Part shown: in pieces, positions 1 through 64,000 of the stretch
How positions within the stretch are numbered: the first letter of the stretch is position 1
Layout of the letters: the number at the start of each line of letters is the position of its first letter
Assembly: GCA_963666115.2 (NCBI GenBank)
Contig: CAXXET010000004.1
Coordinates: 192,001 to 256,000 of the forward strand
Direction of reading: 5' to 3'
From: Dehalococcoidia bacterium
GTDB taxonomy: Bacteria > Chloroflexota > Dehalococcoidia > UBA6926
Length of the DNA: 64,000 nucleotides
Notes under the pieces: model-generated
Told to the model about the DNA's origin: nothing
Databases searched by the model: none
What the model saw: the letters and a program-made list of their open reading frames with translations, nothing else
Translations under genes and position numbers: made by a program

Positions 1-1560
1 GACCTCATCGAAGTACGACTTCTGATCATCGGACACCTCCAACTTGGGGTCCTCGAAAATCTCCTTGAGCTCGTCGACAAGCTCCTGTGACGCCTCGGAG
101 AAGTTGTTCATGAAGTTCAGCGGGTTGCGGATTTCGTGCGCCACGCCCGCCGTCAACTCGCCCAGCGCCGCCAGCTTCTCCCGCAGGACGATCTGTCCCT
201 GCGCCTGCCGCAGTTCGCCCAGCACCCCCTCGAGCTCCTCGTTCTTGTCCTGCACTTCATTGGCAAGCTGCTCAACGAGGTTCAGGCGTTGAACCTCCAG
301 CGCGTGCCGCCGGAAGACTTCCAGCGCGGACGCCATGATCGCAACCTCATCCTGCCCCCCGATGTCCACTGACGATTCCAGGTCGCCCTCGGCCATGCTC
401 TGCATTCGATTGGACAGCGTATTCAGCCGCCGCAGCAGAACCCGGCCAATGAACAGCCAGATCACCAGCAGCGCCCCAACCACGCTCAGCGTCGTAATCA
501 CCACCAGGAGAATCCGCCCGGTGCGTATTGCCTGCGTGGACGCCGCCGTGGCAGTCACCGTTCCCTCCTGTGACGAGATCACAAGCCCGTCCACCTCGGC
601 CAGCAGTTCAATCGATAGGGCGCGGTTGCTTTCGAGAAGCTGCCGCTGCGCAACCGCGATCTGGAGCGATTGCTGCACGACGTCATAGATTCCGTCCTCG
701 CTGAGGCCCAGGGCGGCGAACTCGTTGAGAATCGGTTGGGCCTGGTCGTGGATCTCCGTGCCCACCAGGAAATTCAGGTTGCGGTCGATCCTGCTCGTCG
801 CCGCCTCAAACTCAGCCCGCAGCGAATCCACGAGCCTCGGGTCGGTCGCGGTGAACGCGCTCGCCAGCTGCTCCCCGCCGATCGTCACGTCTGACTGTAT
901 CTCCACGAGCCGCCGGTATCTCTCCACCTGCTCTTCCGAAAAATGTTCAAGCCGTTGCGCCTGGTCCTGGTCGATATCGGGAAAGCCCGTCATGATGAAG
1001 AAGAGTTGGTCGTCGATGGCGGGGACAAGGACGCTGTTGAGCTGGATTCCAAGGCTCGTGAGCTCGATTTGGTGGATGCCGCGCAGGTCGATCAATGCGA
1101 ATGTGCCGTCTGTCTGTGCCGCGATGGAATCGATGTTTGAGAGAAGCGTGTTGGCGTAATTCCTGATGACGCGGATGCGCTCGGGGTCAACGCCGGGCTG
1201 CGCCTCCAGCGCCGCCATCTGCCCCTCAAACTCGTCATAGGCCGAGTCGATTTCCCCAACGAGCCTCTGGAAATCCTGCCTGTTGTCCGCCGCCGTCAAA
1301 CTTGGCGCGGCGGCAACCAGGATCTGCCCGTATTGGGCGATGCCGAACGCGGACGCCAGTTCCGGCACGCTCCCCTCATTCACCTGGTCCTGCGCGTCAT
1401 TGATGCTGTTGAATGAGAACCACGCCACCAGGCTCGCCAACAGGGTCAGCATGACCGCGCCGCCGATGCTGATATAGAGTTGCGTCGCAATGCGAATCCG
1501 CCCAAGCACTCGTTCGCGGATTCTTTGCACCGGGGCTGGCAGCGCGATAGTCATGTTCAT
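1..1560 (-). CDS. Sensor histidine kinase (TM - large helical sensor - TM - HAMP - HisKA), truncated by the window edge
   Basis: Not in the ORF track because it runs off the edge. Manual translation from ATG at 1560 (ATGA overlap with the upstream stop) gives MNMTIALP..., two hydrophobic segments, a HAMP-like MAEGDLESSVDIGGQDEVAIMA and the H-box LAALGELTAGVAHEIRNPLNF. Confidence 0.9.
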   Translation of the reverse strand, partial: MNMTIALPAPVQRIRERVLGRIRIATQLYISIGGAVMLTLLASLVAWFSFNSINDAQDQVNEGSVPELASAFGIAQYGQILVAAAPSLTAADNRQDFQRLVGEIDSAYDEFEGQMAALEAQPGVDPERIRVIRNYANTLLSNIDSIAAQTDGTFALIDLRGIHQIELTSLGIQLNSVLVPAIDDQLFFIMTGFPDIDQDQAQRLEHFSEEQVERYRRLVEIQSDVTIGGEQLASAFTATDPRLVDSLRAEFEAATSRIDRNLNFLVGTEIHDQAQPILNEFAALGLSEDGIYDVVQQSLQIAVAQRQLLESNRALSIELLAEVDGLVISSQEGTVTATAASTQAIRTGRILLVVITTLSVVGALLVIWLFIGRVLLRRLNTLSNRMQSMAEGDLESSVDIGGQDEVAIMASALEVFRRHALEVQRLNLVEQLANEVQDKNEELEGVLGELRQAQGQIVLREKLAALGELTAGVAHEIRNPLNFMNNFSEASQELVDELKEIFEDPKLEVSDDQKSYFDEV

Positions 1561-2795
1561 GATGCCGACTCCACTAGGGTTTCAACGGGGTGATAGGCGC
1601 CATCGGTTCCGATCACCGTGAGATAGACGGCGTCTGAACCCTGGTTGTCGCCCTCGCCAAATTGCAGCCTGAATCCATCGATGGTGAGCAGGTGGGCATT
1701 CTGCAGCGAATGCAGGAAGCACTCGCGGTCCAATTCCTCGCGGCAGGCCGCGATGCCCGCGGCAGCCAGCCTGCCTGCGATATACCCTTCAAGCGAGTAG
1801 ACGTTGGCCTCCGCGTTCACGTCGTATGCCTGGAGAGCGTTCTCAAACGCCAGCACGATTTGCTCGGTATCCCGCGTCACCAGCGGCATCACCTGCGTCG
1901 CATAGACCCCCGCCCCTGAGTTCCCCAACTGCTCCAGCAGCCGCTTGTTGCCCGCCACGGACACCGTGAAGAACTGCGTGTGCAGGCCCGTCCGGTTCGC
2001 CCACTTGATCATCGCCACGATGGGCTCAAACGTCCCGATCAGCAGCACCGCCTCCGGGTGAGCCGGCGAAATGTCCAGCAGGGCCGACTTGATCGCATTC
2101 GTATTCGGCGTATAAAGCCCAACGGCAATGGGCTCCATGTTGCGCGACCTCAGCGCCTGCCGCGCTCCTGAGTAGCCGCTCCGCCCATACGCGTCGTCCT
2201 GGTACAGCAGCCCGATGCGCGTAATCCCGCGCCTGTCGACGAGATAGTCGATGACCGCCTGCGTCTCCTGCTTATAGGAGGCGCGAAGGTTGATCACGTT
2301 GTCCGGCGCGCCCTCCCGCAGGAATTCCGCCCCGGTGTATGGCGCGATGATCGGGATTCCCTCCTGCGCCGCGATCGGCAAAACCGCGCCCACCGTCGGC
2401 GTGCCGGCAGAGCCGAGAATCGCGAATATATCCTCGTGCTCGATGAAATGGTCGATATTCCTCAGCGCCTTCGCCGGATCATAGTCGTCGTCCAATGTGA
2501 TGAGGCTGAGTTTCCGTCCGCTCACCCCGCCCCGGGAATTGATCTCATTGAACGCCGCCTCGATCCCGATTTGCAGGCTCGTCCCAATCTCCCCGAAATC
2601 GACGGACTGCCCGAAGACAACCTGGTCGCGCGTCACCCCCGGCGAGTTCACAATCTGATCCGGTGTCGCGACAGGCTCCGGCGTCGGAGTATCCGACTCG
2701 CCCGGCAGTCCAATTTCAGGGATGCAGCCGCCCAGCAATGCTGCCGCTCCAACGGCGGCGGCGAAAATCACTCGGGCCAGCGTGGGTGTTGCCAT
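1557..2795 (-). CDS. ABC-type (LivJ/PBP1-like) substrate-binding lipoprotein
   Basis: Lipobox-like LLGGC; motifs AAFNEINSRGGVSGRKLSLITLDDDYDP and QDDAYG typical of branched-chain amino acid-binding PBP1 proteins. Confidence 0.85.
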   Translation of the reverse strand: MATPTLARVIFAAAVGAAALLGGCIPEIGLPGESDTPTPEPVATPDQIVNSPGVTRDQVVFGQSVDFGEIGTSLQIGIEAAFNEINSRGGVSGRKLSLITLDDDYDPAKALRNIDHFIEHEDIFAILGSAGTPTVGAVLPIAAQEGIPIIAPYTGAEFLREGAPDNVINLRASYKQETQAVIDYLVDRRGITRIGLLYQDDAYGRSGYSGARQALRSRNMEPIAVGLYTPNTNAIKSALLDISPAHPEAVLLIGTFEPIVAMIKWANRTGLHTQFFTVSVAGNKRLLEQLGNSGAGVYATQVMPLVTRDTEQIVLAFENALQAYDVNAEANVYSLEGYIAGRLAAAGIAACREELDRECFLHSLQNAHLLTIDGFRLQFGEGDNQGSDAVYLTVIGTDGAYHPVETLVESAS

Positions 2796-2808
2796 TCCAG
2801 CCTCGCTG

Positions 2809-3219
2809 CTAAATCTTGGCGACCAGTTTCATCCTGTTCTTATTGTCCGTCCGCACGTAGGAAACGTCGTCCATGATCGTTCGGACAATATGCACGCCCC
2901 ACCCCCCGATCCGTCGATCCATCATCGGCCCCTCCAGGTCCGGGGCGGGCGCGTCGCTGATCGGGTTGAAAGGCCGCCCGTCATCGACGATCTCGATGGT
3001 CACGTTTGAATCCTCGGTCTGCACGGACACGTCGATATAGTGGATTTCCTCATCCGTATAGCCATAGTTCATGATATTGAGCGTCAGCTCTTCAAGAACC
3101 AGGTTGATCTTGTAGACCAGTTCCAGCGGCCACCCGCTCTCCTCGCCAAGCTCCTCGATGGCGGCGGTGATGCGGTCCAGTTCATCGTGCTTGGACTCGA
3201 TGGTCATTGAGATGCTCAC
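2809..3219 (-). CDS. Anti-sigma factor Ser/Thr kinase (RsbW-like, HATPase_c_2)
   Basis: LVLEELTLNIMNYGY, IVDDGRPFNP, GGWGVHIVRTIMDDV motifs. Confidence 0.88.
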   Translation of the reverse strand: MSISMTIESKHDELDRITAAIEELGEESGWPLELVYKINLVLEELTLNIMNYGYTDEEIHYIDVSVQTEDSNVTIEIVDDGRPFNPISDAPAPDLEGPMMDRRIGGWGVHIVRTIMDDVSYVRTDNKNRMKLVAKI

Positions 3220-3228
3220 GGCGCCGTC

Positions 3229-4440
3229 CTAATCGTCCCTGCGCAGCACCAGGCACGTGATGTCGTCATGCTGTGGCGCAGACCCCGCAAACTCTCGAAT
3301 CACGTCGATGACCGCGAGAGCGGTGCTCTCAGGATCGGTGGGCGGCGACGACGCGAAGTAGTCGCGAACGTGCTGGATGCCCATCGGCTCCTGTGCCTCG
3401 TTCATCGCCTCCGTCACGCCGTCCGTCACGAAGATCACGCTGTCGCCCGGCGCAAGGTCAACGCTGTTTTCCATGTAGTCATAGTCCGGCGCGACACCCA
3501 GGACAATTCCCTGCGTAAGCGCAAGCTCCTCGGATGACCCGTCCGGGTGGACCAGCAGGGGAGGATTCTCCCCGCCGCTCGCATACGTCAGCCGCCCGGA
3601 TCGCGGGTCGAAAACAGAATAGAGAACCGTGACGAACATCCCCGTTTCGTTGTCCTCCACCAGGAGGCTGTTCACCTCCGTCAGGACCTCCCCGGGATGC
3701 CCCTTGCCCACCGCCGCGCCCTTCAGCAGCGTGCGCGAGGACATCATGAACAGCCCCGCCGCCACCCCCTTGTCGGACACGTCCGCCACCACCAGCCCCA
3801 GGCGGTCGAACTGGAGCTTCATCAGATCGAAGAAGTCCCCGCCGATGTTTCTCGCGGGCCGCATCGTCCCATACACCGAGTACCCGTCGCCGGTCGGAAA
3901 GACCGTCGGCAGGATGGACTGCTGCATATTCTTCGCGACGTCCAGTTCATTCTGGATGGCGACCAGCCGGTCCCGCACGTTCAGCGCGTCCCGCAGCTCC
4001 TGGATATGCCGCAGCGTTCGGTCAATGGTCACGCGCAAATCGTCGAAGTCCACCGGCTTCGTGATGAAGTCAAACGCCCCGCGGTTCATCGCGGTGCGGA
4101 TATTCTGCATGTCCCCGTACGCGGAGATGATCACGGAGCGGACGTTGGGCTTTGCCTTCGGAATCTCCTGCAGCAGAGTAAGCCCGTCCATCTGCGGCAT
4201 GTTGATGTCGGACAACACCATGTCGATGTCGTCGTCCGCTTCCAATTCCTTCAGCGCTTCAAGCCCGTTGTGCGCGAACACGAAGCTGTAGCGGCCGGAC
4301 CGTATCTCGCGCCGCATCCGCTGCCGAACGAGCGGCTCAAGGTCGGGCTCGTCGTCAACGACGAGAATCTTATAGCTTTGTAGATCGTCCGGCAGCCCGT
4401 CCGCCTGCTCGGTCTCTTCGCTGGAAACGTCAGTGGTCAT
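3229..4440 (-). CDS. Response regulator receiver fused to SpoIIE/PP2C phosphatase (RsbU-like)
   Basis: REC motifs ILVVDDE, SDINMP, FITKP; PP2C motifs GGDFFD, VADVSDKG, TDGVTEA, DDIT. Start placed at ATG 4440 after a GGGGAG RBS. Confidence 0.92.
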   Translation of the reverse strand: MTTDVSSEETEQADGLPDDLQSYKILVVDDEPDLEPLVRQRMRREIRSGRYSFVFAHNGLEALKELEADDDIDMVLSDINMPQMDGLTLLQEIPKAKPNVRSVIISAYGDMQNIRTAMNRGAFDFITKPVDFDDLRVTIDRTLRHIQELRDALNVRDRLVAIQNELDVAKNMQQSILPTVFPTGDGYSVYGTMRPARNIGGDFFDLMKLQFDRLGLVVADVSDKGVAAGLFMMSSRTLLKGAAVGKGHPGEVLTEVNSLLVEDNETGMFVTVLYSVFDPRSGRLTYASGGENPPLLVHPDGSSEELALTQGIVLGVAPDYDYMENSVDLAPGDSVIFVTDGVTEAMNEAQEPMGIQHVRDYFASSPPTDPESTALAVIDVIREFAGSAPQHDDITCLVLRRDD

Positions 4441-4461
4441 GAGTCTCCCCGCGCAACCCAA

Positions 4462-4803
4462 TCACTTTGAGATAGCTGCGGCTGCCTCGGCCCGCGACTC
4501 GTGGATCGCGATGATGTTGTCGAAGCCACTGATCTTGAAGACCTCCCGGATCGGCTCTGTCAGTGAACACAAAGCCAACTGGCCTCCCTGGCGCTGGAGA
4601 GTCTTGGCCGTCAGCAAGATCACTCGCATCCCTGCGCTGCTGATGTACGACACGTTCTCGAAGTCGATTATCAGAGCCTTGTCCTCAGGCTGAATCACGT
4701 TCTCCAACGCGGCCTGGAACTCCTGCGCGCTTCCACTGTCTATCCTACCCTCCGTCTTGGCGACGACGGTTACCTGATCCCTCTCAGCATCGACTTTCAG
4801 CAC
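4462..4803 (-). CDS. STAS-domain anti-sigma factor antagonist (RsbV-like)
   Basis: DFENVSYISSAGMR phospho-Ser motif and VFKISGF; GGAGG RBS before GTG. Confidence 0.92.
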   Translation of the reverse strand: MLKVDAERDQVTVVAKTEGRIDSGSAQEFQAALENVIQPEDKALIIDFENVSYISSAGMRVILLTAKTLQRQGGQLALCSLTEPIREVFKISGFDNIIAIHESRAEAAAAISK

Positions 4804-4964
4804 GGTAACCTCCCACGGTACCCTCTTGTCTGTCGGTAGTATGCCACACTACAGGCAACTCGACTAGCAACCCCCCGCAATTCGCCCCCCGTCACCAAAT
4901 TATCGCATAATGGACGAACCGCCCTCACCCCGAACCTGCCCCATAATGGGCAGGCCGGTCAAAT

Positions 4965-5050
4965 GCCGAAGTGGCGGAATGGCAGACGCGACGGTCTCAA
5001 ACACCGTTGGGGGCAACCCCGTGTCGGTTCGACTCCGACCTTCGGCACCA
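4965..5050 (+). tRNA. tRNA-Leu(CAA)
   Basis: Acceptor stem GCCGAAG/CTTCGGC, anticodon arm ACGGT-CTCAAAC-ACCGT, long variable arm, GTTCGACTC T-loop, encoded CCA. Confidence 0.97.
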
Positions 5051-5057
5051 CCCCCGT

Positions 5058-5131
5058 TGCCCGGTGGTGCAGTGGTAGCACAGGGGACTTTGGATCCTCT
5101 GACCCAGGTTCGAATCCTGGCCGGGCAGCCA
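5058..5131 (+). tRNA. tRNA-Gln(TTG)
   Basis: Acceptor stem TGCCCGG/CCGGGCA, anticodon loop CTTTGGA, GTTCGAATC T-loop, encoded CCA. Confidence 0.97.
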
Positions 5132-5172
5132 CCCACAGCCACCCTAAGCCCCCCATATCACCGAGCCCCACA

Positions 5173-5220
5173 TGTCATCCTGAGCCCCCATATGTCATTC
5201 TGAGCGCAGCGAAGAATCCA
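5173..5220 (+). repeat. REP-like elements (TGTCATCCTGAGC head plus TGTCATTCTGAGCGCAGCGAAGAATC)
   Basis: GTCAT head and CTGAGC..CGAAG core shared with other intergenic repeats in the window. Confidence 0.7.
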
Positions 5221-5246
5221 AAATCGTGAATCCACCACCCAACACC

Positions 5247-6206
5247 ATGACCACACAACCAAACCACCCCACCACCCCCACCCGCGCCCTCGTCACCGGC
5301 GGCGCAGGCTTCATCGGCGCCCACCTCGTCCAATCCCTCCTTAAACACGGCCACGATGTCACCGTAGTGGACAACCTCTCCTCCACCCCGACCGCCGGCC
5401 GCCCCCAACCCCCCGCCTCCCTCCACAACCTGGACATCGCCGATCCGTCCCTGGCAGACGTCTTCGCCCAGTTCCGCCCGGAAATCGTCTACCACCTCGC
5501 CGCCCAGGTCTCCGTCGCCCGCTCCATGCGCGAACCCGAGGCGGACGTCCACACCAACATCCTCGGCGGCATCAACGTCCTCCAACAATGCGCCCGCTTC
5601 GGCGTCAAGCGCATCGTCCTCTTCTCAACGGGCGGCGCCCTCTACGGCGAACCCCAATACCTCCCCTGCGACGAGAACCACCCCATCAAACCGCTCAGCG
5701 TCTACGGCGCCAGCAAACACGCCCTGGAGCAGCACACGCGCGTCATCGCCGAGGCGAACGGCATCGAGTACACCATCCTCCGCCCCGGCAACGTCTACGG
5801 CCCAGGCCAGGACCCCCACGGCGAAGCAGGAGTAATCGCCATCTTCACCCAAAAAATGCGAGCGGGTGAAGAAGTAACCATCTACGGAGACGGCACACAA
5901 GAGCGAGACTACATCCACGTCGATGACGTCGTGGCTGCGGCCACGACCACCCCCCACCCCAACACCCCCCCATCAGCCACCTACAACATCGGAACAGGCG
6001 TCCCCACGACGGTCAACCAAATCTTCTCCTTAATAGCGGAGCAAACCGGCTACACCCGCTCCCCCGCCCACGCCCCCGAACGCCCCGGCGACGTCCACCG
6101 CATCTACCTAAACATCGAAAAAGTCCGCGATGAACTAGGTTGGACACCCCAGGTCAATCTACGCGATGGCATCCACCAAACCATTGCCGCCCTCCCCTCC
6201 CCCTGA
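5247..6206 (+). CDS. NAD-dependent epimerase/dehydratase (UDP-glucose 4-epimerase-like)
   Basis: ALVTGGAGFIG, HLAAQ, STGGALYG, YGASK, NVYGP. Alternative start at GTG 5226. Confidence 0.9.
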   Translation: MTTQPNHPTTPTRALVTGGAGFIGAHLVQSLLKHGHDVTVVDNLSSTPTAGRPQPPASLHNLDIADPSLADVFAQFRPEIVYHLAAQVSVARSMREPEADVHTNILGGINVLQQCARFGVKRIVLFSTGGALYGEPQYLPCDENHPIKPLSVYGASKHALEQHTRVIAEANGIEYTILRPGNVYGPGQDPHGEAGVIAIFTQKMRAGEEVTIYGDGTQERDYIHVDDVVAAATTTPHPNTPPSATYNIGTGVPTTVNQIFSLIAEQTGYTRSPAHAPERPGDVHRIYLNIEKVRDELGWTPQVNLRDGIHQTIAALPSP

Positions 6207-6220
6207 GCAACCCCCCCCTC

Positions 6221-6245
6221 CGTTCACCCTGAGCCTGTCGAAGGG
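6221..6245 (+). repeat. REP-like element CGTTCACCCTGAGCCTGTCGAAGGG
   Basis: Near-identical copies at 8525, 9199, 13163, 14582 (+) and 17616, 19963, 21746, 24682, 32827 (-). Confidence 0.85.
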
Positions 6246-6328
6246 CCCCATATCACAACCGCCCCCAACCCTGTACCATGTAATGTCGTGCATACGCGCG
6301 CTCAAACACCGCACATCCAGGGGGGTAA

Positions 6329-8506
<2,178 letters not shown>

Positions 8507-8524
8507 CCCCAAAAGCCCCCCCCA

Positions 8525-8647
8525 CTCACCCTGAGCGCAGTCGAAGGGCACCCCCCTCCGTCACCCCCCCCCATTCCGTCATTCCCGCCCCCCTCCGTCA
8601 TTCCGGCGAAGGCCGGAATCCATCCCGTGCCCCGACAGGGCCACAAC
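8525..8647 (+). repeat. REP cluster upstream of GIY-YIG gene, including 57-bp direct repeat copy 1 (8591-8647)
   Basis: CTCACCCTGAGCGCAGTCGAAGGG, two partial CCGTCA heads, then the CCGTCATTCCGGCGAAGGCCGGAATCCA palindrome. Confidence 0.85.
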
Positions 8648-8672
8648 CCCCCCTACCTGCTAAAATCCCAAC

Positions 8673-8969
8673 ATGACCCAATCACGCATACCATGCGTCT
8701 ACGTCATGGCCAGCAAACCGAGAGGAACCCTGTACATCGGAACAACATCCAACCTTCCCGCCCGCGTCTGGCAGCACAAGACAAAGGCAACCGATGGATT
8801 CACGGCAAAATATGATGTCAATACCCTCGTCTGGTACGAAGTCCATGACACCATGAGCGCCGCCATCGAACGGGAGAAAGCCCTCAAGAACTGGAAACGA
8901 CTCTGGAAATTCCGCCTAATCGAAGAGATGAACCCAGAATGGCAGGACCTATACCAAACCATCCTCTAG
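8673..8969 (+). CDS. Stand-alone GIY-YIG nuclease
   Basis: VYVMASKPRGTLYIGTTSNLPARVWQHK, AIEREKALKNWKR, NPEWQDL. Confidence 0.95.
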   Translation: MTQSRIPCVYVMASKPRGTLYIGTTSNLPARVWQHKTKATDGFTAKYDVNTLVWYEVHDTMSAAIEREKALKNWKRLWKFRLIEEMNPEWQDLYQTIL

Positions 8970-8981
8970 CCCCGCCCCCCT

Positions 8982-9225
8982 CCGTCATTCCGCCATCCCT
9001 CCGTCATCCCCACCCCACCCCCGTCATCCCCACCCCACCCCCGTCATCCCCACCCCACCCCCGTCATCCCCACCCCACCCCCGTCATCCCCACCCCACCC
9101 CCGTCATTCCGCCATCCCTCCATCATCCCCACCCCCCCTCCGTCATTCCGGCGTAGGCCGGAATCCACCCCGTGGCCCGCTAGGGCCACAACACCCTCCG
9201 TCCACCCTGAGCCCAGTCGAAGGGT
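8982..9225 (+). repeat. 20-bp tandem repeat (CCGTCATCCCCACCCCACCC x5, 9001-9100) with variant units, 57-bp direct repeat copy 2 (9136-9192) and a REP (9199-9225)
   Basis: Read directly from the sequence; the 57-bp copies match at 52 of 57 positions. Confidence 0.93.
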
Positions 9226-9334
9226 GCACACCCCTCCCCCCAACCATCGTGCTATCCTAAGACAACCGTTCGCTACCAAAGAACCGAACCCAGGAGCCCA
9301 CAATGCGAGTCACTGCTAGCCTAGCGAGGCAATC

Positions 9335-10537
9335 GTGAAGGTTCACAAGACAATCCAGCGGCGAGTCTACCTGCGGCGCAACGGCCATGAGCGCCTCAAC
9401 GACGTGATGCGCAACTGTGCCGTGCTTTACAATGCCGCCCTGGACCACTGGAGGGGCGCATACAAGGCCACCCGCCACCAGGCAAAGCCCGATTCCGTCA
9501 ACTACTCCGCGCTGTCAGGGCAGCTGACCGGCGTTCGCGCGGACGACCCTCACGGATGGGGCGCATTGCACGTACAAGTCGGACGCGGAGTCATCAGGCG
9601 GATGGACAGGGCCTGCCAATCGTTCTTCCGGCGGGTCAAGGAGGGCACGAATCCGGGCTACCCGCGCTTCAAGGCCGGCGCCCGTTGGCGCACCATTGAG
9701 ATTGAGGATACGTCGCCCAATATGGTTAGACTCCTTGAAGAGCGCGGCAAGGCGTACGTCCGCGTCAAGGGCCTGCCGACGATGGAGATGCCTCCCCCAT
9801 CGGAAGAGGCCGTCGGCATCGACATGGGCGTGAACAAGCGCATGGCGCTCTCCGACGGCGGTTTCGCGCCGTTCCTGCTGCCCACACGCAGGCCGGACCT
9901 GAAGAAGAACAAGCGCCTGAAGCGCAAGATGGCGCGGCAGCGAGAGATTGCCCGGCACGGAAGGCAAAAGCGGCTGATGCCATCCAAGTCCTATAAGCAA
10001 ACCAGGCGGCAGTTGGCCGTATTGGAATACCGCGAGAAGATTCACAACCGGAACGAGGTTCACCGCGTGACGACCCACATCGTTGCCAGGTACGGCGTCA
10101 TCGCGGTGGAAGACCTCATCATCACGAACATGACGGCATCGGCGTCCGGCACGGTGGACGCGCCGGGGAAAGGAGTGTCGCGCAAACGTGGATTGAACCG
10201 CTCGATTCTCGAGCAGAGTTGGGGGCTGATGCGTCAGCAATTGTCCTACAAGGCAGAATGGGCCGGTAGAGACCTTGTTGAGGTTGCCCCCCACTACACC
10301 AGTCAGACTTGTTTGCGTTGCGGCGTCGTGGATGCCCGCTCCAGGAAAGGCGAGCAGTACGCTTGCCGGCACTGTGGATGGGAGTTCGACGCGGACGTGA
10401 ACGCGGCTGAAAATATCCGGCGAGAGGGCTTAAAAACCCTCGGACGGGAGTGTACTCCCCGTCGTGGCGGCCGGAGGAAGAACAAGGGGATACAAAATCG
10501 AAAGGCTCAACCGCCTCTCGATCCCTTCGCCACGTGA
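9335..10537 (+). CDS. tnpB: TnpB-family / miniature Cas12-like RNA-guided RuvC nuclease, CRISPR-adjacent
   Basis: YNAAL, GYPRFK, RuvC-I GIDMG, RuvC-II IAVEDL, KRGLNRSILEQSWG, zinc ribbon TSQTCLRC...CRHC, RuvC-III DADVNAAENI. Confidence 0.93.
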   Translation: MKVHKTIQRRVYLRRNGHERLNDVMRNCAVLYNAALDHWRGAYKATRHQAKPDSVNYSALSGQLTGVRADDPHGWGALHVQVGRGVIRRMDRACQSFFRRVKEGTNPGYPRFKAGARWRTIEIEDTSPNMVRLLEERGKAYVRVKGLPTMEMPPPSEEAVGIDMGVNKRMALSDGGFAPFLLPTRRPDLKKNKRLKRKMARQREIARHGRQKRLMPSKSYKQTRRQLAVLEYREKIHNRNEVHRVTTHIVARYGVIAVEDLIITNMTASASGTVDAPGKGVSRKRGLNRSILEQSWGLMRQQLSYKAEWAGRDLVEVAPHYTSQTCLRCGVVDARSRKGEQYACRHCGWEFDADVNAAENIRREGLKTLGRECTPRRGGRRKNKGIQNRKAQPPLDPFAT

Positions 10538-10551
10538 TAGCCGGGCATATC

Positions 10552-10719
10552 CCTGTACAAGGCAGGCAAATGCCCAGGCAGTACACCTGACGAACAAGCG
10601 GGCGTTCAACGAGATGCCTGTACAAGGCAGGCAAATGCCCAGGCAGTACACCCATAACAGGCTAGGGTGGGTGCCCTACCTCTCCCGTACAAGGCACGCA
10701 AACGCCCAGGCAGGCGGTG
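10552..10719 (+). CRISPR. Mini CRISPR array: repeat CCTGTACAAGGCAGGCAAATGCCCAGGCAGTACACC, two identical copies plus one degenerate copy, two spacers
   Basis: Repeats at 10552-10587 and 10617-10652 are identical; 10684-10713 matches the first 30 nt with 3 mismatches and then diverges. Unique spacers at 10588-10616 (29 nt) and 10653-10683 (31 nt). The repeat has dyad symmetry TGTAC..GGCA..TGCC..GTACA. Confidence 0.85.
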
Positions 10720-10813
10720 GCCACGACAATGCAGGGGCTCAAGACCCTAGCCGAGCGCAAGATTGAGGAGTAGTAATATCAAATTCCTGTGCGCCGCCCA
10801 GCCGAATAGCACC

Positions 10814-10840
10814 ATCATTCCCGCGCACGCGGGAATCTGG
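10814..10840 (+). repeat. REP-like palindrome ATCATTCCCGCGCACGCGGGAATCTGG
   Basis: ATTCCC-N8-GGGAAT core, as at 13199, 19924 and 25423. Confidence 0.8.
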
Positions 10841-10996
10841 CACTCATCCATGCTGATCATCACGAACGCAGATTGGCGACAGGAAGCTCAAGCCGCACAC
10901 AAGGGTGTCCGCCGTCAAGGAATACTGGGAATTGACGACTCAGTACGAGTGTGCTATTCTCACCTCAAAAGGGAAACGACGATCTAGGGGAAGACA

Positions 10997-11512
10997 ATGG
11001 CAAAGGGACTTCTGTTTGGGCTGGCGACATTCGTGGTAATCACCGTCGTCGCATGTGGTGGCCAGGCGACTCCCACACCCATCCCCACACCCGTCCCCAC
11101 AGCATTTGTCACGACAGTGGTTGTGACCGCCACTCCAACACCGACGCACGCATCCGAACCCATAATCGCGCAAGGGCAAGGCACTGAGTTTGTCTCCACT
11201 TCCATCGTACCGCGCGGGCATTACATCGCCACAGTTGAGGTTAGGACCAATCGAGAGGCCAAGTTCAGCTTGTCTGTGGATGACTTTGGCGATCTGAAAC
11301 ACGAAATAGAAATTGCCAATTCGAGCGCCGGAGGGCTGACTCAATATGATGAAGGCAATTCAGTGTGGGAGGCAACTGCACGTTTCGACACCTGTGAGTT
11401 GCCAGACGAGAAATTAGTGTTGAGGTCAACCGGCTTGGCGTCGGACGTCGAGTGGTCGGTCACACTAATTTGGCAAAAGGCGTGCGTCACGGAGCAGTCA
11501 AATGCTCAATAG
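10997..11512 (+). CDS. Hypothetical lipoprotein with Pro/Thr-rich linker
   Basis: Signal peptide ending VVACGG, then TPTPIPTPVPT linker; lower GC than its flanks. Confidence 0.75.
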   Translation: MAKGLLFGLATFVVITVVACGGQATPTPIPTPVPTAFVTTVVVTATPTPTHASEPIIAQGQGTEFVSTSIVPRGHYIATVEVRTNREAKFSLSVDDFGDLKHEIEIANSSAGGLTQYDEGNSVWEATARFDTCELPDEKLVLRSTGLASDVEWSVTLIWQKACVTEQSNAQ

Positions 11513-11570
11513 TGTCTTCGTGAAGTTCCCCGGTGGCCGAAACGGGGTGCTGGATCCCCCCGCCCCCCAT

Positions 11571-11660
11571 CTACGGCAGCGGCTCAATCTTGCCCAGCGG
11601 CTCCTGCCGCGTCCTGCGTTCCCAAGCCTCGTACAGTTCTTGTTGATACAGTTCAGGCAT
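11571..11660 (-). pseudogene. C-terminal fragment of a DUF4160-like protein
   Basis: ELYQQELYEAWERRTRQEPLGKIEPL resembles the DUF4160 C-terminus; it lies next to DUF2442, the usual partner. Confidence 0.55.
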
Positions 11661-11937
11661 TGGCGGGCGCGCCCTGCTCAACGAGCGCCAGTTCATCCAA
11701 GGTCTTCCCCGTGATCTCCATATAAAGCGCGTCCGCGCAAATATCGATGTCGTCGCCCCGCGCAATCGCCCGGTACTCAGTCAAGCGAACTGATTCAAAG
11801 AAAGAGCAGTCATTCCATGCGGCAAACACGCCCCTCCCCGCCATGTCGGACAGGTCAATCTCGCCGGACGCCCCATCATTGAAGCGCACCCAGATGCGGT
11901 AGCCCTCACGGGCCTCGACTGCTATCGGCTTGAGCAT
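11653..11937 (-). CDS. DUF2442 domain protein
   Basis: YRIWVRFNDGASGEIDL...DIDICADALY; GGAGG RBS before ATG 11937. Confidence 0.8.
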   Translation of the reverse strand: MLKPIAVEAREGYRIWVRFNDGASGEIDLSDMAGRGVFAAWNDCSFFESVRLTEYRAIARGDDIDICADALYMEITGKTLDELALVEQGAPANA

Positions 11938-11981
11938 ACTTGTCCTCCACGCGCAGTATACCAACGTTGGGGGACGCGGGG

Positions 11982-12404
11982 TTAGCTGTCTATCACATCG
12001 ATGTAGCCCTCATACCGCCGAAAGTCCGCCCCATTGAAGGTCAACAGCCGCCGCTCCCCATGCGCCAACATAGTCGCCACGATGTTGGCATCGTGAATCT
12101 GGCGCCCGCCGACCGGCACATCACGACACAAGTTGAACAGGAACTCCGAGACCACCGGGCCATCCTCTAGAACATCGAGACTTCCCAGTAGCTGCCGCAT
12201 GTCATCAAGTGCCTCTGTGAGAGTCATTGCAACCGGCCATACCTGTGGTCGTGTGACGACAGCCAGATATTCCCTCATAATCTGCCGACTGATCCGCAAC
12301 GGCTCCTGCCCGTGCATGACTTGCTCCAACAACGCGCTGGCTCGCCCATGGTCCGGAGCGCCCACGATACGTGCGTTTACCCAAATGTTCGTGTCAATGA
12401 ACAT
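11982..12404 (-). CDS. PIN-domain (VapC-like) toxin
   Basis: MFIDTNI, QIMREY, QIHDANIVATM, LLTFNGADF. Confidence 0.9.
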   Translation of the reverse strand: MFIDTNIWVNARIVGAPDHGRASALLEQVMHGQEPLRISRQIMREYLAVVTRPQVWPVAMTLTEALDDMRQLLGSLDVLEDGPVVSEFLFNLCRDVPVGGRQIHDANIVATMLAHGERRLLTFNGADFRRYEGYIDVIDS

Positions 12405-12418
12405 CTGGAACCAGGTCT

Positions 12419-12679
12419 TTAGTCATACATGTCCTCTCGCCGAAGGCTCAGCCCCTCGGGCCACACGGCCGTGGGATGAACAGGCCAAATCTCGTCCAAA
12501 CTCAACGGACGCCTACCCTTCTGCCTGCCATCGACGCTCTCGCCATCGGCGGCCTGCCCAGCCACCTCCGCCGACCGCACAACGACTTCCACAGTCTCCC
12601 CCACCGGCAGCCCCGCGTCCGCCACCTCGATCCTGCCCCCCGGCAAAACTTCCGCCGTCAAACGCAATTCCAGCGCCAT
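12419..12679 (-). CDS. Putative antitoxin (copy 1)
   Basis: Small gene directly upstream of the PIN toxin, ending SLRREDMYD; GGAGG RBS before ATG 12679. Confidence 0.75.
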   Translation of the reverse strand: MALELRLTAEVLPGGRIEVADAGLPVGETVEVVVRSAEVAGQAADGESVDGRQKGRRPLSLDEIWPVHPTAVWPEGLSLRREDMYD

Positions 12680-12695
12680 ATCGAACAACCCTCCG

Positions 12696-12719
12696 CCACC
12701 CATTCTAACGGGTATGGCC
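12696..12719 (-). promoter_or_regulatory. 24-bp promoter/operator motif, copy 1 (GGCCATACCCGTTAGAATGGGTGG on the minus strand)
   Basis: Identical copies at 13640 and 14496; TAGAAT -10-like hexamer inside an ACCC..GGGT dyad. Confidence 0.65.
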
Positions 12720-12771
12720 GCTTCGGGCAGGATCGACGGTGTACAGCGCGGGGGCGTAGTAGAATTGATGC

Positions 12772-13128
12772 ATGGGTATGTTCAGGATTCCTCTGCGTAT
12801 CTCCAATCCCGCCGGCGGCGAGGAGCGGGAGACCATGGTGATGCCCGACACGGGCTCGTTCTATACCCACTTGCCGGAATCACTCCTTCGTGAAATCGGC
12901 CTTGCCCCAACCGAAATCGAGCAGTTTGAGTTGGCCGATGGCAGCGTAGTCGAGAGGGGCATCGCCGAAGCGCGCGCCGCCATCAACGGCCGCAGCGTGA
13001 CGACCATCATCGCGTTCGGCTCAGACGACGTTGAGCCGCTCTTAGGCGCATACGCCCTCGAAGGACTAAGGCTAACCGTAGACCCGGTCAACGAGACGTT
13101 ACGCCCCGCCCCCCACCCAACACGCTAG
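12772..13128 (+). CDS. Clan AA (retropepsin-like) aspartic protease
   Basis: PDTGSFYTHLP catalytic motif, LADGS flap, PLLGAYALEGL...VDP. Confidence 0.85.
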   Translation: MGMFRIPLRISNPAGGEERETMVMPDTGSFYTHLPESLLREIGLAPTEIEQFELADGSVVERGIAEARAAINGRSVTTIIAFGSDDVEPLLGAYALEGLRLTVDPVNETLRPAPHPTR

Positions 13129-13140
13129 CGCCCTCCCCCC

Positions 13141-13226
13141 CGCTCACCCTGAGCCCCCCTCCTGTCACCCTGAGCCCAGTCGAAGGGTGCCCCCACCTCC
13201 GTCATTCCCGCGAAAGCGGGAATCTG
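13141..13226 (+). repeat. REP cluster (CCCTGAGCCCAGTCGAAGGG and CGTCATTCCCGCGAAAGCGGGAATCTG)
   Basis: Both repeat families occur side by side, with a stuttered partial head. Confidence 0.85.
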
Positions 13227-13229
13227 AAA

Positions 13230-13346
13230 CGTATTGCGTCAATCAAAGCGCAGCCGAAGAATCCAACCGCGAAATGATGCCTTAAACTCCCATGCCTACC
13301 GAATGTTCGCGTCGTGGCATTTATACAGACATTCGCGTCATGAACA
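13230..13346 (-). pseudogene. Frameshifted, truncated PIN toxin remnant
   Basis: ATG TTC A-T GAC GCG AAT GTC gives MF(I)DANVCINA..GRHG if one base is restored, matching MFIDTNIWVNA..PDHG at 12404; it sits downstream of antitoxin copy 2. Confidence 0.65.
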
Positions 13347-13353
13347 TCTGAGA

Positions 13354-13623
13354 CTAGATCCTGTCCTCGTACATGTCTTCGCGCCGCATGCTCAGGTCTT
13401 TGGGCCACGACCCCGCACTATGAACAGGCCAAAACTCATCCAAATCCAGCTTCCGCCTGCCCTTCTCCCCGTCCTGTTGCTCTCTATCCTGCACGGCCTG
13501 CCCAACCACCTCCGCCGACCGCACAACGACTTCGACAGTCTCCCCCACCGGAAGCCCCGCGTCCGCCACCTCGATCCTGCCCCCCGGCAAAACCTCCGCC
13601 GTCAAACGCAATTCCAGCGCCAT
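13354..13623 (-). CDS. Putative antitoxin (copy 2, paralog of 12419-12679)
   Basis: N-terminal half is almost identical to copy 1 at the nucleotide level; ends SMRREDMYEDRI. Confidence 0.75.
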   Translation of the reverse strand: MALELRLTAEVLPGGRIEVADAGLPVGETVEVVVRSAEVVGQAVQDREQQDGEKGRRKLDLDEFWPVHSAGSWPKDLSMRREDMYEDRI

Positions 13624-13639
13624 ATCGAACAACCCTCCG

Positions 13640-13663
13640 CCACCCATTCTAACGGGTATGGCC
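13640..13663 (-). promoter_or_regulatory. 24-bp promoter/operator motif, copy 2
   Basis: Identical to 12696-12719. Confidence 0.65.
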
Positions 13664-13665
13664 AT

Positions 13666-14109
13666 TTAGCGTGGCACCGCCCACTCGCCAATCAAGTGGA
13701 CGTTGCCTGCGCTTTCTGCTGCGCGGTGGAACCTCCGGTCCGCAGTCCACAGTTCGCAGCCGAACTCTTCGGCCAGCGCCAGGTAATGGGCATCGTAGGA
13801 TGCGCCCTGCTGGAGTTCGCTTGCCAACTCCAGGGCTCTTAAGTGAAGCTGCGCCGACTGATACAGTTCAAGCGGTGGCCCAAGCAGCTGCGCCATCATG
13901 TGGTCGGTTTCGCTGAGCCTCAGTTGGCCGCGCACGACCCTCCTATGAAGTGTGTTGGTCACCTCAAACGGCATAAGATACGGGGCTGCAAGCCGTATAT
14001 CCTGATCTTCCCAAGACCGGAGGAGCGCGTGGGCCTTGTCGGAGTCTTCTTCCTCAATCAGCCACTTAACCGCCAAGCTCGCATCGACGACGACGACCCC
14101 GTTCATCAC
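13666..14109 (-). CDS. PIN-domain (VapC-like) toxin
   Basis: VVVDASLAVKW, FEVTN, YDAHYLALA, WTADRR. Confidence 0.92.
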   Translation of the reverse strand: MMNGVVVVDASLAVKWLIEEEDSDKAHALLRSWEDQDIRLAAPYLMPFEVTNTLHRRVVRGQLRLSETDHMMAQLLGPPLELYQSAQLHLRALELASELQQGASYDAHYLALAEEFGCELWTADRRFHRAAESAGNVHLIGEWAVPR

Positions 14110-14396
14110 CAGTCCGCGCTCTCGGCCTCTCGGATCGCGCGGGCCTCGTGGAGCAAATCGACGGAGTTTCCAGGGAGGGGCTTGCCGCCAAAGTACTTCT
14201 GCCGCAGTTCCGCGAACCGCACATGGGCGGGACGGTCGTCAATTTCGCCTTTCGCCTCGTCTTGCGCCAGGGCGTTGTCTATCGCGGCCTCGCAGTACTG
14301 GCGCATGCTGACGCCCTTACGCGTCGTAACGGCTTTCAGCCGCTGCTGGAACTCGGCGTCCACGTCCAGGGAGAGTCTCTTTTTCTTGGTGGTCAT
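14106..14396 (-). CDS. Putative ribbon-helix-helix antitoxin
   Basis: KRLSLDVDAEFQQRLKA..GVSMRQY; 4-bp overlap with the PIN gene start. Confidence 0.75.
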   Translation of the reverse strand: MTTKKKRLSLDVDAEFQQRLKAVTTRKGVSMRQYCEAAIDNALAQDEAKGEIDDRPAHVRFAELRQKYFGGKPLPGNSVDLLHEARAIREAESADW

Positions 14397-14495
14397 CGTC
14401 TTTAGCGCTCCTATGTGGACAGTGTAGCAGGGTTTTACGGCTTCGCCCTTCGACGGGTGCCTGCCCTCCTGCCCGCCATCATGCACAACCATCCA

Positions 14496-14519
14496 CCACC
14501 CATTCTAACGGGTATGGCC
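14496..14519 (-). promoter_or_regulatory. 24-bp promoter/operator motif, copy 3
   Basis: Identical to copies 1 and 2, but upstream of an unrelated antitoxin. Confidence 0.6.
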
Positions 14520-14554
14520 ACTTCAAGGGGGGCTGACGGCGACACCCAAAACCT

Positions 14555-14606
14555 GTAGGGGCGGTTCGCGAACCGCCCCCCCGCTCGTCCTGAGCCTGTC
14601 GAAGGA
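14555..14606 (+). repeat. GTAG-type REP (GTAGGGGCGGTTCGCGAACCGCCCC) plus CCTGAGCCTGTCGAAGG REP
   Basis: The GTAG palindrome recurs at 25459-25486. Confidence 0.8.
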
Positions 14607-14702
14607 TGCGGGGCGTGCGCGCGAAAGCGAGAACGTTTATCGTGAATCACACACAACCGTCAACACGCCTGCCAGCATCGAGAATGGAGCGCGCCCCCTG
14701 CC

Positions 14703-15632
14703 ATGCCCCCAACCGCCCTGCCCGCCCCCCCGTCCCCCACGGCCCTCTTGCAGAAACTGCGCGACGGCGAGTTCGTCACGACGGTGGAGGTCCACCCGCC
14801 GCGCGGATTCGCCTTTGAGCGGACGCTGGAGAGCCTCAACAACCTTTTAAAGCGCGTTCGCGTCGATGCGTTCAACGCCACCGATGTTCCCCTCGCGCAG
14901 GCCCGCATGAGCGCAATCGCCCTCAGCGTCCTCCTCCAGCGCCAAACCGGCGTCGAGGCAATCCTCCACACCGGCACCCGCAACCGCAACGTCCTCGCCC
15001 TCCACTCCGATCTCATCGGCGCCCACGCCCTCAACGTCCGCAACGTCTTCGTCTTCCACGGCGACAACCCCGCAATGGGCGACTACCCCCACGCCAGCAG
15101 CCTGTCCGACATCACGTCATCCCGCCTGATCAACATCCTGAGCCGCCTCAACGCGGGCGAGGAGGTCGCGGGACACACGCTGCCGGAGCCTGCCTCATTC
15201 GCCATCGCCTGCGCCCTCACCCCGAACACGCCCCGCGTGGACGATGAGCTTGCCAGCCTGAACCGCAAGATCGACGCGGGCGCGCACTACATCATCACCC
15301 AGACCGTCTTCGATGCCGGGCCCGTCCGCCGCTTCCATGACCTGCTCGGCGGCTTCCCGCTGCCCGTCGTCCTCAGCGTCCTGCCCCTGCAGAGCGCGCG
15401 CCACGCGGAGTTCCTCCACAACAATGTCCCCGGCATGATAATTCCCGAATCCGTCCGCCGGCGTCTGCACGGCGCGGGAGAGAACGGACGCGCGGAGGGC
15501 GCAGCCATCGCGCGGGAGCTGATCGAGGAAACGCGCGGCATGATCGCCGGCGTCTACATGGTGCCCTCGTTCGGACGCTACGACGTCGTCGCGGACGTCC
15601 TGGACGGCGATGCGCCGGTTACAGGTGCATGA
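14703..15632 (+). CDS. Methylenetetrahydrofolate reductase (MetF/YitJ C-terminal type)
   Basis: TVEVHPPRG, RKIDAGAHYIITQTVFD, AEFLHNNVPGMIIP. Confidence 0.85.
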   Translation: MPPTALPAPPSPTALLQKLRDGEFVTTVEVHPPRGFAFERTLESLNNLLKRVRVDAFNATDVPLAQARMSAIALSVLLQRQTGVEAILHTGTRNRNVLALHSDLIGAHALNVRNVFVFHGDNPAMGDYPHASSLSDITSSRLINILSRLNAGEEVAGHTLPEPASFAIACALTPNTPRVDDELASLNRKIDAGAHYIITQTVFDAGPVRRFHDLLGGFPLPVVLSVLPLQSARHAEFLHNNVPGMIIPESVRRRLHGAGENGRAEGAAIARELIEETRGMIAGVYMVPSFGRYDVVADVLDGDAPVTGA

Positions 15633-16134
15633 GCGCGTGGATCGGATAATCGCCCAGTTTGTCGCGCCCGTTGAGGTCCGTCAGTTCGATCAGGACCGTC
15701 GCCCCAACCGTCACCCCGCCCGCCTTGTGAACCAGGTCTTCCGCCGCCTTGAGCGTCCCGCCCGTCGCGAGCAGATCGTCAACCAGGACGACGCGCTGCC
15801 CCGGCTGGATGCCGTCCTCATGAATCTCGACCGCCGTTGATCCGTACTCCAGCGCGTACTCCACGCTGATTGTCTTATGGGGCAGCTTGCCGACCTTGCG
15901 AACGGGCGTGAACGGCACGTCCAGCGCCCGCGCCATCGGCGCGCCGAACAGGTAGCCCCGCGCCTCAACGGCAACGATCACGTCCAGCGGCATCGTTCCC
16001 GCAGCCTGTGTCATGCTGTCGATGGCCCAGGCGAACGCATCCGGGTCATGGAGGAGCGGCGTGATGTCGCGGAACAGGATTCCCTCCTCGGGAAAATCCG
16101 GTACCTCGCGAATCAGGCGCTCATAGCTCGTCAT
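15619..16134 (-). CDS. apt: Adenine phosphoribosyltransferase
   Basis: PDFPEEGILFRDITPLL, EARGY, VRKVGKLP, LEYG, VDDLLATGGT. Confidence 0.97.
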   Translation of the reverse strand: MTSYERLIREVPDFPEEGILFRDITPLLHDPDAFAWAIDSMTQAAGTMPLDVIVAVEARGYLFGAPMARALDVPFTPVRKVGKLPHKTISVEYALEYGSTAVEIHEDGIQPGQRVVLVDDLLATGGTLKAAEDLVHKAGGVTVGATVLIELTDLNGRDKLGDYPIHALMHL

Positions 16135-16263
16135 GCGTCCCCCCCTGTATCATCTATCCTGTCACGACTTGGATTCCGCTAACAAGGCTTAAAATCGCTT
16201 AAACTCCGATAACAACGTCTACAATGTGATTTTTGTAACAGCCAAGTGAGTGGGGGTGCGGCC

Positions 16264-17637
16264 ATGACACAGATAGCGCAAGACGACACGAAGTGGGCTG
16301 CGGCGGTGCTGGCAGCCGGCCGGGGGACGCGAATGCGCACAACCCTCCCAAAGCCCCTCCACCCCATAGCCGGCCTCCCCATCATCCGGCGAATCCTGGC
16401 CGCTGTTGCTGACGCGGGCATTGACGACACGACGATTGTTCGCGATGCCTCCCCCGCCCTGCCCTCCGCTCTCGGCCTTATCCACCGCTACGTCACCCAG
16501 CCCGTGACCAACGGCACAGGAGGCGCATTAAAGGCGGTGCTAGCCGACGCCAACCACGATTTCCGCTCTCTGCTCGTCCTTAACGCCGATTTGCCTCTGA
16601 TTACTTCTGAATCCCTAACGATTCTCAAAAATGCTCATGAATCAGTCGACGCCGCCGCCGTCACATTCCTGACGACACAGACACCCCCAACCAACCAAAC
16701 AGGCCGCGTCCTTCGAGGTCCGGACGGCGCGCCGCAGGACATCGTAGAACCCGCCGACCCCCGCCACGCGGACGCCCCGCCGGAGGCCAACGCGGGCGTC
16801 TACGCCCTGGACGCCGCATGGGCGCGAACAGCCGCCAACCGCCTCCCCCTCCATGAAAACGGCGAGTATTACATCACGGACCTCATCAAGCTCGCCGTAG
16901 CAGACGGACACGCCGTGCAGACACTCGCCATCGACACCGAAGAGGCCATCGGCGTGAACACCCTAATTGACCTCGCCCAGGCGGAACAGCTCGCGCGCCG
17001 CCGAACGCTGGAAAGGCTCATGCTCTCAGGCGTCATCATCCGCGATCCGGCATCAACCTACATCGATGACACCGTAACCATCGCCCCGGACACCGTCATC
17101 CACCCGAATACGCACGTCTACGGCGCATCCGCCATTGCGGGAAGCTGCGAGATCGGGCCAGATTCGCGCGTGGTTGACTCGGTGATCGGAGAGCGGTGCG
17201 TCGTGCGGGGCTCGTGGCTGGACGGCGTGACAATCGAGGCGAGCGTGAGCGTCGGTCCGTTCGCTCGACTGCGCCCCGGAACCCACGTCGGCGCGGACGC
17301 CCATATTGGCAGCTTCGGGGAAATCAAGGAGAGCCGGATCGGCAGCCGCACAGCGATGGGTCATTTCGGCTACGTGGGCGACGCCAACATCGGCGAGGAC
17401 GTGAACATCGGCGCGGGCGCGGTGACGTGCAATTTCGACGGCCAGGACAAGCACAGGACGATAGTCGACAACGGTGCATTCATCGGGAGCGGGAGCATGT
17501 TGGTTGCGCCGGTGCAAATCGGGGCGCAGGCGTACACGGCGGCGGGGGCCGTCGTCACGCGCAACGTGGCAGAGGGAACAACGGTTGCGGGCGTTCCGGC
17601 GAAGGCGGTCAGGCGCCCTTCGACAAGCTCAGGGTGA
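16264..17637 (+). CDS. glmU: Bifunctional UDP-GlcNAc pyrophosphorylase / glucosamine-1-P acetyltransferase
   Basis: LAAGRGTRM..PKPLH, GEYYITD, GPFARLRP, YVGDA, NIGAG..CNFDG, hexapeptide repeats. Confidence 0.96.
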   Translation: MTQIAQDDTKWAAAVLAAGRGTRMRTTLPKPLHPIAGLPIIRRILAAVADAGIDDTTIVRDASPALPSALGLIHRYVTQPVTNGTGGALKAVLADANHDFRSLLVLNADLPLITSESLTILKNAHESVDAAAVTFLTTQTPPTNQTGRVLRGPDGAPQDIVEPADPRHADAPPEANAGVYALDAAWARTAANRLPLHENGEYYITDLIKLAVADGHAVQTLAIDTEEAIGVNTLIDLAQAEQLARRRTLERLMLSGVIIRDPASTYIDDTVTIAPDTVIHPNTHVYGASAIAGSCEIGPDSRVVDSVIGERCVVRGSWLDGVTIEASVSVGPFARLRPGTHVGADAHIGSFGEIKESRIGSRTAMGHFGYVGDANIGEDVNIGAGAVTCNFDGQDKHRTIVDNGAFIGSGSMLVAPVQIGAQAYTAAGAVVTRNVAEGTTVAGVPAKAVRRPSTSSG

Positions 17638-17642
17638 ACGGG
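17616..17642 (-). repeat. REP-like element overlapping the glmU stop codon
   Basis: CCCTTCGACAAGCTCAGGGTGAACGGG is the reverse complement of the 6221-type repeat. Confidence 0.85.
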
Positions 17643-18416
17643 TTAGGCGAGGAGGGTGATTAGGGCGCCGGCTGTTATGGCGATTCCGGCGGCGGCGACG
17701 AACGGGGCGAGGGTGACGCGGCTCGCCCATGCAAGGATGGCGCGGATGACAACGGCGCCGACGGCCGCCGCCGTCACCACCGCGACAACAGCAGGCCAGC
17801 CGCCGATCGTGTCGGACGTGCTCGCCGCCAAAACCCCCGCCCCGATGCTCGCCGGGATGCCCATGAGCACGCTGAGGACGACGGCCTCGCGGTGGCTGCA
17901 ATCGCGCGCGAGGAGCACGGCGACGGTCAGCCCCGTGCGGCTGAGGCCGGGGATGACGGCCAGCGCCTGCGCGACACCGGCGATGACGGCATCCGCGAGA
18001 GTAACATCATCCCTGCCCCGTTCGCCCTCCCACAGTCCACAGCGGATGATGAATGCGGTGGCAAGCATGGCCACCCCCACAACCAACATCGCCGCACCCC
18101 CCAAGAGATCGGCAAGCTCCCCCAACAAGAAATAGACCGGCACACCAACAACCGCAGTAACCGCCGTGCTTATCCCAAGGAACCGAAGGGGCGCGCCCAT
18201 AGAATCGCGCATCACCGACGTGACCTCCCGCCTCATCGCGATGACCGCAGACAGCGCCGTCCCACCATGCAGCCACAACCCAATCGCGATAGCATCCGAG
18301 GGGGATGCCTCATCGATCCACGTCGCGGCAAGGGCGACAACGCCCTGCGAACTGACGGGAATCCACTCAGTGATTCCCTGGATGATGCCAAGAAGAAAGG
18401 CAGACGCGTTGGACAT
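17643..18416 (-). CDS. uppP: Undecaprenyl-diphosphate phosphatase (BacA family)
   Basis: GIIQGITEWIPVSS, LHGGT, QALAVIPGLSRTGLT. Confidence 0.88.
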   Translation of the reverse strand: MSNASAFLLGIIQGITEWIPVSSQGVVALAATWIDEASPSDAIAIGLWLHGGTALSAVIAMRREVTSVMRDSMGAPLRFLGISTAVTAVVGVPVYFLLGELADLLGGAAMLVVGVAMLATAFIIRCGLWEGERGRDDVTLADAVIAGVAQALAVIPGLSRTGLTVAVLLARDCSHREAVVLSVLMGIPASIGAGVLAASTSDTIGGWPAVVAVVTAAAVGAVVIRAILAWASRVTLAPFVAAAGIAITAGALITLLA

Positions 18417-18489
18417 GTAGGCACTAGATGATTGTAGGAGGCTTGGTGAGCCTGTCCGGCATTACAGAGGCAGGCATTTGGCAGTTGGG

Positions 18490-19839
18490 CTAAGCCGTGT
18501 CTGGCGGAATTGGCGGTGCCCAAAGCCCCAGTTGGGCGTTCACAAGACTATCGACAACTGTTTCGGAACCAAGCTCGCCTCTTGCAACAAGCAAGTGTTG
18601 GCGCAGGAGTTGATGCAGATCTACATAAACTGCTCCAGCAATCTCGGCAGCCTCTCTAACGTTGGAGTCCGGCTTAGGTCGGATGGCCGGGTCTAAATTG
18701 CGGTGCGGATTGGCAACCCACAGAGTCAGTTGCGGCGGATGGCCCTCCTCGCTGCTGTACCGATCGCGGTATTCCCTGATTTGGCGGGTGTCACTCGTCC
18801 TCGGACCATTCACATAACCCTTAACTTCGACTATAGCTTCCCAATTCGGAACTCCATTGTGCGTGAGCCGCAGGTCTTCACGTTTAGGTTTTCCCACTTT
18901 CAAGTCCGCATCCATGTCTCGGACATTGAAGCCAATGCCGGATAGAATCTCATTGACTGCGGATGTCAGCGCCTCTCCGTCTTCCCAAAGAGCGCTCCGT
19001 ATCCCTTGGTCAGCTCTTTGAGTTTCCGCAGCCAGCAAAGTTTCAATCTCATCGCGTTCGGCAATCAGAGCGGCGATACTTGAATCGATGTCCATAATCC
19101 GGTTCGCAAGATTGTGTTCTTCTGGTGTGTGCAAGTCCACCTGCTTACTGAGGCGAGGCGGCGTTTCAGGAACCCGGGTGGGGTCACTCTCATGTACATC
19201 TGCGAGGAATGCCCGAAACCATGCCGCGAGGCTGGAGACTGTTGGAAGTAGGAGCGCAACCGGTTGAGCCGAAATACCTGCCGGTGCGTCATTCCGCTTA
19301 GGTAATGCGATCCTCATTGCCACAGCGTTCCCAGAAGTTGTTATTATCAGCGGGCTTGAAAGTTTCCTAGATGTCCTGATGATTCCCGGTGGTATGTTGG
19401 ATGCCCTGAATTTGCTGACTAGCTCAGTAGCCAACTCGTTGTACGGATCCGGGCATGAGTCACTAATTGACATCTCACGCTCTGTATTGCGTCCGAGAGA
19501 AGCCTGATGGTTCAGCTCGCTAAGTCCCGTGCTGTCTCGGTACTTGTCCTCCCAGGCGAAATTCCACCCTTCAACCGCCAGCATGCTGACACCTGGACTA
19601 ACGTAACTCGTCTGCGATCTATCGGGCAACCGCAAGAAGTTCTTAACTAACAACACGTCCGTCTCTTTCCAGCTATACTCACTCAGGTAGGCATCCAAGC
19701 TGGCTGCCCGCCGGGGCGTCCCACAGAGCGCCATGATCGACTCCCATTCAGAGTCATCCAGCCCGATCACAGCTACTCTCGGCCGCTTTACTGTCGCCAC
19801 AATGATTCTCCACTTTCTTTCGCTTACCCCACACGCCAC
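18490..19839 (-). CDS. Hypothetical protein with coiled coil and C-terminal PD-(D/E)xK-like nuclease domain
   Basis: Long ORF of lower GC; KREDLRL...AIVEVKG motif after a heptad-like segment. Start uncertain. Confidence 0.65.
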   Translation of the reverse strand: MACGVSERKWRIIVATVKRPRVAVIGLDDSEWESIMALCGTPRRAASLDAYLSEYSWKETDVLLVKNFLRLPDRSQTSYVSPGVSMLAVEGWNFAWEDKYRDSTGLSELNHQASLGRNTEREMSISDSCPDPYNELATELVSKFRASNIPPGIIRTSRKLSSPLIITTSGNAVAMRIALPKRNDAPAGISAQPVALLLPTVSSLAAWFRAFLADVHESDPTRVPETPPRLSKQVDLHTPEEHNLANRIMDIDSSIAALIAERDEIETLLAAETQRADQGIRSALWEDGEALTSAVNEILSGIGFNVRDMDADLKVGKPKREDLRLTHNGVPNWEAIVEVKGYVNGPRTSDTRQIREYRDRYSSEEGHPPQLTLWVANPHRNLDPAIRPKPDSNVREAAEIAGAVYVDLHQLLRQHLLVARGELGSETVVDSLVNAQLGLWAPPIPPDTA

Positions 19840-21634
19840 ATCAGCATTTTACTCAATATTGGCCTTTGCCGCAGAAGGGGGGAGGGTTCTGGCGAATGGT
19901 GCTTCCGTCGCTTGCGCAGATCAAGATTCCCGTTTTCGCGGGAATGATGGAGGAGGTTATGACCCTTCGACACACTCGGGGTGAAACGGGCGGCTAGAGG
20001 AGGGGGCTCGGAACGGCGAGATTGGGCACGCCGTTGCCGCGGCGCGCGGCGGAACGTGGGGGACTGGGAGAGGCCGAGCTGGGGGATGGCGGGGCCGTTG
20101 CCGTTCAGGATGTCCTCAACGGTGGCGATTTGGACGCGCGGGAATTGGCGATCCGGGAATGCCTCCGGCACGTAGAATCCGGCGGCGGTGGCTTCGTCGG
20201 TCATTGGCCTGGTGGGCGGCTCTAGGGTGATGAGCAGGCCCATCTCCGCGTTCTCACGCTCCATGTCGCCCTTGAGGGTGGCGATGACGTTGCGGCCAAC
20301 CTGCCCGCTCTTGACCTGGACAATGACGGTTTTGGCCTTGCCGGAGTTATCGTCGAAGAAGTTGATGTAGCCGTCGACGCCGGAGTCTGCGCCCTTGCGC
20401 CGCTCATTTGCGGGACGCGCCCTCTACCAAGCCAAGCGCCCAATACTCGAACTGGTAGCGGCCCGTGTTGCCGCCCTCAAGTGAGAGGGCGCGGGCGCTC
20501 TCCGTGTCTGCGGGCGAGCCAACGACCTCATAGTCGGACAGGTCATCGCCGAACGAGTCGCGCAGGCGGCTCTTCATCAGGGATATGGCGAGATGGGTAA
20601 CGTCGATGCCGATCCATTTGCGGTTGAGCCGCTCGGCGACAGCGATGGCGGTGCCGCAGCCGCAGAACGGATCAAGGACAACATCGCCCTCGTTGCTGGA
20701 CGCGGAGATGATGCGTTCAAGAAGAGCCTCGGGCTTTTGGGTGGGGTAGCCGAGGCGTTCTTTGGCTTGTGGATTAATCGGTGGAATGTCCGACCACAAC
20801 TCATGCGCAGCTTGGCCGTCTAGCTCATCAAGAAACCGCTTCAGTTGCGGAATCCTACTACCAGTGTAGATGCGCCCTTCTTGCTCCAACTGAAGCATCC
20901 GCTCCTGAGTGAATCGCCATGGCTTGGTGATTCCGTGAAACTCATACACAGGCCCTCGGCCTGCAGGCGGATTGAGGTTGTCCAACCTGAATTGGCGACC
21001 ATCTTCGTCAGAGTGCCGGAACTTTGAGTTCACATACTCATCTGAGAATGGCACGCGTTGCTGGTTAAAGACGTGTTGGCTGCTGCGGCTGTAGTACAGG
21101 ATCCTGTCGCTGACCCTGCCGAATCGCTTAGCATCCGCATGAAAATTGAATCGCTTCCACGTAATCTCGTTGCGGAAATTATCTTGCCCGAAGACGGCGT
21201 CCATGAGGAGCTTGAGGTAGTGGGCTGGCGGTGGGGTCGCAGTGGAGGTAGATGCTGCCCGTCGGCTTGAGGACGCGGTGCAGCTCCACCATCCGCGGGG
21301 CCATCATGGTCAGGTAAGCCATCATGTCGTTCTGGCCGAGGAACGTCCGCATGGCCTGGAGCATGTCCGCGAGACGCTTGGGGCCGCTCGTGACGACCTG
21401 CTGGTAGGCCCATTCGGCCTCCGTGCTCCAGTGCCACGTGTCGTCGAATGCCTGGATTTGGGCGGCGGACTCGCTGCTGTCGTGCTCGCGGAAAAGGACG
21501 TTGTACGTCGCGTTGGAGTTGAACGGCGGATCGAGGTAGATGAGATCGACGCTCTCATCGGGGACGTGCTCCCGCATGATGGGGAGGTTGTCTCCGAAGT
21601 GGAGGCGGTTGCGCCAATCGGTTGGGGTGGTCAT
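19824..21634 (-). pseudogene. N4/N6 DNA methyltransferase fused to an Mrr-like endonuclease, two +1 frameshifts
   Basis: DLIYLDPPFNS (21179-21634), [20 protein letters not shown] (20404-21204), then GADSGVDG..VQVKSG in a third frame. Extra C at ~21223 breaks ASHYLK; extra G at ~20421 breaks VEARP. Confidence 0.85.
19924..19990 (-). repeat. REP pair (GATTCCCGTTTTCGCGGGAATGA; CCCTTCGACACACTCGGGGTGAA)
   Basis: Degenerate reverse-orientation copies of both REP families. Confidence 0.75.
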
Positions 21635-21745
21635 GGGGTAATGATAACGGGCTGAGAGACGGCGGCGCTATACGCCGTGACGGCCCCCGCCTACGCAGGG
21701 GAGTCGGAGGGGGCGGGGTATGATTGAAGGAGTCGGAGAGAGGTA

Positions 21746-21772
21746 CCCTTCGACAGGCTCAAGGTGAACGGG
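21746..21772 (-). repeat. REP-like element directly upstream of glmS
   Basis: CCCTTCGACAGGCTCAAGGTGAACGGG; direct repeat of 17616-17642 (2 mismatches). Confidence 0.85.
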
Positions 21773-21779
21773 GGAGGTG

Positions 21780-23624
21780 ATGTGCGGGATTATGGGATAT
21801 ACCGGGGATCGGCAGGCGATGCCGATTGTTTTGGACGGGTTGTCCCGGATTGAGTACCGCGGGTATGACTCCGCAGGCATCGCGATTCTTGGGCCGTCCG
21901 GGGTGTTTGGGACGAATAAGGCTGTCGGCAAGCTGGATGCTTTGCGCGCCGATTTGGAGGGGTCGTTCGTCTCGGGGTCGCTCGGGCTGGGGCATACGCG
22001 ATGGGCCACGCACGGCGCGCCCTCCCTGGCCAACGCACACCCGCACATGGACTGCACCGGACGGGTGGCCGTGGTGCAGAACGGGATCGTCGAGAATTAC
22101 AGCGAGCTCGCAGCGCAACTCGTCTCGCGCGGGCACCGGTTCACGTCGCAGACGGACACGGAGGTGCTGCCGCACCTGATTGAGGAGGCACTGGATCGCG
22201 GCCTTGATCCCGTCGACGCGGTGAAGTCGATCATGCCGGACATGCACGGGGCGCTGGTGTTCCTGGTGGCGTGCTCGCAGGAGCCTGAGACGCTGATTGC
22301 GGTGCGGGCGGGCAACGCGGGGGGGCTGGTGATCGGCGCGGGAGAGGGTGAGACGTACGCGGCGAGCGATCTGCCGGCGCTGGCGCCGCTGACGCGGCGG
22401 GCGATGCCGCTGAACAACGGCGAGATCGCGGTGCTGCGGCCGGGCGGGGCGGAGGTGTCCACGCTGAACGGGGAGCCGGTGGCGCGGGAGTTCACGGAGG
22501 TGACGCGGGACCCGCTGCGGGCGGCGAAAGGCATGTACAAGCACTTCATGCTGAAGGAGATCATGGAGCAGCCGCAGGCGCTGACGGACGCGCTGCGGGG
22601 TCGCATCGATTTGGGATCAGGGCGGCTTGAGCCGGACTACGGGCCGGGGCTGTCCGAGCGGCTGGCCAAGGCGCGGCGCATCATCCTGACGGGGTGCGGG
22701 TCAAGCTATCACGCGGCGCTCGTGGGTCGGCATTATTTTGAGACGCTCGCCGGGGTTCGCGTGGAGGCGGAAGTGGCCTCCGAACTGCGGCACCGCAACG
22801 CGCTCATCGGCGAGGGCGACCTTCTCATCGCGATCACGCAGTCGGGTGAGACGCTCGATACGCTCGCCGCGCTGGACTATGCGTCACAACGGGGCGCGGA
22901 CTGCGTGGCGGTGACGAATGCGCTGGACAGCGAGGCAGCGCGAATCGCCTGCGAGACGATGGACATGCGGTCCGGGCTCGAGGTGGGGGTGGCGGCGACC
23001 AAGAGCTTTACGTCCGCGATCCTGTGCCTGTATCTGCTGGCCATCGACGCGGCGGCAGGCCGCGGCGCAATGAGCGAGGATGAGGTGAGCCGCCATCTGC
23101 TTGACCTGGAGCGCCTGCCGGGAATCGTGAGCGAGATGCTGGAACGGGGAGACGTGATCCGGGCCGTCGCGGAACGGTTGACGGCGAATGAGAATTGCCT
23201 GTTGCTGGGGCGTGGGCCGCTCTACCCCATCGCGCTGGAGGGGGCGTTGAAGCTGAAGGAGGTCGCGTACATCCACGCGGAGGGCAGCGCGGGGGGCGAG
23301 ATGAAGCACGGCCCAATCGCCTTGATTGACCAATCAATGCCGACAATCGCGCTTGCCTGTGAGGGTGGTCTCCGTGACCGCATGGCCATCAACATCTCAG
23401 AGATCAAGGCCCGCGCCGGCCACGTGATCGGCCTGCTAACAGACGGCGACGATGAGCTTGAGGGCCAGGCGGACGAAGCAATCTTCACCCCCAAAACACC
23501 GGAGCACCTGGTTCCCATTGCGGCGACGGTGCCGCTACAAATGCTGGCCTACGAAATCGGCCTCCTCCGAGGCGCAGACATAGACCAACCGCGCAACCTC
23601 GCAAAGTCAGTAACGGTGGAATGA
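21780..23624 (+). CDS. glmS: Glutamine-fructose-6-phosphate transaminase
   Basis: MCGI, EYRGYDSAG, GHTRWATHG, SQTDTEV, EGALKLKE, EMKHGPIAL, PRNLAKSVTVE. Confidence 0.99.
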   Translation: MCGIMGYTGDRQAMPIVLDGLSRIEYRGYDSAGIAILGPSGVFGTNKAVGKLDALRADLEGSFVSGSLGLGHTRWATHGAPSLANAHPHMDCTGRVAVVQNGIVENYSELAAQLVSRGHRFTSQTDTEVLPHLIEEALDRGLDPVDAVKSIMPDMHGALVFLVACSQEPETLIAVRAGNAGGLVIGAGEGETYAASDLPALAPLTRRAMPLNNGEIAVLRPGGAEVSTLNGEPVAREFTEVTRDPLRAAKGMYKHFMLKEIMEQPQALTDALRGRIDLGSGRLEPDYGPGLSERLAKARRIILTGCGSSYHAALVGRHYFETLAGVRVEAEVASELRHRNALIGEGDLLIAITQSGETLDTLAALDYASQRGADCVAVTNALDSEAARIACETMDMRSGLEVGVAATKSFTSAILCLYLLAIDAAAGRGAMSEDEVSRHLLDLERLPGIVSEMLERGDVIRAVAERLTANENCLLLGRGPLYPIALEGALKLKEVAYIHAEGSAGGEMKHGPIALIDQSMPTIALACEGGLRDRMAINISEIKARAGHVIGLLTDGDDELEGQADEAIFTPKTPEHLVPIAATVPLQMLAYEIGLLRGADIDQPRNLAKSVTVE

Positions 23625-23630
23625 GTCAAA

Positions 23631-23705
23631 TGGAGCGGGGGACGGGAATTGAACCCGCGACAACCTGCTTGGAAGGCAGGAGCTCTACCACTGAGCTACC
23701 CCCGC
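23631..23705 (-). tRNA. tRNA-Gly(TCC)
   Basis: Reverse complement GCGGGGGTAGCTCAGTGGTAGAGC-CCTGC CTTCCAA GCAGG-GTTCAATTC-CCCCCGCTCCA. Confidence 0.97.
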
Positions 23706-23731
23706 GTGCTTTCTATTGTATGTGTACGGGG

Positions 23732-24613
23732 TTACTCGCGCGGCCTGGAGCGGGGGCCGAAGGGCTCCGGCTGGAAGGGGCCGTCGCGGAGTTGGAGGAA
23801 GGCGCGCAGGCCGCCCTCCTTCTGCGCGTCCATCATGTCCTTCTTGAAGTCGGCGCGCTGCGAGCTCTGCACGTGGGCGGACAACTCATCGTTCAGCACG
23901 AGGGCGTTGCGGAGTCCCATCATCTCCAGCCCCATCGTCGCCACGTAGAGGTTGATCTTGACCGTCTCCGGAGAGACCAACGCGATGCGCTCCACCACGC
24001 GGAAGCAGTGCTCCAGCAGGTCATCGCCCGGCACCACCTCGTTCACGAGGCCGATGCGGAGGGCTTCCTGGGCGTCAATGTGGTCGCCCGTCAGGCCATA
24101 GCGGAGGGCGTGCTTGTAGCCGGCGTTGAGCGTCCAGAAGAAGTTGGTGTTGGAAATCATGCGGATTTCGGGCTGGGCGAAGACTGCTTCCTCCGCCGCG
24201 TACGTCATGTGCGACGCCAGCGCGTACCACGATCCGCCGCCCATGCACCAGCCGTTGACTGCCGCGATGACAGGCTTGGTCAGCTCCCAGATTTGCAGCA
24301 GCTTGGCCGTCTCGCCGCGTGAGCGGTCACGCCAATCATCCAGCAGCGCCGCCGCGCTCCACCCCTCCGGCATCCCATACGGCCACACCGTCTCGGGGCG
24401 GCCGCCGCCGATGTCGTAGCCGGAGGAGAACGCCCTGCCCGCGCCCGTCAGCACAATCGCCCGCACCTCGGGATCATTCTCCGCCTCGGTCAGCGCCTCG
24501 GACACGTCATGCTCCAGTTGGCGGCTGATGGCGTTCAGCGTTTCGGGCCGGTTCAGCGTGATCAACACGCCGTTGCGCTGCTTCTCATAGAGGACGGTTT
24601 CATAATTGGGCAT
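23732..24613 (-). CDS. Enoyl-CoA hydratase/isomerase (crotonase) family protein, paralog 1
   Basis: ITLNRPE, GRAFSSGYD, KPVIAAVNGWCMGGG, QPE. Confidence 0.92.
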   Translation of the reverse strand: MPNYETVLYEKQRNGVLITLNRPETLNAISRQLEHDVSEALTEAENDPEVRAIVLTGAGRAFSSGYDIGGGRPETVWPYGMPEGWSAAALLDDWRDRSRGETAKLLQIWELTKPVIAAVNGWCMGGGSWYALASHMTYAAEEAVFAQPEIRMISNTNFFWTLNAGYKHALRYGLTGDHIDAQEALRIGLVNEVVPGDDLLEHCFRVVERIALVSPETVKINLYVATMGLEMMGLRNALVLNDELSAHVQSSQRADFKKDMMDAQKEGGLRAFLQLRDGPFQPEPFGPRSRPRE

Positions 24614-24681
24614 GGGTTTGCTCGCTTTCTTGTGTGGGGTCGCTGTGCATATGGTAGCAAAGGTGAGGGGGGGTGGGGTGA

Positions 24682-24730
24682 CCCTTCGATTACGCTCAGG
24701 GTGACAGGAGGGTGGCTCAGGGTAAACGAG
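24682..24730 (-). repeat. REP-like elements
   Basis: CCCTTCGATTACGCTCAGGGTGACA and a partial GCTCAGGGTAAACG. Confidence 0.7.
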
Positions 24731-25385
24731 GGGCAGAGAGGGCGAGGGCTTCTATGATTTCGCCGGTGGCGGCAGTGCCGCCGAGGATTAGATCGATGAT
24801 GCGGAGCGTCGGCCCCTGTAAATCAGGCGCCCACGACGCCGTGCCGTCTGCGGCGACGATCACGTCCAGGTCGCGCACGTTGGCGTCGAATGCCGTATGG
24901 AGAACGCAGGCGTAGGTGATTGTGCCTGCGAGGATGACGGTGCGAATGCCGCGGCGGCGCAGCGCCGTCTCCAAATCGGTGCCAAAGAATGCGGAGAAGC
25001 TGCGCTTGGTGACAACGTATTCGCCGTCTTGCGGGACGAGGGCATCGTGGATTTCCGCGCCCCACGTGCCGGGCATGAGGGCCGGGCCGCCGGGCGCGTC
25101 CGCCACTGCCCCAAACGTCTGCGCCACCACTTTGTGGATCAGGTGGACGGCGTCCGGTGAATCGTCACGCTCGATTCGCGTATGGACGATGAATAGGCCT
25201 GCCTGCCGCGCCGCCTCCAGCAGCGCCGCCATCGGCGGAATGCCGTCCGTCACCAGTTGGGGGTCAAGGCCGAGGGGTTCGACGCGGTCCGCGGCGCGGG
25301 CGTAGAAGCCGTCAGGGTGGCAGAAATCGTTCTGCATATCGACGACGATGAGGGCGGCGGTTTGGGGGGTGATTTGGAGGTTCAT
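24717..25385 (-). CDS. Cysteine hydrolase (isochorismatase family)
   Basis: VVDMQNDF, VTKRSFSAFFGTDL, TYACV give the Asp-Lys-Cys triad. Confidence 0.92.
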   Translation of the reverse strand: MNLQITPQTAALIVVDMQNDFCHPDGFYARAADRVEPLGLDPQLVTDGIPPMAALLEAARQAGLFIVHTRIERDDSPDAVHLIHKVVAQTFGAVADAPGGPALMPGTWGAEIHDALVPQDGEYVVTKRSFSAFFGTDLETALRRRGIRTVILAGTITYACVLHTAFDANVRDLDVIVAADGTASWAPDLQGPTLRIIDLILGGTAATGEIIEALALSAPRLP

Positions 25386-25422
25386 GGGTTTGCATTACTT
25401 GATTGGGTTGCACAATGGGGTT

Positions 25423-25486
25423 TAGATTCCCGCTTTCGCGGGAATGACGGAGGGGGATGTAGGGGCGGTTCGCGAACCGCCCCTAC
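25423..25486 (-). repeat. REP pair: TAGATTCCCGCTTTCGCGGGAATGACGG and perfect 28-bp palindrome GTAGGGGCGGTTCGCGAACCGCCCCTAC
   Basis: Read directly; matches the copies at 13199 and 14555. Confidence 0.88.
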
Positions 25487-25515
25487 CGGTTTCCGAATCC
25501 GTGCCGCTTTGACGA

Positions 25516-26397
25516 CTAGCCGCCTCGCGCGGCGGCGGAGCGGGGGCCGAACGGCTCCGGCTGGAATGGGCCGTCTCGCTGCTGGAGGAACCCGCGCATC
25601 CCGCCTTCCTCGCGCGCCTGCTCCAGCGGGCGCATGACGTCCTCGCGCTTGGAGGCGTGGGCGAAGGCGGAAAGCTCGCCGTTGAGGATGAGCGCGTTGC
25701 GGAGGCCCATCATCTCCAGCCCCATCGTCGCCACGTACAGGTTGATCTTCACCGTCTCCGGCGACACCAGCGCGATACGCTCGCCGATCTTGAAGCACTC
25801 CTCGATCAGGTCGTCCTGCGGAATGATCTGGTTGATGATCCCAATCCGCAGCGCCTCCTCGGCGTCGATGTGGTCGCCGGTGAGGCTGTAGCGCAGCGCG
25901 TGCTTGTAGCCCGCGTTGAGCGTCCAGATGAAGCTGGTGTTGGAGATCATCCGAACCTCAGGCTGCGAGAAGACCGCGGCCTCAGAGGCGTAGGTCATGT
26001 GGGAGAACAGCGCGTACCACGACCCGCCGCCCATGCACCAGCCGTTGACCGCCGCGATGACCGGCTTGGTCAGCTCCCACAGGTGCATGAACCGGTCCGG
26101 CTTGTCGCGCGTCCGCCAGTCATCCAGCATCTGCGCGATGTTCGAGCCCTCCGGCAGGCCATACGGCCACACCGTCGGCGCGCGCCCCCCGGCAATGTCG
26201 TAGCCCGCCGAGAACGCCCGCCCCGCCCCGGTGAGGATGATGTACCGGACCTCGGGATCGGCCTCCGCCTCATCCAGCGCGACGTGCAGTTCGTCCTCCA
26301 GGTCACGGCTCAGCGCGTTCAGTGCCTCCGGACGGTTCAGCGTGATCAGCACGCCTTTCCGCTGCTTGTCATACAGGATATTCTCATAGTCGGCCAT
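25516..26397 (-). CDS. Crotonase family protein, paralog 2
   Basis: Same motifs as paralog 1. Confidence 0.92.
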   Translation of the reverse strand: MADYENILYDKQRKGVLITLNRPEALNALSRDLEDELHVALDEAEADPEVRYIILTGAGRAFSAGYDIAGGRAPTVWPYGLPEGSNIAQMLDDWRTRDKPDRFMHLWELTKPVIAAVNGWCMGGGSWYALFSHMTYASEAAVFSQPEVRMISNTSFIWTLNAGYKHALRYSLTGDHIDAEEALRIGIINQIIPQDDLIEECFKIGERIALVSPETVKINLYVATMGLEMMGLRNALILNGELSAFAHASKREDVMRPLEQAREEGGMRGFLQQRDGPFQPEPFGPRSAAARGG

Positions 26398-26417
26398 TGC
26401 TTTCCTCCTTTTGCTGC

Positions 26418-27308
26418 TCAGTCTCGTATTTTGGAGCGCGGCCCGAACGGTTCCGGTTGGAATGGGCCGTCGCGGGTGGTGAGGAACGACCTCAGCCCGC
26501 CCTGCTGCAAACCGTCGAACATGTCCTTGCGATAGTCCTCCCGTCCAGACGAATGCGCCAACGCGGACAATTCGCCGTTCAACTTGAGCGCGTTGGCCAG
26601 CCCCATCATCTCAAGCCCCATCGTCGCAACGTACAGGTTGATCTTCACCGTCTCCGGCGACACCAGCGCGATGCGCTCAACCAGCTGGAACGCCTCGTCC
26701 AGCAAATCGTCATGCGGCACGATCTTGTTGACGATGCCGATTCGCAGCGCCTCCTCCGCGTCGATGTGGTCGCCCGTCAGCGAATACCGCAGCGCGTTCT
26801 TGTACCCTGCCGACAGCACCCAGAAGAAGCTGGTGTTGGAGATGTGGCGCACCTCCGGCTGGCCGAACACGGCCTGATCAGACGCAAGCGTCATGTGCGT
26901 GGCGGTGGCGTACCATGACGCGCCGCCCATGCACCAGCCGTTGATTGCGCCGATGACGGGTTTGGTCAACTCCCACATATGGAGGAGCTTGCGCACGCCG
27001 TCGTTGTCGTTCGTGCGCCAAGAGTCCAGTAGCTCCGCGACGTTCTGGCCGGGCGCGAGGCCGTACGGCCAGACGAACTCGCGCATCGGCGCGTCCGGCG
27101 CGCCCAGGTCGTAGCCGGCGGAGAACGCCCTGCCCGCTCCTGTGAGAACGACGGCGCGAACCTCCGGGTCGGCCTCCGCCTCATCAAGCGCCAGGTGCAG
27201 TTCGTCTTCCATCTGCGGACTGATCGCGTTCAGGGCTTCGGGGCGGTTAAGGGTGATCAGCGCTCCCTTGCGCTGCTTCTCATAGAGGACCTGTTCGTAG
27301 TTGGGCAC
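26418..27308 (-). CDS. Crotonase family protein, paralog 3
   Basis: Same motifs as paralog 1. Confidence 0.92.
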   Translation of the reverse strand: MPNYEQVLYEKQRKGALITLNRPEALNAISPQMEDELHLALDEAEADPEVRAVVLTGAGRAFSAGYDLGAPDAPMREFVWPYGLAPGQNVAELLDSWRTNDNDGVRKLLHMWELTKPVIGAINGWCMGGASWYATATHMTLASDQAVFGQPEVRHISNTSFFWVLSAGYKNALRYSLTGDHIDAEEALRIGIVNKIVPHDDLLDEAFQLVERIALVSPETVKINLYVATMGLEMMGLANALKLNGELSALAHSSGREDYRKDMFDGLQQGGLRSFLTTRDGPFQPEPFGPRSKIRD

Positions 27309-27355
27309 TTGCTCTCCTCTCTCTGTTTCTCTCGGTTGTTCGGTGTAAGGCAGCG

Positions 27356-28234
27356 CTACTCCCGCGGCCTCGACCGCGGCCCGAACGGCTCCGGCTGGAA
27401 TGGCCCGTCCCGCGCCTCCAGGTAGCCCCGCAGGCCGCCCTTCTCCTGCGCCTCCACGAACGGGCGGCGGCCCTCTTCGCTCACGGACGTGTGCGCGTGC
27501 GCCGACAACTCCGCGTTCAGGTTAAGCGCGTTGTGCAATCCCATCATTTCGAGGCCCATCGTCGCCACGTACAGGTTGATCTTCACCGTCTCCGGCGACA
27601 CCAGCGCGATACGCTCAACGATCTTGAACGCCTCATCCAGCAGGTCATCGGCGGGGACAATGGTGTTGACGATGCCGATGCGAAGAGCCTCTTCGGCGTC
27701 GATGTGGTCGCCTGTCAGCGCGTAGCGGAGGGCGTTCTTGTAGCCGGCGTTGAGCACCCAGAAGAAGCTGGTGTTGTCCATGTGGCGGACTTCCGGCTGC
27801 GCGAAGACGGCGTTGTCCGCCGCGAGGGTCATGTGGGCCGCGTTGGCGTACCAGGAGCCGCCGCCCATGCACCAGCCGTTCACCGCCGCGATGACCGGCT
27901 TGGTAAGCTCCCACAAGTGCAGGAAATAGCGCATGTTCTTGCGGTCCGACGTGCGCCAGTGATCGAGATGCGCCGCCACGCTCGTGTTCTTGGGCAGCGC
28001 GTACGGCCACTCAAACTCGGCCTCGCCGGAGATGTCATAGCCCGATGAGAATGCCCTGCCCGCCCCGGTGAGGACGATGGCGCGAACCTCGGGATCGGCC
28101 TCCGCCTCGTCCAACGCTTCATGCAGCTCGCGCTCCAACTCCGGGCTGATGGCGTTGAGACGCTCCGGCCTATTGAGGGTTATCAGAACTCCCTTGCGCT
28201 GCTTTTCGTACAGGATGTTGTTGTAGTCGGCCAT
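27356..28234 (-). CDS. Crotonase family protein, paralog 4
   Basis: Same motifs as paralog 1. Confidence 0.92.
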   Translation of the reverse strand: MADYNNILYEKQRKGVLITLNRPERLNAISPELERELHEALDEAEADPEVRAIVLTGAGRAFSSGYDISGEAEFEWPYALPKNTSVAAHLDHWRTSDRKNMRYFLHLWELTKPVIAAVNGWCMGGGSWYANAAHMTLAADNAVFAQPEVRHMDNTSFFWVLNAGYKNALRYALTGDHIDAEEALRIGIVNTIVPADDLLDEAFKIVERIALVSPETVKINLYVATMGLEMMGLHNALNLNAELSAHAHTSVSEEGRRPFVEAQEKGGLRGYLEARDGPFQPEPFGPRSRPRE

Positions 28235-28389
28235 GAATCAGCCCTCCCCCGTTTATCCCTTATTGGCGCGCAGGCGTACCCCCGCACGCGGCGAGAATAG
28301 CATTGCGGGAATGGCAGGGGCAAGGCGGGAGGCACAAGCGCGTACACTTGCAGTAGCGGATAGTTTCGGATGCGGCGGAGGAGATTCGG

Positions 28390-29412
28390 ATGCGCGTTAC
28401 AGTTTTAGGCGGCGCGGGGTTTGTGGGGCGGCATCTTGTGGCGACGCTCGTCGCGGCGGGGCATGGGCCGATTCGCGTCCTGTCCCGTTCGCCGGAGAGG
28501 GTTTTCTCTGATGCGCAGCGTTCGCTGGCGGTTGGCTTTGAAGCGGTGGAGACACTGGCAAGCATCCGCAAGCTGACTCGCGATGACGTTGTCGCTGCGC
28601 GGGATCGGGCGGACCGGGGCGAGGCCGTGCTGCGTGAGTCCGTCGAGGTCATCACTAGCGACGCGCGCGATTGGGGCGCAGTCCGGGAGGCTGTCTCCGA
28701 CGTGGACGCGGTCGTTCACGCGGTGGGCATCATCCGCGAGACGGAAGGGCGCTCCTTTGGGGACACGAACGTCGGCACAACACAATCCCTCATCGATGCG
28801 ATGAAGGACGTCGGGACGAAGCGGCTGGTCTACGTAGGCATCCTGGGCGCGTCGGACGATCCGGAGATGCCCTACGGGCGGTCGCGCTGGCAGGCGGAGG
28901 CGGTGGTGACGAGCAGCGGGTTGGAGTGGACTGTCGTCAAGCCGTCGCTGGTGCTCGGGGTGTCGGACGCCGTCTCCCGCCGCACGGTCAAGCTGCTGCG
29001 GACGGGGCCGGTGGCGGTGCTGCCGTTCCCGGACGGGGGGCGCGCGCTGCTGCAGCCGATGTACGTGAGCGATCTTGCGGCTGTCCTGACGCTGTGCGTG
29101 ACGGAGCCGGAGCGGGCGGGGCAGGTCTACGAGATCGGCGGGCCGGATCAGATTGCGCTGGTGGACATTGCGCGGGCGTTCGCGGCTGAATTGGACATCA
29201 AGCGGGTCTACAGCATGCCGGTGCCGCGGTTCGCCGCACGGTTGGGGGCGGCAGTGATGGGGCGCGCGCTAAAAGACCCGCCGATCACTGCGGCGGAATT
29301 GAGCCAACTGCGTGTGGACAACGTGACGGCGCTTCATTCCGTTGGGCGGGATTTCGGGTTCGCGCCGCGCCGGTTCAGCGACTACGTGTCCTACATTAGG
29401 GACGTGAGCTAG
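28390..29412 (+). CDS. Atypical SDR, NDUFA9-like NAD(P)-binding protein
   Basis: VLGGAGFVG, VVHAVGII, SGLEWTVVKPS, LQPMYVSD, YEIGGPD. Confidence 0.85.
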   Translation: MRVTVLGGAGFVGRHLVATLVAAGHGPIRVLSRSPERVFSDAQRSLAVGFEAVETLASIRKLTRDDVVAARDRADRGEAVLRESVEVITSDARDWGAVREAVSDVDAVVHAVGIIRETEGRSFGDTNVGTTQSLIDAMKDVGTKRLVYVGILGASDDPEMPYGRSRWQAEAVVTSSGLEWTVVKPSLVLGVSDAVSRRTVKLLRTGPVAVLPFPDGGRALLQPMYVSDLAAVLTLCVTEPERAGQVYEIGGPDQIALVDIARAFAAELDIKRVYSMPVPRFAARLGAAVMGRALKDPPITAAELSQLRVDNVTALHSVGRDFGFAPRRFSDYVSYIRDVS

Positions 29413-29708
29413 TTGTCGCGGGTTTTGGCGAGTTGGGCGATGAACTGCTCAATGGGGAACGCGGGGAGGGAGACGATCTGGACCGTGCCGCGCGCCCCCA
29501 GCTCCAGTGAAACGCGGGCTATCGTCTCGTTGTCCGGCGCCTCAACGATGTTGACGAAATCGTAGTTGCCGAGCACGGCGTATTGGGCCGTGACCTTCGC
29601 GCCCCACGCCTCGATCTCCCGATTCACTTCCTGGATGCGCTCCGGGCGGTGCTTGACGGTCTTGCGTCCCTCATCCGTCAGCGTGCTGAGCAACACGTAC
29701 GTCCCCAT
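29409..29708 (-). CDS. GYD domain protein
   Basis: TDEGRKT...LGNYDFVNIVEAPD. Confidence 0.85.
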   Translation of the reverse strand: MGTYVLLSTLTDEGRKTVKHRPERIQEVNREIEAWGAKVTAQYAVLGNYDFVNIVEAPDNETIARVSLELGARGTVQIVSLPAFPIEQFIAQLAKTRDN

Positions 29709-29777
29709 CTAGTTGTCCTCCCTGCTGTGTCCTCGTAGGGGTCTCACGTCAAAGCGTAGGTATGGGGGCGGGTTGTG

Positions 29778-30467
29778 TCAACGTAAAGTCATCATTTCTT
29801 CCAGGAAGGAGGCGGTCGCTTCGGCGAGGGCGGGGCGGCTTGTCTGCCATGCGCGGTCCGCGCCCTCAAGCGCCATCGCGGTCACGTCGCCACGTCCCAT
29901 ACCATCGACCCAGCCGCCCAGGTTCTCCGGCGTTGTGAGGCTGTCATTGCCTCCTATCAGGAATCTCACGGGCACGCCTACTCCCGACAGCCCGTCCTCC
30001 GTCGGAATGCCGATCAGGGGAATATCCAGTATGGGCGATACCGCGACGACGGCCCTCAACCCTTTCGGCGCGCTCGCCGCGACGTGCACTGCGATGCTCG
30101 CGCCGAACGAATAACCGACGACGGCCATACGGCGGTCGTCAACTCCCGGCCATTCCCGCAGCATGTCAAAGGCCGCCAGTGCATCCGCCCTCTGCCCTTC
30201 TCCTACGGCGTTCTCGCCCTGGGATTCGCCAACGCCCCGGTAGTTGAATCGGAACGACACGAACCCGCGCGTCGTCACCTCGCGGGTCAACGACTCGATA
30301 ACCGGACTGAGCATCGTGCCGCCCAGGCGCGGCTCCGGCGAGCAAAACACGACGCCGGGCAGGCCGCCGCTGCCACCTTCGGGAATCTCGTCGCTGGTCG
30401 GCTCAGCGATGATGCCCTCCAGCGTCAGGTCATCCGTCGAGAAGAAATTGAGAGCCGTCTGCCGCAC
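29778..30467 (-). CDS. Alpha/beta hydrolase fold protein
   Basis: GGTM, RFNYRGVGESQG, nucleophile elbow GYSFG. Confidence 0.85.
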   Translation of the reverse strand: MRQTALNFFSTDDLTLEGIIAEPTSDEIPEGGSGGLPGVVFCSPEPRLGGTMLSPVIESLTREVTTRGFVSFRFNYRGVGESQGENAVGEGQRADALAAFDMLREWPGVDDRRMAVVGYSFGASIAVHVAASAPKGLRAVVAVSPILDIPLIGIPTEDGLSGVGVPVRFLIGGNDSLTTPENLGGWVDGMGRGDVTAMALEGADRAWQTSRPALAEATASFLEEMMTLR

Positions 30468-30478
30468 GCCGGCGCGCC

Positions 30479-31234
30479 TCAGAGTCCGTAGGCGAGACGC
30501 TCGGCCAGGCTGGAAGGCAGGCCGGCGGCCCTGATGTGTTCCTGCGCCGATTCGACATCGTATTGGACGCGGAACTGCGTTAGTGTGCGCGCATCCGAAT
30601 CGAGGATTGCATACGCGGCGCGGGGGTCACTGTCACGGGGCTGTCCCACGCTGCCGGGGTTGATGATGAGGCGCACGTCATCGGGCAGGCGGATGAGGGA
30701 GCCGTGGTTGAGGCGTCCAACGGCGTGAACGCGGGGCGGGGCGTCCGAGGTGACGTGGATTTCCTCAAAGATGAGAGGCAAGTGCGAGTGCCCTACGAGC
30801 AGGAACTGCGTCTCCAGGAGGGCGAATGAGGCGCGCGCGGCCTCTTCATGAATGAGGTATTCCCAGACGGGATCACGGAGCGAGCCGTGTGCCAACGTGA
30901 ATTCGCCCTGGCTGACAACTCTCGGCAGGCCCTCGATGTACGCGCGATTGTCCGCCGTCAACTGTTCGCCGTTCCATTCGCAAGCGATTGCCGCGTCCTC
31001 GTTGAACATGCCGAGATAGATGTCGCCGATTGAGCCGAGGTCGTGATTGCCGGATACGCTCACGTGCTCGAAGCCGCGCAGGGTGTCCAGGCACTCATTG
31101 GGATGCGGGCCGTATCCGACGATATCCCCCAAAGACCAGATGTTGTCGACGGGCCCGCGCGCATTGGCGTCACGGAGGACGGCGTCAAACGCGACGATGT
31201 TCGAATGAATGTCCGAGATAATGAGAGTACGCAC
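30479..31234 (-). CDS. Metallophosphoesterase family protein
   Basis: SDIHSN, LGDIVGYGP, GNHD, HGS, GHSH, NPGSVGQPRD. Confidence 0.93.
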   Translation of the reverse strand: MRTLIISDIHSNIVAFDAVLRDANARGPVDNIWSLGDIVGYGPHPNECLDTLRGFEHVSVSGNHDLGSIGDIYLGMFNEDAAIACEWNGEQLTADNRAYIEGLPRVVSQGEFTLAHGSLRDPVWEYLIHEEAARASFALLETQFLLVGHSHLPLIFEEIHVTSDAPPRVHAVGRLNHGSLIRLPDDVRLIINPGSVGQPRDSDPRAAYAILDSDARTLTQFRVQYDVESAQEHIRAAGLPSSLAERLAYGL

Positions 31235-31262
31235 GGCGCTGTGTTCCCACTGGTGAGGGTGA

Positions 31263-32705
31263 CTATATTGCCGACTGCGGAACGTACGTGTTTTGGCCGG
31301 CGGTGAGGTCTGCGAGGAAGTTGTCGGCCCACGCCTTGGCGGTGTTTTTGCGGACGCCTTCGTACAGGTTCTGCCAGCGCAACTGCCGTTCGCGATGACT
31401 CATGCCGAGAGCGGTGTGCATGGCCTCCGCAGTGCCCTCGATGTCATAGGGATTGACGATCAGGGCTTCACGCATGGTTTCCGCCGCCCCGCAGAAACGG
31501 GACAGAACGAGGACTCCCGGGCTCGGCCCCTGCGACGCCACGAACTCCTTGGCAATGAGGTTCATGCCGTCGCGGAGGGGAGTCACGAGGCAGACGTCCG
31601 CCTCGCGGAAGAAGCGCGACAGTTCCTCCTGGCTGTAGGCGCGGTAGAGGTAGTGGACGGGCACCCAATCGGCCTCGGCAAACCGGCCGTTGATTCGACC
31701 GACGAGCCTGTCCACACGTTCGCGCTCCTCAACGTACTCCGGCACGCGGCTGCGGGAGGGCGCGGATATCTGGATCAACGTGACCTTGCCGCGGACAGCG
31801 GGATAGCGGTCCAACAGCGCTTCGAACGCCCTGAGCCGCTGGGGTATTCCCTTGGAGTAATCGAGCCTGTCCACGCCAAGAACGACTCTCTTGCGCTCGA
31901 CGGAGCGGCGCGGCAAGAGTCTCTGCAACAGGCCCCCGTCTTCCGTATCGTCCGCTTCAGCCGTCCACCGGCGGAACTGCTCAGGGTCGGTGCCGATGGG
32001 GTAGACTCCCGCGCCAACCGTTCCGTGCTGCCCGCGAAACACGCCGGCGTCCACCGTCCCGCCAACCTCCACCTGGAGGGTATCGAGGAAGTTGTGGGCA
32101 TAGCGGTTGGTGTGGAAGCCCACGAGGTCGTAGCCGACAAGTCCTTCAAGGATTTGCCTGGCCCACGGGAGGATGGAGAAGACCTCGGCGGCGGGAAACG
32201 GTGTGTGCAGGAAGAAGCCGATCTTGCCCTGCCACCCCATCCGCCGCAGTTCCGAACCCAGCGGGATGAGGTGATAGTCCTGCACCCAGACCACGTCGCC
32301 TCCACTAAGGAGGGGGTAGAGGCCCTCCGCGAAACGGCGGTTGACGCGCCGGTAGCCGCGGTAAGCGTCATGGCGGAGTTGGACGAAGTTGGGGAATGCG
32401 TGGAGCAGCGGCCACAGCGTCCGGTTGGCGAAGACCGAATAGAACAGGTTCACCTCGTCCGCAGTGAGGTTGAGCGCGCCAACGTCAATCGCGCCGCTGC
32501 GGGTTACTTCCGCTTCCCCGGCAAGGCGTCGCTCGGTGGTGGTTCCGCTCCATCCGAACCAGAGGCCGCCGTGCTGCTCCAGCGCAGCCTGGACGGCTGA
32601 GACAAGGCCGCCGACGGGCCGGTTTCGCTGGTCGCGGGAGGCATCCGGTAGCGTTGACGCGGGGAGGCGGTTGGACACGACGACAAGGCGCTGTATCTGT
32701 TGCAT
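31263..32705 (-). CDS. otsA: Trehalose-6-phosphate synthase
   Basis: VVSNRLP, GGL, WVQDYHL, FFLHTPFP, VDRLDYSKG, DGMNLIAKE. Confidence 0.95.
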   Translation of the reverse strand: MQQIQRLVVVSNRLPASTLPDASRDQRNRPVGGLVSAVQAALEQHGGLWFGWSGTTTERRLAGEAEVTRSGAIDVGALNLTADEVNLFYSVFANRTLWPLLHAFPNFVQLRHDAYRGYRRVNRRFAEGLYPLLSGGDVVWVQDYHLIPLGSELRRMGWQGKIGFFLHTPFPAAEVFSILPWARQILEGLVGYDLVGFHTNRYAHNFLDTLQVEVGGTVDAGVFRGQHGTVGAGVYPIGTDPEQFRRWTAEADDTEDGGLLQRLLPRRSVERKRVVLGVDRLDYSKGIPQRLRAFEALLDRYPAVRGKVTLIQISAPSRSRVPEYVEERERVDRLVGRINGRFAEADWVPVHYLYRAYSQEELSRFFREADVCLVTPLRDGMNLIAKEFVASQGPSPGVLVLSRFCGAAETMREALIVNPYDIEGTAEAMHTALGMSHRERQLRWQNLYEGVRKNTAKAWADNFLADLTAGQNTYVPQSAI

Positions 32706-32826
32706 CGCCTTGCCCCCTAGCCCCACCCGGAAGACCGGCCCAACGCCGCGATGTACCGCGCGGCGTGCTTTAAGGGTAGCCGTCGTGGAATACGGGGTCA
32801 AACGGGGGGGCTTTGGCGGGGTTCAC

Positions 32827-32851
32827 CCTTCGACAGGCTCAGGGTGAACGG
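32827..32851 (-). repeat. REP-like element CCCTTCGACAGGCTCAGGGTGAACG
   Basis: Exact reverse complement of 6221-6245. Confidence 0.88.
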
Positions 32852-32925
32852 GATGGGCGTGCTACACTTTGGCATTGGGCGGGACGCAGATGCGGCGGAA
32901 TGCTGCGCTTTACGGGGGAAGGGCT

Positions 32926-33726
32926 ATGCCGGAGAGCAAGTTTGTCGATATCCAAGGCCTCAAGATGCACTATCTTGAATGGGGCGACCCATCCAATCCC
33001 GATCTCCTCCTCGTGCATGGGTGGACGGGACTGGGGGCTTCGTGGGCAGCCGTTGCGGAGGCGTTCCAGGACCGGTATCACGTCATTGCGCCGGACAATC
33101 GTGGGCATGGGCAGACTGACAAGCCGGTGACGGGCTATATGCTGCGCGATTTTGCCACGGACATCGCGGAGTTGATCGACACCCTCGGTCTTGAAAAGCC
33201 CGCGTACGTCGGCCATTCCTGGGGCGGCAACATCGGCACGATCATGGCCTCCGATTTCGCGGACAAGATCTGCTGCGCGTTCCTTGAAGACCCCGTGTAC
33301 TGGAAGATGGTGAACGTCCACGTGACCAGCCTTCAGCAGGCGCTTGCCCGCCACAACAGGCCGGAGGCGGATATCCGGGCCGAGGCCAAAGAGCAGGGCA
33401 TGTCCGAACAAGAAGCCGATGAGCTTGTGTACCGCCACCATCACTTCTCGCCGCACGCGGTCACACGGCTGCTGACCGACAACCGCCAGTGGGCGTTCCG
33501 CTGCGAGGATCATATGCGCCGCATCGCCGTGCCCACTCTGGTGCTGGTGGCGGACATCAACGCGGGCGGCTACATGATGCCGGAGGAGCTTGAGTACTAC
33601 CGCAGCATCGCCACGCCTGACCTGGACTTCCGACTGTGGCCGGACGTGGGGCACGGGATGCGCGCGGCACGCCCTGAGCAATACAACCAAGAGCTTGACG
33701 AGTTCCTCACGAGCTGCGGCGCTTGA
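32926..33726 (+). CDS. Alpha/beta hydrolase
   Basis: LLVHGW, PDNRGHG, GHSWGG, DVGH. Confidence 0.9.
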   Translation: MPESKFVDIQGLKMHYLEWGDPSNPDLLLVHGWTGLGASWAAVAEAFQDRYHVIAPDNRGHGQTDKPVTGYMLRDFATDIAELIDTLGLEKPAYVGHSWGGNIGTIMASDFADKICCAFLEDPVYWKMVNVHVTSLQQALARHNRPEADIRAEAKEQGMSEQEADELVYRHHHFSPHAVTRLLTDNRQWAFRCEDHMRRIAVPTLVLVADINAGGYMMPEELEYYRSIATPDLDFRLWPDVGHGMRAARPEQYNQELDEFLTSCGA

Positions 33727-34985
33727 GCAGCACGGCGCCATTTTCGATAGCTGAGGACGAAACCGAAGCAACTTCGCGTTTCCGCACGTTCCGCTCGCTC
33801 CGCAACCCGGTCTTCCGCCGCCTCTGGATGGCGGGCTGGGTGTGGTATGTGAACCGCATGATGGAGATGGCGGTTCTGTCATGGCTGGTGTTGGAACTGA
33901 CAGACTCGCCAACACAGGTGGCGCTCGTCGGCGTGTTCCGCATGGCGCCCATGTTCATTCTCGGGCTGGTGGCGGGGAGCGTCTCAGACCGTTTCCCGCG
34001 CAAGTACGTGATGATCTCAACGCAGGTCGTCAACGTGGTGGTCGTTGGCGGGATGCTCGCCGTTCTCCTGGGCGGGGACGTCGAGCCGTGGCACGCATAT
34101 CTCGCGACGTTTCTGACAGGCTCGGCCTGGGCAGTCGATTTCTCGGCGCGGCGCGCCTACTTTGCCGAGATATTCCGGGGCGACGCCCTTACGAACGCGA
34201 TCTCACTGGATGTCGTCGCGTTGACGGGCAGCAGCATCGTCGGGCCGCTGTTCGCAGGGACGATCATCGAACTGGTCGACTTCTCGGGCTCGTATGCGCT
34301 GATGTTGGGACTGTACGCGGCGGCGGGCTGGGTGCTGTTCTTCATCCCGAAAACTGACTCGATGGGCGCGGAAAAGACGCCCGTGCTGCGGCACTTAAAG
34401 GAATCGGTGACGGCGCTGGCAACCAACAGGGCGCTCGTGGCCGCCCTGACCATCACGGTCAGCCTCAACTTCTTCGGATTCCCCTTCCTGACGATGGTGC
34501 CGGTGATCGGGCGCGACGTGCTGGGCGCGAATGCGTTTCTGTACGGGATATTGGCGGGCGCGGCGGGAATCGGCTCGCTGACGGGGGCGATCATCATCGC
34601 GTCGCGCCAGATACGGAGCCATGGGCAGGTCTATTCGCTTGGCTCAGCGTTCATGCTGGGGATGCTGGTGCTGTTCTCGCTTTCCGAGTGGTACGGGGTT
34701 TCCCTTGTTCTGCTGATGGTGGCGGGCCTGGGCATGGCCGGCTTTGCCACGATGCAGCCGACAATCGCCCTCCGTGCCGTCAGCCCTGAAATGCGAGGAC
34801 GCGCCATGGGCGCAATCGCCCTCGGAATAGGCGCAAGCCCCCTGGGAATGCTAACGGTAGGCTGGCTGGCAGAACCCGACCTCCTCGGCCCTCAAATGGC
34901 CCTAGCAGTCCTAACAGGAACAGGCTTCGTCGTAGTAATGATTCTGCGCCTCCTACTGCCGGAACTACGGGCGCAGAGGGGTTAG
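33723..34985 (+). CDS. MFS transporter
   Basis: About 12 hydrophobic segments; GSVSDRFPRK motif A; MRGRAMG. Confidence 0.9.
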   Translation: MSSTAPFSIAEDETEATSRFRTFRSLRNPVFRRLWMAGWVWYVNRMMEMAVLSWLVLELTDSPTQVALVGVFRMAPMFILGLVAGSVSDRFPRKYVMISTQVVNVVVVGGMLAVLLGGDVEPWHAYLATFLTGSAWAVDFSARRAYFAEIFRGDALTNAISLDVVALTGSSIVGPLFAGTIIELVDFSGSYALMLGLYAAAGWVLFFIPKTDSMGAEKTPVLRHLKESVTALATNRALVAALTITVSLNFFGFPFLTMVPVIGRDVLGANAFLYGILAGAAGIGSLTGAIIIASRQIRSHGQVYSLGSAFMLGMLVLFSLSEWYGVSLVLLMVAGLGMAGFATMQPTIALRAVSPEMRGRAMGAIALGIGASPLGMLTVGWLAEPDLLGPQMALAVLTGTGFVVVMILRLLLPELRAQRG

Positions 34986-36073
34986 CTTTCTCGCGCGCCT
35001 TCTTGGTCAAGGAGACTCTTCTTGCGTTCGGGGCCGAGGGCGTACCCGCCGAGTGTGCCGTCAGTTCGCACGACGCGGTGGCACGGAACGACGATGGGCG
35101 TTGGGTTTTTCGCGCAGGCGTTGGCGACGGCGCGCGTTGCGCTAGGCTCCCCAATCTCTTCCGCAACCTGCGAGTACGTGCGGGTTTCCCCGCGCGGAAT
35201 GCGGCGGAGGGCTTCCCACACGCGGCGCTGGAAAGCCGTGCCGCGCACGTCCAAGGGCAGATCGCCTGCCGTGTCCGGCGTCTCGCCGCAGACAATGTCG
35301 GCGACGACGGCGGCCCACGATGCAATGCGCCCCTCATCCCGCCTAAACGAAGCATTCGGAAACTCCGATGCCAGCGTTGCCTCATGCGCCGCGTCATCAT
35401 CGGCCAGCGAAATCCGACACACCCCCTTCTCCGTCCCCGCCACCAGCAGACGCCCAAGCGGACTGTCAACAATGGCATACGAAATAGAGACCCCTGCCCC
35501 GCCATTGCGGTACTGCCCCGGCGTCATGCCAAGGCGGGCGTCCGAGGATTCATAGAGCCTGCTGGGAGAGCCGAACCCGCTGTCATAGAGCGCGGACGTC
35601 ACGTCATGGCCGTTGCGCGCGCCGTCCTTGAATCGCTCAAGCCGGCGCTGCTCCGCGTACTGGCGCGGGGTGATGCCAACGATCATCTTGAAGGAGCGGC
35701 GGAGGGTGTGGTCGGTGACGCCGACAATGCGGGCAAGCGCGGCAACAGTTAGCGGCTGATCGGGCGGAGCGTCGATAAGTTCGCACGCCCGCGTGACCAC
35801 GGCGACGGCGCGGGTATGGGGGCCGCCCTCATCAGGCCGGCAGCGTTTGCAGGGGCGGTAGCCGGCGGCGCGGGCCTCGGCTATCTCGTCAAAGAACTCG
35901 ATGTTCTTGCGGAGGACGGGCGCTCCCCGACAGGTTGTAAGGCAATAGACGCCCGTCGTCTTGACGCCAAACGTGAACGCGGTCTCATACGCGGGATCGT
36001 GGTTCTGGATGGCCTCCCAGCGTTCGTCCGCGAGCGCGTTCTGTGCTGTGTTGCGTTCGATTGTTGCTGTCAT
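34982..36073 (-). CDS. ada: Bifunctional Ada regulator / O6-methylguanine-DNA methyltransferase
   Basis: VKTTGVYC..C, GYRPCKRCRP, AraC-like HTH, GTAFQRRVW, PCHRVV. Confidence 0.95.
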   Translation of the reverse strand: MTATIERNTAQNALADERWEAIQNHDPAYETAFTFGVKTTGVYCLTTCRGAPVLRKNIEFFDEIAEARAAGYRPCKRCRPDEGGPHTRAVAVVTRACELIDAPPDQPLTVAALARIVGVTDHTLRRSFKMIVGITPRQYAEQRRLERFKDGARNGHDVTSALYDSGFGSPSRLYESSDARLGMTPGQYRNGGAGVSISYAIVDSPLGRLLVAGTEKGVCRISLADDDAAHEATLASEFPNASFRRDEGRIASWAAVVADIVCGETPDTAGDLPLDVRGTAFQRRVWEALRRIPRGETRTYSQVAEEIGEPSATRAVANACAKNPTPIVVPCHRVVRTDGTLGGYALGPERKKSLLDQEGARES

Positions 36074-36167
36074 GTCCCCCGCCCCGTTGGCGTGTAGGTT
36101 TGGTTCAGGGGCATGATGGCAGGCGCTCAACCAGGCCGTCTATCCGATTTCTCTGTGGAGGTCAGAC

Positions 36168-37706
36168 CTACCCCAAACTCTGGTAGTGGTACATCGGCTG
36201 CTCAGGCACACGCCAATCTGCGTAATACTCGCGCAAATACGGCTCCAGCCGCGCCGCGAGGCTTCGGCGGTTGGTAAGGTCATCAGGCGCGGGCGTGCCC
36301 AGTTCCTCGCGGACGGCCTCGATCACATCCTCTGCGGGAATCGTGAGGAGTTTGCGGTCCTGCAGAATGGTCTTGCCCTCGACGATCACGGTCTCAACGT
36401 CCGTGGCGCGGGCGCGTGAGACGAGGACATCCAGCACATCGAGGTTCTCGGCGACGTATGGCGTAGAAATCCGGTCCCAGTCGAGCAAAACCATGTCGGC
36501 GCGCTTGCCAACCTCAAGGGAGCCGATCAATTCCTCGCCGAACGTGGTCTCATACGCGCCGCCCAGCGTGGCCATGTGGAGAACCTGGTGGGACGTGAGG
36601 TGGGGCACGTCAAGGCCGGGGGGACGGTGCAGGCGCGTTGCGAGCGCCATTTCCTGGAAGTGGTCGTCATCATCGTTGATGGACGTGCTGTCCGTGCCGA
36701 GAGCGACGTGTACCCCCTGCCGGTGCATTTCAAGGACGGGCGCGATGCCGCTGCGGAGCCGCAGGTTGGAACTCGGGTTGTGGCTGATGCTGGTCCCGGT
36801 TTCGGCGAGAATCGCGATGTCCTCAGACGTCAGCCAGACACAGTGGGCAAGGGATGTCCTGGGGCCGAGGAATCCAAGCTCGTTGAACCGCTGCACGGGA
36901 GTTTGGCCGTGGAGCCGCTCAGCGTAGAGCCTCTGGTAGTAGCTTTCGACGCAGTGGGTATGGAGGCCGACATTCGCGGCGCGGGCCAGGTCTGCGATTT
37001 GCGCCAGCGTGTCCTCATCCGCCCAGTGGTACGCCTGTGGGCTGTAGAGCAGCCGCACCATGTTGGTGGAATCGGCGGGGTAGTCGCGGATCAGGTCGGC
37101 GGTCATGGCCAGGTAGTCTTCAGTGGACAGGATGGAGCTGTCGATGATGCCGCGGACGCCGCCGGCGAGGTCGTCCGGCATCTTGCTCAGGACATCCTCA
37201 TCGTTGCCGTACACCAGGTAGCACTGGTTCTTGAACGCGAGGGAAAACGCCGTCCGAACACCGGCCTGGGCAAAAGCGCGGAGGTTGGCCTGGGCCTCGT
37301 CCCAGACCATGCGGCGGGCCGTGGCGGACTGGTTGAACATGACGGTGGTGACGCCGGAGCGGACGAGGTTGAGGAGCGTGTAGAGCATCATGTTGAACGG
37401 CTCCACCGCGCGGCGCCCCCACGAGTGGTTGATCCACGTTTCAAGGCCGCCGTCCGGCTGGCCGAGCAGGAGTCCCGAGAGGCCCCGGCCATGGTGGTGG
37501 GCGTTGACCATGCCGGGCATGAGGAACTGGCGGCCGTTGCCGACGACGTCCGCGTCCGGGTACCGGGAACGGAGGCCGTCGTAGGCGCCCACGGCGACAA
37601 TCTCCCCATCCGTCTGCGCCACTGCGCCGTCTGTCAAAAGAACGCTGTCGCCGTCAAGATCGGCGCGGACGAGGACGTGCTTGCCGCGCGTGATGGTGGT
37701 TGTCAT
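36168..37706 (-). CDS. Metal-dependent amidohydrolase (AtzA/MtaD-like)
   Basis: PGMVNAHHH, HTHCVE, AHCVW, HNPSSNLRL, LGTD, GSLEVGKRAD. Confidence 0.9.
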   Translation of the reverse strand: MTTTITRGKHVLVRADLDGDSVLLTDGAVAQTDGEIVAVGAYDGLRSRYPDADVVGNGRQFLMPGMVNAHHHGRGLSGLLLGQPDGGLETWINHSWGRRAVEPFNMMLYTLLNLVRSGVTTVMFNQSATARRMVWDEAQANLRAFAQAGVRTAFSLAFKNQCYLVYGNDEDVLSKMPDDLAGGVRGIIDSSILSTEDYLAMTADLIRDYPADSTNMVRLLYSPQAYHWADEDTLAQIADLARAANVGLHTHCVESYYQRLYAERLHGQTPVQRFNELGFLGPRTSLAHCVWLTSEDIAILAETGTSISHNPSSNLRLRSGIAPVLEMHRQGVHVALGTDSTSINDDDDHFQEMALATRLHRPPGLDVPHLTSHQVLHMATLGGAYETTFGEELIGSLEVGKRADMVLLDWDRISTPYVAENLDVLDVLVSRARATDVETVIVEGKTILQDRKLLTIPAEDVIEAVREELGTPAPDDLTNRRSLAARLEPYLREYYADWRVPEQPMYHYQSLG

Positions 37707-37734
37707 TTTCTCCTCCACTACCCGGCCGTCCGCG

Positions 37735-38190
37735 CTAGCGCCCGATTGTGGCAACAAGCCGCACGAAATCGTGGCGTGTGATGATGCCGATGAGCTTGTC
37801 GTCGCGGACGACGGGAAGCCGCTTGAGCCGCCGCTGGTGCATGATGCGCACGACGTCTTCCACCGCCGTGCCCTCCCTGACGGTCACGACAGGCGTGGAC
37901 ATGACCTGCGAGACAAGCGTGTCGCCCATCGCCGCGTGGAGGTCGCCAATCTCATTTTGATTCCCCACAACGTGGCCGAAAAGCTCAAAAACCGTTCCGT
38001 GCATCCCGGGATCGCGGATGGGCTTCAGGAAGAAGTCCGAGTGGCTCATGATCCCAACGAGATGATCGCGGTCATTCACAACAGGCAGCGCGCTGATGTT
38101 GTGATCGAGCATGATATTGGCGGCATCCACAACCGTCGCGTCGGCCCGAACGGTGTAGACACGGGTTGACATGATTTCTGATGCGTCCAT
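37735..38190 (-). CDS. CBS domain protein
   Basis: Tandem CBS pair: ISALPVV..LVGI and KRLPVV..LIGIITR. Confidence 0.9.
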   Translation of the reverse strand: MDASEIMSTRVYTVRADATVVDAANIMLDHNISALPVVNDRDHLVGIMSHSDFFLKPIRDPGMHGTVFELFGHVVGNQNEIGDLHAAMGDTLVSQVMSTPVVTVREGTAVEDVVRIMHQRRLKRLPVVRDDKLIGIITRHDFVRLVATIGR

Positions 38191-38259
38191 TGCCCACTCC
38201 AGTCCCCATCCCCTGCCCTTGCCAGTCAATCATAGCGAATCAATCAGCGGCACGCCCAC

Positions 38260-39057
38260 CTATACACCGGCTATGTCGGTGAGAAACGCGGCGACATCAA
38301 CAGGCGAATCCAGCCGGTACGCTGCCTCAGTATCGTGGTCAGGCCCGCCCACGAAGATTGAGAGGCCGCCTGAGACATTGACTTCCCGAAAGGCGTCTTC
38401 GTCCGTTGTGTCGTCGCCGACGTAGACGGGCAACCGCCGCGCCCCTGACGTTCGCTCCAGTGTTTCCAGGATGAAGCGCAGGGCCGCGCCCTTGTCGCGG
38501 GCGGCGGCCGGTCGGATATCAAGCACCTTCTTGCCCTGCACGACGATGATCTTGCCATCAGCGACTGCGCCTGCGGTCGCGTCGCGGACAACCTGCTGCA
38601 CCTGCGCCTCCAAATCCATCGGCGCCATGCGAAAGTGGACGCTCAAGCTCACGCCCTTGTCTTCGACGAACGCCCCGTCAATCTCACCGACTCCCCCCTC
38701 AAGCCCCCGCCGCAAGTCAGCCATGACCAGCCACGCCCGCTCAGCGACACCATCCTCAATCGCCATGCCGGGCACGTCGATCTCCATTCCGTGATTGCCG
38801 GAATAGATCGCCCCTGGAATCCCTGCCCGCCCCCGAACGTCATCAAGCGCCCGCCCGCTCACAATTGCAACGTCGAATCTTGCCAACTCAGCAAGCCGCC
38901 CAAGCGCGTCCGCGCACGCCGGCAGTATGGAAGCGTCCTCCGGGCGGTCAAAGATTGGCGAAAGCGTCCCGTCAAAATCACACGCAATCAGCACGTGGCT
39001 GGCGGTCTGCAAACGGGTCTTCACCTCCGCCCAGTGCTCGAACAACGGCTCTGCCAT
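38260..39057 (-). CDS. otsB: Trehalose-6-phosphate phosphatase
   Basis: DFDGTL, SGR, GNHG, EDKG, DKG, GDDTTDEDAF. Confidence 0.93.
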   Translation of the reverse strand: MAEPLFEHWAEVKTRLQTASHVLIACDFDGTLSPIFDRPEDASILPACADALGRLAELARFDVAIVSGRALDDVRGRAGIPGAIYSGNHGMEIDVPGMAIEDGVAERAWLVMADLRRGLEGGVGEIDGAFVEDKGVSLSVHFRMAPMDLEAQVQQVVRDATAGAVADGKIIVVQGKKVLDIRPAAARDKGAALRFILETLERTSGARRLPVYVGDDTTDEDAFREVNVSGGLSIFVGGPDHDTEAAYRLDSPVDVAAFLTDIAGV

Positions 39058-39079
39058 GCGCTTGATCCCGCCTGTCCGA

Positions 39080-40336
39080 CTAGGCAGGCCGCTCCGCCTC
39101 CGGCTCGCCCCCGTCCGCCGACGCCCCCCGCGCAGTATCCTGTTGCGCCTCCATCATCGCCCCGCGCAGACCCACGGATTCCGCCGGTTCGTCCCCCATG
39201 TACAGCGTCCGGTGCGGGAAGGGTATCTCAATGCCCTCCTCATCGAAGGCTTTCTTGATGCGAAGGCGGTACTCGCCGGACACCTCCCATTGGCGGATGG
39301 GCAAGACCTCGCCGAGAACCTTAATCTCGATGGCGGAGTCGCCGAAGCTGTCGATGCGCAGGGCCTTGATGGGCTCAAGGAAAACCGGCCCCCATTCCTC
39401 CTCGTCGGCCATCTCCTGCCCCACCCGGTTCAGCACGGCAAAGGCGTGCTCGATGTCGGTCTTGTACGCGACGCCGATGTTCATGTTCACGCGGGACATG
39501 TCCTTCGTGTAATTGGTGGTCGTGGTGATCGTGCCGTTGGGGATGGTGTGCTGCTTGTAGTCAAGGTCACGGAGAAGCGTGCGGCGGAGATTGATGTCCT
39601 CAACCAGTCCGGCGGTGCCCGCGATGCTGACGACATCGCCGATGCGGTATTGATTTTCGAGCGTGATGAATATCCCGCTGAGAACATCGCGAATCAGGTT
39701 CTGCACCGCAAAGCCGACACCGACGGCAATCGCGCCCGCGGCGACCAGGAGCGGAGCGAGGTCGACGCCGATCTGGCTGAGCGCGAGAAAGACGGTTAGC
39801 AGCACGATGGCGGCGCGGGCCGTTCCGACGACGACGTCTGAGAGCGTGTCAATGTTCTTTTGGATTTCTTCTTCAAGGGTGACGTTGGCGCGTGCCCGGA
39901 TATTGGACTCGACAAGGCGCGGCACGCTGAACGTGACGATGCGCATGGCGATGATGCCGCCGATGACGATGAGGATGACCGGGAGGGCGTTATCGACGGC
40001 GGTCTCCAGCGCCCACTGCCCCACCGCAGACATCGACCCCCTGGCGAGGGAGGAGTAGCCAAGCGCGAACGCAGCGGCTATCTCGATTGTGGCGATGACG
40101 ATGATGAGCCATGCCGCCCGCACCACCATTGAACTCAGATCGGCTTGCAGCCACTCGAATCCGCCGGGGAATACCCGGTCAATGGACCGGAGCAATGCCC
40201 TGATGAGAGGAGGAAGCGCCAGCCAGACGGCCAGCATCAGGGCAACCGCCCCGCCGCCCCAGACAGCGATGAATTGCAGGAACGGCCCGGGGTCGTCTAT
40301 GACAGCCTGGAAGTCGGACAGAATCTCCTCAATCAC
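39080..40336 (-). CDS. Mechanosensitive ion channel (MscS family)
   Basis: VGFAVQNLIRDVLSG, IGDVV, IPNG, GIEIPFP. Confidence 0.92.
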   Translation of the reverse strand: MIEEILSDFQAVIDDPGPFLQFIAVWGGGAVALMLAVWLALPPLIRALLRSIDRVFPGGFEWLQADLSSMVVRAAWLIIVIATIEIAAAFALGYSSLARGSMSAVGQWALETAVDNALPVILIVIGGIIAMRIVTFSVPRLVESNIRARANVTLEEEIQKNIDTLSDVVVGTARAAIVLLTVFLALSQIGVDLAPLLVAAGAIAVGVGFAVQNLIRDVLSGIFITLENQYRIGDVVSIAGTAGLVEDINLRRTLLRDLDYKQHTIPNGTITTTTNYTKDMSRVNMNIGVAYKTDIEHAFAVLNRVGQEMADEEEWGPVFLEPIKALRIDSFGDSAIEIKVLGEVLPIRQWEVSGEYRLRIKKAFDEEGIEIPFPHRTLYMGDEPAESVGLRGAMMEAQQDTARGASADGGEPEAERPA

Positions 40337-40458
40337 CCGCGATGATCCTCCTCACGCATCAATGTAAGTACCTTCAATGATAGACGCATGCGCTTGACGC
40401 CCCATTGCGCAGGGCACACGCTAGTCAAACACAGGGAGAAGAGGGGGCGCCACATACC

Positions 40459-41337
40459 ATGCGCATTGGTGTTGAACTCGCGGTCCGCACACCGGTCAAC
40501 GAACTGGTGGACTATATCAAGAATTACGATTCCTACGGCTTTGAGCGGATCTGGGTGCCGGACGCGGCCTTCTCGCAATGGGAGGTGTGGACGACGGCGG
40601 CGCTGGCGGCGATGTACACGACCACGGCGCGCATCGGCGTCGGCGTAATGGCGCCGTACCACCGGAATCCGGCTGTCATTGCCCATGCCGCAGCAACGCT
40701 CGATCAGTTGTCCGGCGGGAGAGTTGACCTGTCGATTGGCCGGGGGTCGCGGCCGTATATCGCAAGCATCGACGCGGATCGGCCGGATGAGGCCGTGACG
40801 GAGGCGATCACGATCATCAACGGCCTGCTTTCGGGCGAGACGGTGAGCATGGAGGGGACGGCGTTCACGTTCAGGGATGTCTCACAGCGTGTTCAGCCGG
40901 TCCAGGACCACGTCTCAATCGCCATCGCGTCCATGAGCCGCTATTGGCTGGATATTGCGCGCGATACGGCGGACGGGGTTCACCTGTACACCAGCAACCC
41001 CACCCTGCTGGCCACGGCACAGGAGACGAAACGCGCAGCAAAGAATCCCGATTTTGAGGTCACAACCACCCTGGGGTACGTGGAGCCGGAAGAGGTGCGC
41101 GAGTGGTGGGTCAACAACTTTGGCCGCAACTTCAACTTGCAGCAGTTGTGCGGTCGTGAGCCAAACACGGCGAGCTACGAGGATCTGGCCGCAGAGCTGG
41201 TCTTCACGGATGCCACAAGCCTGCGAGAGCACTTGCAGCGCATGGAATCATTCGGCGTCGATGAACTGATGATTGCGTACCGCCGCGCAGAAGACCTGCC
41301 CGCTATCGCGGAGATGGTGGCAGCGGCGCGGGCGTAA
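40459..41337 (+). CDS. LLM-class flavin-dependent oxidoreductase
   Basis: GFERIWVPD, RNPAVIAHAAATLDQLSGGRVDLSIGRG. Confidence 0.9.
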   Translation: MRIGVELAVRTPVNELVDYIKNYDSYGFERIWVPDAAFSQWEVWTTAALAAMYTTTARIGVGVMAPYHRNPAVIAHAAATLDQLSGGRVDLSIGRGSRPYIASIDADRPDEAVTEAITIINGLLSGETVSMEGTAFTFRDVSQRVQPVQDHVSIAIASMSRYWLDIARDTADGVHLYTSNPTLLATAQETKRAAKNPDFEVTTTLGYVEPEEVREWWVNNFGRNFNLQQLCGREPNTASYEDLAAELVFTDATSLREHLQRMESFGVDELMIAYRRAEDLPAIAEMVAAARA

Positions 41338-41346
41338 GCGGGAAAC

Positions 41347-42099
41347 CTACTCCGAAACAGGCTCGCGTTCGGCGGTTGATTCACGCGTGAGGAGGCCGTC
41401 GCGGAGTTCGAGGATGCGGTCCGCCGCAGTCATGATTGCGCGGTCGTGTGTCGCGGCGATGATCAGGACTCTCTCCTCTTCGACCAGGCTCCTGAACAGC
41501 GAAAAGATGGTCTGGGCGGATACGGAATCGAGTTCGCCCGTCGGCTCATCGGCCATGAGGACGGAAGGGCGCGATGCGATAGCGCGGGCGATGCCGACGC
41601 GCTGCTGTTCGCCGCCGGAGAGTTCATAGGGGCGGTGCCGCATCCTGTGTACGAGGCCCACGCGATCCATCACTTCCCGGGCGCGCTCTTCACGGTCTCT
41701 GCGAGACCAGCCCGAGATTCGCAGCGGGAGTTCCACGTTTTCCGCCGCCGTCAGCAGCGGCATGAGCGAGGACGACTGAAACACGATGCCGACGTGCTGC
41801 CGCCGGAGCGCGGCGCGGCCTTCTTCCGAGAGTCCGTTCAAACGCTGTCCTGCCAGATACGCCTCCCCGGCGGTGGAGCGGTCAAGCCCGGCAAGGATGT
41901 TGAGGAGGGTGGTCTTGCCGGAGCCGGACCTGCCAATCAGGGCGATGAACTCGCCTGCGGCTCCGCTCATGTCAACGCCGCGCAGGGCGTGCAGCCGTTC
42001 TGCGCCAAGCGTGTACACGCGCTCGACGCCTCGCGCCTCGGCAAGAATCGGCGGCCCTGTGCCGTCGTGCGACGCGGTGGCCATGGCCCTAGAACTCAC
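41347..42099 (-). CDS. ABC transporter ATP-binding protein (LolD/MacB-like)
   Basis: GRSGSGKT, LSGGEQQR, ADEPTGELD, THD. Confidence 0.93.
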   Translation of the reverse strand: MSSRAMATASHDGTGPPILAEARGVERVYTLGAERLHALRGVDMSGAAGEFIALIGRSGSGKTTLLNILAGLDRSTAGEAYLAGQRLNGLSEEGRAALRRQHVGIVFQSSSLMPLLTAAENVELPLRISGWSRRDREERAREVMDRVGLVHRMRHRPYELSGGEQQRVGIARAIASRPSVLMADEPTGELDSVSAQTIFSLFRSLVEEERVLIIAATHDRAIMTAADRILELRDGLLTRESTAEREPVSE

Positions 42100-42997
42100 C
42101 GGAATCCGACGGGGTCACGACGACGCGATCGCCGTCAACAGTCACCACCGCCCTCTCGCGCAGGCGAATACGGTCCATCAACTCGCGCGGAAGCTGTAGG
42201 CGCCCCATGCTGTCGACGAGAATATATTCGCGGGGCGGCTCCGATGCGCCGTCCTGTCCCGTCGGCCTGAAAGAATGCAGCGAGACGATCTCCGCGCTTG
42301 CGCGTCCGTCCCGGATGATGATGACGCGGTCGACGAAATTGGAAATCTCCGGGTCGTGGCTCACGATCACAATCGTCGTCCCATAGCGGTCTCGCAAGGA
42401 CTGGAAGAGATTCAAGACTGTTCGCGCCGTGTCCGTATCAAGTTCGCCCGTGGGCTCGTCCGCCAGGAGCAAGTCGGGCTGATTGGCGAGCGCGATGGCG
42501 ATGGCCACGCGCTGCTGTTCGCCCCCGGACAACTCATTGGCGTGGTGCGCGGCCCGTTCGGCAAGGCCTACGGCGTCCAGGAGTTCCTCTGCCCGCGCGC
42601 GCCGCTCTGATCCGCGAACGTTGGCAAGGAGCATGGGAAGTTCCACGTTTTCACGCGCTGTGAGATAGGGAACCAGGTTGCGCCCGGTCTGCTGCCAGAC
42701 GAACCCGACTTCACGGAGACGGTACGACTCCACGGCGCGCCCCCGCATGACGAGCAAGTCACGGTCTCCGACGCGAATATCGCCGGCGGAGGGGGTGTCA
42801 TAGCCCGCGAGGATGTTGAGCAGCGTGGATTTGCCGCTGCCGCTCGCCCCGACGATAGCGACGATTTCGCCGCGCGCCGCCTGGAAATCGAGGCCGCGCA
42901 GGGCGACCACTTCAAGGTCTTGCGCCTTGTAGATCTTGAAAAGGTCTCTGCAGACGATGTGGACGTCGCGGGGACTGTTGTGGTTCGTCATTGCCAT
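42089..42997 (-). CDS. ABC transporter ATP-binding protein with AbrB-like C-terminal extension
   Basis: GASGSGKS, LSGGEQQR, ADEPTGELD; C-terminal VDSMGRLQLP. Alternative start at 43027. Confidence 0.92.
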   Translation of the reverse strand: MAMTNHNSPRDVHIVCRDLFKIYKAQDLEVVALRGLDFQAARGEIVAIVGASGSGKSTLLNILAGYDTPSAGDIRVGDRDLLVMRGRAVESYRLREVGFVWQQTGRNLVPYLTARENVELPMLLANVRGSERRARAEELLDAVGLAERAAHHANELSGGEQQRVAIAIALANQPDLLLADEPTGELDTDTARTVLNLFQSLRDRYGTTIVIVSHDPEISNFVDRVIIIRDGRASAEIVSLHSFRPTGQDGASEPPREYILVDSMGRLQLPRELMDRIRLRERAVVTVDGDRVVVTPSDSGEF

Positions 42998-43013
42998 CAG
43001 TATGACTTGCCGC

Positions 43014-46000
43014 TCAGTCCTCGCCAATGCGCAGGGTCTGGCCCAGGGCGAGCGTATTGTACATGCGGACGACGAATGCCGTGGCGGCGACGAATACGGC
43101 GGCCATGAGCGCGTAGACGATCCCGATGGAAACGGCGCTCGTCTCGATGATGTAGGGCGGCAGCACGGCGACGCCGTCCTGCGTCCGGTCGAGGAACGGC
43201 ATCAGCAGCGCGCCGGTCCTCTGGCCAAGCAGGAATCCCGCCCCGATTCCGATGCCGACGACCAGCATGTGTTCAAACCAGACAACGGCGCGAATCTGCG
43301 GGCCGTTGAGTCCCATCGTGCGCAGCAGTGCGAACTGCCTGCCGCGCTCTCCAACCGTGAGGATGGAATGCGCCACGAAGCACGTGCCGCCGAGGAACAG
43401 AACCGCGCCGTAGGCCACCAGCAGCAGCGCGCCCCACCCTGCCGCGACGAGCGGATCGGCCTGCGAGGCGGCGATCAGGTCCCTGCGGTCGATGATATTG
43501 TTGGCGCCGACGGATTCCATGATGCCCCGGAGCGCCTCGGTTCGCTCGTCGCCCGTCAACCCCTCGTCAAGCCGGTACCAGACCTCGTTGGCCTGCGTTT
43601 CCTGTCCCTGGCCGACGAGATTCTGGTGGCGCAGGAGGCCCTGTATCTCCGTGATGACGTAGCCCGCGCCCTCGGTTAGGTTCATGGTGGGGAAGAAGTC
43701 AACGACATCAACGATTGTGCCGGGAACGCGCGCGCTGCCCACGCCGATATCGAGGATATCGCCGACACGGAGGCCGGAGGAGCGCAGAATGCCGGGGCTG
43801 ACCAGCATGGGCAACTGGTAAACCTGCGGGCCTGCGTAGAAGCCGCGCTGGACGAACGCCGTCGTCGCGCCCCAACTGAACAGGAGCGACGGGCCGCCGT
43901 CGCGCCCCGCGCCGCCAAGCAGTTGGAGAGAATCCGTCCGCGTGAGAGGCCCAATCTGTATGACGGCCAGGTCATCCCTGCCGGTGAACCGGCGGACGGA
44001 AACCGGCTCGGAACCCTCTGCGACCGTTCGCGTCATGATTTCGTCGACGTAGAATGCGCCGCCGGACATGCCCTCCGAGCGGGAGCGCTGCACGATTTGG
44101 AGAGAGACGAGGGTAAAGGGAGCGGCGGGCTGAATCGTGGGAACGGAACGCCCCCACGAACGGCGGCGGATCGGCTCAAGGGCGGCCTCGCGGTAGCTCC
44201 AGTCCGTGCTCTCCAGTGCGCCCAGGAATATGGTGAAGAAACGGCCGTTGCCGTCTTCGATGGTGGCAGTCAGGTTGGAGAGAGGATCGGGCTGCTCGGC
44301 GCTCCGAACCCACAGTCCCATGTGGCGGGCGTCGTCGGGCAGCCGAATGCCCCAATTCTCAATGGATTCACCACCGACGGCGTCCAGTGTTTCGTCGAGG
44401 GAGTTTGAGGCGAAATCGTCACGCCACCACGTCACGTTCTTGAGGGTTGGCGCGTCAACAGCCAGCGCCTCGAACCTGTCGGTGGATGACCCCGCAGCGA
44501 AGCCGGCGGAGGAGCGAAAGACGCGGGCGGCAGCGGCGACTCCATCCGGGGATTCGACGAGCGCTTGCATGTCCTGTGTCGGTCCCTGGCTGTTGGCGAT
44601 GGCGGCGCCGACGATGCGGGCGTCCGCCCCGGCCTCGTACCGCGCGCGCTCCTCATAGCTGCGGTCGAGCGTTCCGCCGAAACTGGCCGCGAAAGCGCCG
44701 AGCCCTGCGGCTAGAACGAGAAGCAGTACCAAACGGGTAACGGACAGCGGATTGCGCCCAACCTGCCAGAGGCCGAGCGCGAGCCACGTTGGGGATACGG
44801 GGGCGGCGATGCGCGCGACGAGGCCGCCGATGAGCGGCAGCACCCGCAGCAGGAGCAGGCCGGCAGAGAGCAGGAACAGCGTGGGGATGAGCAGCAAAAA
44901 CAGGTCCGCCCCCTGCTGGCCGGAGAGGGCGTCCGCGACCAACGATCCTTGCTGGCCGAGCTGCCAGAGGAAGATGAGTCCTGCGACGGCAAGTCCCACG
45001 TCGAGGTAGTAACGCTGGACGAATCCGACCTGGTTGGGTCGGACGATGAGGCGCCGTTCCTCAAGGAGGTTGCGGCGGGCGAGACGGAGGGTCGGGATGA
45101 GAAGGACGGCAAAGGCGAGCAGGCCCCCCACTCCCGCAAGGGCGAACGCTAAGGGGGAGACAGAAACGCGCAGCGGACCGCCGTCGCCAAGCGCAGAGAA
45201 TACGGGCAAGAATCCGATGCTCGCGATCAGTCCGGCCGCAATGAACGGGGCGGCGACGGAGGCGGCGGCAGTGACCAGCAGCCCCTGGACGGCGTAAATC
45301 TGGAGCACCTGCGGGGTTCGCGCGCCGCGGCTGCGGAGGAGGGCAGCATCCGCGCGCTGCCTGTCCGTGACAAGTCCGGCAAGGAACACGATGGCGTACA
45401 GCACCATGGCCGTCACGAGGAAGAGCATGATGGCGATGGGCGCTTCGATGAAGCGGATGCGTGTGTCATAGGTATTCAGCACGTCATCGAGTTCGGTGGT
45501 CTGCCGGTAGCTGTCCACGGAGCCCCCGAGCCCGCCGTTGAGTCCGGCAATGGCTCTGGCAAACCGCTCAGAATCCGCGGCGCGGATGTCATACGGGCTT
45601 GTGTAGTAGCGCGAGTAAAAGGAGCCGTCCGCCTTGAGGAACAGCGAGCCGACAGTGTCAACAAGCGTCTCAGCGGGAACGATCACGGGCAGCGTGCTCA
45701 GGAGCGTTGGTTCTCGCACAAGCCGTTGGAGGGCAGGCGCGTCCCAGTAGTGGGAGTCAGGATCGACGGGAACGGCAAAGCCCGTGATCCGGACGTTGAT
45801 CTTGCTCGTCTTGTCCTCCCAGAAGGGAACGAACGGCACGGTATCGCCGATCTCAAGGCCGAGATACTCCGCGCCCTGCCTCATGGCGACGGCCTCCACG
45901 GTCACGACGCCGTCAACCGTTTCGACCGCGCCCGGCTGCGCCATGCTCTCGATCAGCGCGAGGAGCTTCTGATTCGAATTGAGGACGTGGAACGTGGCAC

Positions 46001-46373
46001 GCGGCGTGGTTTCGAGGTCGATTTCGTCTGAGCCGTCGGTTGGCACGAGGAATGTTGAGGATCGGACAGTCAATACTTCACGCTCGGCCAGGCCGTCAAA
46101 TGCAGACGTGACGCCGGAATGAACGCGGCGCGTTGCGCGTTCATAGACCTCGCGGTCGATGCCCGATGTCTGGAAATGGACTTCGAGATCGAGGGATTCT
46201 TCATCAGCGTTCGTTATGGCGTGCTGGAGGCCAAGGTCGCGGAGCGCCTGGGTGTAGATGACGATGCTGGCCATGGTGGCCGCCGCGACAGTGGCGCCGA
46301 TCAGCACGGGCAGCAAGAGGGGCGCGTACGTGCGCAGCCGGCGCAAGACGAGCGGCAAAAGCCTGATGCCCAC
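43014..46373 (-). CDS. Large FtsX-like ABC permease
   Basis: LLRSRGA, RYYLD, ARYEAGAD, FALLRTMG repeated FtsX architecture. Start placed at GTG 46373. Confidence 0.88.
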   Translation of the reverse strand: MGIRLLPLVLRRLRTYAPLLLPVLIGATVAAATMASIVIYTQALRDLGLQHAITNADEESLDLEVHFQTSGIDREVYERATRRVHSGVTSAFDGLAEREVLTVRSSTFLVPTDGSDEIDLETTPRATFHVLNSNQKLLALIESMAQPGAVETVDGVVTVEAVAMRQGAEYLGLEIGDTVPFVPFWEDKTSKINVRITGFAVPVDPDSHYWDAPALQRLVREPTLLSTLPVIVPAETLVDTVGSLFLKADGSFYSRYYTSPYDIRAADSERFARAIAGLNGGLGGSVDSYRQTTELDDVLNTYDTRIRFIEAPIAIMLFLVTAMVLYAIVFLAGLVTDRQRADAALLRSRGARTPQVLQIYAVQGLLVTAAASVAAPFIAAGLIASIGFLPVFSALGDGGPLRVSVSPLAFALAGVGGLLAFAVLLIPTLRLARRNLLEERRLIVRPNQVGFVQRYYLDVGLAVAGLIFLWQLGQQGSLVADALSGQQGADLFLLLIPTLFLLSAGLLLLRVLPLIGGLVARIAAPVSPTWLALGLWQVGRNPLSVTRLVLLLVLAAGLGAFAASFGGTLDRSYEERARYEAGADARIVGAAIANSQGPTQDMQALVESPDGVAAAARVFRSSAGFAAGSSTDRFEALAVDAPTLKNVTWWRDDFASNSLDETLDAVGGESIENWGIRLPDDARHMGLWVRSAEQPDPLSNLTATIEDGNGRFFTIFLGALESTDWSYREAALEPIRRRSWGRSVPTIQPAAPFTLVSLQIVQRSRSEGMSGGAFYVDEIMTRTVAEGSEPVSVRRFTGRDDLAVIQIGPLTRTDSLQLLGGAGRDGGPSLLFSWGATTAFVQRGFYAGPQVYQLPMLVSPGILRSSGLRVGDILDIGVGSARVPGTIVDVVDFFPTMNLTEGAGYVITEIQGLLRHQNLVGQGQETQANEVWYRLDEGLTGDERTEALRGIMESVGANNIIDRRDLIAASQADPLVAAGWGALLLVAYGAVLFLGGTCFVAHSILTVGERGRQFALLRTMGLNGPQIRAVVWFEHMLVVGIGIGAGFLLGQRTGALLMPFLDRTQDGVAVLPPYIIETSAVSIGIVYALMAAVFVAATAFVVRMYNTLALGQTLRIGED

Positions 46374-46374
46374 G

Positions 46375-49300
46375 CTACGCCTCCGCCCCGCGCAGAACCC
46401 ACGCGACGGGCTGGGACACGTATGCCCGCCACAGGGTGGCGGCCAGGCCAAGGCCGGTGGCGCATATCAGCCCAATCACCAGCCCCGCCACCTGCCAGTC
46501 CGGCGACAGGATCAGGCTCGGCACAGGTTCGGTTCCGGCGAGACCCTGGAATCGCGGCACGAGAATCCAACTGAGGTAGCCGCCAGCGGCAATTGCGCCC
46601 GCTCCGGCCGGCAGCGCTATCGACACGTATTCAACAGCGAAAGACACCAGCGCGGTGACACGGGCCACGCCAAGCGCGCGCAGTACGGCGTTCTCTCGCG
46701 CGCGGTCAGAGGCTGCGCCTGCGGCATGAGCCGCGACGCCAACGGCCAACGCGCCGATGCCCCCGATCAGGGCAATCAGTGTCATGCCGCGCCACCCGGC
46801 GGACGCGAGCGGGCTTTGCTGTGTCTCTTCCTGGATGGCGATGCGGTCCACGACTTCGCCGGAGTACCTTTCATCGTTCACGATTGCATCCAAGATAGCC
46901 GTTCTTTCGTCAGGCGCGGCGGGCAGAGAGAGAAAGACGCGGTTCGGCCAGAGCTTCTTGGTGACGCTGACTGCGTTGACGTGGTCAATGAGCGACTGGC
47001 CGTTGGCGACAAGGAAGCCTGCCGAGCCGGGCTCAATTGTGGGGAATGCCGCAAGCGAGCCGACGATGCGGATGGGAACGAGCCGGTCTGCCACGTGCAC
47101 CGCCGCCAGGCTTCCCACCTGCCAGCCGCGATTCAGCAGGAGATCGTCGGAGGCGAGCATTGGTATGGAGGATGCGCCGGGGGAGATGTAGATGCCGCGC
47201 ACGCCGTCGCGCGTATCACGACCCCATGCGAACTTGAGCGTGCCTTGCCGTTGGCCTGTGGATGAGCCGGCCTCGATAACGTCGCGGCGTTCTCCGGTCA
47301 GCAGGATCGGCAGCCAATCGGCGGCCTCGTCAAAGTCCTCCACCGGCGTCTGGATGCCTGCGGCATTGATGGCGACAAAGTCGTCAAGCTCAAAGCTGCC
47401 GGGCGTCCCGTTCGCGCCTTCGACAGGTTCGTAGATCATGATGCTGTTGAGGGTGTAGGGGCCGGGGGGAGGCGGTTGGCTGCCGCGGGAAAGCCGCGTT
47501 TCAAGGAACCGCCAGCCCGAAAAGTCCAGCGCGCCGAGGCTGTACGTGTCCGGTCTCCCGAGCCCATCAATGATCTGGAGCCACAGGAAACGGTTGGCCT
47601 GCGCGCGTTCGGGGTTCACCCAGATGCCCACGCGCTGCGTTCCGTCCGGGATGACGCGCGGAGGCGCGAGTGATTCGTTCGTGATCGCAAGCTCAATGAG
47701 AAGCTGCTCCATGGGCACGTCTGCGTAATCGTCCCGGAATTCCAGCAGTCCGCCGATCGTGGACGGATCGACACCAATAAGCGGGACCAGCGTGCCTACC
47801 TGGATGGAGCCGAGACCCGCCTGGCTGGAGTACGCGGCAGAGGCGTCGCGGACACCGTCAAGCGCCCGATACGTCGCCGTCACCTCGTCGAATGACTTGC
47901 CGTCGAACGCCCGGTGGCGGTCGATGCGAACGTCGACGCCCGCCTGGAATGTCGCCTGGTCTGCCGCAGCCCTGTCCAACGTGCCGCCAAATGTAGCGAC
48001 AAAGACTCCGAGGACGCCGAAGAGGAGCAAGAGGCCGGCGAGGGCCGCCGCAGGCGTGGAGGCGCGGTTGACGCGCTCCAACGCCACGTCAACCGGCAAA
48101 CGTCCGAGGGCGCGGGCAACGGCGGCGGCAATCCGTATCCCGAACGGCAGCAGGCGGTAGAGGAGCAGCAGCGCGGCGAGCGTCATGGCAATGGGCACGA
48201 TGAGCACTGTGCGGTCAAGCTGCGCCGTGCCGTCCGTTTGCGCGACGGCGACGCCCTCCTCGACGCCTCGAATCTCCACCTGCCAGAGGATTGCGGCGGC
48301 GATTACGAGGAGAACGACATCAAGGTGCAGGCGGCGGAACCAGGGAAGATTTGTTGGCCGCGACCGCTCGCTCTGGAGCGTTGAGACGGGGACGCGGGAA
48401 GCGCCAATCACCGGTATGGCCATGACGGCAATCGTGAGGGCGACGCCCGCGGCGAGCCACGGCAGAATGGGAACAATTGGGGCGGGCGTAAGACTCGCAC
48501 CGTCGAGGGCAGTTTTCCACGCTCCAAGCTCACCGAGTCCACGAATTGCCCCGTAGGAAATAAGGGGCGCGAGGGCTGCGGAAACTATCGTTGCGCCGAA
48601 AGCCCACGCCAAAATCAGCGCGACGGTTCTCCCTCCTCCCGCTCCCCTGCTCCGCAGCAGGCCGACAATTCCCTCCGTCGTCCGCCCAACAGTGAAAGCA
48701 ATCATCGTCAGCGCGTAGAGCAGGATTGCAGCGACGATAACGAGAACAATAACGAGGGGCATCCGGTTGCGGGCGACCTCATCCCGGAAATCGGGCAGGC
48801 TGTTCGCGAGCAACGATATGAAGAGGCTGCGCGGCGCCTCCGCGGTGATTCGCCCTTGCAGGCTCGCCACAGCCGCGTCGGCATCGGCAAGCCCCATGTC
48901 GAGCAGACGGTCAGGGTTGACGTAGAGGGTGTCCGAGATGCTGCCGAGTAGGGAAGGCGTCTCCGCGCCGATACGGTCAACAAGGGTCTGTTCAGGCAGG
49001 AACAGGCTGACCATCCACAGGCCGGCATCGTTTCGCTCCGCGTCTAGCCGCGCGTAAAACAGTCCGCCAACCTGGAACCAGTAGCGTTCTTCGGGATCGA
49101 CCGGTTCCACGATGCCCACGAGGACAGCGTCATGAGGCGTGGCGGGCGGGGGGAGGCGGGTGTTGAGGCGGAATTGCTGGTCGATTTGGAATCCGGTCTT
49201 CTCTGCGGCAGCCCTGCCAAGCATGACTTCAATGGGGCCGCTTGAGACGAACTGCGCCCGCCGGCCCTCGACAATCTGAACTTTCTCGTCAAAACCCGAG

Positions 49301-49671
49301 CGGGACGTCAGCGTCGCGATTACGTCCGGTTCGTCCGTTCCGGTCAACGCCGTGCGAATGGAATAAGCGGTTGAATAGACCCCGCGCCGATCCAGCGCGT
49401 CGCCAAGCGTGTCCTCGGCGGCGGCGAGTATGACCTGCCGGGCGGCGTTGTATTGCTCCGGCTCGAACGACGAGTAGCTTGTGGAGACGAGGACATCCAG
49501 GTTCCTGGAGTTGCGTTCAAGGTAATCCTGGAAAGCAAGGCGCTCCACGGTGCTGAGATAAAGAGGGCCGAGAACGGAAAGGGTAATCGTCAGCAGGATT
49601 CCAAGGGATGCCACGAGCGCCAGCGCCCTCTTGCCCCTCGTCTGTCTCCACGCCAGCCGCCATGGCGACAC
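46375..49671 (-). CDS. Large FtsX-like ABC permease (paralog)
   Basis: LLRSRGA, RLHLD, ATFQAGVD, AVLRALG. Confidence 0.88.
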   Translation of the reverse strand: MSPWRLAWRQTRGKRALALVASLGILLTITLSVLGPLYLSTVERLAFQDYLERNSRNLDVLVSTSYSSFEPEQYNAARQVILAAAEDTLGDALDRRGVYSTAYSIRTALTGTDEPDVIATLTSRSGFDEKVQIVEGRRAQFVSSGPIEVMLGRAAAEKTGFQIDQQFRLNTRLPPPATPHDAVLVGIVEPVDPEERYWFQVGGLFYARLDAERNDAGLWMVSLFLPEQTLVDRIGAETPSLLGSISDTLYVNPDRLLDMGLADADAAVASLQGRITAEAPRSLFISLLANSLPDFRDEVARNRMPLVIVLVIVAAILLYALTMIAFTVGRTTEGIVGLLRSRGAGGGRTVALILAWAFGATIVSAALAPLISYGAIRGLGELGAWKTALDGASLTPAPIVPILPWLAAGVALTIAVMAIPVIGASRVPVSTLQSERSRPTNLPWFRRLHLDVVLLVIAAAILWQVEIRGVEEGVAVAQTDGTAQLDRTVLIVPIAMTLAALLLLYRLLPFGIRIAAAVARALGRLPVDVALERVNRASTPAAALAGLLLLFGVLGVFVATFGGTLDRAAADQATFQAGVDVRIDRHRAFDGKSFDEVTATYRALDGVRDASAAYSSQAGLGSIQVGTLVPLIGVDPSTIGGLLEFRDDYADVPMEQLLIELAITNESLAPPRVIPDGTQRVGIWVNPERAQANRFLWLQIIDGLGRPDTYSLGALDFSGWRFLETRLSRGSQPPPPGPYTLNSIMIYEPVEGANGTPGSFELDDFVAINAAGIQTPVEDFDEAADWLPILLTGERRDVIEAGSSTGQRQGTLKFAWGRDTRDGVRGIYISPGASSIPMLASDDLLLNRGWQVGSLAAVHVADRLVPIRIVGSLAAFPTIEPGSAGFLVANGQSLIDHVNAVSVTKKLWPNRVFLSLPAAPDERTAILDAIVNDERYSGEVVDRIAIQEETQQSPLASAGWRGMTLIALIGGIGALAVGVAAHAAGAASDRARENAVLRALGVARVTALVSFAVEYVSIALPAGAGAIAAGGYLSWILVPRFQGLAGTEPVPSLILSPDWQVAGLVIGLICATGLGLAATLWRAYVSQPVAWVLRGAEA

Positions 49672-49737
49672 GCGCCAACCCCTCCCCTCGATTCCCGATT
49701 CAGCGAATTATACTTGTTTACGGGGGAAGTGGGGCTA

Positions 49738-50505
49738 ATGGGGCCATTCATCGATTCACACACGCACATCGACCAGCACGATCCGGACGAATTGCCCGGT
49801 ATCGTGGCGCGCGCCCAGGACGCCGGCGTTGAAGCGATCATCGCGGCGGGCGTGACAATCGAGTCGTCCGAGCGGTGTGTGCAGTTGGCGCGGGAGTATC
49901 CGGACGTCGTGTGGGCGGGCGTCGGCGTCCACCCGATGGACATCTCCGGCCCGCTTTCGGACGGGGACGTCGACCGCCTGCGTGAACTGGCGCGGATGCC
50001 GGGCGTCGTCTGCATCAGCGAGACCGGGCTTGACTGGGAGCCGGGGAGGCCGGACAGGGCGGCGCAGGAACAGGCTTTCCGTGCACAACTGCGGCTTGCG
50101 GTTGAGCTGGATCTGCCCGTGATTTTTCACAACCGTGAGGCGGGCATGGAGCCGCTGGGGGTCATCCGAGAGGAGGTAGGCGATAAGGTTCCTGCCGTGG
50201 CGCACTATTTCCAGGGGCCGCTCGACTACGCTCTCGCCTGCCTCGACCAGGGCGTCTATCTGTCGTTGGCCAAGCCGCTGCTGAGGCTGCCGGACTTGCA
50301 GGACATCGTTGCGAAACATGCGCCTTTGGAGTCCATCGTCCTCGAAACGGACTCCTACCCGCAGCCTTGGAAGAAGCATCGGAGGAACTGGACAGAGCCG
50401 CGCGACGTGCCGACCGTTGCGGCAAAGGTGGCGGAACTCAAGGGCATCACCGTTCAGGAAGTCGCCGAGTCAACGACGGCCAATATGCGCCGCATCATTT
50501 CCTAA
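49738..50505 (+). CDS. TatD family hydrolase
   Basis: IDSHTH, GVHP, ETGLD, FHNREA, LETDSY. Confidence 0.92.
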   Translation: MGPFIDSHTHIDQHDPDELPGIVARAQDAGVEAIIAAGVTIESSERCVQLAREYPDVVWAGVGVHPMDISGPLSDGDVDRLRELARMPGVVCISETGLDWEPGRPDRAAQEQAFRAQLRLAVELDLPVIFHNREAGMEPLGVIREEVGDKVPAVAHYFQGPLDYALACLDQGVYLSLAKPLLRLPDLQDIVAKHAPLESIVLETDSYPQPWKKHRRNWTEPRDVPTVAAKVAELKGITVQEVAESTTANMRRIIS

Positions 50506-51800
50506 ACCCCCACTGCCGCGTCCCGCTCGCCGCTCTCCGATTCCGAACCCAGCAGCTGGTCCGGCATGGCAGTGCTGCGAAGCGACCGGAATATGAGGAG
50601 GATGACGATGACCAAAACGAGGGTGATTGCGCCCATGATCGCCGTGGCGGTCGGCGCCCCCCACTCCTCCGCCAGCCTGCCAATCATCGTGATCCCCACA
50701 GGCGAGGCTCCCCACGTCGTCGTGCGGATTGCGGACAGCCGCCCTCGCATGGAATCGCTGATGAGGAGTTGCGCCCGCGCGGTGGTGGCCACGAGGCAGG
50801 ACTGGAAGCCGAGACCGGCGAGATAGGCAAAGAGCAGGCTCAACGTCAGTATCTCGGAGAAGCTGAAAGCAATGAGGGCGAGCGAGAAGCCGATCCCGCC
50901 GAACACAATTAGGTTGCGGATGGCGCGGGGGCTGCTAAACGTTGCGAGGACAATGGACCCGGTCATGGAGCCTGCCCCCGCCGCCGCGCCGAGATCACCC
51001 GCCGCCGTCGCGCCCTGGTTGAGGACGTCACGCGCGAAGACGACAAGCTGGGTCTGGTAGGGCGAACCAAAGATGATCGCAGCGCCCGCAACCGTCATCA
51101 GGCCGAGGATGACCTTGTGGCGCCAAATGAAGAGGGCGCCTTCAACCGTGTCCTTCCAGACGATCGCCAGTGTCTTGTTTCCCTCGCGCGAGCCCTGGCG
51201 GATGTCGACGGGCAGGAGGAAGAAGATGGACACGATTGAGAGGCCGGCGGCAGCGCCGAATGCCGCCGCCCCGCCGAATTCGTCAAAGATGCGCCCGCCA
51301 ATGAAGCTGCCGACGAGCATCCCGCCGCTGAACATGATGGAGGACAGCGCGATGCCGTTGGCCATGTTGTCGCGGCTCACGAGGTTCGGCACCACGGCCA
51401 TACGCGACGGGAGAGCAACGGCGAATGCGATGCCAGCGATTACGCTCAGCACGAAGATGCTCCATAGCTCTATTTGGTCGATGGCAAGCAGGACGACGAA
51501 TCCCAGCAAAGCGAGGATCGTTATTATCTCCGTGACAATGAGTATCCACTTGCGGCTGAACCGGTCTGCCAGGACGCCGCCGAAGAGGGAAATCAATGAC
51601 GGCAGCTCGCCCGCAGTCCAGGCGGCGGCGACAAGTTCCGGGGAGTCTGTCATTTCAAGCACGACCCACCCCCGGAAGAGAAGGAGCATCATGTGGGACA
51701 TGATCGCGGCGACGGACGACAGCCAGAACAGGGTATAGTCGCCTGACCGGAAGGATCGCAGCGGGCCGCGGCCAAAGAGGGCTTGCAACAAGAAGACCAT
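50502..51800 (-). CDS. MFS transporter
   Basis: GGVLADRFSRK, multiple TM segments, MRGR. Confidence 0.9.
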   Translation of the reverse strand: MVFLLQALFGRGPLRSFRSGDYTLFWLSSVAAIMSHMMLLLFRGWVVLEMTDSPELVAAAWTAGELPSLISLFGGVLADRFSRKWILIVTEIITILALLGFVVLLAIDQIELWSIFVLSVIAGIAFAVALPSRMAVVPNLVSRDNMANGIALSSIMFSGGMLVGSFIGGRIFDEFGGAAAFGAAAGLSIVSIFFLLPVDIRQGSREGNKTLAIVWKDTVEGALFIWRHKVILGLMTVAGAAIIFGSPYQTQLVVFARDVLNQGATAAGDLGAAAGAGSMTGSIVLATFSSPRAIRNLIVFGGIGFSLALIAFSFSEILTLSLLFAYLAGLGFQSCLVATTARAQLLISDSMRGRLSAIRTTTWGASPVGITMIGRLAEEWGAPTATAIMGAITLVLVIVILLIFRSLRSTAMPDQLLGSESESGERDAAVGV

Positions 51801-51860
51801 TACACCCTCTACAATACGGCATGATAGAGGGGTGGACGGCAGGGAGGCTGAAAGGAGCGG

Positions 51861-52658
51861 ATGGCAATGACAGGTTCATCGGATGTTGTCCTGTACGAGA
51901 AGCGGGATCGAATCGCGTACGTGACGTTGAATCGACCGGAGGCGATGAACGCGCTGAACTCAGCGGTGGGGGCGCGGCTCTATGAAATCTGGAGCGATTT
52001 CCGCGACGATGACGACCTGCTCGTCGCGATTATCACGGGAGAGGGCGGACGGGCGTTTTCCGCCGGCGCAGACCTGAAAGAGGTGAGCGGCAGGCAGGCT
52101 GAGGGGAAATCTCAATTCGAGGAGCGGGGGCCCGGCTCTCGATTCATTCCCGATCTCAATGTCTGGAAGCCGATCATCGCGGCCATTGACGGCTATTGCG
52201 TGGCAGGCGGCCTGGAACTGGCGATGCAATGCGATATCCGCCTCGCAACGGAGAAGTCGCAGTTCGGCCTGCCGGAGCCGCGCTGGAGCATCATGCCCGC
52301 CTACGGCCTGCACCACATGATGCGGATGGTTCCAACAGGCGACGCGCTGCGGATGATGCTCACGGGCAGCCGCATCACGTCCGATAACGCGCTGCGGATC
52401 GGCCTCATCCAGGAGGTGCATCCGGACCGCGACGCGCTGATGGAGGCGGCCCAGGGAATCGCGGAAGAGGTCAAGCTCTGCGCGCCGATGGCCGTGCAGG
52501 CGATCAAGCAGATCGCGTACGTTGGCCGCAGTATGGCGCCGGAGTACTCATACCGGTTCGCGCAGGAGTTGAGCGCGAAGGTGCTGGGCAGCGAGGACGC
52601 GGCGGTTGGGCCTGCGGCGTTCGCGGAGCGGCGCACGCCGGAGTGGAAGGGGCGGTAG
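51861..52658 (+). CDS. Enoyl-CoA hydratase (canonical two-Glu type)
   Basis: TLNRPEAMNA, AFSAGADL, AGGLELA, FGLPE. Confidence 0.92.
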   Translation: MAMTGSSDVVLYEKRDRIAYVTLNRPEAMNALNSAVGARLYEIWSDFRDDDDLLVAIITGEGGRAFSAGADLKEVSGRQAEGKSQFEERGPGSRFIPDLNVWKPIIAAIDGYCVAGGLELAMQCDIRLATEKSQFGLPEPRWSIMPAYGLHHMMRMVPTGDALRMMLTGSRITSDNALRIGLIQEVHPDRDALMEAAQGIAEEVKLCAPMAVQAIKQIAYVGRSMAPEYSYRFAQELSAKVLGSEDAAVGPAAFAERRTPEWKGR

Positions 52659-52660
52659 CC

Positions 52661-53971
52661 CTAACCGGTTCGGCGCGAGGGGTGGGATTCCGGCAGGAGG
52701 ATGCCGATTAGTCCTACTGTGACTGAGACGGGCAGGACGATGAAGAGGGCTGTTGCGAGCGAGCCTGTCCCCTCTTGCAGCACGCCCGCAAGAATCGGGC
52801 CGATGGTGGAGCCGAGAGGGGTGATCGTCCGGATAAGCCCAACCGCCACCGCAACTTCGCGCGGGCGGAACTGCATGTCGAACGGCACTGTCATGATCAT
52901 CGGCACCACCGAGGACGTCATCATCCCTTGCAAGACCAGGAACGGCAACAGCGCCAGCGTCCATGAATCGCCCGACAGGAAACTATCGGGCAGCCACGCT
53001 ATCAGGGGGTTGTCGGGGCCCATTGACAGGATGGTCAGGTAGAGGACGGGCATGATGAATCCCTGGATGAAGATGAACGGCTTTCGCCGCCGCACCCAGT
53101 TGGATAACGGCCCGACGCTGAGCGAGCCAATCGTGCCGCCGATTGGGAACGCGGAGAACAGCAGGCCCACCGTGATCAGCGACAGCCCATGCTCCTCCTG
53201 CGCAAACGTCGGGAAGAACGTCACGAACGTCGCCCACGCCATCGCGCCGCCGAACTGTGTTGAGGCAATGACGAAGAGAATTGGATGCCGCTTGAGCACG
53301 CCCGCCGGGCCGCCCGGCGTCCCGTCGGCCCGCAGCGCGGCGGGCGGCATCTCCGTTGCCGAAGATTGGTACGGACGCTCGCGCCCAACGATGAACCACA
53401 CGATTGCGACGCCGGCATAGACGACAGCAAGAAGCAGGTGGATACCCCGCCACCCGCCAACGTGGGGCATGAGTATCGGCACAAGCCCGATGGCGGCCAA
53501 TTGGCCGATTCCGAAACTCGCGACCGTAATGGAATTGAGCGTGGCGATGCGCGGTCCGCTGAACCACTGCTGGATCAACATCACCTCCGCCTGCGTCCTG
53601 GACACAAGCGCGTACATGAACATCAGCCTCGCCGCCAGCAGTATCCAGTAGTTCGGCGCGATGCCCTGCAAGACCGCGGTAATCGTCATGCCGATAAGCG
53701 CCAGCAAGGTCACGAGGCGCGGGCTGAACCGCGACATCCAGATCGCGGACGGCAGGGAGAGGGTGGTCAGCGCGACGAAGAATGCAGACCCCAGGTAGCC
53801 CTCCTCGACGGGCGTGATGTTGAACTCTTCGCGGATCTCCGGCAGGGTCAGCCCGATCAGGAAGATCATCACCGTGGACGTGCCGTCCACCGCCCACAGG
53901 GCGGACATGACGACCCACCCGGTGCGACGGGTGTAAGCCGGAGACTGTGCGGCGGCCCCGAGGCCGCTCAT
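52661..53971 (-). CDS. MFS transporter
   Basis: About 12 hydrophobic segments; GGWRG; LSNWVRRRKP. Confidence 0.85.
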   Translation of the reverse strand: MSGLGAAAQSPAYTRRTGWVVMSALWAVDGTSTVMIFLIGLTLPEIREEFNITPVEEGYLGSAFFVALTTLSLPSAIWMSRFSPRLVTLLALIGMTITAVLQGIAPNYWILLAARLMFMYALVSRTQAEVMLIQQWFSGPRIATLNSITVASFGIGQLAAIGLVPILMPHVGGWRGIHLLLAVVYAGVAIVWFIVGRERPYQSSATEMPPAALRADGTPGGPAGVLKRHPILFVIASTQFGGAMAWATFVTFFPTFAQEEHGLSLITVGLLFSAFPIGGTIGSLSVGPLSNWVRRRKPFIFIQGFIMPVLYLTILSMGPDNPLIAWLPDSFLSGDSWTLALLPFLVLQGMMTSSVVPMIMTVPFDMQFRPREVAVAVGLIRTITPLGSTIGPILAGVLQEGTGSLATALFIVLPVSVTVGLIGILLPESHPSRRTG

Positions 53972-53978
53972 CGATGAA

Positions 53979-54413
53979 TCACGCAGGCTTGAACTTCACC
54001 AGCGTCCACTCGGGCGTGATGTCGTCATACACCGCGACGACGGGCATGTTCACCTCAACGTCGTGCGGCTCAATGCCGATCACGTTGGAGATCATCCGCG
54101 CCCCCTCGTCCAATTGGATGATCGCGTACACATACGGCACGTCCTCGTTGAACCGCGGATCATTCGGCTGGTAGACGATGGTAAAGGCGTGGACGCGCCC
54201 GCGCCCAGAAACCGGCGCCCATTCAAGGTCGTCGGACAGGCAGGCGGGGCAAAGCTCGCGCGGGTAGAAGAAGAACCTGTCGCACATGCGGCATCGTTGG
54301 ATCACCAGCTCGTGCCGCTTCGTCGCCTCCCAGAACGGCTTGGTGAAGTCCCCCAGCGTTGTGCCGTGCAACCCACCCGGAATCGGCAGCGGCTTTGTAT
54401 ACTCAGTCGTCAT
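53979..54413 (-). CDS. DUF35 Zn-ribbon/OB-fold protein (thiolase partner)
   Basis: PFWEA, QRCRMC..YPRELCPAC, SGRGRV, PYVYAIIQLDEG. Confidence 0.92.
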   Translation of the reverse strand: MTTEYTKPLPIPGGLHGTTLGDFTKPFWEATKRHELVIQRCRMCDRFFFYPRELCPACLSDDLEWAPVSGRGRVHAFTIVYQPNDPRFNEDVPYVYAIIQLDEGARMISNVIGIEPHDVEVNMPVVAVYDDITPEWTLVKFKPA

Positions 54414-54422
54414 CGTTTCATC

Positions 54423-55580
54423 CTAGAGCGCGGCCTCGGACCCGAGGACCAGGGTGGCCATACTGGACACCGTGCCGCCTCAACCGTTCACCAAACACAG
54501 GTCGTTCCGCTCAACCTGCCGAACGCCGCCCCGCCCCATGATCTGCCGCGTCGCCTCGATCACGTGGCGGAACCCGCCCGCGTCGCCGGGCTGCCCGCAT
54601 GAGAGCTGGCCGCCGTCCGTGTTGATCGGAAACTCGCCCTTGTACGTCGTATCCGTTGACGCGAAGAACGGGCCGATGTCGCCCTTGGGCACAAGCCCCG
54701 CGTCCTCAAGGCACACGGCATGAAGGATGGTGTAGCAATCGTAGAACTGCGCGAACTCGATGTCGGACGGCCCGTACCCCGCCATGCCGAGCGCGATGGG
54801 CGCGGAGCGCGTCACCACCGAGCGCGTTAGTCGTTCCCGCTGCCAACCCGACAGCGGGTCGCACGCGATGCCCGCGCCCAGGATGTACACAGGCTTGTTC
54901 TTGAGCGATTTCGCTCTCTCGGCGGACGTGAGAATGATGGCCGACCCGCCCGCGCACGGCATCACGGACTCCAGCAGCCGGATCGGATAGTTGATATACC
55001 GCGAATTGAGCACGTCCTCGATGGTCAGCGGCTGCCCGCGAAACACCGCGTTCTCATTCTCCAGCGCGTTGAAGCGTTGGTTCACGGAGATATTGGCCAA
55101 CTGCTCCTGCGTGGTGCCGTATTCGGCCATGTGGCGGGAGTACATGAGGCCGTAGCCGGTGTTCGCCGCGACGGCGGGGCCGTAAGGGTCTTCAAATTCG
55201 GTTCGCAGCCCCGGCGTGGCAGGACTGCCCCACGGGCTGCCCGCCTGCCGCGCCTCCGACAGCGTGACGAGGACGGTGGTGGCGAGCCCCGAGTAGATGG
55301 CCATCGCCGCGACGGACGTCGCCGTTGCCCCGCTCGCGCCCATCGTGCTGACGCCGGTTACGAAGTTGGGGTTGAGGCCCATGTATTCGCCGATGGGAGC
55401 GGGATAGAAGCTGCCGCCCTCAACGACGAGCCCGTCGATTTCCTCCTTGCGGATGCCCGCGTCGACAATCGCGTCGCGCGTCGCCTCCGCCATCAGCCCC
55501 AGGGCGGTGCGCCCCTCATAGGTGCGGCGCGTCGGCATCTCCGCGAAGCCCACAATCGCCGCTGCGCCTCGCATCGTCAT
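54423..55580 (-). CDS. Thiolase-like (SCP2/Ltp2-type) protein with in-frame TGA at 54480-54482; candidate selenoprotein
   Basis: YDCYT, PINTDGGQLS, GFRHVIEA. The frame continues past TGA as LVNG-*-GGTVSSMATLVLGSEAAL to TAG at 54423, restoring the family's final beta-strand. Confidence 0.8.
54453..54471 (-). promoter_or_regulatory. Candidate bacterial SECIS hairpin (thiolase-like gene)
   Basis: GGTG-T-CCA/GTA/TGG-C-CACC; the loop starts with GU, 16 nt after the TGA. Confidence 0.5.
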
Positions 55581-55689
55581 GACTCACCCCCAATCCACAT
55601 GATACTCACCATGCGCGTTGATGAGACTAGAGTTTACACTGAATAGGGATGCTTGTGCGCCCACATTTCTGTTCACCCGGGTGAGGGAC

Positions 55690-57402
55690 ATGACTCCGTC
55701 TGCCGAATTCGTTGACCTGATCCAGATTCTCGGTGTCGCCACCGTTGCGGCCGTTGCCGCGACGCTGCTGCGACAGCCGATTGTCGTCGCGTTTATCTTT
55801 GTCGGCGTCTTCGTCGGCCCGGCCGGCATCGACATGGTGCCTGCGGATTCTGAGTTCGTTGACCTGTTCGGGCGCGTGGGAATTGCACTGCTGCTCTTCG
55901 TCGTCGGCCTGAAGCTCGATCCCGCGCTCATCCGCACAGCCGGTTTCGTTGCCGTCGTCTCCGGCCTTGGACAAGTGATCATCACGACCATCATCGGTTT
56001 CCTGATTACGTTCATCTTTGGGGTCGATCTCCTGTCGGCGCTTTACATCTCGCTTGCGCTAACGTTCTCGAGCACAGTCATCATCGTGAAGGTTCTCTCC
56101 GACCGGCGCGAGATCGACTCACTCCATGGGCGCATCGCGCTCGGCATCCTGATCGTGCAGGACATTGTCGTCATCGTTGCCCTCACCCTGCTGTCCGGCC
56201 TCGAAGGGGCGGAGAGCGCCGAGTCGACCCTCCAGCAGTTGGGGCTGAGCGTGCTGCGCGGGGCGGCGCTTGTCGCAGCCATGATCATCATGGCGCGATT
56301 CCTTCTCCCGCTCATCGAGCCGCGCCTGCTCACAACGCCTGAAGTGCTGGTTCTGGGCGGCATCGCGTGGGCCGTGCTCATGGCGGCAGGCGCAACGTGG
56401 GCGGGATTCAGCCCAGAGATGGGCGCGTTCGTCGCAGGCATCGTGCTAGCGACCAAGAGGCCGCGCCAACTGGTGGCCGCCCGCCTCACCACCGTTCGAG
56501 ACTTCCTCCTGCTCTTCTTCTTCGTGAGCCTGGGAGTTCACCTACACCTTTCCGATTTGCAGGACCAACTCCTGGGCGCGATTGGGCTTTCACTCTTCGT
56601 GCTGGTGGGCAACCCGCTTATCGTCATGGGCATCGCCATTGCAATGGGTTTCCGCGCCCGCACGGGCCTAGTTGCCGGAATGGCGCTCGCCCAGATCAGC
56701 GAATTCTCCTTCATCCTGATGGCGCTGGGGTTGGATCTGGGCCACGTGGACGAATCCAGCCTTGCCCTCGTCACGCTGGTCGGGCTGATCACGTTCGCCG
56801 CGTCCACGTACATGATCACGTACGCCAACCAGATATACAGGTTCTTGCAGCCCGTGATGAGCAAAATCGAACGCCCCGTCGCGCATCGGGAAGATGAAAT
56901 CATCGATGAGGCGGATCAGCCCGTCCAGGTTCTTGTTTTCGGAACGGGGAGGCTGGGCACCGTCATCCTCTCGCGGCTGCGCGAGATTGGCGTTGAGGCG
57001 ATGGGCGTCGATTTCGACCCCGTCGCCGTGCGGCGTCTACAGGAACTCGGATTCCACATGAGATTCGCGGATGTTGAAGCCCCGGAATTCCTGCAAGGGC
57101 TGCCCCTGTCGTCGGCGCAGATGGCGGTGTCAACTATTCGCGCGCCCGATATCGAGGTGGGACTCGTCGAGGCGCTGCGGGACAACAACTTCCGCCGCCC
57201 CGTCCTCCTGACCAGCCAATCGGCCGCGACGGCCCATCGCCTTGAAGACCTGGGCGCGACGCTTGTGCTGCTGCCGTTTGAAGCCGCGGGCGAGCGGGCA
57301 TCGGAGATGATCGAGGAAACGCTGCGCGATCCGACGTACCTGGAACGCGCCCGCTCCAGCCCGCGCGCTCCGGTGGAGGATGAGTCGCTGGAGGAGCAGT
57401 AG
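55690..57402 (+). CDS. Cation:proton antiporter (CPA2/Kef-like) with TrkA-N domain
   Basis: LLLFVVGLKL, FSSTVIIVK, LIVQD, QISEFSF, GTGRLG. Confidence 0.92.
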   Translation: MTPSAEFVDLIQILGVATVAAVAATLLRQPIVVAFIFVGVFVGPAGIDMVPADSEFVDLFGRVGIALLLFVVGLKLDPALIRTAGFVAVVSGLGQVIITTIIGFLITFIFGVDLLSALYISLALTFSSTVIIVKVLSDRREIDSLHGRIALGILIVQDIVVIVALTLLSGLEGAESAESTLQQLGLSVLRGAALVAAMIIMARFLLPLIEPRLLTTPEVLVLGGIAWAVLMAAGATWAGFSPEMGAFVAGIVLATKRPRQLVAARLTTVRDFLLLFFFVSLGVHLHLSDLQDQLLGAIGLSLFVLVGNPLIVMGIAIAMGFRARTGLVAGMALAQISEFSFILMALGLDLGHVDESSLALVTLVGLITFAASTYMITYANQIYRFLQPVMSKIERPVAHREDEIIDEADQPVQVLVFGTGRLGTVILSRLREIGVEAMGVDFDPVAVRRLQELGFHMRFADVEAPEFLQGLPLSSAQMAVSTIRAPDIEVGLVEALRDNNFRRPVLLTSQSAATAHRLEDLGATLVLLPFEAAGERASEMIEETLRDPTYLERARSSPRAPVEDESLEEQ

Positions 57403-57409
57403 CTGCCGT

Positions 57410-58012
57410 CTAGTCGATGACGCCGATGCGCGGGCGCAGGCCGCGCTCCCGGCGTGTCAGCCGGAATCCGGCGCGGGACTCCGTTCGGTCGCGCTGTTTC
57501 GCGGCATCCGCCCACCCCTCATGGGCGAGGAGGCGTTCCTTGACGGCCAGCCCGCCGCCGAATCCGGTAAGGGCGCCGTCCGCGCCCACGACGCGATGTC
57601 AAGGGACGACGACGCCGAGCGGGTTGGCGCCAACCGCCTGCCCGATGGCGCGCGCCGCCTTTGGCCTGCCGATGGCGTGCGCCACGTCACCGTATGTCCA
57701 CACCTTGCCGGCGGGAATCTCGGTGAGGGTCTGCCAAACGGCGCGCTGGAAGTCCGTTCCGCCGTCCATGTCCAGCGGGCCCGAGAGATCCATCTCCTCC
57801 CCGTTCGTGTAGCGCGCCAGCGCGTCCGCCCAGTGGTTGAGAACCTCATTGGCAGGATCGTCATGGAGGAGGCCGGGGATGTCCGCGCGCTCCTGCTCGA
57901 TGAGCGCCCGATCATCATGCGGCCCCAGGACGGCTTTCAGACCCTTTGGCGAGGCGATAAGGCCGAGGAATCCGAGCGGCGTCGAAATAACCCTGTGACC
58001 GTTAGCGTGCAT
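57410..58012 (-). CDS. ogt: O6-methylguanine-DNA methyltransferase with TGA (putative Sec) at the active-site Cys
   Basis: [57 protein letters not shown]; frame open to TAG at 57410. Confidence 0.9.
57571..57587 (-). promoter_or_regulatory. Candidate bacterial SECIS hairpin (ogt)
   Basis: GGGCGC-GGACG-GCGCCC; the stem starts 11 nt after the TGA and the loop begins with G. Confidence 0.65.
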
Positions 58013-60350
58013 CTGCGGTTCTCCTTCTCACCCTGGCGCGTCCCCTCGGCACGAATCTCAGCAGCGTCAACGCCAGCAGGCCGAATACGATCGCGCGCCA
58101 TGAGAACGGCCTGTCCGGCGCGGCGTCCTTATCAGGACCATACAGGACATGGTCGTACCATTGCACCACGCCGTACAGCGCCCACGTTGCGCGAGGCCAT
58201 GCGGCGGACAGGCGGCTGATGTACTCCGCCGGCGTCTCATCGGGCCTGGTCTTGACCCCCGCCAGCCGTCCAAGCCGGACGGTTCGCGCGTATGCCCGCC
58301 CGGCGGTGCGCGGCCGCGCCAATGCCTGCCACCAGAAGAACACGAGGATTGAGAGGCCAACGACGCCAAGAATTGCGCCCGCTCCGTACCAGACCCTCGG
58401 ATCGATCCCCACGTCCGGCAAAATCCCGGCGCCGGCATCGTCAAACTCCTGGTCGGCGGCGTCGAGGAAGCTGTCCTCCTGCAGCAGGTCTGCTTCCTCA
58501 AATGCGAACGCGCCGAGATCGCCCGCAAGCTCAAGGTCAACGTCGGGAACGAGCGCGGAGAACGTCCCCGTTGGCCCGCCGGGCGCGTCCGGCTCAACGT
58601 TCGGCGTCGGCTCAAACGGAATCCACCCGTACCCGGGGAAATAGGCTTCCGCCCACGAATGGAGATCGGTCTCGCGAACGACGAACGCGCCCAACTCGTC
58701 GTTGTACTCGCCGGGCAGATAGCCGACTGCCAGCCGGGCGGGGACCCCCACCGCGCGCAGCATCACCGTCATGGCGGAACCGAAGTACTCGCTGTAGCCT
58801 GCCTTTTCGCGGAAGAGGAAGTGTTCAAGGCCGTCAACGCCCGGGGGCGGGGCGTTGATGTTTTGGGAGTATTCGAGCTTGCGCAAGTATTCACGGATGG
58901 TGACGGCCTTGAGGTACGGCGTATCGGCGTCTTCGGCCCAGGTTTCCGCCAACTTGCGGACGCTCGGCGGCAAGTCGTCCGGCAACTGCAGATACCTCTC
59001 TGCCACCCAGTTTTTGTATTGGGGAGTGAGCGTGGTGATGTCCTCGACCGTTACCTGCGGGACGTAGGTTTGGACGGTATACCGCTGGTTGGGCTGCAAC
59101 ACGTCCGGGCTTTCCAGCTTGACCAGCCGATGGCCCTCATCGACGTCAATGTTGGTGAATTGGGCCTCGACGGGCAGGGTTGTGCGGAGAGGGGTGGCGG
59201 CGGTAAAGACGGTGGTCGCGGGGGCCTTGAGTTCAAAGGTCACGTTCCGAACACACTCCGGGCAGTTCGTGTAGCTGCTCCCCGCAATGTCCTCCAGTCC
59301 TCGCCGCTCATCGACGACCATCGGGCTGTTGCTCCAACCCCAGCCCGCGTAGCGGTCATAGGTCCGCGCGCGCCAGTACAGCCGCTCATCGCTCTCGACA
59401 TGCATCAAAATATCGGAGGGGAGGTTGATGTTGCCCCTGAACGGCAGCTCATCCGTGAAGCCGGACAGCCCCATCGACCGGCGCGCGGGCAGCGAGGCGA
59501 AGATGCGCGTGAACGTGCCTTCGGCGTTGCCGATGGGAGACCGCACTTCCGCCCAAAATGAGCGGACGACGCGCGGGCCTGAGCCAAGCGACGGCGTCAC
59601 TGTCACGACGAGGAACACGATCAGCGCAAACCAGATGCCGGCGTGCATGACGTGGGCAGGCAGCCAGGACCCCTGCGCGGCTGTCTGCTCATCCCATTTG
59701 CGGCTGCGTTCAAGATGGACGAGGCGGACGATGAGCAGGGCGGAGGCGAGCAGGAACGCCATGAAGAACGGGAGGGAGCTTGGCGGCAGGTAGGTCAGGT
59801 TGGTGACGATGGCGAACCCTGCCGGCAGCGTGGCCCAGATGTTGCGCAGCCGCAGCGTCAGGTAGACAGTCACGTAGGCAACGGCCCATGCGCCCAGCAG
59901 GAGCAGGAAGACGAACGTCAGCCTGTCCGTGCTTGCGCCGCCCTCCAACAACGCCTGCGCCCACAGCGTCATGCGGTAGACCGCGCTCAGCGCCCTGCCC
60001 TCCAGACTAGCCCCGGCCACGACCGTCAGCGTTTGCGCGAACGCCTGCGCCAGCGCGATGAACAGGGCAACCGCGTGCTGGACGACATGACTGCGGCGAT
60101 GCTTCGCGTTGATCAGCCCCGCCGCGCCCCCGATGAGCACCGCAAACGCCACCCCCGGAATCACGGGAACCCAGTGGGCATCCTCAACGCTCCAAACAAC
60201 GATCGCGGCGACCATAAACGCCAAGCCAACCGTCAGCCATCCCGTGTCCGGGTACGCCGCCGCCCGATGCCACGAGCGCGTCAGCCACGGCGGCACGTCG
60301 ACGGGCTGGGCGGGCGGCATCCGCTGCTCTGCCGTGCTCACGCTCCCCAC
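58002..60350 (-). CDS. Transglutaminase-domain membrane protein (TgpA-like)
   Basis: N-terminal TM segments, YWRARTYD, GYSEYF (Ser at the usual Cys position), VPARLAVGY, HSWAEAYFPGYGWIPFEPTP. Confidence 0.88.
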   Translation of the reverse strand: MGSVSTAEQRMPPAQPVDVPPWLTRSWHRAAAYPDTGWLTVGLAFMVAAIVVWSVEDAHWVPVIPGVAFAVLIGGAAGLINAKHRRSHVVQHAVALFIALAQAFAQTLTVVAGASLEGRALSAVYRMTLWAQALLEGGASTDRLTFVFLLLLGAWAVAYVTVYLTLRLRNIWATLPAGFAIVTNLTYLPPSSLPFFMAFLLASALLIVRLVHLERSRKWDEQTAAQGSWLPAHVMHAGIWFALIVFLVVTVTPSLGSGPRVVRSFWAEVRSPIGNAEGTFTRIFASLPARRSMGLSGFTDELPFRGNINLPSDILMHVESDERLYWRARTYDRYAGWGWSNSPMVVDERRGLEDIAGSSYTNCPECVRNVTFELKAPATTVFTAATPLRTTLPVEAQFTNIDVDEGHRLVKLESPDVLQPNQRYTVQTYVPQVTVEDITTLTPQYKNWVAERYLQLPDDLPPSVRKLAETWAEDADTPYLKAVTIREYLRKLEYSQNINAPPPGVDGLEHFLFREKAGYSEYFGSAMTVMLRAVGVPARLAVGYLPGEYNDELGAFVVRETDLHSWAEAYFPGYGWIPFEPTPNVEPDAPGGPTGTFSALVPDVDLELAGDLGAFAFEEADLLQEDSFLDAADQEFDDAGAGILPDVGIDPRVWYGAGAILGVVGLSILVFFWWQALARPRTAGRAYARTVRLGRLAGVKTRPDETPAEYISRLSAAWPRATWALYGVVQWYDHVLYGPDKDAAPDRPFSWRAIVFGLLALTLLRFVPRGRARVRRRTADAR

Positions 60351-61594
60351 CTCTCGGGCCGCGTGAAGCTGCGGCGGTTGCCCGGCTGCATGGCAATCGG
60401 GCCCAGCGCGTTGAAGCTCAGGGCGCGCCCGATGTCATCGCCGAGCCGCACGATATACGCCGCGACGCCCATCGAATACAGGCTCGCAAGTTCGGCGGAG
60501 TGGTCGCCGGACGCGCCGAAACTCGTCGGCTCCAGCAGGATGACCGCCCCGGGCGAGTTCCGCTCTTGCAGGATGGACGCGGCGGCGATGGCGTCTTGCA
60601 CAGACGGGGTGATGGCGATGACGCCGGTTCGACGGCTGAATTGCGCCTCGTGGATGCCGAGCAGTTCACCCAGGCTGACCCTGCCCTCCGCCCGGCACAG
60701 CGCTAACGCTTCCAGGATGCGCCACAGGTGCTTGTCGCCGGTTCCGTTGGGGATGGTGTATTCGGAATCGCCGATGGCGGAGAAGCCCACGCCGTTGTCG
60801 AACTCCAGCAGGTAGCGCGCGATGGAGGCGGCAACCGTGACGCTAACCTCTTCCGTGCCGCTCAGGCCCTCGCCCACCTGCACAGCCGCGTTGAGGTCGA
60901 GGAGTATCGAGAGATCGGACTGCACCTCCGTCTCGAACTCCTTGACCATGAGGCGGTTGAGCTTCGCGCTGCTCTTCCAATGGATGCGGTTGAGGCTGTC
61001 GCCAACGGTGTAGCGTCGAACGGATACGACGTTGGGCGTGAACTGGGACGTTGCGCGGTAGTCCGGCGCGTCGCCCGTCTCCTCCGCGCTGGAGATCACG
61101 AAGTCGTCAAGCGGGAACGGGGCCGGATAGACGACCAGTTCGCGCCGCTCGCCGATGACTCGCGTCGTCTCGAAAAGGCCGAACGGGTCGGACGCCGTGA
61201 CGCGCAGCGGCCCCCAGTGAAAGCGGCCGCGCTTGTCCGCGCGCGTTCCCAGTTTCGTCCAGTTGCGCGAGCCGCGCGTGGGCACGCCCATGACCTCGGA
61301 CGCAAGCGCAGGAACGTCGCCGATGTCCTCGATATGCAGCCAGGGGCGCGGCAGGAGGGAGGTATTTTCCAGCCACACGGACTCCTCCACGCGCTCCCCC
61401 ACCTGCGCCAGCGACGGCTGATCGTCCGCGCCCGCGCTGATTCCGCGCAGGCTCAGCTTCGTCCACAGCCACGCCAGGATGAACACGGCGATGACGGCGC
61501 TGAGCAGATAGGACATGACGTAGAATCCCGACCCAAGGGTCAGGAAGAGCGCCATCAGGATCAGCGCGCCCAGATAGACGCGGCGACTCCGCAC
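60338..61594 (-). CDS. DUF58 domain protein
   Basis: DPFGL, VRRYTVGDSLNRIHWKSSA, LMVKEFE. Confidence 0.92.
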   Translation of the reverse strand: MRSRRVYLGALILMALFLTLGSGFYVMSYLLSAVIAVFILAWLWTKLSLRGISAGADDQPSLAQVGERVEESVWLENTSLLPRPWLHIEDIGDVPALASEVMGVPTRGSRNWTKLGTRADKRGRFHWGPLRVTASDPFGLFETTRVIGERRELVVYPAPFPLDDFVISSAEETGDAPDYRATSQFTPNVVSVRRYTVGDSLNRIHWKSSAKLNRLMVKEFETEVQSDLSILLDLNAAVQVGEGLSGTEEVSVTVAASIARYLLEFDNGVGFSAIGDSEYTIPNGTGDKHLWRILEALALCRAEGRVSLGELLGIHEAQFSRRTGVIAITPSVQDAIAAASILQERNSPGAVILLEPTSFGASGDHSAELASLYSMGVAAYIVRLGDDIGRALSFNALGPIAMQPGNRRSFTRPERWGA

Positions 61595-61603
61595 GCTGCC
61601 CCC

Positions 61604-62578
61604 TCAGTTCCGCAGCCACCCTCGCGGCACGGCTCCCGGCACAGGCACGCGCTCCAGCACCTGCGCCAGCACGTCGTCGGTCGTGACGCCCTGCATCCGC
61701 GCGTTCGGGTTGAGGATGATGCGATGCCCCAGGATCGGGCCGACCAGCCGCTTGATGTCGTCCGGGAGCACGTAATCACGGCCGTCCATCACCGCGCGGG
61801 CCTGCCCCCCGCGAAAGAGTGTCAGCGCCCCCCGCGGCGATGCACCCACGTAGACGGAGCCGTGCTCGCGCGTGCCGTCCACGATGTCCACGATGTACCG
61901 CTTGATCAAATCGTCCACGTACACCTGCCGCACCGCCTGTTGGAGGTCCAGCGCCTCCTCCGTCGACGTGACCGGCTCGATGGAGTCTATCGGGTGTTCG
62001 AGGCGCGTTCGATCCATGATTTCCATTTCGGAATCGATCGTCGGATAACCCAGCGAGAGGCGCAGGAAAAAGCGGTCGCGCTGCGCTTCCGGCAGCAGGA
62101 ACGTCCCCTCATGCTCCAGCGGGTTCTGCGTGGCGATCACGTGGAACGGCTGCGGCAGCGGGTGCGTCACGCCATCCACCGTCACCTGCCCCTCCTCCAT
62201 CGCCTCCAGCAGCGCGGATTGGGTCTTCGGCGTGCCGCGGTTGATCTCATCGGCAAGGAGGACGTGCGCGAGAACGGGGCCTGCGCGGAACTCAAACTCG
62301 CCGGTGCGCTGGTTGTAGAGGTTGACGCCAATGACGTCCGTGGGCAGCAGATCGGGGGTGAACTGGACGCGCTTGAATGACGCGCCGAGGGAGACGGCAA
62401 CGCTGCGGGCCAGCATCGTCTTGCCGACGCCAGGCACGTCCTCGATCAGGAAGTGGCCGCCGCCCAACACGGCCGTCAGCGCAAGCTCCGCCGCCGCGCG
62501 CTTGCCCACGATGACCCGTTCGACGTTTTCCAACGTCTTGTCCACAACCTCGCGCGCGCGGTCAACCGTCGCTGCCAC
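61604..62578 (-). CDS. MoxR-family AAA+ ATPase
   Basis: EDVPGVGKT, RVQFTPDLLPTD, DEINR, QSALLEAM, ATQNP, LPEAQRDRF. Confidence 0.95.
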   Translation of the reverse strand: MAATVDRAREVVDKTLENVERVIVGKRAAAELALTAVLGGGHFLIEDVPGVGKTMLARSVAVSLGASFKRVQFTPDLLPTDVIGVNLYNQRTGEFEFRAGPVLAHVLLADEINRGTPKTQSALLEAMEEGQVTVDGVTHPLPQPFHVIATQNPLEHEGTFLLPEAQRDRFFLRLSLGYPTIDSEMEIMDRTRLEHPIDSIEPVTSTEEALDLQQAVRQVYVDDLIKRYIVDIVDGTREHGSVYVGASPRGALTLFRGGQARAVMDGRDYVLPDDIKRLVGPILGHRIILNPNARMQGVTTDDVLAQVLERVPVPGAVPRGWLRN

Positions 62579-62637
62579 TATCTACCCCCCGGCCCGCCGA
62601 CTGCCCTACAATCAACCGACAATACCACAGCGAGCCA

Positions 62638-63333
62638 ATGAGCACCCACGATTCACACCCCAACAACCACCTGACCGCCTGCATTGTGGCGGGAGGCGAC
62701 GTTACGCCCGGCGAGCGCGTCATGGCGGTGCTGCGGGAGAGCGGCATCATCATCGCCGCCGATCGCGGGCTGAATACGTGCCTGGAGCTGGGCGTCACGC
62801 CGACGCTGTGCATCGGGGATTTCGATTCCGCGTCAGAGGATGCCATTCGGACGGCGCGTGAGCGTGGGTGGGTATTGCTGGAGTACCCATCGGAGAAGGC
62901 AGCGACGGACGGGGAACTGGCGCTGGATGAGGCAATCGCGAGGGGCGCGACGAAGATTCGGATACTGGGCGCGTTGACCGGTTCGGATCGGATGGATCAC
63001 GGGGCGGCGAACCTGCTGTTGTTGGCGCGGCCGGATTTAAGGGGAATCGACATCCGGCTGATGGATGAGAACCGGGAGGCGTTCGTTCTTGGGAAGGGCG
63101 AATCGGCGTCCGTCTCAGGCCAGCGCGGGGATTACGTGACGCTGCTGCCGCTCTCGGAGACGGGCGCGACGGTGACGACGTGGGGGCTGAAGTACGATCT
63201 GCTCGGCATCACGCTCCAGTACGGCGCGACGCGCGGGGTCAGCAATGAGCTGGTGTGGGCGGATGCGAATATCACGGTGGAGGAGGGGCGGGCGCTGGCG
63301 GTGCAGGAGCGGGTGCTGCAAACGGGAATCTAA
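62638..63333 (+). CDS. Thiamine diphosphokinase
   Basis: IAADRG, GDFDS, EKAATDGELAL, RMDH, GLKY, GVSNE. Confidence 0.92.
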   Translation: MSTHDSHPNNHLTACIVAGGDVTPGERVMAVLRESGIIIAADRGLNTCLELGVTPTLCIGDFDSASEDAIRTARERGWVLLEYPSEKAATDGELALDEAIARGATKIRILGALTGSDRMDHGAANLLLLARPDLRGIDIRLMDENREAFVLGKGESASVSGQRGDYVTLLPLSETGATVTTWGLKYDLLGITLQYGATRGVSNELVWADANITVEEGRALAVQERVLQTGI

Positions 63334-63343
63334 CGGTTCCGGG

Positions 63344-63547
63344 TTATGCGCGGGGCGTAGCGGTCGGGGCCGTGTCCTGCGGGTGGCGCTGTGCCGGTTT
63401 GTCGCCTTGCAGGCCAGCGAGCCAATCCTGAACCGTGCGCCCTTCCAGGCTACGCAGATGCGCCCCGAGTCGACGGATATCGTACCCGTGCTCGCGGGCG
63501 ATCTCGTCCTTAACTCTCCAGAGTTCTTCGATGATTTCATCAGCCAT
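63344..63547 (-). CDS. Small hypothetical protein (putative PIN-associated antitoxin)
   Basis: DEIIEELWRVKDEIAREHGYD pattern typical of small genes downstream of PIN genes; overlaps the PIN remnant stop. Confidence 0.6.
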   Translation of the reverse strand: MADEIIEELWRVKDEIAREHGYDIRRLGAHLRSLEGRTVQDWLAGLQGDKPAQRHPQDTAPTATPRA

Positions 63548-63644
63548 CGGCGATCTCTCCCATCAATTCCCTTGGCAATCGCGCCGTTAAATAGGAAACG
63601 ACCGACGTTTCGATGTAGACCGTGCCTGCACTTTCAGGTGTCAT
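63540..63644 (-). pseudogene. Internally deleted PIN-domain toxin (34 aa)
   Basis: Manual translation MTPESAGTVYIETSVVSYLTARLPRELMGEIADG joins a PIN N-terminus to a PIN C-terminus. Confidence 0.6.
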
Positions 63645-63797
63645 CAACCTGCGGCTCGAATATTGCCTTTATTCCCGTTGCTGCTCTCCCATGCTATTTC
63701 GCTCCGCCATTATAGTAGGGCGTCGCACTGACTGGTGGGCGGCGGGACGCGGTGGGGATTCTTCGTCCTGGTGGTATAGTGCTTGTAGGAGAAACCG

Positions 63798-64000
63798 ATG
63801 ACTGCTGTTGAGTCCGATGCCGCGCACATATTCGCAGATGCCCGCTTCATGCGGGACGCCGCGCTTGAGCGCATGGCCGCGGGAGACATCAGGGACGCGG
63901 CTGAGAAGGCGTGGTGCGCCACCATGCGCGCAGCGGAGGCCCTCGTGCTTGCCCGGACAGGCGAGGAGCCCCGGACATCCACAGTCGCAAATCGAAGGCT
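63798..64000 (+). CDS. PaREP1/HEPN-like protein (partial)
   Basis: AGGAG RBS; MTAVESDAAHIFADAR...GDIRDAAEKAWCAT; runs off the window edge. Confidence 0.7.
   Translation, partial: MTAVESDAAHIFADARFMRDAALERMAAGDIRDAAEKAWCATMRAAEALVLARTGEEPRTSTVANRR

Follow-up and report, generated by a model that had tools for sequence, protein, structure and literature searches.

A probable minimal type V CRISPR-Cas system from a TnpB-like lineage in a Dehalococcoidia bacterium

In the genome of a Dehalococcoidia bacterium (GCA_963666115.2), a gene for a TnpB-family, Cas12-like RuvC nuclease is directly followed by a short repeat-spacer array. With a probability of about 0.7, we interpret the gene and the array as a type V CRISPR-Cas locus in minimal form that belongs to a TnpB-like lineage, and its functionally closest counterparts would be Cas12n and the unclassified V-U groups. 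The locus lies on contig CAXXET010000004.1, in a stretch of 64,000 nt that is referred to here as the window and within which all positions are counted. The arrangement that marks a type V system, an array adjoining the effector gene and kept with it among relatives, was found in the window and at 5 of 17 homolog loci. A preliminary description of the window had proposed that the repeats form an array of CRISPR type and that its function is tied to an effector derived from TnpB, and this proposal is supported by the recurrence of such arrays in relatives and by the differences between their spacers. Table 1 lists the features of the locus and the arrays of the relatives.

Table 1. Features of the window locus and repeat-spacer arrays at homolog loci
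Feature	Position	Strand	Description or basis
Effector gene, TnpB-family / Cas12-like RuvC nuclease, 400 aa	9335..10537	+	ORF list, Pfam, NCBIfam
Junction of 111-nt (37-codon) in-frame deletion	9783..9791	+	9-nt stretch TGGAGATGC fits both sides
RuvC-I aspartate D163 (GIDMG)	9821..9823	+	Invariant alignment column
RuvC-II glutamate E259 (AVEDL)	10109..10111	+	Invariant alignment column
Zinc ribbon (TNB domain), CxxC...CxxC, C326/C329 ... C344/C347	10310..10375	+	Invariant cysteines and PF07282
RuvC-III aspartate D354 (DADVNAA)	10394..10396	+	Invariant alignment column
Low-complexity C-terminal tail coding region and 14-nt gap; putative scaffold (omega/tracr-like) RNA site	10420..10551	+	Inference
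CRISPR repeat 1, 36 nt	10552..10587	+	Repeat search
Spacer 1, 29 nt	10588..10616	+	Read from sequence
CRISPR repeat 2, 36 nt, identical to repeat 1	10617..10652	+	Repeat search
Spacer 2, 31 nt	10653..10683	+	Read from sequence
Degenerate terminal repeat, 36 nt	10684..10719	+	27/36 identical, 9 substitutions
L123 array			3 repeats of 36 nt; distal repeat degenerate
L124 array			2 repeats, both unlike the L123 form
L121 array			12 perfect and about 4 variant repeats of 37 nt; spacers 29-30 nt; distal repeats are 1-nt-deletion variants
L122 array			2 repeats; distal repeat degenerate
L008 array			5 clean and at least 1 degenerate repeat; distal repeat degenerate

The effector gene starts with GTG and ends with TGA at 10535-10537, which is included in its coordinates. 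In the Pfam search, the protein matched PF07282 (Cas12f1-like_TNB) at residues 296-361 with an E-value of 2.1e-23 and 82.7 bits (cut-off 26.3), and PF01385 (OrfB_IS605) with an E-value of 1.7e-11 and 44.8 bits (cut-off 30.5). With the NCBIfam model guided_TnpB (NF040570) the score was 185.8 bits (cut-off 100), so that all three profiles of the TnpB family exceeded their curated cut-offs. When the effector was aligned with its 14 nearest homologs, the D-E-D triad and the four cysteines were invariant, and D354 was aligned to the second D of DRDENAA in ISDra2 TnpB. The TnpB-like gene with a RuvC triad and a zinc ribbon, as first described, is therefore confirmed. Among 19 listed differences from the X1 strain at residues 156-274, 10 were synonymous and 9 were nonsynonymous, which may be taken as a rough sign of purifying selection on the gene.

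About 37 codons are absent from the gene yet present in all 14 nearest homologs and in a near-identical metagenome contig (run X3, record 19), which matches positions 9735-9791 and 9783-9835 with 102 extra letters in between. In the full-length relative P0007, the deleted segment aligns with about residues 147-180 of ISDra2 TnpB. We take this segment to belong to the WED domain, with the domain name and boundaries used in the ISDra2 structure papers; the deletion takes out the last WED strands ahead of RuvC-I and leaves the window copy with an incomplete WED domain. The 400-aa size, which had been read as that of a very compact effector, is thus due to the 111-nt in-frame deletion and does not reflect a designed miniature. 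The deletion may abolish nuclease activity. The window copy is either still active, for which we put the chances at somewhat under even, or a recently disabled remnant.

The array was reproduced from the sequence in all its parts: the 14-nt gap between the stop codon and repeat 1, the two identical 36-bp repeats with a degenerate third, and the 29- and 31-nt spacers, which are unrelated to each other. The period of the array is 65-67 nt, and in a shuffle test of the 36-mer, none of 100 shuffles gave even two matches. The polarity proposed from the distal position of the degenerate repeat also holds, as the same pattern recurs in relatives. A search of the bacterium's own genome, where further copies of the repeat had been suggested as something to look for, found the repeat at this locus alone. 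The window repeat had no detectable similarity to the repeats of other lineages (p at least 0.2). A similarity between its core and a 67-nt tandem repeat 1 kb from the broken homolog L011 (17 of 21 bases) was rejected, since equal or better scores were obtained by chance across 1.9 Mb of homolog loci.

It could be proposed that the 36-nt copies do not form a guide array and have a structural role instead, either as sites that bind a protein, for example a transposase at subterminal positions, or as REP-like repeats. The window repeat is partly palindromic, REP-like repeats are scattered in large numbers around the locus together with a tandem repeat of 20 bp, and the relative L009 has 22-bp tandem repeats downstream in place of an array. 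However, REP-like elements are multicopy in every genome of the genus, whereas the window repeat is unique to its locus, and its 65-67-nt period with unique spacers of 29-31 nt is that of the relatives' arrays. Furthermore, the X1 strain swaps a spacer while keeping the repeats, and the genome holds no transposase that could bind them. We therefore consider structural repeats a very improbable explanation.

We then analyzed the genome for adaptation and transposition genes. No cas1, cas2 or cas4 was found in the window or in the whole 2.07-Mb, 100%-complete assembly, and Y1 TnpA (PF01797) and serine recombinase (PF00239) were likewise absent from both. The absence of these genes, at first noted for the window, thus extends to the entire genome. 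The accompanying suggestion that spacers are acquired in trans finds no candidate machinery here, and because cas1, cas2 and cas4 are absent, this genome offers no visible route for spacer renewal. The effector gene is present in a single copy. Among 21 congeneric genomes, 20 lack it and the remaining one has only a 50%-identical fragment. The locus shows neither the TnpA nor the multiple copies of a mobile IS200/IS605 or IS607 element, and judged by its single copy and by the absence of TnpA from the genome, it is immobile.

To place the window locus among its relatives, we collected 17 distinct close homolog loci with a score of at least 190 bits and available DNA. Five of them, from four other genera-level lineages, carry a co-oriented repeat-spacer array directly downstream of the gene, with 2 to about 16 repeats and spacers of 29-32 nt. 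No array was found at the other 12, four of which belong to a single genome (G712) and represent the same mobile relative. In a quick IQ-TREE tree, the array-bearing rows were scattered and interleaved with mobile TnpBs; this tree left out the duplicates L027 and L030, the truncated L032, 93 of the 120 listed proteins, and loci below 190 bits except L011 (149.5 bits) and five outgroup rows. An independent origin of the system, as first suggested, is one possibility, with which the scattered rows and the dissimilarity of the window repeat to those of other lineages would agree. DNA of the sister clade P0001-P0014, which shows 51-54% identity, was not found among 401 genomes of the class, 401 of the phylum and 301 of the class of G757, or in JGI metagenome contigs and IMG/VR.

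The recurrence of the layout bears on whether the gene and the array are chance neighbours, that is, whether a TnpB-type gene happens to stand beside what is left of an unrelated, orphaned CRISPR array. The very small size of the array and its lack of cas genes would fit this, and Altae-Tran 2023 (PMC10691335) allows for tnpB insertion beside pre-existing arrays. On the other hand, at all five array-bearing homolog loci the array lies downstream of the gene and in the same orientation, and a remnant of an unrelated array is not indicated by the window repeat, which occurs nowhere else in its genome. In the relative's genome G367, the gene-linked repeat was likewise found at that locus alone (12 of 12 matches), and it differs in sequence and in spacer length from a Cas1-linked array about 450 kb away. 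A chance neighbourhood is accordingly very unlikely.

The spacers differ between relatives while the repeats are kept, both between species and between strains. The loci L123 and L124, from two species of the same genus, are syntenic, with genes that are 91% identical and flanks that align, and they have no spacer in common. At the strain level, a contig of run X1 (depth 14.8, 65 nt on the shorter side) joins position 10588 to 10687 through 33 other letters, so that it contains repeat 1, one different spacer and the terminal repeat, the last with one listed difference. The gene of this strain is about 95% identical to that of the window. The expectations that homologs would carry downstream arrays with other spacers, and that spacers would not be invariant across strains, are both borne out, the X1 strain having a single, different spacer in place of the window's two. 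Two other metagenome records were treated separately. A joint of 8991 to 10815 in run X2 was set aside, with 20 nt on its shorter side and a position within REP-like sequence, and record 30 of X4, which matches 10172-10553 only and has unlike letters on both sides, was treated as a mosaic relative and not counted.

We next searched for the targets of the spacers. The window spacers had no match in their own genome, where the longest exact match was 15 nt, and none in 21 congeneric genomes (best E 0.19). The window array had no match in phage records (best E 3), and exact 22-mers of the two spacers gave 0 and 0 matches in IMG/VR. The L121 array gave only short GC-rich matches, with a best E of 0.3 in phages and of 0.02 in plasmids. 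In the L008 genome, however, three of five spacers matched other contigs at 28/29 to 29/30. These contigs are plasmid-like, with targets next to a DnaA_N/HTH protein and inside a Replic_Relax-like ORF adjoining a Fic gene. AA stands directly 5' of all three protospacers; as the frequency of AA there is 0.038-0.047, the chance of three such flanks is about 6e-5. The proposed spacer search therefore failed for the two spacers of the window but yielded targets and a common flank for a relative, whose effector is 39% identical to that of the window. One protospacer of the L008 genome is followed by a stretch in which 13 of 16 bases resemble the next repeat.

A further possibility is that the array belongs to the omega RNA of a domesticated TnpB and serves no immunity. 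The 3' end of the scaffold and the guide would then have been duplicated in tandem, the guides would serve a host function (gene control or homing) or none, and the units would never be renewed by adaptation. Several observations are consistent with this. The genome has no cas1, cas2 or cas4, the array follows closely on the stop codon, at the very point where an omega RNA ends, and Altae-Tran 2023 (PMC10691335) proposes that arrays arise from serial duplication of omega-RNA segments. In G367, one spacer matches a chromosomal cyclase gene at 29/29, with no AA flank. In addition, when the L123 repeat is compared with the tail that follows the stop codon in a mobile relative, 18 of 19 aligned bases agree, with one gap (p = 0.003 among 48 tests). 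However, the same comparison of the window repeat with the transposon tails of 12 array-less mobile relatives was not significant (p at least 0.09), and the window spacers match nothing in their own genome. Spacers that are wholly different between syntenic loci and between strains, with repeats and leader unchanged, lengths held tightly at 29-32 nt, and plasmid-like targets with a common AA flank at L008 also argue against this explanation, which we regard as unlikely though clearly less so than the two above.

Within the type V reading, a scaffold RNA would be expected near the 3' end of the gene. The Cas12n tracrRNA is described as overlapping the 3' end of its ORF (PMC12216341). In the window, the C-terminal tail KRAIQPALLPMD is low in complexity and nearly invariant across the sister clade, and the RNA fold of 10380-10587 has a z-score of -2.2. 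A search for an anti-repeat by RNA duplex energies in four loci gave GC-rich noise alone, with no position common to the loci. An Rfam scan of 8000-12000 returned a single chance match to psaA (E 0.74). The promoter and terminator scan of 9100-11050 gave one promoter-like site, which lies beyond the array at 10932-10960, and one terminator-like site on the minus strand; neither exceeded shuffled sequence.

In the mechanism that we propose, the gene and the array would be transcribed together from left to right. A scaffold RNA across the 3' end of the ORF, running into repeat 1, and a repeat-derived handle would present each spacer of 29-31 nt to the RuvC nuclease, which would cut matching DNA beside a short 5' motif. 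For the window copy, this motif would probably be A-rich (AA).

A broader proposal concerns the clade as a whole. Arrays may have been born or lost repeatedly among still-mobile relatives in one Chloroflexota TnpB clade, with spacers turning over fully between sister species and between strains of about 95% identity without cas1, cas2 or cas4 (in one case with an unrelated Cas1-linked array); we consider this speculative and rather improbable as stated. If true, guides would be renewed by a Cas1-independent route, such as recombination or capture at repeat-like sequences, and the clade would show the TnpB-to-Cas12 transition at several living stages, of which the window locus is one. At one end of the range the relatives are mobile and have no array, at the other end about 16 repeats are present, and the window has an immobile gene with two spacers. 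The locus and its relatives thus add a natural, strain-resolved case of a transposon nuclease on its way to becoming a CRISPR effector. Spacer replacement without adaptation genes in the genome bears on how V-U, V-F and V-N arrays obtain their spacers, and the relatives provide small candidate nucleases (about 437-455 aa) with a likely AA motif.

Among known systems, ISDra2 TnpB, the OMEGA nuclease of an IS200/IS605 element (PDB 8H1J, 8EXA), has the same domain order, RuvC triad and zinc ribbon, and its guide is also encoded directly 3' of the gene. It is one of the two solved structures closest to the window effector (E 1e-20), and residues 21-400 of P0007 match its residues 21-373 (E 6e-22). 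The window genome differs in having no TnpA or second gene copy, the window locus has a repeat-spacer array where ISDra2 has a single transposon end, and the last WED strands are missing from the window copy. TranC, the name for transposon-CRISPR intermediates, is similar in concept, being a TnpB-like protein that uses a CRISPR array born by omega-RNA splitting. Its sequence relation to the window effector is remote, with LaTranC matches (9jfo, E 1.3e-4; 9jfq, E 1.9e-4) in the RuvC/TNB part only.

Cas12n (type V-N, formerly V-U4; RdCas12n PDB 9J09/9UDI; AcCas12n) gave the best match among solved structures (9j09, E 2e-30), and PADLOC Cas12u4 was the second-best model for the window effector (2.5e-50). 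Both have a single small effector with RuvC and zinc finger and a small downstream array. The low-complexity C-terminal tail of the window effector may correspond to the disordered tail of Cas12n, and the AA at the three protospacers of L008 resembles the 5'-AAN PAM reported for RdCas12n (PMC12216341). However, the RdCas12n match is confined to residues 159-371, the C-terminal half with RuvC and TNB, and the N-terminal half of the full-length relative resembles ISDra2 TnpB. Array-less mobile TnpBs score equally on the Cas12u4 model, and array-less homologs likewise score no differently on the other models, for which reason assignment to Cas12f or Cas12u4 by PADLOC or NCBIfam profiles was rejected. 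The hosts described in PMC12216341 are Actinomycetota, whereas the named records of the window lineage are Chloroflexota MAGs.

The groups V-U6 to V-U45, as presented by Altae-Tran et al. 2023 (PMC10691335), share with the window locus effectors of TnpB size, a downstream array only, and no cas1, cas2 or cas4, as well as short arrays, few spacer matches and a position interleaved with mobile TnpBs in the tree. The window lineage may already be among them. That article reports about 50 TnpB-to-Cas12 transitions and 40 V-U groups, and Cas12n and TranC are also in print. Type V systems that derive from TnpB, carry a mini-array downstream and lack adaptation genes are thus published, and the novelty first attributed to the locus was overrated. 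Because the phenomenon is published and the window copy is probably impaired, the locus is best regarded as comparative material rather than as a new kind of system.

The window locus consists of a TnpB-family gene, present in a single copy in its genome, and an array of three repeats with spacers of 29 nt and 31 nt. The preliminary description of a RuvC nuclease gene with its own three-repeat array proved accurate at the coordinates given. The protein matched PF07282 (Cas12f1-like TNB; E 2.1e-23) and PF01385 (OrfB_IS605; E 1.7e-11) in Pfam, and scored 185.8 bits with the NCBIfam model guided_TnpB (cut-off 100). In an alignment with the 14 nearest homologs, the columns of D163, E259 and D354, and those of all four cysteines in the zinc ribbon, were invariant.

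Features of the window locus and repeat arrays downstream of close homologs
Locus	Feature	Position	Strand	Details
Window	REP-like element	~8517-8660
Window	GIY-YIG nuclease ORF	8673-8969		98 aa; PF01541, E 5e-16
Window	Tandem repeat	~8990-9170		20-bp unit (CCGTCATCCCCACCCCACCC), ~7 copies
Window	REP-like element	~9130-9245
Window	TnpB-family gene	9335-10537	+	GTG start, TGA stop, 400 aa
Window	Repeat 1	10552-10587	+	36 nt, starts 14 nt past TGA stop
Window	Repeat 2	10617-10652	+	36 nt, identical to repeat 1
Window	Third repeat	10684-10719	+	9 substitutions relative to repeats 1 and 2
L123 (G170)	Array			three 36-nt repeats, period 66; third degenerate
L124 (G370)	Array			two repeats, recognised by eye, too dissimilar for strict scan
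L121 (G367)	Array			12 perfect 37-nt repeats and ~4 with a 1-nt deletion; spacers 29-30 nt, all different
L122 (G124)	Array			two repeats, period 65
L008 (SAR202 MAG)	Array			period 61; five clean repeats plus one or more degenerate

A protein database search returned 7741 candidates, 3945 of them relatives at E 1e-20 or better, and the closest were at most 51-54% identical to the window protein. The top solved structure was 9j09, RdCas12n (PMC12216341), with E 2e-30 over the C-terminal half only. ISDra2 TnpB (E 1e-20) came second among natural proteins, and an AI-designed nuclease (9yyg, E 9.2e-26) ranked between the two. The top PADLOC models were a Cas12f model (1.1e-52) and Cas12u4 (2.5e-50). 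Since six relatives, array-less or array-bearing, gave similar scores with both, these models are not decisive for membership.

The preliminary description had named homologs that never carry arrays, and spacers that are invariant across strains, as findings that would speak against a CRISPR-associated system. We inspected the region 3' of the gene in every homolog with reachable DNA. After removal of the truncated L032 and of two duplicates (L027 and L030), 17 distinct close loci had scores of 190 bits or more; in five of them the gene is immediately followed by a repeat-spacer array in the same orientation. The remaining 12 had none, and the same scan found no CRISPR-like array downstream of about 85 more distant loci. 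Two matches of the window 36-nt repeat were reached in none of 100 shuffles. The window array is, on sequence grounds, genuine.

The 12 array-less loci include four 392-396-aa copies of a relative in genome G712 (L125, L129, L130 and L131), whose ends could be mapped: the conserved left end is TATATACTTYACGCC and the right end, about 50 nt past the stop, is TTTTGTATATAA. This relative belongs to the same clade and is still mobile. Other kinds of repeats were also seen. A Caldilineaceae homolog (L009) has about six 22-bp head-to-tail repeats (TGTTCTACCCTATTGCG...) at 2410-2560 instead of a repeat-spacer array, and a Dehalococcoidia homolog (L010) has six 60-nt-period repeats at 3808-4140, inside the gene; they are translated in frame as 20-residue repeats with a VASDVVESP motif, lie between RuvC-I and the linker, and bring the ORF to 576 aa. 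Among 70 scanned ORF hits at later loci, mostly IMG/VR relatives, repeats were present in a few; in four distant homologs on viral contigs (L135, L151, L190 and L192; identity 25-32%), direct repeats of 22-40 nt lie 3' of the gene, spaced 66-77 nt apart.

A quick IQ-TREE analysis of 51 rows placed the window protein as sister to the clade P0001-P0014 (support 100). The six array-bearing rows required five changes, a number as low as in 200 of 500 label shuffles, and well-supported branches forced at least two changes of array state. The repeats of L123 and L121 were clearly related (p < 0.0005), and the window repeat showed no resemblance to those of the other array-bearing loci (p at least 0.2). 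The scattered arrays may reflect independent birth or repeated loss; the data fit either.

The spacers are not invariant. L123 and L124 come from two species of one genus and are syntenic: over the gene and 480 nt upstream they are 91% identical, and their downstream flanks can be aligned. Yet the two arrays have no spacer in common. Contigs from four public metagenome runs (X1-X4) were placed on the window locus. The X1 version of the gene shares about 95% identity with the window gene. A contig of this run (depth 14.8) joins 10588 to 10687 via 33 other letters, and can be read as repeat 1, a single, different spacer of 31 nt and the terminal repeat, here starting with the canonical CCT. This spacer difference and the X3 evidence on the deletion described below are each drawn from one contig, and metagenome contigs can be chimeric or lose rare variants. 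The X1 contig that covers 10687-10837 has 24 differences in 151 nt, only one of them listed within the terminal repeat, whereas the gene differs by about 4-5%; the much more diverged flank at 10720-10837 suggests a recombination boundary at the array end. In an X2 contig, 8991 is connected to 10815 through 12 other letters, and the tandem repeat, gene and array (1823 nt) are missing; the shorter side of the joint is only 20 nt, in REP-like sequence, and the contig could represent either an empty site or an artefact. A 794-nt X4 contig, taken as a mosaic relative, matches the 3' part of the gene (10172-10553) at 98%, stops 2 nt into repeat 1 and has both flanks unlike the window.

What remains of most interest is this spacer turnover in genomes without cas1. 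The genome of the window organism has no cas1, cas2, cas4, Y1 TnpA or serine recombinase, and G170, G370 and G124 likewise lack Cas1. The Cas1 of G367 lies about 450 kb from L121; it is linked to a different array, whose repeat is unrelated and whose spacers are 36-40 nt long. The window repeat is absent elsewhere in the 2.07-Mb, 9-contig, 100%-complete assembly with up to 9 mismatches allowed. None of 21 congeneric genomes has the gene and array; one holds a 50%-identical fragment. Synteny extends to katG upstream only, and the remaining neighbourhood consists of REP-like dispersed repeats. Such elements flank the GIY-YIG ORF and tandem repeat, and each genome of the genus contains many copies of them at 80-96% identity.

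Neither window spacer had a match in its own genome, phage records, IMG/VR or the 21 congeneric genomes. In the L008 genome, three of five spacers matched other contigs of the same MAG (28/29 to 29/30). The matched sequences comprise a pair of short, nearly identical contigs, a site next to a DnaA_N/HTH protein, and the 3' end of an ORF of 833 aa that weakly matches Replic_Relax and adjoins a Fic gene. These putative targets are plasmid-like. AA directly preceded all three protospacers (background frequency 0.038-0.047), which recalls the 5'-AAN PAM given for Cas12n in PMC12216341. At L214 (~2698-2744, G758 contig C37), the protospacer of L008 spacer 4 is followed by 16 nt like the first half of the repeat (13/16), which could be chance or a hint of a spacer capture route. 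In G367, one of about 15 L121 spacers (2923-2951) matches its own chromosome 29/29 at L210 6499-6527, inside a putative cyclase-family gene (PF04199). The 5' flank there is CCC rather than AA, and a missing PAM would explain tolerance of the self-targeting spacer.

Gene-array linkage is conserved among relatives, and spacers turn over. The window gene and array would be co-transcribed, because the gap between them is only 14 nt and a promoter scan of 9100-11050 found no promoter-like site ahead of the array. As with TnpB and Cas12n, the ORF may overlap a scaffold RNA at its 3' end, since the C-terminal tail hardly varies within the sister clade and the RNA fold z-score is -2.2 (10380-10587). 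The RuvC site would then cut DNA matching the spacer next to an A-rich motif.

The very compact size stressed in the preliminary description has another origin. Among the aligned homologs, the window protein alone lacks about 38 residues between MEM and AVGIDMG. In the full-length relative P0007, the segment corresponds in alignment to roughly residues 147-180 of ISDra2 TnpB, the strands just before RuvC-I, which we take to be part of the WED domain. In a near-identical X3 contig (record 19, depth 5.5), the matches to 9735-9791 (3 differences) and to 9783-9835 (1 difference) are separated by 102 extra letters; the contig thus has 111 nt, or 37 codons, that the window gene lacks, and a 9-nt stretch at the junction fits both sides. 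The 400-aa protein is therefore one of about 437 aa that was shortened by a deletion. A 113-nt X1 contig covers 9762-9874 ungapped, and therefore the deletion allele is present in a second data set; longer alleles also occur in X1, with loose ends at 9807/9808. Over residues 156-274, the 19 listed differences from the X1 strain (10 synonymous, 9 nonsynonymous) are a rough sign that some constraint has acted on the gene. That the shortened protein still works is possible, at somewhat under even odds.

Effectors derived from TnpB that have an array downstream but lack adaptation genes are already established. About 50 independent origins were inferred and V-U6 to V-U45 defined (Altae-Tran 2023, PMC10691335), the 2025 classification restates such effectors with arrays and many origins, Cas12n was described structurally (PMC12216341), and TranC and Cas-delta extend the TnpB-to-CRISPR series. 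Membership of the window protein in TranC is unsupported by its sequence, the match to LaTranC being remote (E 1.3e-4). The protein is at most a candidate member of Cas12n proper. By analogy, the window locus would work like the V-U/Cas12n/TranC-type systems.
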